Shown: one piece after another, positions 1 to 32,806 of the stretch
Position numbering within the stretch: position 1 is the stretch's first letter
Layout of the letters: each line of letters opens with the position of its first letter
Virus record (IMG/VR): IMGVR_UViG_3300045988_044216
Span: 1 to 32,806 of that record
Strand: one strand, 5' to 3'
Source of the DNA: a virus
DNA length: 32,806 bases
The notes under the pieces: generated by a model
Seen by the model: only the letters and a program-made list of their open reading frames with translations
Told to the model about the DNA's origin: nothing
Database searches by the model: none
Position numbers and translations under genes: made by a program

Positions 1-366
1 AACGAAGTAACAACGGCAGTAGCCGATACCGAGAACGAAGTAACAACGGCAGTAGTGGAGGAACCAACTACGCCTGTAGAACTTAACACACAGGAAGAGA
101 AGATAGACGCGTATTTCAAATACACAGGTCTTAAACTCGATACCAATTGCCACATGGATATGGAATACCTAAATTTGTGGTATGTAGAAAAGTACTTGAC
201 AGGTAAAGTGTACAAGTGGGCTATGAAACCCGGTGCACGTATCGTTCACTATGCCGACGGCGTGATTTACAAGTCAGCAAACATGACTGACGAAATCGCT
301 GAAAGACTGATGAAAGAAAATCCTGCCTACGCAGAACAGTTTGTTAACATTTTAGAAAAGAAATAG
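1..366 (+). CDS. 3' part of a wrap-around gene (ATG at 32724 once the window is circularised). Small hypothetical protein with N-terminal ENEVTTAVA tandem repeats, directly upstream of the portal gene.
   Basis: Frame 1 is open from nt 1 (NEVTTAVADTENEVTTAVVEEPTT...) to the TAG stop at 364-366. ATG 32724 falls in frame after removing the 50-nt terminal duplicate. The track ORF 55..366 starts at an internal GTG. Confidence 0.6.
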   Translation, partial: NEVTTAVADTENEVTTAVVEEPTTPVELNTQEEKIDAYFKYTGLKLDTNCHMDMEYLNLWYVEKYLTGKVYKWAMKPGARIVHYADGVIYKSANMTDEIAERLMKENPAYAEQFVNILEKK

Positions 367-368
367 TT

Positions 369-1526
369 ATGATAGGATTCAACCGCTGTAAGCTCATAGT
401 TGAGAGAGCACTTAAGATAACCGCCAACACAGGTGAGAAAACCGTAACATACGGTGAGAACAACCTATACCCGCAGGAAATCGCGGAACTTATATATGCA
501 TCCAAGACAGCGAGCGCGGCGGTTGAAAAGATGACTGAGAATATCATCTGTGAGGGCTTTAGGAACAAAGACTTTGCAGAAAAAACGAACGGGAACGGAT
601 ATAACATGAACGACATATTGGAGGCTACCGCCAATGATGTGTCACGTTTCAAAGGTTGGGCTTGGATTATCCAATATGGGGTGACCCCACAAGGATACCG
701 ACCTGTAGACATATACAACGTTCCGTTTGAATATGTTCGTGCAGTTCTCCACCCTAATTTTGCAAAAGACCCGACCGTTAAGGAATGGCGGGTCTTTAAC
801 AACTGGACGCGAGATAATATCAAAGCGTCCAACGTGTTTGAGAACTCTACCGTTTACCCAACCTACAATCCTGAGAACTTCGCAGCAGAAGTTGAGGACG
901 TAGGCGGCATTGAGAACCACAGAGGGCAACTTTTGTACGTGAACCTTGGAACTACCCGACCATATCCGTTAAGTCCGTTCCACGCTGTCCGTAATGAGAT
1001 GGGCGCGGAAGACAAAAACGGACGGTATGTCAACCGAACGTTAGGTCGCGGCTTTCACATGTGTTCAATCGTATCACACGGAGATTTCGAGAACGAACAG
1101 GCACAAGAAGACTTCCGCAATACCCTATCTGAAATGATGGGTAGCGAAAACGCGGGTTCTGTTTTGGCCGTAAGGGATGAAAACGTAGGCACAGACAAAC
1201 CGTTTATCAAGGTGGATCAATTAGGTTCTCCGATAGATAGGGAATTGTACCGGGCGTATGTTGAACCTTTGCGCAAAGATATTGCCATTGCAGCCTATAA
1301 TATACCTCTACCGCTTATTGATAGCTCGCTGTTGACGTTTTCTAACGCTTCTGGTGAGGTTATCAAGGAACTGCAAAAAGTTTACCGTAACAGCCTTGCA
1401 AAGGTGCGTTACCGCATCGCGCGCGAGCTATTCCAGATATTTGAGTTAGACCCTACAGTTACCGAAATTGAAAATAAATTCGATGAATATGTCGTACCCG
1501 ATAGCACTATTCCGGCAGTTATTTGA
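369..1526 (+). CDS. Portal protein (HK97-family-like)
   Basis: 385 aa. The C-terminal block GSENAGSVLAVRDEN...PIDRELYRAYVEPLRKDIAIAAYNIPLPLID matches my recollection of the conserved portal signature (G.enagk.lvl ... eeIa.afgvP..ll). Lies in the virion module. No search was run. Confidence 0.7.
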   Translation: MIGFNRCKLIVERALKITANTGEKTVTYGENNLYPQEIAELIYASKTASAAVEKMTENIICEGFRNKDFAEKTNGNGYNMNDILEATANDVSRFKGWAWIIQYGVTPQGYRPVDIYNVPFEYVRAVLHPNFAKDPTVKEWRVFNNWTRDNIKASNVFENSTVYPTYNPENFAAEVEDVGGIENHRGQLLYVNLGTTRPYPLSPFHAVRNEMGAEDKNGRYVNRTLGRGFHMCSIVSHGDFENEQAQEDFRNTLSEMMGSENAGSVLAVRDENVGTDKPFIKVDQLGSPIDRELYRAYVEPLRKDIAIAAYNIPLPLIDSSLLTFSNASGEVIKELQKVYRNSLAKVRYRIARELFQIFELDPTVTEIENKFDEYVVPDSTIPAVI

Positions 1527-1920
1527 AATCGCTGCTGATGTTAAGGATAATAAGATAGAGAAAGCCTTTTTCGAGGCTGATCTACTCGATATCCTGCCCC
1601 AAACGGATTTAATGTACAATGCTATACCAGCATTGTACAAACCTGATGGCGATGATTATGCAGGTGCAGAAAAAGTTATCTGCTATTATGCGTTTGCCCG
1701 TTATCTGCAAATAGCAGATCAGAACAGTACTACCACAGGCATAAAGATTCAGACTTATGGCGGTTCGGTGGTAGTACCAGACACAAGTAAAAACAAAAGG
1801 TTTGAGGCGGAACGGCAGAAAGCAAACCTTTTCATAGAGCCGTTGATCTGCAAGATGAAGAAAGACGGTGTTATCAAGTCATGTACGGTATTGAACACCC
1901 GTATAGGGTTAATCAAGTAG
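1483..1920 (+). CDS. Hypothetical late-module protein
   Basis: The track ORF 1468..1920 begins at a TTG; the first ATG is 1483 (MNMSYP...). Overlaps the portal stop by 44 nt. No recognisable motif. Confidence 0.55.
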   Translation: MNMSYPIALFRQLFEIAADVKDNKIEKAFFEADLLDILPQTDLMYNAIPALYKPDGDDYAGAEKVICYYAFARYLQIADQNSTTTGIKIQTYGGSVVVPDTSKNKRFEAERQKANLFIEPLICKMKKDGVIKSCTVLNTRIGLIK

Positions 1921-2390
1921 TGGAATATATCGAAACCTACTTCCGAACGTTTTTTGCCGTTACCGTTCTGACGGTAGTCTCGGACGTAAAAGACTTTATA
2001 TTCTTGGTTGTTCTGGTTACTATCCTTAACTGGCTGGCAGGATACATGGCTGACCGTAAGAACGGACAACCGTACAAGCATAAGAAGACCATGCAGGCAG
2101 TTAAGGAATTATTCTTAACAAGCGCAATATTGTTTTTCGTGGCTCTCACGTGTTCGATGTTAGAACCAACGATTGATTACAAGCTGATTATCAAAGCCCT
2201 AACAGGCATATTCTTGATAATCTATGCCCGTAACATCACGAAGAACTTACGTATAATACAGCCGTCCAATGAGTTTATCAGAGTACTTAATTCAATAGCG
2301 AATAGCAAGTATTTCCAGATGAAAAAGAAAATCAAAGACGGCGAGTTTGAAATACCTAAAAAAGAAAAAGACGATGGCACAAGCGAGTAA
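1881..2390 (+). CDS. Holin (multi-pass membrane protein, holin_4_1-like)
   Basis: Three or more hydrophobic helices (FFAVTVLTVV, FIFLVVLVTILNWLAGY, LFLTSAILFFVALTC, LTGIFLIIYA) and a charged C-terminal tail. Immediately precedes and overlaps the endolysin gene. The start is uncertain; GTG 1920 is an alternative. Confidence 0.65.
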   Translation: MYGIEHPYRVNQVVEYIETYFRTFFAVTVLTVVSDVKDFIFLVVLVTILNWLAGYMADRKNGQPYKHKKTMQAVKELFLTSAILFFVALTCSMLEPTIDYKLIIKALTGIFLIIYARNITKNLRIIQPSNEFIRVLNSIANSKYFQMKKKIKDGEFEIPKKEKDDGTSE

Positions 2391-2889
2391 GTTAATTCCT
2401 TTCATATTAAAGTTTGAGGGTGGTTTCGTAAACGATCCTGTTGATTTAGGCGGCGCAACGAACAAAGGTGTAACAATGGCTACATTTGCCGCCTACCGAA
2501 AGAAACGCGGACAGCCCGCGCCAACAATCCAAGACTTGAAAAACATATCCGATGCCGATTGGCACGAGATATTCAAGACTATGTATTGGGACAGGTGGAA
2601 AGCAGACGAGATAAAGAGTCAAGCAGTTGCAAACATCCTCGTAGACTGGGTTTGGGCATCGGGTGTTCATGGTATCAAAAGACCTCAAAGGATACTCGGT
2701 GTAGCCGTTGACGGTCTCGTAGGTACTACCACGCTATCGTACCTTAACGCGGCTGATCCTAAAAGACTATTCGATGCCATTAAGGCAGACCGTATCAAGT
2801 TTATTGACGAGATATGCAAGGCGCGTCCTGCAAACGAAAGGTTTCGCAAAGGGTGGATGAACCGAATTAATGCCATCGCTTATGAATAA
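2374..2889 (+). CDS. Endolysin, GH108-type lysozyme with a C-terminal peptidoglycan-binding region
   Basis: The N-terminus ILKFEGGFVNDPVDLGGATNKGVT is the hallmark GH108 motif with its catalytic Glu. ATG 2374 (MAQASKL) is preferred over the track TTG at 2347. Confidence 0.85.
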   Translation: MAQASKLIPFILKFEGGFVNDPVDLGGATNKGVTMATFAAYRKKRGQPAPTIQDLKNISDADWHEIFKTMYWDRWKADEIKSQAVANILVDWVWASGVHGIKRPQRILGVAVDGLVGTTTLSYLNAADPKRLFDAIKADRIKFIDEICKARPANERFRKGWMNRINAIAYE

Positions 2890-3460
2890 ATGGCAGAAAG
2901 CATTCCTATTCGCTACGGTTTTGGTTATCGTGCTCGGTACGATATCAAAGTTGGTGGATAAGATAAAAGAACAGGCGGTTGAACTGGAACGCAGGGAGCG
3001 AACCGTTACCGCCTTGCAAGCTGCCGAGCAAACGTACCTTACTAAACTCGGAGATGCAGCTGCAAAACGGCAGGTTTTAGAGCTTTCAGAGAAAGAATTG
3101 CGTAAAAGTAATGCAGACCTGCACGAAGAGATAAAAGCCCTGAATATCCGCGTAAAAGACGCACTGTCGGCTACTAAAACAACTACCAAAACAATAATAG
3201 ATGAACGTGTACGAGTTGACACGGTGAACAACGTTATACAGGCTGAGTATAAGGATGCTTGGAATACCATACGTTCGGAACAGGTGAGCGACTCAGCCCG
3301 TCTATATTATGAGGGACGGGATTCAATAGTCGGCGTAGTCTCTATTCGAAAGAAACGATTCCTGTTTTTCCGATGGGGTGTCAAGGCTGTGGAATATGAC
3401 ATCTCTAATAAGAACCCGAAAACAAAGGTTAGCATAGATATAGCCGTCAAGTTTAAATAG
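2870..3460 (+). CDS. Membrane-anchored coiled-coil protein; candidate spanin-like lysis accessory
   Basis: N-terminal TM helix (AFLFATVLVIVLGTI), then ~100 aa of heptad-like charged sequence (EQAVELERRERTVTALQAAEQ...). Last gene of the lysis cassette and followed by a terminator. The function is inferred from position only. Confidence 0.6.
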   Translation: MPSLMNKWQKAFLFATVLVIVLGTISKLVDKIKEQAVELERRERTVTALQAAEQTYLTKLGDAAAKRQVLELSEKELRKSNADLHEEIKALNIRVKDALSATKTTTKTIIDERVRVDTVNNVIQAEYKDAWNTIRSEQVSDSARLYYEGRDSIVGVVSIRKKRFLFFRWGVKAVEYDISNKNPKTKVSIDIAVKFK

Positions 3461-3478
3461 CTTGACGGCTATTTATTT
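3443..3478 (+). terminator. Rho-independent terminator ending the late/lysis unit
   Basis: A 9-bp stem, GCCGTCAAG (3443-3451) paired with CTTGACGGC (3461-3469), with a 9-nt loop, then TATTTATTTG. Confidence 0.8.
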
Positions 3479-3491
3479 GATTATCAAGTTA

Positions 3492-3880
3492 GTAACACCT
3501 TTTGTAACGTCTAACTAATTGATATTCAGATAATTAATCGAATTAAAATATGTTAATGTACCGTAATGTAGCATAATTTGTCACGGATAACTCACTGATA
3601 TATAACTATTTAACCCCTACTGTTACAGATTTATATAAAAATAGTATATACTTTATATAGAGAATATTATAACATATAGTTATAATATTATAACCAAAAG
3701 TTATTGGTAAAACAGTATATTTTCCAAAATAAGTATAAGGAAGTTTTTGACCGATTTTTGTAACACAAGGGTTAACGTATTGATACGTAGGCGATTAAGC
3801 GTTACAACAGGTGTTACAAGCCGTTACAGAGTTGTAACAGTCACATTAAGAGTCTATTTTTCAGATAATTACGCGTTACA
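3492..3880. repeat. Noncoding iteron-like module A, paralogous to 19348-19842
   Basis: 23-nt units of form TGT[AC]AC-N3-TAACT-N3-TGAT[AC]T at 3503-3525 and 3579-3601, the second containing the 12-mer GTCACGGATAAC at 3580-3591. CTGTTACAG at 3620-3628. AT-rich core at about 3630-3700. GTTACA at 3801, 3813, 3823 and 3875; TGTAAC at 3759 and 3833. No ORF of 60 aa or more on either strand. Confidence 0.8.
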
Positions 3881-3935
3881 AATAAGTTTATTGTTAAACG
3901 TTGTTAATGAAATGTACAACCTATAGATATAATCC

Positions 3936-3960
3936 ATATATTTGCACCATAACAATTAAA
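3936..3960 (+). promoter_or_regulatory. Bacteroidota-type promoter cassette (-7 box TATATTTG at 3937-3944) for the first early gene
   Basis: Matches the TAnnTTTG consensus. The 25-nt string ATATATTTGCACCATAACAATTAAA recurs exactly at 4218-4242. In both copies the TTTG lies 28 nt before the ATG. Confidence 0.6.
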
Positions 3961-3971
3961 CATTAAACATT

Positions 3972-4214
3972 ATGAAAGCAATAAAATGTATCAATGCCGG
4001 ATATCTAACAGATGGCGACTTTATTATCATCAATCACATACTCATCTATGCGGACAGCAAAGGTAACGAGTATAACACCTCTTTTTCAGAGGTGCGCTTT
4101 AGAAGAAAAACAGAGTCCTACCAATTTAATGGTGAATCCTTTCAGTTCTTACAGCCACTAATGGAGGCTATTTTCTTAAATAAGATTAACGAAATAACCA
4201 ACGCATCAAAATAA
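3972..4214 (+). CDS. Hypothetical early protein (80 aa)
   Basis: ORF directly downstream of the promoter cassette. No recognisable motif. Confidence 0.6.
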   Translation: MKAIKCINAGYLTDGDFIIINHILIYADSKGNEYNTSFSEVRFRRKTESYQFNGESFQFLQPLMEAIFLNKINEITNASK

Positions 4215-4217
4215 TCT

Positions 4218-4242
4218 ATATATTTGCACCATAACAATTAAA
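4218..4242 (+). promoter_or_regulatory. Second copy of the early promoter cassette (-7 box at 4219-4226)
   Basis: Exact 25-nt repeat of 3936-3960, with the same spacing to ATG 4254. Confidence 0.6.
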
Positions 4243-4253
4243 AAGTAAGCATT

Positions 4254-4448
4254 ATGAAAACAAGTATTCACGATTTCTCATTCGTCCAATTAGGATACGG
4301 AAAGTACCGAGTTATTTATGAAAGCCCCGCAACCGGGAAACTGTGGTCTGTGGTAATTACGGATATGACTATTATAGACGCTACCAAAAACTCAGATAGC
4401 CCTAAAATCAAAGATTTAAACTCACTTAAAAGACTGTGTAAATTATGA
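4254..4448 (+). CDS. Hypothetical early protein (64 aa)
   Basis: ORF downstream of the duplicated promoter. Its stop overlaps the next start (ATGA). Confidence 0.6.
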   Translation: MKTSIHDFSFVQLGYGKYRVIYESPATGKLWSVVITDMTIIDATKNSDSPKIKDLNSLKRLCKL

Positions 4449-4903
4449 AATTCAAAGTATTTGCATTAGATTTCGATTCAAGCAACGCAGATGATGTTGC
4501 TTTCGTAAACAAAACCATTAAAGACCTGTTTTCGTCCTCTGAGACGGACGATTGTACGGTAACTGAGGCAACTGCATCGGTGACGGTAGAAAAGCCCGCA
4601 GACGCGCCAAAAACAACCCGTGCGCCTCGAAAACCGGAAGCCGTGCAGGAAACGCAACCTACTGTTGTTGAAATTTCCCAAACCGAGCCAGAAGAAACCA
4701 ACGACCTGCCGTTCTCCGAGGAAACTGAGGAGCCTACCGCAAAAGAGATGCAGGATTTAGTTATCGGACTTATCAAAGCTGGTACCTTAACCCGTGAAGA
4801 CGTTCAAAGCATTTTCCAAGAATTTGGCGGAACGTCCTTGTCTAAAATCCCGACTACGAAGTTCGTTTTACTCAAACAACGTTTAACTACCTATCATGAA
4901 TAA
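4445..4903 (+). CDS. Acidic, Pro/Thr/Glu-rich hypothetical protein (152 aa)
   Basis: The central low-complexity stretch TEATASVTVEKPADAPKTTRAPRKPEAVQETQPTVVEISQTEPEETNDLPFSEETEEPT is flanked by short, apparently structured ends. Coupled to its neighbours by overlapping stop and start codons. Confidence 0.65.
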   Translation: MKFKVFALDFDSSNADDVAFVNKTIKDLFSSSETDDCTVTEATASVTVEKPADAPKTTRAPRKPEAVQETQPTVVEISQTEPEETNDLPFSEETEEPTAKEMQDLVIGLIKAGTLTREDVQSIFQEFGGTSLSKIPTTKFVLLKQRLTTYHE

Positions 4904-6077
4904 AGAATCAACTATCAATCACGGAGAGAGTAGAGCGCATGCTCTACTCTCTCCGTCGTCATCCCATCGTTGGTTGGTCTGTACACCATCCGCACGTTTG
5001 GAAGACCCAATAGAGAACGTCGGTAGTTCGGCATCCGAAGAGGGAACAGTAGCCCATGAGCTTGCTGAATATGCACTGACCGAGTATCTGAAAGGAAATT
5101 ACTGCCCGCTTTTGGACGAACTTCCTACGCCTGCCGAGATAAAGGAAAGCAAGTATTATAGCTCAGAGATGGATAAGTACGTCACCGACTACGTTTGCTA
5201 CGTGGTAGACATGTACGAGAGGAAAGAGAATGCCTCTATGGCTATTGAACAGAAGTTCGACCTCACGTCATACGTACCGGAATGTTTTGGTAGTTGCGAT
5301 TGCAGCATAGTAAGCCCTAAAATGCTTGACATTATAGACCTTAAGTACGGCAAAGGTGTTAAGGTGGAAGCTAAAGACAATTCACAATTGATGATGTATG
5401 CTCTTGGGGTTCTCCGTTCCTTGTCCCCGAAGATGCAGACCGAAATAGAAACGGTACGTATGCACATCGCGCAGGTTCGTTTAGGTCACTTCGCGGTATT
5501 CGAGATGTCATCGCGTGACTTAACCCATTGGGGTATTCACGTACTTCGCCCAACGGCTGAAAAAGCATTTGCCGGAAAAGGTGATTGCGTAGTAGGTTCT
5601 CATTGCAAGTTCTGTAGGTTCAAACCGCAATGCCGTGCACAAAAAGACGCTTTGGTTGCCGAGTTTGAGGAACACGGTCCGACGAAAGCCCTTACTTTGG
5701 ACGAGATAGGAGACCTGCTTAAAAAAGCAGACATATTTACTGACTGGTTATCATCCGTCAAACAGTACGCCATGCAAGCATCATTAGAGGGAAAGACCGT
5801 AAAGGGCTGGAAACTTGTAGAGGGCAGAAGCGTTCGCACCATCACGGATGAAGAGGAGGCGGTTAAACGTCTCTCAGAGTTAGGTTTTGACGAGGACAGC
5901 CTTAAGAACCATAAGTTAAAAGGTATCGGAGACTTGGAAAAGATGGTAGGTAGGAAACCATTAGCCGTAACATTGGACGGCATACTAATTAAGCCATCTG
6001 GTGCTCCGACATTAGCCTTGGAAGATGATCCGCGCGAAGCGATAACGCCAACTATCGACTTGTTCGATAAAATATAA
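4896..6077 (+). CDS. PD-(D/E)XK nuclease of the DUF2800 / Cas4-like type
   Basis: N-terminal LSPSSSHRWLVCTPS motif, a D...DLKYGKG nuclease core and a C-terminal Cys cluster HCKFCRFKPQC. Precedes a DUF2815-type SSB, which is the usual arrangement in this replication module. Confidence 0.85.
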   Translation: MNKESTINHGESRAHALLSPSSSHRWLVCTPSARLEDPIENVGSSASEEGTVAHELAEYALTEYLKGNYCPLLDELPTPAEIKESKYYSSEMDKYVTDYVCYVVDMYERKENASMAIEQKFDLTSYVPECFGSCDCSIVSPKMLDIIDLKYGKGVKVEAKDNSQLMMYALGVLRSLSPKMQTEIETVRMHIAQVRLGHFAVFEMSSRDLTHWGIHVLRPTAEKAFAGKGDCVVGSHCKFCRFKPQCRAQKDALVAEFEEHGPTKALTLDEIGDLLKKADIFTDWLSSVKQYAMQASLEGKTVKGWKLVEGRSVRTITDEEEAVKRLSELGFDEDSLKNHKLKGIGDLEKMVGRKPLAVTLDGILIKPSGAPTLALEDDPREAITPTIDLFDKI

Positions 6078-6114
6078 ATAGTGTTAATTGTTAGGCGTAT
6101 ATAAATTTAATTCC

Positions 6115-6122
6115 TATATTTG
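6115..6122 (+). promoter_or_regulatory. Candidate -7 box TATATTTG
   Basis: TAnnTTTG match in the 97-nt gap upstream of ATG 6175. Confidence 0.5.
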
Positions 6123-6174
6123 CAGAAACGGAACGACCGAACCGATGAGAGGTCAATAAAACGTATAAAAAGTT

Positions 6175-6714
6175 ATGAAAGCAATGTTGAAAAATGTAAG
6201 ACTGAGTTATGTAAGAGTGTTTGAAGCTGAACAAGTAAACGGACAAGGCGATCCTATCTATAGCTTGTGCATTCTCGTGCCGAAAGACAGCCCAGAAGTA
6301 CCCGCCATTAAAGCAGCAATCGAGACAGAGTATAACAATCTGAAAGTGAGGTATCCGAAACTCGCAGGAAAGAATCCGAAGACGTGGAACAACCCACTTC
6401 ACGATGGTGACGAAGAAAAAGATGGTGAAGAATACAAAGGTCACTACTTCCTTAACGCCAAACGTAAAGAGAAACAAGGTGCACCTATCGTCATTGACAA
6501 ACATAAGCAGTATATCACGGATAAAAACGAGTTGTATAGCGGATGTTATGGAAATGTGGCAGTTTCGTTTTACCCGTATGAGTTTACAGGTAAATATGGC
6601 GTCGGTGTCGGTCTTAACGGTGTTCAGAAAGTGAGAGATGGTGAACGTCTGGACGGAGGTACGAGCGTTGACGATTTCGATACGATTGACGAGAACGATA
6701 GCCTTTTTGATTAA
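6175..6714 (+). CDS. Single-stranded DNA-binding protein, DUF2815 type
   Basis: Motifs VRLSYVRVFE, PLHDGDEE, YFLNAKRK, LYSGCYGNVAVSFYPYE and an acidic C-terminal tail DDFDTIDENDSLFD. Confidence 0.85.
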   Translation: MKAMLKNVRLSYVRVFEAEQVNGQGDPIYSLCILVPKDSPEVPAIKAAIETEYNNLKVRYPKLAGKNPKTWNNPLHDGDEEKDGEEYKGHYFLNAKRKEKQGAPIVIDKHKQYITDKNELYSGCYGNVAVSFYPYEFTGKYGVGVGLNGVQKVRDGERLDGGTSVDDFDTIDENDSLFD

Positions 6715-6724
6715 TCACTTATTC

Positions 6725-6759
6725 ACAGCCGGGTATAATAGAACCCGGCTGTATTTGTT
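6725..6759 (+). terminator. Rho-independent terminator
   Basis: A 10-bp stem, ACAGCCGGGT (6725-6734) paired with ACCCGGCTGT (6743-6752), with an 8-nt loop, then ATTTGTT. Confidence 0.75.
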
Positions 6760-6765
6760 AAAAGC

Positions 6766-7857
6766 ATGGGAAAATATGATAGTTATTTGAACGCGCAGGG
6801 CGTAAGGATTTCAAAAGCAACTGGTAAACCAGTTAAAGCATATAACAAGAAGAACAAAGCCTACTGGGCTATGCGCGATGAAGGACAGCCAGATCGTATA
6901 AGGTCTCAAGAAGTTAATCCCGTGATAGCAGAACTGCAAAGCCTATACACTGAGGAAGAGATAAAAGGTATAATCGGTCTTAAAAAAGACGCTTCGCCCA
7001 TCGAGCTTGTGGAGATAACCGCGAAAAGTCATTCGGACAGGGAGGGTAGCACAGGTTTCCTTATTGCATCTGACTGGCATGCTGATGAAGTGGTTAAGGC
7101 ATCAACTGTTTTGGGCAAAAACGAGTATGATAAAGACATAGCCGAGGCTCGCATAAAAACTTTCTTCGCCAATGCCGTGTACATGATACGCAAAAAGCCT
7201 GTAGACAATCTGGTAGTAGCTTTTATAGGTGACCTTATAGGCGGTTTCATTCATCCCGAATTAGAACAAACCAATAGCATGTCTCCGATGGCAGGCATAT
7301 CGTTCGTTAAGAGCTTGATTATATCAGGTCTTAAATATCTGAATGATAATTTGCCTGATCTCGATAAGATAACCGTTATAGGTATATGCGGAAACCATTC
7401 GCGCACAACTAAAAAGATGCAGTTTAGTAACGGTTTCGAGATGAACCACGAGTACTTTATGTACAAGGATATCGAACATACCGTTACATTGATGGGGCTT
7501 ACAAAGTTTCAGTTTGTCATCCCGGAAAGCGAGTTCGCCTATATCGACATATACGGCAAGAAAGTGTTGTTTGCCCACGGACACCAGTTCAGAACGGCAG
7601 GCGGTATTGGTGGTATTTACCCATCTATGTTAAGATGGTACTCAAAGATGAACCAGACGCTAAAGATTGACAAGGCATTTATCGGTCACTACCACACCTC
7701 TATATACACTAAAGAGGTATGCGTGAACGGTTCCCTTAAGGGTTTCGATGCGTTCGCTATGGGGCACGGATTGGCTTTTGAAGAGCCGCAGCAAACCTAC
7801 GTAATATTGAACGAGAAACGCGGGTTTATATTCTATACACCGATCTTTGCGGACTAA
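6766..7857 (+). CDS. Calcineurin-like metallophosphoesterase (Mre11/SbcD-like fold)
   Basis: Ordered motifs SDWHAD, GDLIGG, GNHS, AHGH and GHYH, preceded by ~100 aa of unassigned N-terminal sequence. Confidence 0.8.
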   Translation: MGKYDSYLNAQGVRISKATGKPVKAYNKKNKAYWAMRDEGQPDRIRSQEVNPVIAELQSLYTEEEIKGIIGLKKDASPIELVEITAKSHSDREGSTGFLIASDWHADEVVKASTVLGKNEYDKDIAEARIKTFFANAVYMIRKKPVDNLVVAFIGDLIGGFIHPELEQTNSMSPMAGISFVKSLIISGLKYLNDNLPDLDKITVIGICGNHSRTTKKMQFSNGFEMNHEYFMYKDIEHTVTLMGLTKFQFVIPESEFAYIDIYGKKVLFAHGHQFRTAGGIGGIYPSMLRWYSKMNQTLKIDKAFIGHYHTSIYTKEVCVNGSLKGFDAFAMGHGLAFEEPQQTYVILNEKRGFIFYTPIFAD

Positions 7858-7864
7858 ACTTATT

Positions 7865-7907
7865 GGCTATTATTTGTTAAATTACTGCAAATAATAGCCC
7901 TTTTTAT
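7865..7907 (+). terminator. Rho-independent terminator
   Basis: A 12-bp stem, GGCTATTATTTG (7865-7876) paired with CAAATAATAGCC (7888-7899), then CTTTTTAT. Confidence 0.8.
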
Positions 7908-7928
7908 GCCCTATCTAAAAACTTATAC

Positions 7929-7936
7929 TAACTTTG
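7929..7936 (+). promoter_or_regulatory. Candidate -7 box TAACTTTG
   Basis: TAnnTTTG match 29 nt before ATG 7965. Confidence 0.5.
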
Positions 7937-7964
7937 CGAACGTAATTTAAAAATATTTACGCTT

Positions 7965-9980
7965 ATGAGACACCTTTTCATTGACTTTGAAACATATTCG
8001 GGAACGGATATAAAAATAGCGGGTAATTATAAATATTGTGAAGACTCGGAATTCGAGATACTGCTTTGCGGTTACGCGTTTGACGACGAAGACGTGAACA
8101 TTATCGACTTATCGAAAGCTATGGGGCCCGAAAAGTTCAACACATTATTTTCCTACGTGGAAGAGAATACCGATATCGTATTAGTGGCACATAACGCCAA
8201 CTTTGAACGCATCTGTTTGAAAGAATACGGATATAACATACCTCCCGAACGGTTTTTCTGTACAGCTAATATGTCTTTGTATTGCGGTCTTCCGGCGTCA
8301 TTGGGACAGGTTTCCGAGATACTTAATTTGAAAGACAAAAAGTTAGACACAGGCAAAGACTGGATACGTTATTTTTCCATGCCATGCAAACCTACAGTCT
8401 CGAACGGCAAACGGACACGCAATCGCCCTTATCACAATCCCGATGGATGGGGCGAGTTTAAGGAATACCTTAAGTATGACGTACTGTCCGAAAGGGAAAT
8501 CTTCAATAAGTTATCTGTATTCGAGTTTCCATCCTCTGAGCAGGCGATATACGCTGCCGACCAACGTATCAATGATTACGGGATTAAAGCCGACTTGCAA
8601 CTTGCTAAAAACGCTGAGGATATATCTAACACAGAAAAAGCCTTTTTGGAAGACCGTGCAATGCACAGATACGGTATAACTTCCATGAAATCACATCCTC
8701 AGATGAAAGAATTTATACGTGTCCGTACAAGATTGATAGTAGATTCCCTTAACAAAGGAGTTATAGCCGACATTGTTAACCAGATAAAAGGGTTAGACCG
8801 AATATCCGAGGATGACAAACGGGACGTCCTAGACGTGCTGGAAATGCGTAACGAGATCAATAAGACATCCAACGCAAAGTATACCGCCATCTTATCATGT
8901 GTCGGACGTGGAGACCGAATACGAGGTCTGTTTAGATACTATGGGGCGAACCGCACGGGACGTTGGGCAGGACGCCTTGTTCAGTTACAAAACCTGCCGC
9001 AGAACCACATAGAGGACTTGGATACCGCAAGGCAACTTGTAAAAGACAAAGACCTGCAGTTAATGAAGTTATTGTATAACAAGCCAACACACATCCTGTC
9101 CCAACTTATCCGTACAGCGTTCGTTGCCCCCGATGGTTATACGCTATGCGTTGCTGACTTTTCCGCTATCGAGGCACGCGTTATCGCGTGGGTTGCCAAC
9201 GAACAATGGCGACTGGAATTATTCAAAGACCCAAAGTCGGATATATATTGCGCTTCGGCGTCGAAAATGTTTGGCGTTCCCGTCCATAAAGGTGACGAGT
9301 TGAGACAGAGAGGTAAAGTAGCCGAGCTTGCATTAGGTTATGGCGGTGGTGTTAACGCGCTTACCACGATGGATACCAAAAAAGCACTGACGGAAGAGGA
9401 AAAACCCGAAATCCTGTATAAGTGGAGGGATGCAAACCCGAATATTGTATCTTTGTGGAAGTGCCTTGAAAGATGTGCTAAAACATGCATCAGTACCAGA
9501 CAGGAACAGGTATTTAAGATAGACGAAAACGCCCGCCTCGTATTCAGATATGAGCATGGTGCGATGACTATCGAACTGCCATCCGGTCGGAAACTGTTCT
9601 ACCCGTCCGCAAGACTCGGTAGCCGGACGATAAAAGGCGCAAACGGAGATTTCGATGTGCAGGATATATCCTACATGGGACAAGACCAAACGACTGGAAA
9701 GTGGGTTAAGTTGCACACTTATGGCGGAAAGCTGACGGAGAACGTTATCCAAGCCATATCACGCGATTTACTTGCTAACGCCATCTTTAAAGTGTTCGAC
9801 CTCGGATATGATATCGTCCTGCATGTGCACGATGAGATAGCCGCCGAGATACCAAAAGACGGGAACGAGGGACAAACCCTGCAAAGAATGAGCGATGCAA
9901 TGTGCACCGCACCCGGATGGGGTGTGAATATCCCATTAAGAGCGGCAGGTTACATAACCGATTATTACAAAAAAGACTAA
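7965..9980 (+). CDS. polA: Family A DNA polymerase with 3'-5' exonuclease domain
   Basis: Exonuclease motifs FIDFETYS and YLKYDV. Polymerase motif A is DFSAIEARV, motif B is RQRGKVAELALGYGGG and motif C is VHDEI. Also RTGRWAGRLVQLQNLPQN. Confidence 0.92.
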   Translation: MRHLFIDFETYSGTDIKIAGNYKYCEDSEFEILLCGYAFDDEDVNIIDLSKAMGPEKFNTLFSYVEENTDIVLVAHNANFERICLKEYGYNIPPERFFCTANMSLYCGLPASLGQVSEILNLKDKKLDTGKDWIRYFSMPCKPTVSNGKRTRNRPYHNPDGWGEFKEYLKYDVLSEREIFNKLSVFEFPSSEQAIYAADQRINDYGIKADLQLAKNAEDISNTEKAFLEDRAMHRYGITSMKSHPQMKEFIRVRTRLIVDSLNKGVIADIVNQIKGLDRISEDDKRDVLDVLEMRNEINKTSNAKYTAILSCVGRGDRIRGLFRYYGANRTGRWAGRLVQLQNLPQNHIEDLDTARQLVKDKDLQLMKLLYNKPTHILSQLIRTAFVAPDGYTLCVADFSAIEARVIAWVANEQWRLELFKDPKSDIYCASASKMFGVPVHKGDELRQRGKVAELALGYGGGVNALTTMDTKKALTEEEKPEILYKWRDANPNIVSLWKCLERCAKTCISTRQEQVFKIDENARLVFRYEHGAMTIELPSGRKLFYPSARLGSRTIKGANGDFDVQDISYMGQDQTTGKWVKLHTYGGKLTENVIQAISRDLLANAIFKVFDLGYDIVLHVHDEIAAEIPKDGNEGQTLQRMSDAMCTAPGWGVNIPLRAAGYITDYYKKD

Positions 9981-9981
9981 T

Positions 9982-12414
9982 ATGGAATTAAGGAAAATGA
10001 TTTTTAAGATAGCTACAGCCACAAGCGCAAAGTCGGTGACATGGAAGAACCGTAACTTTACTTGGGACGAGCTTGTAGAAAAATTCACCAGTGCCAAAGT
10101 GACCGAAGAGACCTACAAGGAATTTATAAGCGCGAGCAAGGCAGAACAGGGAAATATCAAGGACGTGGGCGCGTTTATGGGCGGTGAACTATTCGGTAGC
10201 AGACGTAACAAGAACAACGTAGGCGAGCGTTCGTTAATGGCATTAGACATAGATTTCGGAGAGGCTGATTTCCCGTCTCGGTTCTTTGCGACTATCGGAT
10301 GTGCCTGCATAATTCACGGTACACATAAGCATAACCCGAAAGCGGGTGTGTTGCGCTACAGGGTTATCGTTCCTTTGTCCGAGCCTGTAGACAGCGAACA
10401 ATATGAGGCTTTATCCCGTAAAGTGGCAGAACTCACAGGGATAGACTTGTACGACCGAACAACGTTTCAGCCGGAACGCTGCATGTTCTTTCCGTCAGTA
10501 TCCAAAGACGTAGATTTTGATTTCACGGATTATTCGCAGGTATGTGACGAACCGTTGGACGTCCAAAAGTACCTTGGTTACTACGAGGATTGGCATGATA
10601 CGACCCAATGGGCGTACCACAAAGACGAAAAGGGAGAAGTAAGGTCACTTGCAAAAGAGCAGCAAGACCCTACGCTGAAAGATGGCGTAGTGGGCGATTT
10701 CTGCCGTGCCTACAGCATTTCGGAAGCAATAGCCGCATATCTGCCAGATGTGTATGAACCTACCGAAAAATCAGACCGTTGGACGTTTACAGGTGGTACT
10801 ACTTCGGGTGGCATGCTGACGTTTGACGACACGTTCGCCTATTCTTTCCATAATAATGATCCTATACAGGGAAACCATGTGTTCAACGCGTTCGACCTTG
10901 TGCGTGTTCACCTGTTCGGTAAGATGGGTAAGAAAGAGAGCATGGAAGCTATGTCAGACTTGGTTAACAAAGACCTCAAAGTAGCTGCCGGACGTGCACA
11001 ACGTTTGGCTATAAAAGCGATGAGTACCGTAGCGGATTTCGATGACATAGTAGAGGCTGAGGTTGTCGAACAGAATATGCCCGACAACTCGTATGAGAAT
11101 GCGATGGCTGAGTTAGACACCGACAAGCGAGGAAATTATTTGCCCACGGCCAAAAACCTCAGCTTAATCATGCGTTATGATCCGAAGTTGCAAGGACTCA
11201 TCGCACGTGACTTATTCAAAGAAAGACGTGTAGTTACTCGCGTTCCGGCATGGAGACCAAAAGACAGCACTTCAGACTTTCAAGACGTGGACTTTGCGGG
11301 TGTACGTAAACATATAGAGGACGTGTACGGAATAACTGGCAGCGCGAAGATTGATGATGCCATTGCATTATCAGCCGAACTAAACTCGTTCCATCCCGTG
11401 CAGGAATATCTCACCGGGTTAACATGGGATGGCGTTGAACGAGTTGATACCGCCCTCATCGATATAATGGGCGCGGAAGACACCATATTCACCCGTGAGG
11501 CTTTCCGTATAATGCTTGTGGGCGCGGTTAAGCGCATATTCCAAAAGGGGTGCAAGTTTGACAGTATGCTTGTCCTGCAATCCGAGCAAGGCGCGGGAAA
11601 GAGTACATTTTTGCAGAAGTTAGGAAAAGGATGGTTTTCCGACAGCCTGTCTAATATGGACGGCAAAGGCGCGTTCGAACAACTGCAGGGAAGTTGGATC
11701 ATCGAGATAGCCGAATTATCGGCTATGAAGAAATCAGACGTAGAGATGGTTAAGAACTTTATCACGAAGACTGAGGACAGTTACCGACCTGCATACGGAC
11801 GCGTTACGAAGAACTTTCCGCGCCAATGTGTATTCTTCGGTACTACGAACAAAGATGAATTTCTGAAAGATGCCACGGGTGGCAGGCGTTTCCTGCCTGT
11901 ACGATGCAAGGTGAACGCGAATACCTATAAGATATTCGAAAAGGATTTCGGAAAATACATAGATCAACTTTGGGCTGAGGCTGTGCAGATGTACTACAAT
12001 AAAGTAAGTACTTTACTTTCACCAGAAGCAGAAATGCTTGCTGAACAGTATCGTGAAGAGCATTACGAGAATGATCCTCGGGCATACGCAGTCCGCAAAT
12101 ATATGGAGATGTACGTACCGTCGGACTGGGGGCGCATGAGCTCATTGGAACGAAAGATGTACTACGCCAACTATGACGAAGACGAAGTAGACAAGCTGAA
12201 ATGCAAGCTCATTGACTTTGTTAGTGTTCCTGCCATCTTGGTTGAGGCGATGGATATTGAGATAGGTAAGATTAAGCGGTCGGACGCTGCCGATATGGTG
12301 TCTATGCTCAATAAACTGCCCGATTGGGAACGGTCTACGAGACGCAGTAAAGCCTACGGTCAGCAACGCGGGTATGCTCGTATAGTTAACGAACCTTTAG
12401 AAAATAACGATTAG
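9982..12414 (+). CDS. Primase-polymerase / VapE (VirE)-like P-loop helicase fusion
   Basis: N-terminal acidic catalytic stretch LMALDIDFGE plus HGTHKH. Central/C-terminal Walker A SEQGAGKSTF and Walker B-like WIIEIAEL. Confidence 0.85.
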   Translation: MELRKMIFKIATATSAKSVTWKNRNFTWDELVEKFTSAKVTEETYKEFISASKAEQGNIKDVGAFMGGELFGSRRNKNNVGERSLMALDIDFGEADFPSRFFATIGCACIIHGTHKHNPKAGVLRYRVIVPLSEPVDSEQYEALSRKVAELTGIDLYDRTTFQPERCMFFPSVSKDVDFDFTDYSQVCDEPLDVQKYLGYYEDWHDTTQWAYHKDEKGEVRSLAKEQQDPTLKDGVVGDFCRAYSISEAIAAYLPDVYEPTEKSDRWTFTGGTTSGGMLTFDDTFAYSFHNNDPIQGNHVFNAFDLVRVHLFGKMGKKESMEAMSDLVNKDLKVAAGRAQRLAIKAMSTVADFDDIVEAEVVEQNMPDNSYENAMAELDTDKRGNYLPTAKNLSLIMRYDPKLQGLIARDLFKERRVVTRVPAWRPKDSTSDFQDVDFAGVRKHIEDVYGITGSAKIDDAIALSAELNSFHPVQEYLTGLTWDGVERVDTALIDIMGAEDTIFTREAFRIMLVGAVKRIFQKGCKFDSMLVLQSEQGAGKSTFLQKLGKGWFSDSLSNMDGKGAFEQLQGSWIIEIAELSAMKKSDVEMVKNFITKTEDSYRPAYGRVTKNFPRQCVFFGTTNKDEFLKDATGGRRFLPVRCKVNANTYKIFEKDFGKYIDQLWAEAVQMYYNKVSTLLSPEAEMLAEQYREEHYENDPRAYAVRKYMEMYVPSDWGRMSSLERKMYYANYDEDEVDKLKCKLIDFVSVPAILVEAMDIEIGKIKRSDAADMVSMLNKLPDWERSTRRSKAYGQQRGYARIVNEPLENND

Positions 12415-12468
12415 AGTTAATAAACTGTTAAATATAGGCGGAACGATACAACGTATTATATAAACGCC

Positions 12469-12476
12469 TATATTTG
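12469..12476 (+). promoter_or_regulatory. Candidate -7 box TATATTTG
   Basis: TAnnTTTG match in the 95-nt gap, 34 nt before ATG 12510. Confidence 0.5.
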
Positions 12477-12509
12477 CAGTACAATATTAATCTAAAAAGT
12501 AAAAGCATT

Positions 12510-12893
12510 ATGAAGAAAGTATTAATCATTTTAGCGGTAGTCTTATTCGGGCTTTCCGCTTGTTCCAAGCACGAAGTTGAGAATGCTATGGAAGTTACGT
12601 TCCTGTTTGATAAAGGTGCGCACGCAGCCGAGATAGACGGTGCGTACGGCATTATATTCCGGCAGGTAGGGAACAAAAGATATTATGCGGTGCAAGGTAC
12701 AGGTAGCGGGAAATTCGTTCCCGTCATCCGGCAAGAATTCCCCAACACCGACATTTTCATACTTAACACCGACGTACAGGTGTCGGTATATTCTATGCAG
12801 ATAATAGTATTCACCCGCCTGTCTGATGGTAAGATTATACACAAGACCAAAATCGGTTATACCAATGACAGCGTGGGAAAAATAGAATTATAA
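12510..12893 (+). CDS. Predicted lipoprotein (127 aa)
   Basis: MKKVLIILAVVLFGLSAC is a signal peptide with lipobox LSAC. ATG 12510 is preferred over the track start at 12474, which would lie inside the promoter. Confidence 0.7.
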   Translation: MKKVLIILAVVLFGLSACSKHEVENAMEVTFLFDKGAHAAEIDGAYGIIFRQVGNKRYYAVQGTGSGKFVPVIRQEFPNTDIFILNTDVQVSVYSMQIIVFTRLSDGKIIHKTKIGYTNDSVGKIEL

Positions 12894-12915
12894 ACAATTT
12901 AACATTTTAAAAATT

Positions 12916-13113
12916 ATGAAAACAGGAAATTTTGTAGATTTAGAGTTTGTAGTAAAGGGATTTATCCAAGTCGAACAGATTAATGCCGAGCATATTAGTC
13001 GACTATTGGTGATGGATGATAAACCCTATATTGGTATGCTCGGACAAGCATATACCCGTCAGTTGACAATGGATAGCTTTATGAAACTGTGTGACAAACT
13101 TAACTTGGAATAA
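12916..13113 (+). CDS. Hypothetical protein (65 aa)
   Basis: ORF tiled between neighbouring + strand genes. AT-rich. No motif. Confidence 0.5.
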   Translation: MKTGNFVDLEFVVKGFIQVEQINAEHISRLLVMDDKPYIGMLGQAYTRQLTMDSFMKLCDKLNLE

Positions 13114-13115
13114 CA

Positions 13116-13277
13116 ATGATACGGGTATTAAGAGTTAGACATTTTGATGAAGAAACAGGGAAATGTCAAATGAGTATTCTTTTTAAAGACGAATTTGAAA
13201 CTGCCGAGGAAGCAAGGGATTATTATCAAGAATTATATAAATGTAAAATTTTATTAGATTATGAAACAATCGAATGA
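13116..13277 (+). CDS. Possible small ORF (53 aa, below the track cutoff)
   Basis: My own translation from ATG 13116 gives MIRVLRVRHFDEETGKCQMSILFKDEFETAEEARDYYQELYKCKILLDYETIE. It fills an otherwise empty 147-nt gap and overlaps the next start. Confidence 0.35.
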   Translation: MIRVLRVRHFDEETGKCQMSILFKDEFETAEEARDYYQELYKCKILLDYETIE

Positions 13278-14004
13278 TGGAGACACAAGGTCTTACAATG
13301 TGGGTAACTCGGATTATGCAAAGCATAAAATCCAGCCGTGGGATATCTGGAAAGAATACCGACTTAACCCGTGGGATGCAGATATAGTGAAACGCGTGTT
13401 ACGTAACAAGACATGTGAGGACAGACGTTTGGATTACGAAAAGATTATCCATGTGTGCAAGGAACGTATCAGACAGTTAAACGATGTGGGCACACCCGAT
13501 AATAAATCCGATGAAGAAGAGGACATAGACGGTACAACAGTTATGTGCCCGTCCGAGTTGGATAAGCCGCCCATGCATGAAGAATCCAAGTTAAAATATG
13601 GAGAACTTAAGTATGTCGTATATTCGGTATTTAAGCACACAGATAAGTGGTACGCCTATCTCGGATACTGTGCCGGAATGGGCACACACATATATTTACA
13701 ATTTACTGGTGCGTTATCTTGGAGCTATACAGAAACTAAAGGGTATCCAAAAGCGACTTTCCAGAGACAGGCTCCCATTGGTAGTGAGAATCATAATTAT
13801 TCGGTGAAAATAGGAGCCGCTGAGAACGGATATGTAAAATATGACTATATAATAAGTAACGGTATCCTCTACAGGTATTTCGGTTTCGACTGGTCAACTC
13901 AAAAGCACCGATATAAGATGTTCCTGCAGTTTGATGGTATCACAGATGTAGATTCAAAAAACATGATAAGAAACGAAGCTGAGCAAAAAACATGCGAGAA
14001 ATAG
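13261..14004 (+). CDS. DUF3310-domain protein with a long C-terminal extension
   Basis: The N-terminus NSDYAKHKIQPWDIWKEYRLNPWDADIVKRVLR resembles the DUF3310 signature. About 140 further residues are unassigned. Confidence 0.7.
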   Translation: MKQSNDGDTRSYNVGNSDYAKHKIQPWDIWKEYRLNPWDADIVKRVLRNKTCEDRRLDYEKIIHVCKERIRQLNDVGTPDNKSDEEEDIDGTTVMCPSELDKPPMHEESKLKYGELKYVVYSVFKHTDKWYAYLGYCAGMGTHIYLQFTGALSWSYTETKGYPKATFQRQAPIGSENHNYSVKIGAAENGYVKYDYIISNGILYRYFGFDWSTQKHRYKMFLQFDGITDVDSKNMIRNEAEQKTCEK

Positions 14005-14330
14005 TAAGCGAGAAAGCACTGGAAAAGACATTCAGCGACTATCTTAACCGAACCAAGAAAGTGTGGGTAATTAAATTACTATCCACTTTTGTTAAAGGCC
14101 TTCCTGACCGTTTGATACTATGCCGAGGTGGCTTTGTCGGCTTCGCCGAGATAAAGACTACAGGAAAAAAACCAACGAAGATACAGGCCTATATCCATAG
14201 TAAGCTACGGGCACTGGGATTCCCGGTGTTTGTGATTGACGATATCGAGAGTAGGGACGCCGCAATAAGATATTTCTTAAACAATGTTAAGGAAATAACC
14301 AACGTATCAGGTAAACCCTTATCTTTGTGA
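13992..14330 (+). CDS. VRR-NUC family nuclease
   Basis: PD-(D/E)XK core GLPDRLIL ... GFAEIKTTGKKPT ... Q. Size (112 aa) and position upstream of the SNF2 helicase gene are typical. Confidence 0.8.
   Translation: MREIVSEKALEKTFSDYLNRTKKVWVIKLLSTFVKGLPDRLILCRGGFVGFAEIKTTGKKPTKIQAYIHSKLRALGFPVFVIDDIESRDAAIRYFLNNVKEITNVSGKPLSL
14320..14327 (+). promoter_or_regulatory. Candidate -7 box TATCTTTG
   Basis: TAnnTTTG match overlapping the end of the VRR-NUC gene, 51 nt before ATG 14378. Confidence 0.4.
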
Positions 14331-14377
14331 CATAACATTAAAGCCAATTAGTAAATAAACCCTAAAATCAAAAATTT

Positions 14378-14638
14378 ATGAGTTCAAATAACAAGAAGCG
14401 CACCATGCGTGAAGATATCGAGTATAGACTCGGATTATACTTTAGTATCAAGTCTGGTGTTATGTACGTCTGCGATGAAAAATACGGTTCGCAAGAAGAG
14501 ATTCTGATCCGCTTGGAACAGGAGGTAACAACGGACGTTAAGTTCTTACTCAAAAAGGAACATAACATTATCCTTGATTCGCAACTATCTTTCAGAGACG
14601 TGGCACTTTTGTACCGTGACAAACTAATGATTAGATAA
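14378..14638 (+). CDS. Hypothetical protein (86 aa)
   Basis: ORF in the co-directional tiling. No motif. Confidence 0.55.
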   Translation: MSSNNKKRTMREDIEYRLGLYFSIKSGVMYVCDEKYGSQEEILIRLEQEVTTDVKFLLKKEHNIILDSQLSFRDVALLYRDKLMIR

Positions 14639-14639
14639 C

Positions 14640-14852
14640 ATGGCAACTACCTATCTGAATGTCGATGTGTCCTCACAAAGGGGGCACTCACAAGTAAAGG
14701 TTAACGGGGCGACTGGGTATGAGAATATACTGCATGTTATGCGGAACGCACCTATCAGAGACTTAATACAGGTGAGAATTGAACTTTTAAAGCTGTTACG
14801 AACAATAGATGATGCTCTAATCGAGGCTTATAAACCAATAAGAGACCTGTAA
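14640..14852 (+). CDS. Hypothetical protein (70 aa)
   Basis: ORF. Its stop shares one nt with the SNF2 start (TAATG). Confidence 0.55.
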   Translation: MATTYLNVDVSSQRGHSQVKVNGATGYENILHVMRNAPIRDLIQVRIELLKLLRTIDDALIEAYKPIRDL

Positions 14853-16246
14853 TGTTACAAAGAAACCAACTGCATAGTTATCAAGAACGAGGCATCAGTC
14901 ATATACTGGATAACCCGTATTGTGCCTTGTTCCTTGATATGGGTCTCGGAAAGACCGTTACAACATTGACAGCCATTAAGGAATTGCTGGATAACTGCAT
15001 CATAGGCAACGCGCTCGTGGTAGCCCCGAAGAAAGTAACACAAGTCACTTGGTCTGATGAAATAAAGAACTGGGCACACCTGCAAGGTCTGACTATCTCG
15101 GTGATTGATGGCAATGTTAAGCAAAGACACGAGGCCATGAGACGCAAAGCCGACATATACGCGGTAAGCCGTGATAACATCGTTTGGCTGGTTACAGAGA
15201 TGGGTGGTGTCAAGTTGCCTTATGACATGGTGGTTATCGACGAGTTATCCAGTTTCAAGAACCCCCAGTCGAAACGCTTTAGAGCGTTACGCAAAGTGCG
15301 GAAGTTCATTCCGCGCGTTGTCGGTCTGACAGGAACACCGTCGCCCAACGGGCTTATTGACCTGTTTGCTCAGATGTATCTGATCGACGAGGGAGAAAGA
15401 CTTGGGAAAACCATCACGGGCTACAGGGACAGGTTTTTTAGACCAGATAAGCGTAACGGCGATATAGTTTATACCTATGCGCTCAAAAAGCCCGCAGACG
15501 AGACGGAAAAAGCCATAAGTGACTTGATTAGTGATATAACCATATCCATGACAGCCGAAGATTATTTGAAGATGCCGGATAGGATCATGTTGTATGATTA
15601 TGTCGACATGTCCGACCGATGCTTGGAAGGCTACCGGAACTTTGCCATGGAACAGGTCTTGGATCTTATCAACTCGGACGAGCCTATTACAGCCGCCTCA
15701 GCCGCAGCACTGAGTAACAAGTTACAGCAGTATGCCAATGGCGCGATTTACGATGCCGATCGTAACGTCAAAGAAATCCATGACGAGAAGCTGGAAAAGC
15801 TGAAAGAAATCGTTGAGGCTGCCAATGGTGCGCCTGTCCTCGTAGCATACCAGTACCAGCATGACCTGCACAGGATTATGAAAGTGCTCAAGGAATATAA
15901 GCCTGTAAAGCTGGAAAAGCCCGAACAGGTCGCGCAGTGGAACGCGGGTGAGATAGATGTGCTGGTTACGCATCCAGCCTCAGCCGGGCACGGACTCAAC
16001 CTACAAAAAGGTGGTAACATACTGGTCTGGTTTGGCAATACATGGAGTTTGGAATTATACATGCAGTTCAATGCAAGACTGTACCGACAGGGACAAACAA
16101 AGCCTGTGTACATCCATCACATTGTGACGCGTGATACAATAGACGAGAAAATTATAAAAGCATTATCCAACAAAAAAGAAACACAAGACGGATTAATGCA
16201 AAGTATTAAAGAATTAATGGAAATATATAAAGATGAAAAATTATAA
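14852..16246 (+). CDS. SNF2-family helicase/translocase
   Basis: Motif I is DMGLGKT, motif II is VIDELSSF, motif III is LTGTPSPN and motif VI is ARLYRQGQTKPV. Confidence 0.9.
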   Translation: MLQRNQLHSYQERGISHILDNPYCALFLDMGLGKTVTTLTAIKELLDNCIIGNALVVAPKKVTQVTWSDEIKNWAHLQGLTISVIDGNVKQRHEAMRRKADIYAVSRDNIVWLVTEMGGVKLPYDMVVIDELSSFKNPQSKRFRALRKVRKFIPRVVGLTGTPSPNGLIDLFAQMYLIDEGERLGKTITGYRDRFFRPDKRNGDIVYTYALKKPADETEKAISDLISDITISMTAEDYLKMPDRIMLYDYVDMSDRCLEGYRNFAMEQVLDLINSDEPITAASAAALSNKLQQYANGAIYDADRNVKEIHDEKLEKLKEIVEAANGAPVLVAYQYQHDLHRIMKVLKEYKPVKLEKPEQVAQWNAGEIDVLVTHPASAGHGLNLQKGGNILVWFGNTWSLELYMQFNARLYRQGQTKPVYIHHIVTRDTIDEKIIKALSNKKETQDGLMQSIKELMEIYKDEKL

Positions 16247-16484
16247 GGTTGGTGACAAAGTGTATCTTCATTGGGATGTCAGGCGTTTATGCTGTCCGGC
16301 TGAGTATATCGGTATGTTCAAAGACAGGTTTGGTATCGATGGGTGGACTTACTACTTCAAACCCTTAAGCGACCCAAAGCCTTATGCGGTTATGCAGATA
16401 AACGCGAACGAGTTAGACGGTGAGACAACCGAGTTGATACCTTTTGACTATAAGCCAGACGCTTTTGGGGAAGTTAAATGCTAA
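16233..16484 (+). CDS. Hypothetical protein (83 aa)
   Basis: ORF overlapping the SNF2 stop. No motif. Confidence 0.55.
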   Translation: MKNYKVGDKVYLHWDVRRLCCPAEYIGMFKDRFGIDGWTYYFKPLSDPKPYAVMQINANELDGETTELIPFDYKPDAFGEVKC

Positions 16485-16725
16485 AGACTTCGCAAAGAAG
16501 TTTGCCGGAGAATATTATTTATTCCAAGGCAAAAAGGCGAGAATAGTAGGTTATCGGAAACCCGGCGGAAAAAGACCGATAAAGCTCATAGTATCAGGAC
16601 TTGGAACCGGGTACAAGTACGATGACGTGAAGGACCTGCCGGATCACGTGTTTACCACACGGGTATGGGCAAAAACGATATGGTATGCAGATATTATGGA
16701 CTTAAAAGGGTATTACTCAGAATGA
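16444..16725 (+). CDS. Hypothetical protein (up to 93 aa; start uncertain)
   Basis: The track start is a TTG and there is no in-frame ATG until near the C-terminus. Overlaps the previous ORF by 41 nt. Confidence 0.45.
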   Translation: MTISQTLLGKLNAKDFAKKFAGEYYLFQGKKARIVGYRKPGGKRPIKLIVSGLGTGYKYDDVKDLPDHVFTTRVWAKTIWYADIMDLKGYYSE

Positions 16726-16805
16726 AAAAGAAAATATTGATCATAGGAAAACAAACGCCCTTTTTGGCGATGGCAGATTTAAGAGACCTGCTAAATAAAT
16801 CATAA
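16722..16805 (+). CDS. Possible micro-ORF (27 aa)
   Basis: An ATGA overlap with the preceding stop. Translates as MKKKILIIGKQTPFLAMADLRDLLNKS. Too short to support further. Confidence 0.2.
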   Translation: MKKKILIIGKQTPFLAMADLRDLLNKS

Positions 16806-16823
16806 CTATAAAAATATAAAGTA

Positions 16824-17738
16824 ATGAACATCGGAATATTAGCAGTTGATAGTAATTATCCTAATCTCGCATTGATGAAGATAAGCAGCTATCATAAGAC
16901 GAGAGGCGATAGCGTAGAGTGGTATAATCCTCTAGGTATCTATGATAAGGTTTATGCGGCGAAAGTCTTTTCTTTTACCCCAGATTATGTCTATTACATC
17001 AATGCCGATCAAGTCGAGAAAGGCGGTACAGGATATGACATAAGTAAGGTTCTTCCGGTAGAAGTTGATAGAATAGTTCCCGACTATAACCTGTATAACA
17101 TTGATGAGAATTTGGCTTATGGCTTTTTGACAAGGGGCTGCCCTAATCGTTGTAAATGGTGTGTTGTACCTACTAAAGAGGGGAACATCGCTCCTTACAT
17201 GGATATTGCGGAAGTATCTGCCGGGCGAAAAAATGTGATTCTGATGGATAACAATGTACTTGCATCCGACTACGGTTTGCAACAGATCGAAAAAATTGTC
17301 TCCATGGGCGTACGAGTTGACTTTAATCAAGGTTTAGACGCCCGTCTGGTTACGGATGAAATTGCTCAACTACTTGCTAAAGTTAAGTGGATAAAGCGAA
17401 TAAGATTCGGTTGTGATACACCGGGACAGATTGCAGAATGTGAGCGTGCTACGGCTTTGATTGATAAACATGGTTATAAGGGCGAATATTTTTTCTACTG
17501 CATTCTACTGAATGATTTTAAGGAAGCATTTACCCGTGTCAATCATTGGAAGAACAAAGGTCGTCGATTCTTGCCTTACTGCCAGCCTTACAGAGATTTG
17601 AATAATCCGCGTCAGATCATACCGCAATGGCAAAAGGATTTAGCCAGATGGGCCAACAATAAGTGGTTTTTTAGAAGTTGTGAATTTAAAGACTTCGCCC
17701 CACGAAAGGGGTTTGTGTGTAGTGAATATTTCAATTAG
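16824..17738 (+). CDS. Radical SAM enzyme, substrate unknown
   Basis: CPNRCKWC is the canonical CxxxCxxC 4Fe-4S/SAM motif, at residues 106-113 (nt 17139-17162). It is preceded by a ~100-aa N-terminal domain (MNIGILAVDSNYPNLALMKISSYH...). Confidence 0.8.
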   Translation: MNIGILAVDSNYPNLALMKISSYHKTRGDSVEWYNPLGIYDKVYAAKVFSFTPDYVYYINADQVEKGGTGYDISKVLPVEVDRIVPDYNLYNIDENLAYGFLTRGCPNRCKWCVVPTKEGNIAPYMDIAEVSAGRKNVILMDNNVLASDYGLQQIEKIVSMGVRVDFNQGLDARLVTDEIAQLLAKVKWIKRIRFGCDTPGQIAECERATALIDKHGYKGEYFFYCILLNDFKEAFTRVNHWKNKGRRFLPYCQPYRDLNNPRQIIPQWQKDLARWANNKWFFRSCEFKDFAPRKGFVCSEYFN

Positions 17739-17759
17739 AGAATAACTAAAAAAAAAAAT

Positions 17760-18011
17760 ATGAAGACTATTAAAGATTTAACAATCAAGATGACTTATAG
17801 GGTTGGGCTTGGTAATATAGAAGTTCCTGATGAGGTATATAATGCTTTAGCAGAATGTTACGATAGAGGTGGAGATGTCCCCATGCCTGACGAGTGCAGT
17901 ATAACAGGACAGCCCGAACTTGCAGAAGCCGCTGAATGGTTGATTGACAACATTCGGCAAGATGACGCTATGGATTGGGAATTTGAAATTGAGGATTTTG
18001 AAGAAGAATAA
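17760..18011 (+). CDS. Small acidic protein (83 aa)
   Basis: ORF preceded by an A11 run (17748-17758). C-terminus DDAMDWEFEIEDFEEE. Rich in Asp and Glu. Confidence 0.55.
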   Translation: MKTIKDLTIKMTYRVGLGNIEVPDEVYNALAECYDRGGDVPMPDECSITGQPELAEAAEWLIDNIRQDDAMDWEFEIEDFEEE

Positions 18012-18030
18012 CCTTCATAACTGAATAGAA

Positions 18031-18357
18031 ATGAGTAAAAAGAACAATTACCGTTATGTAGCCTATGACGCTGCAAACGGAGACTATGAGGAATTTGAAA
18101 CGCTGAAAGAGGCAGAAGATTGGCTAAAAGAAGGTGATGGAGAAGGTATCTCTGATGAAGCCTGTTGCGGTCAAAACTACATAGCAGAAATTCAGTATCT
18201 TTCAGTTGTCACCAAGACGGATGAAAAATCAAACTATCATGTGCATACAGATAAATGCCCAGAAGATTGCGATGAGGAAGAATGGCCGTATTCAGATGAT
18301 TTTGATTGGATAGGGTATCATTCATACGAGAAGATAGACTGGAGTAAAGAATCATAA
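18031..18357 (+). CDS. Small acidic, Cys-containing protein (108 aa)
   Basis: Contains EACCGQ and HVHTDKCPEDCDEEEWPYSDDFDW, giving many Asp/Glu residues plus Cys/His that could bind a metal. Confidence 0.55.
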   Translation: MSKKNNYRYVAYDAANGDYEEFETLKEAEDWLKEGDGEGISDEACCGQNYIAEIQYLSVVTKTDEKSNYHVHTDKCPEDCDEEEWPYSDDFDWIGYHSYEKIDWSKES

Positions 18358-18367
18358 TTAAAAAGAA

Positions 18368-18580
18368 ATGAAACAATTCGATAAAGGCTGGTGGAACTGC
18401 TTTTTATCCTATACGGATGAATTAGCGCAAATACAACGTGACTTTGACGTGACAGCAAATGCACAGCTCAAAGCTGCTGGCGTTGAAAAGAAAGAGATTG
18501 GGGGTATTCTTAAAACAGAAATAATGTCTGATAAAACGAGAGAATTACTCACAGAGTATAAGGATAATTTAAACCAATAA
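18368..18580 (+). CDS. Hypothetical protein (70 aa)
   Basis: ORF in the co-directional tiling. No motif. Confidence 0.5.
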   Translation: MKQFDKGWWNCFLSYTDELAQIQRDFDVTANAQLKAAGVEKKEIGGILKTEIMSDKTRELLTEYKDNLNQ

Positions 18581-18584
18581 AGAT

Positions 18585-18734
18585 ATGGGAGCAATTATGT
18601 TTTGTATAGCCGTGATAGTAGCAATAGTATGCGGCGCAGGTTTTATAGGCGGCATCGTCTGCCTGTTGTGGGAGATAGCTAAATTTTGGTCTGACCTGAC
18701 GATTGATGACAATGATAAGTTCGATAAGGGTTAA
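18585..18734 (+). CDS. Possible small single-pass membrane protein (49 aa, below the track cutoff)
   Basis: My own translation gives MGAIMFCIAVIVAIVCGAGFIGGIVCLLWEIAKFWSDLTIDDNDKFDKG, with one clear TM helix. Confidence 0.35.
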   Translation: MGAIMFCIAVIVAIVCGAGFIGGIVCLLWEIAKFWSDLTIDDNDKFDKG

Positions 18735-19149
18735 CTTCATAGACATCGCATACTCGATGAATGTGCATGTCTTCATAATATGGGATTTTATTCGCCGATA
18801 TGGCTACGAACGCGGCGTGAGAAAGGATAGGTACGGACGCGGTAATGTAAGTGCCGTAGCGTGCCGTAAATGGATTCATAAGCTGTACGAGTATACACGC
18901 GGACAAGGGTTCTCTTATAAGCAGGATGTGAACAAGGGGCTGTATATTTTCAGAGACGAAAAACGTTTGGCAGAAGAAAAGCGTAACGAACAGGATGTTA
19001 GGCGTGAGTATTCGGTTGATAAGCAGGGAAATATTATCCGTACTACGTACCTTGGTGAAGACGAAGACACCGGGCAAGTGTACCGATGGGATAACTCTTT
19101 TCAGGGATGGAAATATGTCAAAACGATACTGTTTATTAATAAAAAGTAG
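18703..19149 (+). CDS. Hypothetical basic protein, last gene of the early unit
   Basis: ATG options at 18703, 18706, 18712 and 18757. Lys/Arg-rich (RRYGYERGVRKDRYGRG, EKRLAEEKRNEQDVRRE). Followed by a strong + strand terminator, so I prefer it over the fully overlapping minus-strand ORF 18679..19152. Confidence 0.55.
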   Translation: MMTMISSIRVNFIDIAYSMNVHVFIIWDFIRRYGYERGVRKDRYGRGNVSAVACRKWIHKLYEYTRGQGFSYKQDVNKGLYIFRDEKRLAEEKRNEQDVRREYSVDKQGNIIRTTYLGEDEDTGQVYRWDNSFQGWKYVKTILFINKK

Positions 19150-19192
19150 CAAGATGTAAAGGACAATATAGCTTTCACATTGATAGGTATTG

Positions 19193-19235
19193 GGGCTGGT
19201 TTGATGTTAGATTGTCAAATCAGCCCTTTCTTTTT
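19193..19235 (+). terminator. Rho-independent terminator ending the early unit
   Basis: A 12-bp stem, GGGCTGGTTTGA (19193-19204) paired with TCAAATCAGCCC (19215-19226), including one G-U pair, then TTTCTTTTT. Confidence 0.8.
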
Positions 19236-19347
19236 ACCGCGTTTCGCGTGGGCTTTTTTGCCATCAGACCGTAAAAAGAAGCGTTTTTGTCCGAATTTCA
19301 GTAAAAGTAATAAATTATGATGTATTAAATTTAACAGGGCTAAAATG

Positions 19348-19842
19348 TGTAACAGATAACTCTCTGATATATAGTATGTTAGAAAATGCCAAAAATGTAT
19401 TTGTCACGGATAACTATCTGATCTGTTGGTAGTTAGCTATAAATAAAAAATACTGACGTACCGTTTTTGTAGCACCTTTTGTAACACCTAACTTACTGAT
19501 CTATAATTACTTATTATTACTGTTACCACAATATATATTATTTATATAAAAGAGTATATAGATAATATACTATATATTGCAATGTAGAGATAGCAATATA
19601 TGGTATATATTTCTCTTGAAGCTCAAGGGCGTTTTTCTGTAACAGTGTAACACTTGGAGGTAAGTGGTTGAGTATCACGGAGTTATCCGTGACAAAAGGT
19701 GTTACAAACTTTTTGGTCAAAAAGTCGGTTTTTTAGATAAGTATCTGTAGGTGAGCGAGTTATCCGTGACAGAGGCTTTTTGGCGTTTTTGATTAACTTA
19801 TTGAATTTCAATTAGTTATCTGTGACAAAAAGTTTGTAACAG
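19348..19842. repeat. Noncoding iteron-like module B, paralogous to 3492-3880
   Basis: Forward 23-nt units at 19348-19370, 19402-19424 and 19480-19502. AT-rich core at about 19520-19615. Reverse 12-mers GTTATCCGTGAC at 19682-19693 and 19759-19770, and GTTATCTGTGAC at 19815-19826. TGTAAC/GTTACA hexamers at 19638, 19646, 19701 and 19835. Confidence 0.8.
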
Positions 19843-20007
19843 TAAATTTTATTGGTAAGTATGTATTACTTTGGTCTAAAATTCCTGTTAACCACACTCT
19901 TGCGGGTTTTGGATAAAATCGAGCCGTAGATATACGGTAGGCAGCAAAGATAGTTGATGTGTGGTTATAATACAAATGTCGGGCAGTCGTATTTGAGAAC
20001 TTAACCC

Positions 20008-20042
20008 GGTTTGCTTTTCTGCTATAAGTGATGTACTTTTGT
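20008..20042 (+). promoter_or_regulatory. Late promoter (-33 TTTG at 20010-20013, -7 TACTTTTG at 20034-20041)
   Basis: GGTTTGCTTTTCTGCTATAAGTGATGTACTTTTGT fits the Bacteroides TTTG ... TAnnTTTG architecture. A ~28/35 identical copy lies at 22891-22925. Confidence 0.65.
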
Positions 20043-20113
20043 ATCACAATCAAGTGACTGTGCGATTTCGCACACCCGCGAAACCCTTATATACTTATTA
20101 ATCCCCCTACGAT

Positions 20114-20734
20114 ATGGCAGGAAGAAAGAAGAACTCAACAGATACTAAAAAAGATATAGTGAAAGGCGCGGCTACGGGCATAGCCCCCGTACCGATGCCG
20201 CACATAGCTGCTTGCTCACAGCTTTACGAGATCGTGCAGACTCGCGGCACTCACGGTGCGGTATTGCGCTGCCTGGACGATTGCATTAACTACGTAGCCG
20301 AGTATATGCGGTTCTGCGCCGATAACCCGTTTATTTCTTACGAGATACTGAGAGGCGGGAGCGCAGCAGGTACTAAAGTGGAAGTGGAAAAGAAACGTTC
20401 TCCGTCCGTTGGCGGTTTCTGCCTGTTTATCGGATGGAGCATAAGAACCTTTAATAAGAATATGGAAAGACTTGAAAAGCTTGTGACTGATGGCGATAGC
20501 GAAGCTGCTAACCTGTTGCTTGGTTATTCCCTTATAAAGGAATTGATAACCACGGAGATGGACGAGGCGGCTTTGGCAGGTATGGTAGATGCTTCGTATA
20601 TGGCGAGACTGCGCGGTTTGCGTGACCTTAAGGACGTAACCAGCAACGGTAAAGAAGCGGGCACAAAAGCCATGCAGATAAACGTGCTGTCTACCGAGGC
20701 GGTCGAGAATCTTAAGAAGCTGGGGGGCATCTAA
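20114..20734 (+). CDS. terS: Terminase small subunit
   Basis: Directly upstream of terL, sharing one nt with it. Basic N-terminus, and RSPSVGGFCLFIGWSIRTFNKNMERL resembles the HTH segment of gp3-type small terminases. Confidence 0.65.
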   Translation: MAGRKKNSTDTKKDIVKGAATGIAPVPMPHIAACSQLYEIVQTRGTHGAVLRCLDDCINYVAEYMRFCADNPFISYEILRGGSAAGTKVEVEKKRSPSVGGFCLFIGWSIRTFNKNMERLEKLVTDGDSEAANLLLGYSLIKELITTEMDEAALAGMVDASYMARLRGLRDLKDVTSNGKEAGTKAMQINVLSTEAVENLKKLGGI

Positions 20735-21879
20735 TGAACGTGACATTCACATTCGAGAAGCTGTTGGCGGCATTCGTCGATCCACGTATCCGTGGCGTAG
20801 CGAGCAAAGGGGGTACGCGATCCGGCAAAACATGGGCAGTATTGCAGCTATTGCACCTGCTTTGCAAACAGTCCGAGAAACCTCTTATCGTTTCTTGTGT
20901 GGCGGCAACGCTGCCGATGGTAAAGCGAGGCATGCAGCGTGACTTTAAAACGATGCTGGTAGGAGAAAACGATTGGGACGAGAATGCTTTTAATAAGTCT
21001 GAGGGTTCTTATACATACCCTAATGGCTGCATGATTGAGTTCTTTGGTGTTGACAATGCAAGCAAGGTTCACGGCTCGGCACGTGACATCCTGTTTGTCA
21101 ATGAGGCACAGGGCGTACCGCGCGAGATATTCAGACAGTTGGATGTCCGTACCCGCAAAAAGGTTATCATCGATTTTAACCCTGTGCGAAAGTTCTGGGG
21201 TGAGACCGAGTTCGTAGGCGAACGGTATGTCACGATACGTTCCACATACAGGGATAACCCGTACTTAAGCAAAGAACAGGTGGCTGCCATAGAGAAGAAC
21301 CGAAGCGATGCAAACTGGTGGCGCGTCTATGGCGAGGGCGAGACAGGCGGCGTAGAGGGTAACGTTTATCCATCATACGAGGTTATAGATGACATGCCGG
21401 AAACGTTCACAGGCCGGTGCCTCGGTCTTGACTTTGGGTTTGTCAACGATCCGACCGCAATAGTCGACATCCGATTCATTGGGTGGGATTTATACGTAGA
21501 CCTACTTTGCTATGAAACCGGGCTGCTTAATTCCCACATAGCCGACTATCTTGTGCGCAATGAACTTAACCGGGTAGTGACGGTGTGCGATAATGCTGAG
21601 CAAAAGTCTATCGTAGAGTTACAGGGTAAGCGCGTAAAAGCTATGCCATGCGTGAAAGGGCGCGGATCAGTCGCCGGGGGGATCGCGCAGGTTAAACAGT
21701 TCAAGTTGCATGTCACCAAACGCTCGGTCAAGCTACTTGACGAGCTTGATAACTACAAGTGGATCAAAGACGAGGCGACCGACACGTACACAAACGAACC
21801 GATCGACGCGTGGAACCACGCCCTTGACGCAATGAGATATGGGGTTGATTATCTAATTAGAAAATATAGACCAAAATGA
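20734..21879 (+). CDS. terL: Terminase large subunit
   Basis: Walker A GGTRSGKT, Walker B-like ILFVNEAQ. Nuclease motifs LGLDFGFVNDPTA, VCDNAEQKS and NHALDAMRY. Confidence 0.9.
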   Translation: MNVTFTFEKLLAAFVDPRIRGVASKGGTRSGKTWAVLQLLHLLCKQSEKPLIVSCVAATLPMVKRGMQRDFKTMLVGENDWDENAFNKSEGSYTYPNGCMIEFFGVDNASKVHGSARDILFVNEAQGVPREIFRQLDVRTRKKVIIDFNPVRKFWGETEFVGERYVTIRSTYRDNPYLSKEQVAAIEKNRSDANWWRVYGEGETGGVEGNVYPSYEVIDDMPETFTGRCLGLDFGFVNDPTAIVDIRFIGWDLYVDLLCYETGLLNSHIADYLVRNELNRVVTVCDNAEQKSIVELQGKRVKAMPCVKGRGSVAGGIAQVKQFKLHVTKRSVKLLDELDNYKWIKDEATDTYTNEPIDAWNHALDAMRYGVDYLIRKYRPK

Positions 21880-22487
21880 TTAAACTTATTAAAAACTTGG
21901 GTTTTAAGTTCAGCATGTTGTACAATCGTAAACTATTGTTGAGAATAGCCAACATGCCTGCTGATGGCACAGTGGCTCTTACAAGGGACGAAGAGAAGTT
22001 GCTGACCAAAATGGTTAAGTATACCCAGCCGTCACAGGTAGTAACCCGTAACGGAAAGGCTGTGTTCCGGCTTAAGAGCATCGAAGAAATAGGGCTGTGG
22101 GACATGTTGGAGACGCGTAGGGCAGAAACGCCTATCGGACGTATAGAAGCATGGACGAACTTCAATTATTCGCCTACGACGATCGCAGATGCTGCAAAAG
22201 CGGACAAGTATATCGTGCAGCAACTCGAAATCGCAGACGGCTTGGAACAGGTCATCTTTCAGAATATGCGTAATACGGGTGAAAGCGCGCTGACTGGAAC
22301 CGAAGAAATCCGGCAGGCAAAGAACTTGCTCGGTCTTGTGCAGGTCACGGCCGAACTTTTTCATTGTTCGTTTGAGGACGCGAAGAAGATGAACTACTCA
22401 GACGCCATGCTCGCCATTGCCAAACGTAATGACGAGATAGAGAAAGAGAAGAAAGAACTTAAGAAACAACAATCTAAATATAGGTAA
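21876..22487 (+). CDS. Hypothetical late protein (203 aa)
   Basis: ATGA overlap with terL. Lys/Glu-rich C-terminus. No motif. Confidence 0.6.
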   Translation: MIKLIKNLGFKFSMLYNRKLLLRIANMPADGTVALTRDEEKLLTKMVKYTQPSQVVTRNGKAVFRLKSIEEIGLWDMLETRRAETPIGRIEAWTNFNYSPTTIADAAKADKYIVQQLEIADGLEQVIFQNMRNTGESALTGTEEIRQAKNLLGLVQVTAELFHCSFEDAKKMNYSDAMLAIAKRNDEIEKEKKELKKQQSKYR

Positions 22488-22488
22488 C

Positions 22489-22887
22489 ATGAGTTTCGGA
22501 GACATACTAAACAAAGCAAGCGCGCGGGCTTTCCAGATGGGGAAGTCGCTCGTATTCGGGCCGACCGAGGTACAGAACGTAGCTGCCAACGATATTAGCG
22601 ATGACTTTTTCACGCTGGACGTTACCTCAGGTTCATATACGGATCCTAACGTCCCTAATACCGTGGCATATACGTTAGTCATTCGCTGCATGGGCATATC
22701 GGCTTATATGCGCGATGATGCCGTAGAGATTGACACACTGGTACGCACAGACCTGTTATTGCAGGAATTCTTGAAAACATTCATCTGTACAACCGAGGTG
22801 AGCAACATCCGCATCAGCAAGGTTCAAAACCAGTATGATAGCATAAAGTCAGGGTGGGAAGCGGTCTTGGATGTGTACCAGACTTAG
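22489..22887 (+). CDS. Hypothetical late protein (132 aa), possibly a neck/connector component
   Basis: Based on size and position only. Confidence 0.55.
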   Translation: MSFGDILNKASARAFQMGKSLVFGPTEVQNVAANDISDDFFTLDVTSGSYTDPNVPNTVAYTLVIRCMGISAYMRDDAVEIDTLVRTDLLLQEFLKTFICTTEVSNIRISKVQNQYDSIKSGWEAVLDVYQT

Positions 22888-22890
22888 TAA

Positions 22891-22925
22891 GGTTTGCTTT
22901 GCTGCTATGTGCTTCGTACTTTTGT
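22891..22925 (+). promoter_or_regulatory. Second copy of the late promoter (-7 TACTTTTG at 22917-22924)
   Basis: GGTTTGCTTTGCTGCTATGTGCTTCGTACTTTTGT aligns without gaps to 20008-20042. Confidence 0.65.
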
Positions 22926-22948
22926 CGGAAACTTAATTGCAGAACGAT

Positions 22949-23296
22949 ATGAAGATCATAAGAAACAAATTCATCCCCTTTCCGGGCTTTAAGGCTATCA
23001 ACTTGTTTGGTATCCTGTTCGTGCGTGGTAACGCTACCATCAGCCAAGAAGTGATTAACCATGAGAGCATACACACAGCGCAAATGAAGGAAATGCTTTA
23101 CATACCGTTCTATTTGTGGTACTGCATTGAATACGTTTACCGCATGTTCTGGTACGCGAAGAAATCGAACAAACCCAAAGCTAAAGATCCGTACCACGCA
23201 TTGAGCTTTGAACGTGAGGCATACCAAAACGAGAACACACCCGACTACCTCGAACACAGGTCGTTCTGGGAGTGGACAAAATACTTTAAGTACTAA
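22949..23296 (+). CDS. Small HExxH-motif protein (putative minimal zinc metallopeptidase)
   Basis: INHESIHTAQ contains HExxH. Followed by an aromatic hydrophobic helix (LYIPFYLWYCIEYVYRMFWY) and a FEREAY segment. ATG 22949 is preferred over the track TTG at 22937. Confidence 0.6.
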   Translation: MKIIRNKFIPFPGFKAINLFGILFVRGNATISQEVINHESIHTAQMKEMLYIPFYLWYCIEYVYRMFWYAKKSNKPKAKDPYHALSFEREAYQNENTPDYLEHRSFWEWTKYFKY

Positions 23297-23730
23297 TGGA
23301 CAGCGAGGTAGTTAAAATAGTACAGGGCGTTCGCGATGAAATCGTAGCTAACTACTACCGCATGAAGTTGAACGCATCCGGCGAGTTTGCCGAAAAGACA
23401 CAGGTGATCGAAGACGGAGGAGGTGTTAAGATAGTAGCACCATCTTATATATATCAGATGGAAGACGGACGCAAGCCTGGCACTATGCCGCCTGTGTCCG
23501 TCATCAAAAAATGGATACGGGACAAGAACGCCAACGCAGGGACGGACATCCCCGAAAGCGCGGCATGGGCTATCGCTTATGTCATCAAACGAGATGGTAT
23601 CACGGTGCCTAACGAGTTTAACGAGGGTGGGGTAGCGAGTAGCATATTAACACCCGATTTGGTAAAGCGCGTGACCGTAGAAATCAACCGCATAGTCGCT
23701 GCAAGAATATTAACGATTTTAACTAAATAG
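23296..23730 (+). CDS. Virion protein, possibly an HK97 gp10-like head-tail/tail-completion protein
   Basis: 144 aa. APSYIYQMEDGRKPG resembles the Ya..vEfG segment of gp10-like proteins. Weak assignment. Confidence 0.5.
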   Translation: MDSEVVKIVQGVRDEIVANYYRMKLNASGEFAEKTQVIEDGGGVKIVAPSYIYQMEDGRKPGTMPPVSVIKKWIRDKNANAGTDIPESAAWAIAYVIKRDGITVPNEFNEGGVASSILTPDLVKRVTVEINRIVAARILTILTK

Positions 23731-23732
23731 AT

Positions 23733-24710
23733 ATGATAGTCAGAAACTTACTAAATAACGTTGCCGCTTCTGGCAACGGGACGCTTGACTTATCCGGCAT
23801 CGGCGCGGGAATATATGCGCCTGTTCGGTTTGAGAGCGTAGGCAGCGTTACATCTATTCGACTGATATACTATCGTGGCGGTTCTTCTACTGGCGTATTC
23901 GCGACCGTTATACCATACGAGAATACCGTAGTAGACGTTTCGTCTATGGCTTCTGCCGTGCCATCTATTATGGAAGTGACTAAAACATCCGCAGGCAGTA
24001 TATGGGATTACGTGATAGTTAATTACGTAGAGGGAAGCACTACTTACAATCTGACTCTACGAGTTATCAACAACTCGTGCGCCAAAGCGAAGTATGCCAC
24101 AAGCTCAAGTACTGCAAACCTTACTGACTATGGCAACGGGAAGTTCAATCGCCTGGACTCAGCATTAAGTTACGTGTCTCCACTGACGGGTCAGCCATTC
24201 AACAATAAGGTGATGTACGGTCAGACAGCCAACGCGCAATATCTGGGCGGCTCGATAACCAACGGGTATATGTGGAATATTGCAAATCCGGGAAACGTAA
24301 CGTTGACTAACAATTCGGGCGGTGTGTGGGGATACGTGACTTATGAACGCAAACAACCTTACTGCCCCGATGCCAAAAAGCGCGTTACGCTGAAATGGCT
24401 TAACTCGTACGGCTTGTATGATAGCATGTACTTCCTGCAATATCGTATCCAGCCTACTTATCAGACCAACTATTCGGGTGGCAACCGCGTAACGTCATAT
24501 AACGTAACGGTGAGCGTAGTGGTTACGAGTGATAATGAGAACGCTTTGTACTGGTTATCCCGGTCAGCCGATGTGCAGGGGGTGCTCCCGATTGCCACTA
24601 ACCAATGGGCGAAAGTCACCATCACGAACCCGACCGCGTTCAACTCACAAGGCGGCGCGTTAGGTAGGGCTGTAAGCTATACATGCAAGTTTGAAATTGT
24701 AGAACCTTAA
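23733..24710 (+). CDS. Virion structural protein (325 aa; candidate tail/baseplate component)
   Basis: Ser/Thr/Asn/Gly-rich, beta-type composition. Lies in the tail gene block. No diagnostic motif. Confidence 0.6.
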   Translation: MIVRNLLNNVAASGNGTLDLSGIGAGIYAPVRFESVGSVTSIRLIYYRGGSSTGVFATVIPYENTVVDVSSMASAVPSIMEVTKTSAGSIWDYVIVNYVEGSTTYNLTLRVINNSCAKAKYATSSSTANLTDYGNGKFNRLDSALSYVSPLTGQPFNNKVMYGQTANAQYLGGSITNGYMWNIANPGNVTLTNNSGGVWGYVTYERKQPYCPDAKKRVTLKWLNSYGLYDSMYFLQYRIQPTYQTNYSGGNRVTSYNVTVSVVVTSDNENALYWLSRSADVQGVLPIATNQWAKVTITNPTAFNSQGGALGRAVSYTCKFEIVEP

Positions 24711-24714
24711 AGAC

Positions 24715-26325
24715 ATGGATGTAAATATTAGAATAAACGGGGTCAAGTTAGACGGCGTATCGGCAGGAGCGGTTAAATTGAACATTAACAATCCTGATCC
24801 GTTCTCGTTCTCCGACCCTACCGTCAGTTATACAGGCAGTATCGAAGTGCCGCGCTCGCAGGTCAATGACCGCGTGTTCCGCGCTGACAGATGGCCTTGG
24901 ATGTTCACACGTACCGCGCCATATACTGCCGAACTGGATTTCGGAGGGCTTTCTGCACCGCGAGGAACAAACGCCTACCGGGCGCAGGTAACGGTTAACC
25001 CGGACAGCTATTCAGTCACGTTGGTTGAGAGTGTTACAAAGCTGTCAAGTATCCAAGGTGGCGTTATCGCCAAACCCTATAATAACAATGAGGACACGCT
25101 TCTATACTGGGCAAACATGTATGATAACTCATTGGCGTACGCTTATAATAGTCAATTGACGCGTCCGTCGCTGTTCAATTTCGGAGACGTGTTTGTTTAC
25201 CCGGGTTATGCAGCCGAGAAAAAAGAAACAAAAGCAGGTGACCTTGTAGGCTCAGTTAGTCAGTGCGCCTATCGTACTGGTCATGACTACTTACTTGGTG
25301 CTCGTTACCCGACTACAGACATGATTGTGCTTGATAACACAGTGGCTTGTGCTTTGGAGCGCATGACGGGTTCAACCTTTACGTTGACATTCACACAGGA
25401 TTGCTTCGTATGGCTACCCGCGTCTAACGCGCCTACGGTGTACCTCGGCAGTAACCGTTCTTCAGGAAGCATCGCCATGACACGCGACACGTCAGTTATC
25501 GTTAATGCCAATTACAAGCATAAGATTGCTGCCGGATCAAGTCTGGTTATTCAGCCTGTAGCCAATAATAGCACGCTGTTCCACATACGAACGACTACAG
25601 CCGCATCATCAACCAAGTTGACACCCGCAACGAACGTGCCGACTGGTGAGGGTTACTATTTCAGTTTCGAGATAACCGCAGTTGGGGCCGAGGCATACAG
25701 TAAGCAGTTAGCATCCGATACAGGTTTCAGTAGTGCCTATGAGCTTGTACAGGCATATTGTAAGGCGTTTTTCTGGACTTATGATTTCAGATCGTCCCCG
25801 TTCAATATCGAACTTAAGCCCTACATAAACACCTCTACCATAAGCCAATACCGCCAAAACTGGACTGGTAAAATAGATATGACGTCTGTAAAGATAAGCG
25901 AGCCGTCTGGGATAGCAAGGACTTATAAGAACACCGCAGGCGAGGCTATGTGTATAGTTGATGGCTCGGTAAGAGCTATGCAATCACAAGGCACAGGGGC
26001 GGAAAGTTCTATGCCTGTCTCGTTTGGCGATCCACCGTTCGCGACTATGTACCACTACACACGAGGGGCGGCAGTTAAGAACTCATTCTACATAAGCGCA
26101 TCGGGCTATCGTGCAAGGGCAGAAGCTCACTACAAATGGTTTACACCCGGATGGCAGGTGAGCGCAAAGATGAGACTATCATATTTCGATATCCTGAATA
26201 TGACGTCTGACGGTCTTTATTTCGTGGGAGAATTGAACAGTTGGTTTTATCTTCGTGCGATCCAGAATTGGAACGCCGCCGATTCAACCGCAACATGTAC
26301 ATTAATAGCAGTTAATAATTCATAA
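24715..26325 (+). CDS. Virion structural protein (536 aa; candidate tail tip/receptor-binding component)
   Basis: Large beta-rich ORF adjacent to the tape-measure-like gene. No diagnostic motif. Confidence 0.6.
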   Translation: MDVNIRINGVKLDGVSAGAVKLNINNPDPFSFSDPTVSYTGSIEVPRSQVNDRVFRADRWPWMFTRTAPYTAELDFGGLSAPRGTNAYRAQVTVNPDSYSVTLVESVTKLSSIQGGVIAKPYNNNEDTLLYWANMYDNSLAYAYNSQLTRPSLFNFGDVFVYPGYAAEKKETKAGDLVGSVSQCAYRTGHDYLLGARYPTTDMIVLDNTVACALERMTGSTFTLTFTQDCFVWLPASNAPTVYLGSNRSSGSIAMTRDTSVIVNANYKHKIAAGSSLVIQPVANNSTLFHIRTTTAASSTKLTPATNVPTGEGYYFSFEITAVGAEAYSKQLASDTGFSSAYELVQAYCKAFFWTYDFRSSPFNIELKPYINTSTISQYRQNWTGKIDMTSVKISEPSGIARTYKNTAGEAMCIVDGSVRAMQSQGTGAESSMPVSFGDPPFATMYHYTRGAAVKNSFYISASGYRARAEAHYKWFTPGWQVSAKMRLSYFDILNMTSDGLYFVGELNSWFYLRAIQNWNAADSTATCTLIAVNNS

Positions 26326-26326
26326 T

Positions 26327-28831
26327 ATGGCAGACCAAGTTACATTATTAGACCTATCGTTCGATACTTCGGGCGCGTTGGACGGTCTGGATGCACTTAT
26401 CGAAAAATCGTTAGAACTGGCTGAGCAAAAGAAGCAGTTGAGCGCGGCTCTAAAAGACGAGCAAGCACAGGTCAACGCTGCCGCAAAGGCATACAAGGCG
26501 GGTTCTATATCGCAGGAAGAGTATCGAAAGATAGTTTCCAACTCGACTAAAGCTCAGACAGACCTAACCAAGCAGATGATAGAGACTAACAAGTCTATAT
26601 CGGACAACAACTCGGAGATCAAGGTCAACACTACCTTGCTGACAAGTCAAGAAACGAGCGTTAACGCGCTTCGTGCCCAACTTGCAAAGAATACTAAAGA
26701 GTTGAACGCCATGAGCGCGGCAACGCGTAACAATACCGCCGAGGGACAGAAGCTCGTTACTGAGACAAAGGAAATCTCCGACAAATTAAAGGAGATGGAA
26801 AAAGCTGCAGGCGACACGAGACGAAACGTAGGTAACTATGCGGAAAGCGTGCAGGAAGCCCTGTCCAGTACCAAAGGTCTATCGGGTGCAACGGGTACGT
26901 TGGCGTCCAGTATGTCCGGCGCGGTAGGCTCAGTTAAGGCTTTTACCACCGCGTTGATGGCTAACCCTATCGTTGCTATAGTAGGACTTGTGTTAACGCT
27001 CATATCGACTATCGAAAAGCTGATGAAGCGCAACACGGAGATGGCAACTAACTTGAAAGCAGCGTTCGCACCGTTCGAGGTTATCTTTTCCCGCATATTG
27101 GATGGCATAACCGACCTTTTGAATGGTGTCGCAAAGGCGATTGACTGGGTATCAACTAAAGTAGTGTCCCTGTTATCATCCATCGGGCTTATATCGGAAG
27201 AGACAGCAAAGGCCGCTAACGCGGCAAAAGAGTTGACGAAGCAAGAGCAGGCCATATATGAGGCGCAAACCGATTCGATAGTCACTTTGTCCGAGATGTC
27301 TCGCGAGTTAGCGAACCAAAAGACTATTATCGCAGACCAAACAAAGTCGGTTAAGGAACGAAATGCCGCCGCTAACCAAGGGTTGTCGGTTTTGAAGCAG
27401 ATGCAGAACATTGAGGTTGGAATCCTGCAACAGCAGTATGCACAGATAAAAGCTCAAAACGAGTTAAGCTATACAAGCGCGGAAGACAGGCGCAAAGAAA
27501 TGGAAGCTCTTGCAGCGTTGAACGCCAAAAAGGCTGAGTATGCAGATAAAGAAAGAGAACTTATATCGCAAAGAAGCTCGTTTGAAAACCAAGAGATAGC
27601 TAAAAACTCAGCCGCAGCACAGGCTGCAGAACTTGCAAAAGCTAATGCCGCTATCAAAGCCTCACAGGATGCCGAGAAAGCCAAACGCGAGATGCAAGCC
27701 GAGACTATCAAGCAGATGGAGGTAGCTTTAACCACGCTTGACCTGTCAATCAAGGAACGCGAGCTAAACAGCAACACGGCGGCTGAGAAGCTAAAGAACC
27801 AAGAAGAGTATAACGCCGAAAGCCTCCGTTTGGAACAATACCGTTTGGAACAGGGTTTGATAACCCAACAGGAATACGATAACAAAGCAACCCAACTGAG
27901 ACTGCAAGAGTTACAAACTCGGCAGCAATTAGAGGCTGAGCAGGAGAAGTTGAACCAAGAACGCATAGCGATGGACGAAGCCAACCGTAAAGAGTTGGAA
28001 ATGTCTAACACGGCGAACGAGTTCGAGATGAGACAAGCGCAGTTAGATGCTCAGTACCAGCAAGAGTTAGCCGCAGCCGAGAAGATAGGTGCTGATACTA
28101 CGCTCGTTCAGCAGAAGTATGAGAAATCTAAAGAAGACCTCACCAAAGCGCGCGTTAACTCAGAGTTGACAATGACGGCAGGTCTGGCAGGTCAGATGTC
28201 TGACCTACTCGGCGAAGAGAGTGCCGCAGGTAAAGCGTTTGGCGTGGTGCAAGCTACCATCAACACGTATCTTGGTGCGACCAAGGCGTTGGCGCAGGGC
28301 GGTATCCTCGGTATAGCACAGGCAGCTATAGTTATTGCGTTCGGTATGAAACAAGTAATGTCAATCGCCAAGCAGAAAGAACCCGATACGAAGATCAGCA
28401 CCAGCGTTAAGAAGTATGCAAAAGGAGGACAGATTTACGGTAAATCGCATGCGCAGGGCGGTGTAACGTTCCGAGGTGATAACGGTCAGGTATTTGAGGC
28501 TGAGGGCGGTGAGAATGTTTACATTATGAAGAAAACCGCGAGTGCCGAGATTAATGCTCTGTCGGCTCTGAACGAGGCGCACGGGGGCAATTCCTTTGCA
28601 ACGTCCGGTCTGTACAAGTTTGCCGATGGCGGTATGGTAGCGAGCATCTCGGAAGCTAACCGGGTAGTCCGTCAGATGGATAACGTCAGGTTATCTAACG
28701 AGACTATAAACCAGTTGGCGGGTGTCGTTATCGGTGCGGTATCCAGTATGCCTAACCCGGTAGTAGCCGTACAGGATATAAACACAGGGCAACATGACGT
28801 TGCGGTAGTGCAGGATTTATCGAGATATTAA
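26327..28831 (+). CDS. Tape-measure-like protein (834 aa)
   Basis: Long Ala/Glu/Gln/Lys coiled-coil stretches interrupted by hydrophobic segments (ANPIVAIVGLVLTLISTI, GGILGIAQAAIVIAFGM). Gly-rich C-terminal region (KGGQIYGKSHAQGGV, FADGGMV). Confidence 0.65.
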   Translation: MADQVTLLDLSFDTSGALDGLDALIEKSLELAEQKKQLSAALKDEQAQVNAAAKAYKAGSISQEEYRKIVSNSTKAQTDLTKQMIETNKSISDNNSEIKVNTTLLTSQETSVNALRAQLAKNTKELNAMSAATRNNTAEGQKLVTETKEISDKLKEMEKAAGDTRRNVGNYAESVQEALSSTKGLSGATGTLASSMSGAVGSVKAFTTALMANPIVAIVGLVLTLISTIEKLMKRNTEMATNLKAAFAPFEVIFSRILDGITDLLNGVAKAIDWVSTKVVSLLSSIGLISEETAKAANAAKELTKQEQAIYEAQTDSIVTLSEMSRELANQKTIIADQTKSVKERNAAANQGLSVLKQMQNIEVGILQQQYAQIKAQNELSYTSAEDRRKEMEALAALNAKKAEYADKERELISQRSSFENQEIAKNSAAAQAAELAKANAAIKASQDAEKAKREMQAETIKQMEVALTTLDLSIKERELNSNTAAEKLKNQEEYNAESLRLEQYRLEQGLITQQEYDNKATQLRLQELQTRQQLEAEQEKLNQERIAMDEANRKELEMSNTANEFEMRQAQLDAQYQQELAAAEKIGADTTLVQQKYEKSKEDLTKARVNSELTMTAGLAGQMSDLLGEESAAGKAFGVVQATINTYLGATKALAQGGILGIAQAAIVIAFGMKQVMSIAKQKEPDTKISTSVKKYAKGGQIYGKSHAQGGVTFRGDNGQVFEAEGGENVYIMKKTASAEINALSALNEAHGGNSFATSGLYKFADGGMVASISEANRVVRQMDNVRLSNETINQLAGVVIGAVSSMPNPVVAVQDINTGQHDVAVVQDLSRY

Positions 28832-28874
28832 TTTAATAAACTCATGCTGAGATGGTAGTTATAAAACAACTATT

Positions 28875-28882
28875 TATCTTTG
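28875..28882 (+). promoter_or_regulatory. Candidate -7 box TATCTTTG for the head genes
   Basis: TAnnTTTG match 27 nt before ATG 28909. It lies inside a 9-bp inverted repeat, AACTCATGC (28839-28847) and GCATGAGTT (28882-28890). Confidence 0.5.
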
Positions 28883-28908
28883 CATGAGTTACAACAAAGC
28901 AATCCAAT

Positions 28909-29895
28909 ATGATATTTGAAAAACTGAGAATTATTGAAGCCGGACAGACCGCCAACTTTGGCGAGTGGGATGGCGCAACCTACCCGTTGGTTATCACTGA
29001 CGCGGCGGTTCGTAGTGTTGTAGCTTTGGGGAATGCCAAACCTGTTCATTGCAGACGTACGCACAATGGTACTGACATGCTGGACGGTTATTTAGGGAGA
29101 TTCACTAACTTTGTTTACGAGGACGGTGTAGCCTACGCGGATTTCGAGTTGTCCGAGGCACTGGAAACGGCATACCCGCAGGAAGCAAAGTTTATCGAAA
29201 CCATGATAATAAAAGAACCTGATATGCTCGGTGTATCCGTCATGGGAGCTGATGAGAGAGAATTAAACGGTGAAAGCATAGACGTTACCAACTTCGCTGA
29301 GTTATATTCGTGCGATATTGTAGGTCTACCAGCCGCAACTACAAGTCTATATAGTAATAATCAAAAAGAAAAAACAATGAACAAATTTTTCAGTGCTTTT
29401 GCTTCTATGCTAAAGAAGAGCAGCTACGCCACGGAAACCGTTGAAACGGTATCAGGAGACAAGATCACAATTGAGGCTGAGGGCGAAGTTATGGCAATCG
29501 GTGACAAGGTTTTTGACGACGCAGGTAACCCGCATCCAGATGGTGAGGTTCGTATCAAGGTCGGTGAGTCAATTCTTGTACTTCGCATCGAAGACGGGCG
29601 TATTGCCGAGGTGAAACCGTCAGAAGATCCGCGCGATGAACAAGAGGACGAAATCAGAGACGAACGCGAAATTGGCCGCGAGACATCCCGTGTACCCGAT
29701 GAGTTTGCAGCCCGTTTTGAGAAAATGGAACGCAGCCTGTTCGTAATGAGTAAAACCTTGGAAAGCATGAACGCAGCGTTCAGCAAGGTAACTCCGAAAC
29801 CTAATACTCCGACTGGCGGGATGCCTACTAACGGCAAAACGAAGTTGAGTAAAGAAGCTGTGGCCGAAGCGGCAAAGAAGTTCTACAATCGCTAA
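28909..29895 (+). CDS. Prohead protease (HK97 S78/U35-like) fused to a scaffold-like C-terminal half
   Basis: The N-terminal half has HCRRTHNGTDMLDGYLGRF ... GVAYADFEL ... MLGVSVMG, a His and Ser arrangement typical of HK97-type proteases. The C-terminal ~150 aa is acidic and helical (DPRDEQEDEIRDEREIGRE). Directly upstream of the capsid gene. Confidence 0.65.
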   Translation: MIFEKLRIIEAGQTANFGEWDGATYPLVITDAAVRSVVALGNAKPVHCRRTHNGTDMLDGYLGRFTNFVYEDGVAYADFELSEALETAYPQEAKFIETMIIKEPDMLGVSVMGADERELNGESIDVTNFAELYSCDIVGLPAATTSLYSNNQKEKTMNKFFSAFASMLKKSSYATETVETVSGDKITIEAEGEVMAIGDKVFDDAGNPHPDGEVRIKVGESILVLRIEDGRIAEVKPSEDPRDEQEDEIRDEREIGRETSRVPDEFAARFEKMERSLFVMSKTLESMNAAFSKVTPKPNTPTGGMPTNGKTKLSKEAVAEAAKKFYNR

Positions 29896-29916
29896 CCTTT
29901 AAAAGAAAAAGAAATT

Positions 29917-30861
29917 ATGGCTTTTACATTTACAGATTTAAACAAACTTAACCTTAACTCACTGAGTGAGGTTATATCGCTCACCGTAGGTTTGGCAGGA
30001 GAACTTGCTAACGGCTTAACGGTTCTTAACGGTATCGCTAACAACACACCTGTTGTATCTCTTACTGCTGCTGACAAGGCATTGCGCAAATCCGCAGGTT
30101 GTAACGGTACTTACTTCTACGACGCTATCAGCGACAAAACGAAGTATTACACACACGCACCTATCGAACTGCCTATCGAAATCTGTTTGCAATCGTTGTG
30201 GGGAAAGATGGTAGCCAAGGGCATCAACTTGGACGACAATTTCTCTGAAACAGAATTGGCGGGATTCATTCAATCCGAGGTATTAAAAGTTTTAGAAGCC
30301 GATTTGCTTCGTTTGGCTTGGTTGGATGGCGACGTTACCGCGGAAGCTACGGGTTACGGTATCTTTACTTTAGGTGGTTTCATCAAACAGTTCGATGATT
30401 CTACACAGACCGCAGGTGCGTTGACACTCACCACCGAGGGCGTTCTTGCTGCATTGCGTGCTTGTGTTGACGGACAAAGACCAGACGAGTTAGACAATAG
30501 CGAGTTCTTCGTATCATCCAACGTTATGCGTCTTTACAAGAACCTGTTGGAAGACAAAGGAAACAGCGTTGCACAGAGCTTCTTGGTTGACGGTAGACCT
30601 CAATACTTCTTTGAGGGGTATAAAGTTACTGAACTTCGCCACGTGTCTAACGCAGCGTTAACCGATGGTAATAACACAGCGTTTATCGCGTTTACGCCGA
30701 AAACTAACCTCCATCTGGCAATGGAAAGTTCAGCAGTTTCAATCGCTCCGTTCGTGCAAGATGCGAAGAGCAGAAACTACTACTCTCAGACTTTGTTCGC
30801 AGCGAGTGCCATGCTGGTAGCTCCGGAAAAGATGCAGTTGTATCTTACGGCTCGCGCATAA
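29917..30861 (+). CDS. Major capsid protein
   Basis: 314 aa ORF immediately after the protease-scaffold gene and followed by the strongest terminator in the genome. Called on position and size; no delta domain is evident. Confidence 0.7.
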   Translation: MAFTFTDLNKLNLNSLSEVISLTVGLAGELANGLTVLNGIANNTPVVSLTAADKALRKSAGCNGTYFYDAISDKTKYYTHAPIELPIEICLQSLWGKMVAKGINLDDNFSETELAGFIQSEVLKVLEADLLRLAWLDGDVTAEATGYGIFTLGGFIKQFDDSTQTAGALTLTTEGVLAALRACVDGQRPDELDNSEFFVSSNVMRLYKNLLEDKGNSVAQSFLVDGRPQYFFEGYKVTELRHVSNAALTDGNNTAFIAFTPKTNLHLAMESSAVSIAPFVQDAKSRNYYSQTLFAASAMLVAPEKMQLYLTARA

Positions 30862-30883
30862 GCGAAACTAATATTCACTAACA

Positions 30884-30917
30884 AAAGGGTTTGGGACTAA
30901 AAACCCAAACCCTTTTT
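30884..30917 (+). terminator. Rho-independent terminator after the capsid gene
   Basis: A 12-bp stem, AAAGGGTTTGGG (30884-30895) paired with CCCAAACCCTTT (30904-30915), followed by T residues. Confidence 0.85.
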
Positions 30918-30930
30918 AATTAATAATATT

Positions 30931-31461
30931 ATGGCAAAAAATTGTTTAAATAAACTTGGTACTAATGTAACTATGTCATGTAGCATGCCTATTAATGGCG
31001 TGAAAAACATCTATCTGATGCACGTCGAAGACGTTACGGTTTCGCTATCATCTGTTGGGTCGTGGACTGCCGTGAATTTCGCTACTGGAGCTAAAAGTTA
31101 TAAAGTCGAAGGGTATAAGCAAAACATTCAAGTAACCACAGCTATTAGAAGTTTAGACGCTTCTAATAAATTAGACATATCTGTCATGTTCAAGCTACCG
31201 TCCTCGGCCAAAGGTGCTGATTTTAATATTGTTGCTCCCGTTCTGACCCGAAAATTTTATGTACTTGTGGAGAATAATGATTTAACATACTTTGTAGCTG
31301 GGGCAACCTGCCCCTTAGAATGTTCGGGCTTAGACTGGGACAGCAATGCTAACGGACAGATGATAACATGTACCTTAACCGCACCCGAGGGGTCTGCGGG
31401 TAACTACTTTACAATTATAACACCAGAGGCTCGTAATACAATAATCTCAAAAGCATCTTAA
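30931..31461 (+). CDS. Structural protein, paralog 1 of 3 (176 aa; candidate major tail/tube or decoration protein)
   Basis: Shares with paralog 2 an N-terminal Cys context (MAKNCLNKL vs MACISKL), GAKSYKVE vs GAKAYKID, and a C-terminal block TYFVAGATCPLEC vs TFRVYGLYYGLSS. Confidence 0.65.
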   Translation: MAKNCLNKLGTNVTMSCSMPINGVKNIYLMHVEDVTVSLSSVGSWTAVNFATGAKSYKVEGYKQNIQVTTAIRSLDASNKLDISVMFKLPSSAKGADFNIVAPVLTRKFYVLVENNDLTYFVAGATCPLECSGLDWDSNANGQMITCTLTAPEGSAGNYFTIITPEARNTIISKAS

Positions 31462-31463
31462 AT

Positions 31464-32006
31464 ATGGCATGTATATCAAAATTATCAGCCGGGTTCGCAT
31501 ATGATTGCGACACTGGCTCAACAGGAATAGAAAATGCATTTATCGTCAACAAAGAGGATATTGTATCATTTACGGTTGACCCTACAGCAACAGTTATTGT
31601 CAACGCGGTTACATTAGCAGCAGGAGCAAAAGCCTATAAGATAGATACACCTAAAAGAACTTTAGTAGTTACGGAAAGCCTAAAAACAAATGAGGGCGCG
31701 CCTAACGCTTTGAGTTTTTCAGCAGCTATTACACTTACAGCGGTAAATTCTTATGTTTTTCGTATGAATGTTTTACAGTCATTACCTAATGGGTCTTATG
31801 TATTATTCACAAAAGAAGCCAGTAACACGTTCAGAGTGTACGGGTTATATTACGGATTGTCATCTACTGCCTACGACCGTAATACGCATGATAACGGAAA
31901 TTGGACTACCGTAACATTAGCCACACCAGAACAGGTTATCGGTGAAGACAGTTTGCAGGTTCAACAAAGTACGTATAACGCGTTGTATGATGCAGCAGTT
32001 TACTAA
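31464..32006 (+). CDS. Structural protein, paralog 2 of 3 (180 aa)
   Basis: See paralog 1. Starts 3 nt after the stop of paralog 1. Confidence 0.65.
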   Translation: MACISKLSAGFAYDCDTGSTGIENAFIVNKEDIVSFTVDPTATVIVNAVTLAAGAKAYKIDTPKRTLVVTESLKTNEGAPNALSFSAAITLTAVNSYVFRMNVLQSLPNGSYVLFTKEASNTFRVYGLYYGLSSTAYDRNTHDNGNWTTVTLATPEQVIGEDSLQVQQSTYNALYDAAVY

Positions 32007-32028
32007 TTAATGAAAGGAGACAATTAGT

Positions 32029-32589
32029 ATGGCATGTATTAAATATGTAAGTGGAGATAGACGGATACCTTGCGGTGTACCAAACCCAGGTCCTTTGAAT
32101 TCCCCAAAAGGTGCTAAAGTCATTAATGAAGCACAAATACTGAGTTATTCCATAGTAGGCAATTATGCAACGATAACGCGGAATACAGGCGCGGTCGCTG
32201 CCGCAGACTTGGAAACTGCAAATAACTCATTGGTGGTTAATGTAGCTCTGAAAGGTGGCGAGATGTATCCGCAACTTTGGGATGTGTCTATAGAGTTTTC
32301 CTTTTTTTATGGGAGCCCGGTATCTGATCATGTAGGCGCGGCTGAAGGCTCGGGCGCAAATTCCCGTTGTATTTTTGCTGTAGACCACGGAAACGGTCAA
32401 TATCGCGTATATGGTCTTGGTAACCCGTTAGATTGCTTATCCTGTGAGGGAGCAAGTACCGGAAACGGATACATACGAACAACGTTCGGTGTAGAAGACT
32501 GGCAAACGGGTACTACTATCTATGCGCTTGATAAAGCTTCTTATGATGCTCTATCAACAGTAGCAGGGGGGGGTGACGCCGAAACCTGA
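32029..32589 (+). CDS. Structural protein, paralog 3 of 3 (186 aa)
   Basis: MACIKYV N-terminus, and QYRVYGLGNPLDC aligns with the FRVYGLYYGL block of paralog 2. It is the only gene here with an SD-like AAAGGAGA upstream. Ends just after a G8 tract. Confidence 0.65.
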   Translation: MACIKYVSGDRRIPCGVPNPGPLNSPKGAKVINEAQILSYSIVGNYATITRNTGAVAAADLETANNSLVVNVALKGGEMYPQLWDVSIEFSFFYGSPVSDHVGAAEGSGANSRCIFAVDHGNGQYRVYGLGNPLDCLSCEGASTGNGYIRTTFGVEDWQTGTTIYALDKASYDALSTVAGGGDAET

Positions 32590-32701
32590 TCCAGATACAC
32601 CATCTGGTGGTGGTTCAACCCATAAAGAATGCGACGGGTCAGGGATTTTATCAGATGGGACGAAGTGCCCCGGCTGCATAATGTGCGACCCATTAGGTTA
32701 A
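32564..32701 (+). other. +1-frame open extension encoding a Cys-rich ~44-aa peptide (possible frameshift product or a GTG-started mini-ORF from 32573)
   Basis: The +1 frame opens right after TAG 32561-63 and runs to TAA 32699-701. It translates as GGVTPKPDPDTPSGGGSTHKECDGSGILSDGTKCPGCIMCDPLG. The only in-frame ATG is codon 32681-32683, six codons before the stop, so no ATG could start this peptide. Confidence 0.45.
32566..32573 (+). repeat. G8 homopolymer
   Basis: Eight consecutive G residues, counted directly. They lie in the 23-nt window where the 0 frame and the +1 frame are both open. Confidence 0.95.
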
Positions 32702-32723
32702 TAATCTTATAAACAACTTTATA

Positions 32724-32806
32724 ATGGCAACAGAGAAATCAACGGCAGTAGCCGAGAACGAAGTAACAACGGCAGTAGCCGATACCGAGAACGAAGTAAC
32801 AACGGC
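32724..32806 (+). CDS. 5' part of the wrap-around repeat-containing gene (continues at nt 1)
   Basis: ATG 32724, translating as MATEKSTAVAENEVTTAVADTENEVTTA... The frame is continuous with nt 1-366 after collapsing the 50-nt duplicate. Confidence 0.6.
   Translation, partial: MATEKSTAVAENEVTTAVADTENEVTT
32757..32806. repeat. Terminal 50-nt duplicate of nt 1-50 (circular closure signature)
   Basis: Base-by-base identity of nt 32757-32806 with nt 1-50. Confidence 0.95.

Follow-up and report, generated by a model that had tools for sequence, protein, structure and literature searches.

Two paralogous iteron arrays as probable replication origins of a Bacteroidales phage, and the predicted winged helix as their probable reader: the C-terminal domain of its primase-helicase

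The window, by which we mean the whole 32,806-nucleotide stretch analysed here (IMG/VR record IMGVR_UViG_3300045988_044216), contains two repeat arrays, copy A at 3499-3880 and copy B at 19340-19850, that are probably a duplicated pair of paralogous origins of the SaPI type, i.e. origins of a self-loading helicase, read by the C-terminal winged helix of the phage primase-helicase. An earlier note on this DNA had described copy B only and had proposed, among other readings, an origin made of iterons and an unwinding element. We favour this origin reading, and it gains support, because an AT-rich core forms the global minimum of duplex stability, because the iteron word co-varies with the primase-helicase, and because this protein is homologous to SaPI Rep. 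Replication would start at A, at B or at both.

The two ends of the window share a 50-nt overlap, which points to a circular assembly of ~32.76 kb. The + strand carries all genes, and GC and AT skew are positive throughout the window; skew gives no origin signal here because every gene lies on one strand. The TerL protein is 84% identical to that of the Bacteroides uniformis phages EMB1/EMB2 and the BU241P series, and for the phages of Phocaeicola and Parabacteroides the figure is 76-77%. By these identities the phage is a member of the Bacteroides/Phocaeicola siphophage group, and its host can be taken as a Bacteroidales species on account of the same TerL relationships. Genes of the relatives are annotated almost wholly as 'hypothetical protein'. 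Rfam and tRNA scans returned no match in the window and none in two relatives. The arrays are separated by 15.9 kb, about half the circle, and flank the replication module exactly: between them are encoded a DUF2800 nuclease, an Enc34-type SSB, an exonuclease, a family-A DNA polymerase, the VapE-like primase-helicase and an SNF2 helicase.

Copy B occupies the early-to-late gap (19150-20113), 964 nt without credible genes, which opens with two terminator-like hairpins with T-runs closing the early operon (19192-19227 and 19237-19251, + strand). Its layout comprises three forward units left of an AT-rich core and three reverse units right of it, plus short words. The six 12-mers listed in the earlier note are present, exact in coordinate and sequence: forward copies GTAACAGATAAC at 19349-19360, GTCACGGATAAC at 19403-19414 and, degenerate, GTAACACCTAAC at 19481-19492; reverse copies GTTATCCGTGAC at 19682-19693 and 19759-19770, and GTTATCTGTGAC at 19815-19826. 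Each belongs to a 23-nt unit. In the left arm (+ strand) these are B1, TGTAACAGATAACTCTCTGATAT, at 19348-19370 with 0 mismatches; B2, TGTCACGGATAACTATCTGATCT, at 19402-19424, recovered by the unit-pattern search; and B3, TGTAACACCTAACTTACTGATCT, at 19480-19502, preceded at 19468 by a degenerate word, TGTAGCAC. In the right arm (- strand) they are B4 at 19672-19694 (1 mismatch), which includes the palindrome TCACGGA-gtta-TCCGTGA at 19675-19692, present as reported, B5 at 19749-19771 (2 mismatches) and B6 at 19805-19827 (1 mismatch). B5 and B6 are bracketed by a perfect 16-nt inverted repeat, TGTTACAAACTTTTTG at 19700-19715 and CAAAAAGTTTGTAACA at 19826-19841, which contains GTTACA/TGTAAC words. 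The core, predicted from duplex stability to be the DNA-unwinding element of copy B, extends over 19498-19612 and holds a 22-nt block, ATTGCAATGTAGAGATAGCAAT (19576-19597), which in a multiple alignment hardly varies among the gap B sequences of relatives whose iteron words differ. Two short words close to the core, TGTAACAG and TGTAAC(AC) (19638-19651, + strand), correspond to homologous positions that carry TGGAACA or TGGCACAG in relatives. Downstream of the array and upstream of terS (20114-20734) lies a putative Bacteroides-type -7 box of the late promoter, TACTTTTG (20034-20041, + strand), which is kept in relatives.

The earlier note treated this as a single array. The array does stand in the early-to-late gap, but it is not unique: a colinear paralogue at 3499-3880 had been missed. 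This candidate copy A lies in the other long intergenic gap (3461-3971), which separates the final late gene, in the lysis region, from the start of the early genes. When 3501-3871 is aligned locally with 19400-19743 the score is 157, against 47 +/- 7 (maximum 69) for shuffled sequences. Copy A has two forward 23-nt units left of its AT core, at 3503-3525 and 3579-3601 (+ strand, unit-pattern search). A word search adds shorter words at 3622 (-), 3759 (+), 3801, 3813, 3823 (-), 3833 (+) and 3875 (-); the right-hand TGTAAC/GTTACA words are mostly reverse, pointing toward the core. The core itself (3624-3704) is 14% GC, and downstream of the array a putative -7 box of the early promoter, TATATTTG (3937-3944, + strand), is likewise kept in relatives.

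The repeats are far more frequent in these gaps than chance would allow. Exact matches to the 12-mer pattern GTMACNGATAAC number six in 32.8 kb, five in array B and the sixth at 3580, and 0/6 fall in coding sequence; if one mismatch is allowed there are nine, where shuffled sequences have a mean of 1.18. The 23-nt unit TGTMACNNNTAACTNNNTGATMT (TGTMAC-N3-TAACT-N3-TGATMT), also proposed in the earlier note, is real: it is matched eight times at up to two mismatches where 0.02 matches are expected, and all eight matches are intergenic, within the two gaps. Of the 50 copies of the shorter TGT[AC]AC, 19 fall in the two gaps, whose share of the sequence is 4.5% (binomial p = 2e-13); individually the gaps hold 9 and 10 copies, against ~1 each expected under a Markov model of their own composition. 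The AT-rich core of copy B is real as well: at -76.4 kcal/mol, 19498-19578 (15% GC) has the lowest duplex stability of any 80-bp window in the genome. The copy A core ranks second genome-wide at -76.7 kcal/mol; the next least stable 80-bp window lies at -84.8 kcal/mol, and the genome mean is -107.7 (sd 7.1).

Other readings of the units were considered and set aside. DnaA boxes (TTATNCACA) have three matches in the window, without enrichment, and 0 in either gap; a DnaA box within the unit was rejected, since the unit's TTATCCGTG fits only 6/9 DnaA-box positions. A sigma-70 promoter can be drawn through TTGTAA-17-TATAAT at 19479-19507 (10/12 positions), but such promoter-like matches are not above shuffles, and the sigma-70 consensus does not apply to the units because the host is one of the Bacteroidales. 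Bacteroides promoters use TTTG/TAnnTTTG, with the -7 consensus TAnnTTTG. Promoters of a phage RNA polymerase were rejected too: the ORFs that were scanned gave no RNAP gene, and half of the units would oppose every gene.

A blastn search of the gap against 50,697 phage records gave no match, so relatives were found via their proteins. Homologues numbering 971 were detected; sixty IMG/VR loci were taken around the primase-helicase gene, and the isolates EMB2, BM127P1, BV57P3 and PM682P6 were added. An exact 16-mer scan of viral contigs had returned 14 loci, of which only three (contig 3300045988_047216) are related; the remaining ones were discarded as chance matches. The two-gap layout is kept in the 60 loci and in EMB2, BM127P1 and BV57P3. 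Wherever both gaps were captured, gaps A and B carry the identical word, and this word varies by lineage: TGT[AC]AC in the window and in loci L063, L016 and L020; TGGAACA in L017 and BM127P1; T/CGGAACA in BV57P3; TGGCACAG in ten loci; NNCACAG in EMB2-like phages; and TGACCAG in L028, L062 and L065. In the multiple alignment the words interchange at fixed positions of a shared framework, ..TAACT..CTGAT.., AT core, ..GTTA... Since the framework persists where the word differs, the 12-mer can be resolved into a lineage-specific word (GTMACNG) fused to a conserved part (ATAAC..TGAT). The 12-mer of the earlier note is thus enriched but composite: at the syntenic positions of relatives the gap layout and the framework recur, and the word differs from lineage to lineage.

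Within one genome, A and B are 60-81% identical, about 60% in the window, and on this alignment they are old paralogues. Comparison among EMB2-like phages gives ~80% identity for the A copies and likewise for the B copies, yet the word has changed jointly in both. A and B shift their word together, and therefore both appear selected to match one binder; recent gene conversion, judging from these divergences, does not account for the A/B word match. The arrays might also be taken for non-functional or recombinational repeats at module boundaries, marking exchange of a replication cassette. They do bracket the replication module exactly, and in some relatives ~100-120 nt are nearly identical between copies A and B. 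We find this hardly credible, however, given that the framework has diverged between A and B to about 60% identity in the window, yet the words are kept in both; that the words vary in step with a protein domain whose coding sequence lies kilobases off; and that direct repeats around an essential module would be deleterious unless selected.

More distant phages depart from the paired layout: copy B is represented in BV57P3 by its right half only, and TTGTCTA words occur in PM682P6 in gap A only. Because one of them has half of the second copy and the other none, this copy may be auxiliary rather than a full origin. These cases bear on a possible but unlikely alternative, in which only one array is a true origin and the other a cis-acting partner, as with ori and crr of P4: the primase-helicase would bind both arrays and one would fire, while the non-firing array would loop to the origin or handcuff it, enhancing or limiting initiation. 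The presence of the same word at two loci ~half a circle apart fits such an arrangement, as do BV57P3 and PM682P6, in whose light gap A looks ancestral or primary. Against it, both copies are complete in the window and in most relatives, with two arms and, in the window, AT cores that rank first and second, and crr of P4 consists of two direct repeats and is not built like a second ori.

The + strand ORFs of the loci were clustered into families, which were tested against word class. Whole-protein identity proved too blunt to show an association; tests per alignment column revealed one. In the EMB2-like clade, the primase-helicase has three columns diagnostic for TGACCAG as opposed to CACAG phages, a comparison in which the TGACCAG side comprises three loci, two being close to each other, with word classes otherwise following phylogeny. 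PolA, SSB, the DUF2800 nuclease, SNF2, TerS, TerL and the gene just upstream of gap B have none; the DUF6549 gene just upstream of gap A has one, and an out-of-frame ORF within the helicase gene has two. The top column mutual information is 0.71 in the primase-helicase versus at most 0.48 in the other well-sampled families. The primase-helicase columns reaching at least 0.4 correspond to EMB2 residues 789, 793, 794 and 796, and all four are in the predicted wing. Three further, small families with high scores were dismissed: family 22 is hypervariable throughout the phages without following the word, and families 33 and 34 are out-of-frame ORFs. No accessory gene was class-specific among the loci tested. 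By these column comparisons, then, among about 30 families only the primase-helicase tracks the word, and it does so via wing residues of its C-terminal domain.

The primase-helicase varies by class in two parts, a linker (residues ~346-382) and the final ~110 residues. Between word classes, the C-terminal domain is 31-52% identical versus 79-84% for the rest of the protein. Its class-variable segment, W.R....K..G..RGY, changes with the word: TGCACAG goes with QRAANGK-TV, TACACAG with KRSADAK-SV, TGACCAG with QRAAGRR-AV, TGGCACA with ERSR--Q-RVKSYGQQRGF and TGTMAC with ERST--R-RSKAYGQQRGY. The lineages with GGAACA words serve as an independent check: the N of a wing motif YGN is common to all three, the TGTMAC and TGGCACA classes having YGQQ instead. 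L017 and BM127P1, only 35% identical in the C-terminal domain, have WVRSRRR.KA.GN.RGY in common.

The same tests weigh on the two other readings of the earlier note. One was packaging, with the small terminase binding the array, upstream of terS, as pac- or cosB-like repeats. Copy B does lie directly upstream of that gene, but a complete second copy stands 16 kb from terS, at the lysis-to-early boundary, and TerS does not track the word: it has no residue diagnostic of word class, and its top column mutual information is 0.44. Moreover, the terminase resembles the P22 gp3/Terminase_3 headful type, the deposited relatives begin at many different positions, which fits permuted headful packaging, and the window itself is a circular assembly. 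Some relatives have separate tandem repeats in the 5' leader of terS that are better pac candidates than the arrays. The packaging reading is highly improbable on these grounds and was dropped.

The other reading had the arrays as operators of a switch protein, in its wider form operators for the early and late promoters, bound by a moonlighting helicase or an unrecognised factor and having no role in initiation. Each array does have a terminator on one side and, on the other, the putative -7 box of the operon that follows (early, 3937; late, 20034), and iteron-binding initiators often autoregulate. However, small early proteins tested with Pfam and PHROGs yielded no DNA-binding domain or regulator, and no other protein family or accessory gene tracks the word, which speaks against a separate switch protein in particular. 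In addition, the words lie ~60-700 nt upstream of the -7 boxes without overlapping them, and an operator function would leave the extreme AT cores, with their inward-pointing flanking repeats, unexplained. We therefore consider a purely regulatory role very unlikely. Regulation in addition to initiation is a separate matter: the arrays adjoin promoters on the upstream side, so the same binding events may also regulate.

Returning to the paired-origin reading, the predicted initiator is the 810-aa primase-helicase encoded at 9982-12414 (+ strand), identified by a Pfam VapE-like domain and by PHROG helicase/primase profiles that span it end to end. It consists of an N-terminal primase, an SF3 VapE-like helicase and a C-terminal domain. 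Residues 389-736 match the SaPI1 Rep1-DNA complex (PDB 7pds, chain 7pds_A) with E=1.6e-76, and a search of PDB sequences at E<=1 gave no chain besides 7pds. Residues 379-810 were modelled with AlphaFold2 from 33 sequences (pLDDT 85.7); superposed on whole 7pds chains the model gives a TM-score of 0.79-0.83 with 32-33% identity over about 440 columns, near the full target length. The next best matches are NrS-1, ASFV PrimPol, poxvirus D5/E5 and SaPI5 PriRep5. The primase-helicase is thus a homologue of the SaPI1 Rep helicase-initiator in sequence and predicted fold.

The earlier note had recognised no DNA-binding regulator in the genome, which in effect is wrong. We propose as the binder a domain of this very protein, namely a C-terminal winged helix (residues ~738-810; 12193-12411, + strand), predicted from secondary structure and class-specific residues to determine specificity. 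A recognition helix is predicted at ~766-777, followed by a basic beta-hairpin wing, WERSTRRSKAYGQQRGYARIV, at ~782-800. Residues 363-422 of the model run strand-strand-helix-helix-beta-hairpin, a block with pLDDT 81-91, and the C-terminal end of the model is accordingly predicted to be a winged helix whose wing is the class-variable segment.

The mechanism that we propose runs as follows. The iteron words (core TGT[AC]AC, within 23-nt units) point inward from both sides toward the AT-rich unwinding element, and would be read by the basic wing and the recognition helix of the C-terminal domain. By analogy with the SaPI Rep proteins, SF3 helicase hexamers would form on both arms of iterons and open the AT core. 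Priming would then fall to the fused N-terminal primase, and extension to the family-A polymerase and the Enc34-type SSB.

Several known systems resemble parts of this scheme. SaPI Reps are self-loading initiator-helicases whose C-terminal winged helix binds iterons of 5-6 nt, 6-12 per origin; the SaPI origin has an AT-rich centre with at least two iterons on each side, in opposite directions, and Rep binding and melting do not need ATP (PMC9371898). The phage shares with SaPI1 (Rep1, PDB 7PDS) and SaPI5 (PriRep5) an SF3 helicase-initiator, homologous as described above, and with PriRep5 the fusion of primase to helicase. Its short iterons also flank an AT-rich centre in opposite directions, ~9-10 words per copy. 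The SaPI origin lies immediately downstream of rep, whereas the phage arrays are far from their rep, ~6 kb upstream and ~7 kb downstream of the primase-helicase gene. The next ORF begins 60 nt past the primase-helicase stop (12414 to 12474), leaving no gap after the gene, and relatives that do have a gap there have no words in it. The phage has two full copies ~half a circle apart, its iterons sit in longer 23-nt units with a conserved non-specific part, and it is a phage of Bacteroidota as opposed to a Gram-positive satellite. The design of iterons, AT centre and SF3 winged-helix initiator is that of the already known SaPI replicon, and its duplication far from rep is a variant.

The P4 alpha primase-helicase binds the same iterons in ori and crr. 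The likeness to the phage extends to a fused primase-helicase with a C-terminal DNA-binding domain (predicted here) and to the same iteron at two separated loci; the phage loci differ in being colinear paralogues, each with both arms and its own AT core. Bacillus phage SPP1 has two origins, oriL and oriR, bound by G38P, with the same initiator boxes beside an AT-rich region, and so resembles our phage in having two such loci in one genome. However, G38P is a separate protein that recruits a DnaB-type helicase via a loader, whereas the helicase here is itself the predicted initiator, and oriL lies inside the G38P gene, whereas both phage arrays are intergenic. Iteron plasmids with RepA, pi or TrfA, and the lambda ori, offer the general combination of a winged-helix initiator, repeated sites and an adjacent AT-rich unwinding element; they differ in that the phage gaps are without DnaA boxes, that its repeats are convergent, not one-sided and direct, and that its predicted initiator is an SF3 helicase, not of RepA type. 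For this phage group, we found no description in the literature of two full origin copies at the boundaries of the replication module.

A more far-reaching reading, distinctly unlikely in our estimate, would have A and B act not as redundant origins but as a coupled pair bridged by the helicase-initiator across the half-circle between them, splitting the genome into an early and a late domain. If true, it would time the early-to-late switch, or make each origin replicate co-directionally with its downstream operon. The A/B direct repeats could then recombine, resolving the circle into two sub-genomic replicons, and one specificity would govern replication, transcription-domain boundaries and the incompatibility of co-infecting gut phages.

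The half-circle duplication away from rep departs from the SaPI arrangement; a phage may benefit from two identical self-loading-helicase origins, or one copy may serve as a control site. On a single winged-helix scaffold, five or more iteron words each go with a short wing sequence, a series of specificities that occurs naturally. It makes a compact system for learning how wing residues read DNA, and its members are candidates for orthogonal Rep/ori pairs in Bacteroides vectors or in the engineering of phages. For the widespread and mostly unannotated phages of human-gut Bacteroides, Phocaeicola and Parabacteroides, the arrays and the primase-helicase offer two concrete origin candidates together with a named candidate initiator.

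The arrangement of two iteron arrays, one in the late-to-early gap (gap A) and one in the early-to-late gap upstream of terS (gap B), is not universal among the relatives of this phage. In Parabacteroides phage PM682P6, five TTGTCTA words, all in a single orientation, surround an AT core and are confined to gap A, and in Phocaeicola phage BV57P3 just the right half of the gap B array is retained; loci departing from the twin arrangement are found at L077 14740-15183 and L078 19916-20239. Within the AT core of copy B, the gap B array of the window, lies a 22-nt block, ATTGCAATGTAGAGATAGCAAT, at 19576-19597. This block is nearly invariant across gap B of four relatives (L063, L020, L017 and L026) despite their differing iteron words, and copy A, the gap A array, presents loose versions only. 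The block may be the site for a second factor, or may act as a priming signal. In the primase-helicase (9982-12414), residues ~346-382 form a linker joining the primase and helicase parts, and this lineage-variable linker is a second segment differing by lineage.

In gap B of five relatives the 5' leader of terS, between the late -7 box (a putative promoter element) and the gene, carries short repeats in tandem, in numbers that vary from locus to locus: L064 has 17 copies of a AATACCGGGAT-type repeat, L069 has six of TAGTCCAACTA, and repeats of the AGTCCRA.TACTGG type occur in L041, L065 and L029. A conserved hairpin, CTCGCGCATCTCTTTAAGAGACCGCGAG, comes after these repeats in the EMB2-like loci examined (L065, L033 and EMB2 itself). 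These elements may serve as pac/TerS sites or belong to an RNA leader; no such tandem repeats occur in the window. A candidate structured RNA is an element of ~85 nt, GGTTGCTCTTACCAAAACTAGAAGC...GGAAAGATTAAAAAGTGAATGGAATTTAATCACCGA, located downstream of a Bacteroides-type promoter, where it directly follows either the primase-helicase gene or the early promoter. The element was found in L078 (27058-27449, minus strand), L076 (21913-22320), L015 (29308-29832, minus strand) and gap A of L065, in tandem in some loci, and was absent when looked for in the window. An Rfam scan of two relatives, BM127P1 and BV57P3, gave no family match at the gathering threshold.

The first and last 50 nt of the window (1-50 and 32757-32806) are identical, so that the sequence represents a circular assembly, whose junction falls within a coding tandem repeat, GAGAACGAAGTAACAACGGCAGTAGCCGATACC.

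Early regions of the relatives encode a small protein family, MEKYSKAVSEMYSQF...EVVGY...GGW...DVVFKxCExYWYV (e.g. EMB2_00035, L015 24827-25099). In all of the phages its middle part, of ~25 residues, is hypervariable, and each genome has one or two paralogues, a pattern that looks like targeted diversification. The family is absent from the window. The early module of the window encodes a 304-aa radical-SAM protein (16824-17738; PHROG 9298, E=2e-128), which may have a role in DNA or nucleotide modification.

Follow-up and report, generated by a model that had tools for sequence, protein, structure and literature searches.

The DNA studied here raises the question of why a run of eight G residues lies at the 3' end of a gene for a structural protein, exactly where a second, cysteine-rich reading frame becomes accessible. 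The original prediction was that a +1 shift at this run, or the loss of one G, would append the cysteine-rich tail to the third of three paralogous proteins. We consider it fairly probable, from comparison with related sequences, that the run is a slipped-strand poly-G contingency locus which switches an accessory C-terminal module, while the body of the protein is always made.

The window, i.e., the whole stretch of 32,806 nt that was analyzed, is a complete phage genome. Its first and last 50 nt are identical (nt 1-50 and 32757-32806), and this terminal overlap shows that the genome is circularly closed. Its DNA is 67-72% identical to that of the approximately 34-kb Bacteroides uniformis phages EMB1/2, BU730P1 and C2_18_80S2P, and cultured relatives among the B. 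uniformis phages are siphoviruses (PMC9584325). Upstream of the block of three paralogues are a tape-measure-like protein, a protein of 328 aa and one of 314 aa, the last of which has a homologue annotated as PBSX XkdG in a related phage; a small repeat-containing protein and the portal lie downstream. The genome ends fall within a gene whose product contains peptides repeated in tandem (TAVAENEVTT / TAVADTENEVTT), and the copy number of these repeats differs among aligned relatives. The features at and around the junction are the following:

30931..31461 and 31464..32006, plus strand: the two upstream paralogues, given for context (ORFs and pairwise comparison)
32029..32589, plus strand: body ORF in its off-state form, 186 aa, ending ...STVAGGGDAET* (ORF and translation)
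32561..32563, plus strand: TAG that closes the tail frame upstream (sequence)
32566..32573, plus strand: G8 homopolymer at the body/tail junction, the proposed hypermutable switch (sequence, tract in relatives)
32573..32626, plus strand: Pro/Gly-rich linker in the +1 frame, VTPKPDPDTPSGGGSTHK (translation, relatives)
32587..32589, plus strand: TGA that closes the off-state product (off frame "a"), five codons past the tract (sequence)
32627..32701, plus strand: Cys-rich tail core ECDGSGILSDGTKCPGCIMCDPLG with four Cys, and the TAA stop at 32699-701 (+1 frame, codon-level selection)
32726..32806, continuing at 1..366 of the circular genome, plus strand: next gene (ORF across the genome ends)

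The positions of the G8 run, of the ORF, of the stops and of the open +1 frame, as given in the original prediction, all hold when the sequence is read again. The +1 frame is open from 32564 to the TAA at 32699-701 and reads QGGVTPKPDPDTPSGGGSTHKECDGSGILSDGTKCPGCIMCDPLG. Since the TAG at 32561-63 closes this frame, the tail is reachable only through the tract, and G8 lies within the only 23 nt (32564-32586) where both frames are open together. The 3' flank GTGAC[AG]CCG is conserved and encodes VTP in the on frame, and GDTE(T) or G in the off frames. In the second off frame, a TGA at 32574-32576 follows straight after the G run (GGG-TGA-C), and both off frames stop 0 to 5 codons past the tract. 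When one G is removed in silico the tail is fused to the body, as had been proposed, although the product has 223 aa and not about 224. Its expected junction peptide is …STVAGGVTPK… (…STVAGGVTPKPDPDTPSGGGSTHK). The spacer between the tail stop and the next gene is 24 nt long and highly conserved.

No other run of G or C in the 32.8-kb window is as long as G8. As a first-order Markov model of the window predicts 0.17 G runs of at least 8, G8 alone is only mildly unusual. The longest homopolymer of any base is an intergenic A11 run (17748-17758) directly upstream of an ATG at 17760, which could be a second length-variable expression tract or a mere A-rich leader of Bacteroidetes type. A T7 run is also found inside the body gene (32302-32308; codons TCC TTT TTT TAT, SFFY).

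Whether the +1 segment is a coding sequence can be answered from its conservation. The tail core has 24 residues with the Cys spacing C-x14-C-x2-C-x2-C, including CxGxG and CPGC motifs, and ends with DPLG. The selection test was limited to the 11 lineages found through the body, which avoids ascertainment bias; loci found by a degenerate DNA pattern of the tail were excluded, being biased towards the conserved peptide. The core peptide is identical in 10 of these 11 lineages, and the four Cys are invariant across all sampled lineages. Over the 24 core codons (ECDGSG...DPLG), the variable columns number 2, 1 and 17 at codon positions 1, 2 and 3, i.e., 17 of the 20 variable columns are third positions. 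In the tail frame the pN/pS ratio is as low as 0.016; the two alternative frames have values of 4.0 and 8.8, and the body has 0.30. At the codon level, the tail is shown to be under strong purifying selection and to be more constrained than the body, even in genomes where it is out of frame. The linker differs in both length and sequence between relatives.

In-frame fusions of body and tail are found in several relatives (P0003, P0004, P0006, P0008, P0121, P0149 and P0158). When the fused product was searched against 5.8 billion proteins, P0003, P0004, P0006 and P0008 (223-227 aa) were matched with 100% query coverage. The window's own 90%-identity cluster includes the 224-aa in-frame member P0121, and the DNA of this member (L056) has the same flanks as the window with G7 in place of G8. 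Judged by these fusions and by codon-level selection, the tail is a genuine coding sequence meant for fusion to the body, and this part of the original prediction stands. Comparison with related phages, which had been suggested as a check, gives all the anticipated outcomes: the tail is in frame, in either shifted frame, or absent, the last in cultured relatives. Because it is conserved at the protein level, the prediction cannot be set aside on the grounds of non-conservation.

On a different view, the open frame would be a small gene of its own, with 42 aa and a GTG start at 32573, or else a remnant in decay that has no link to the body in this genome; we regard this as very improbable. In a public third-party annotation of a related phage MAG, the equivalent ORF of 40 aa, beginning at the GTG behind the tract, does stand alone as a hypothetical protein (P0146 = DAG54054.1, beside P0144 = DAG54055.1), and a GTG follows straight after the tract in most lineages. 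However, at least 8 distinct protein forms have this sequence joined to the body in one continuous frame, the 17-residue Pro/Gly linker suits a tether and not a peptide N-terminus, and one lineage (L037) has ACG instead of GTG after the tract and still retains the tail. A pseudogene or decaying remnant is ruled out by the very low pN/pS.

The tail module is confined to this protein family in an exhaustive HMMER scan of 1.84 billion cluster representatives. No family was found for the fused product in Pfam at E up to 1, the tail had no match among PDB sequences at E up to 10, and tblastn of the 42-aa tail against cultured phage records gave chance matches only. Both tract and tail are absent from the cultured B. 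uniformis and Phocaeicola phage relatives, and the module is therefore dispensable for making virions.

The relation between the frames of body and tail was compared across relatives. At the same junction, the tract ranges from 7 to 14 G (G7, G8, G9, G10, G11, G13 and G14 were seen in DNA) and the tail occurs in all three frames relative to the body. These are comparisons of consensus sequences between assemblies, and a short-read consensus at tracts of 11-14 G can err by one. The tract lengths and the state of the tail are distributed as follows:

L045, L047 and L056: G7, in frame
L052: G8, in frame
L035 and L057-59: G13, in frame
The window, L039-41, L042-44 and L046: G8, off, ending GDxET*
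L036 and L055: G14, off, ending GDTE*
L034: G9, off, TGA straight after the run
L054: G10, off, TGA straight after the run
L037: G11, off

A rule that 3n+1 G residues place the tail in frame does not hold generally, as L052 is in frame with G8 because its preceding GAG codon supplies a G. Counted as distinct protein forms of the clade, 8 are on, 39 are off, divided 20 to 19 between the two off frames, and 5 are of other kinds. The endings found behind an identical body (...LLVDVPAS, one 90% cluster) imply 10, 11, 12, 13 and 14 G, of which two are on and three are off. The closest comparison is between L058 (G13, on) and L036 (G14, off), which share 99.97% identity across 6,685 nt and are separated by a single mismatch and a single gap. 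As their tracts differ by one G, the tract changes about as fast as the whole 6.7 kb.

Some of the contigs also differ elsewhere. In L057 (1906-2979), paralogues one and two are called as one ORF of 357 aa, and the near-identical L058 and L059 have two genes there, of 175 and 180 aa. Contigs with the same body (P0002) differ at a second homopolymer inside the tail, ...ACCCAAAAA(A)GAATG, with A6 in L042 and L043 and A5 in L044. With A6 the Cys core would need a second frame correction, and this may be either a slippage-prone site or an assembly error. In L053 (P0010), two tandem copies of the linker module, each with the junction motif (GGGTGACGCCGAAACCTGATCC), are found approximately 80-170 nt past the GIEDWQ anchor; the first junction (G7) is in frame, and the second copy restores GGG-TGA, which puts a stop before the Cys core.

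An error in sequencing or assembly, with a true G7 (or G10), an artefactual extra G and a single 223-aa gene, had been raised as an explanation from the start. Homopolymers are error-prone, the close relative L056 has the in-frame G7 form, and the calls of 11-14 G in other contigs may be unreliable. On the other hand, G8 is repeated in three other assemblies from different assemblers (L039-L041), possibly made from the same or overlapping reads, and it is short enough for an accurate short-read consensus. Moreover, several independent lineages and samples (L034, L042-44 and L046) are likewise off with 8-9 G, and a range of 7-14 far exceeds plus or minus one. We therefore find a hidden longer gene very unlikely.

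The original prediction placed a programmed +1 frameshift first. As a fixed recoding signal, of the SPP1 gp17.1* type, this is rejected, since the relation between the frames differs among relatives with 7-14 G. The slipped-strand on/off switch, which had been offered as the alternative, fits best, with both tract length and frame varying among relatives.

A less rigid form of recoding has to be weighed against DNA-level switching. Here the tract would be fairly stable, and RNA polymerase stutter or a slip of the P-site tRNA-Gly would make the tail from off genomes. The GGG-UGA stop would give a pause, and a minority of the subunits in each virion would bear the tail, as in SPP1 gp17.1* and T7 10B. 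Purifying selection acts on the tail although most consensus genomes are off, which agrees with such recoding, as does the persistence of some tract lengths. G13 is retained in three contigs approximately 1.2% apart, and G8-off is common to three diverged lineages, i.e., those of the window, L042 and L046, the last two with bodies of 71-79% protein identity to the window's. Slippage on a homopolymer could also serve any phase in either direction, is compatible with mixed frames, and could act simultaneously with DNA-level switching. However, the frame relation is unconserved and a sizeable minority of forms are simply in frame, unlike dedicated frameshift sites. No significant stimulatory RNA structure was found downstream of the tract when 32574-32700 was folded and compared with shuffles (MFE -35.2 kcal/mol against a shuffle mean of -34.3, z = -0.23). 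The documented bacterial sites of transcriptional slippage consist for the most part of some 9 or more A or T residues in a row, and slippage is harder with a G:C hybrid, whereas this tract is G, 8-14 long. Lastly, the near-identical genomes L058 and L036 differ in the length of the tract in their DNA, and DNA slippage therefore does occur. In sum, we hold recoding on a stable tract to be unlikely. The persistent tract lengths could mean that the tract is less unstable than we propose, or alternatively that slippage of the ribosome or of RNA polymerase allows off genomes to express the tail.

The two processes might also be combined, with the junction G run being both a frame-agnostic recoding site and a mutable site, i.e., a rheostat of tail-decoration density. 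Slippage would then supply a small tuned fraction of four-Cys subunits at any tract length, and changes in DNA length would set this fraction from a few percent to 100%. The orphan Cys module might then help the phage adhere to phase-variable surface structures of Bacteroides, or allow escape from a defence system that senses tail-tube proteins. This reading we consider quite unlikely.

For a switch at the DNA level, it is relevant that the G run appears to be actively maintained. GGG is the rarest Gly codon in the genome (12.5% of Gly codons), and GGG-GGG is used in only 1 of its 43 Gly-Gly pairs. The second Gly stretch of the linker has mixed GGT/GGC/GGA codons, and yet in almost all lineages with the tail the junction consists of G alone. 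Codon usage shows that the homopolymer is kept against codon preference. In one group of contigs (L048-51), the tract is interrupted at the DNA level (GGGAGGGGTTGAC) and locked off, and further interrupted tracts are implied by the protein forms AGKG*, AGEGDTET and AGESDTET. The only amino-acid substitutions seen in the tail, S to P and G to D, are found in the interrupted L048-51 lineage, which fits relaxed constraint on its tail sequence after loss of switching.

In more distant clades, too, the G run at the junction leads to three kinds of ending (GGVTP*, GGGDPVTP* and GGG*). Among them, P0020, P0092, P0054 and P0063 have short Cys-less tails that still end with [DN]PLG, and this motif is therefore older than the Cys-rich insert. 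The terminal [DN]PLG may be a docking element. In L005 and L008, a G8 run, a TGA and a PRNPIN[PL]LG remnant in the third frame were observed approximately 80-130 nt past the GVEDWQ anchor.

Taken together, the junction has several features of a contingency locus. It is a homopolymer within a reading frame whose length changes shift the frame; its length is polymorphic by a number that is not a multiple of three, e.g., G7 and G8 within the window's 90% cluster; it changes far faster than its surroundings, judged indirectly from L058 and L036, compared between assemblies; and the repeat is held by selection and not by codon preference. The comparative evidence is to our judgment unusually clear, as far as a comparison between assemblies can be.

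In the mechanism that we propose, G8 would be a hypermutable homopolymer placed exactly at the junction of the body with an accessory module, and this module would consist of a flexible Pro/Gly linker and the 24-residue four-cysteine knuckle ending in DPLG. Polymerase slippage during replication of the phage DNA would gain or lose G residues within the population. One phase of the tract would fuse the module to the body (on), and the other two would end the protein 0-5 codons past the tract (off), in each case with the body intact. The genome in the window would be in the off phase, with G8 giving the protein of 186 aa, and a change to G7 would give the fusion. Since slippage would move genomes between the on and off phases, a phage population would be a mix of virions with and without the appendage, a form of bet-hedging.

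What such a switch would act on can be approached through the body protein. It is the third of three adjacent paralogues of approximately 180 aa, and the paralogy claimed in the original prediction proves true, though distant (22-25% identity, with pairwise E-values of 3e-13, 6e-7 and 5e-4). The two upstream paralogues have neither tract nor tail. Structure prediction of the fused product, also suggested at the outset, was done with AlphaFold2 on P0003, a homologue that is naturally full-length. This succeeded for the body, a well-modelled beta-sandwich, and failed to give a confident tail (mean pLDDT 76.6 for the model, 50-69 in the tail). Against the PDB, the model gives weak matches to tail tube, terminator and neck proteins of siphophages, with TM scores of only 0.3-0.4; the best are the Sf11 tail (E 2.8e-3, prob 0.97) and the R4C tail tube. 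In a viral structure library, the top match (E 8e-10) is among siphovirus proteins that are uncharacterised, and several entries named "major tail protein" are matched with E approximately 1e-3 to 1e-2. Pfam and PHROGs gave no informative family for either body or tail. These weak but consistent structural matches hint at a tail-tube-like virion protein. The four invariant Cys suggest a small metal-binding knuckle, which, by analogy with the decoration domains found dispensably at the C-terminus of tail-tube proteins, is probably displayed on the surface of the phage tail via the flexible linker. We infer that the module mediates some surface interaction or evasion.

To our knowledge, there are very few phages in which experiments have demonstrated phase variation driven by repeats, i.e., Campylobacter phages and recently T-even phages, and our literature searches returned no description of it in gut phages of the Bacteroides type. 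In the present case, a poly-G tract is retained at a single, precise domain junction throughout a family of abundant gut siphoviruses. The majority of the assembled genomes are off, and yet purifying selection acts more strongly on the module than on the body. The locus would thus be a testable case of viral bet-hedging in the gut, where hosts phase-vary their own surfaces. It also matters for annotation, as pipelines split or truncate the gene (in the public record DAG54054.1, the tail is called as a separate 40-aa protein) and consensus assemblies conceal a population mixture at the tract.

Programmed frameshifts are known to add C-terminal decoration domains to some subunits of a structural protein, as in SPP1 gp17.1/gp17.1*, T7 10A/10B and tail and capsid proteins with Ig-like domains. 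Our locus resembles SPP1 gp17.1* and T7 10B in the logic of its products, a tail-tube or capsid protein of which one form has a dispensable C-terminal module on a linker and the other lacks it. However, those systems use a fixed, conserved and ribosomal shift site, while here the frame differs among close relatives and is in many of them simply continuous.

A closer parallel is found in Campylobacter phages, for which Sorensen and colleagues are said to have described, in 2021, that the length of a poly-G tract in a virion gene shifts the frame and gives phenotypically mixed phage populations. The poly-G tract, its place in a virion gene and the frame shifts caused by its length are shared with our locus. 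The differences are that we describe an uncultured gut siphovirus related to B. uniformis phages; that the tract lies at a domain junction at the 3' end, where a small C-terminal appendage would be toggled with the body left intact; and that the target is tail-tube-like, whereas no receptor-binding role is known for it. Two later papers (PMC12823448 and PMC10877375) mention the hypermutable polyG tracts of these Campylobacter phages (Fletchervirus) and cite the work (Sorensen et al. 2021, Cell Rep 35:109214).

In T2, T4 and other phages, homopolymers of at least 6 frequently gain or lose a base by polymerase slippage and act as reversible switches, and the A9 tract of T2 agt is an example of a phage contingency locus (Gomez, Barrick & Waters 2025 preprint, PMC12633550). 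As in those loci, a homopolymer inside a gene would serve here as a length-variable switch. Theirs are mostly A runs that inactivate the whole gene, as shown by experiment, whereas ours has 7-14 G at a conserved junction and is deduced from comparative metagenomics. Contingency loci with poly-G or poly-C are also found in bacteria such as Campylobacter, Neisseria and Haemophilus (PMC6625227, PMC10877375). These share with our proposal slipped-strand mispairing in a coding homopolymer, one on phase among three, and a tract that runs against codon preference. They differ in that they concern cellular genes for surface structures, while the present locus belongs to a virus of Bacteroidales-type hosts, which themselves usually phase-vary by DNA inversion and not by repeats.
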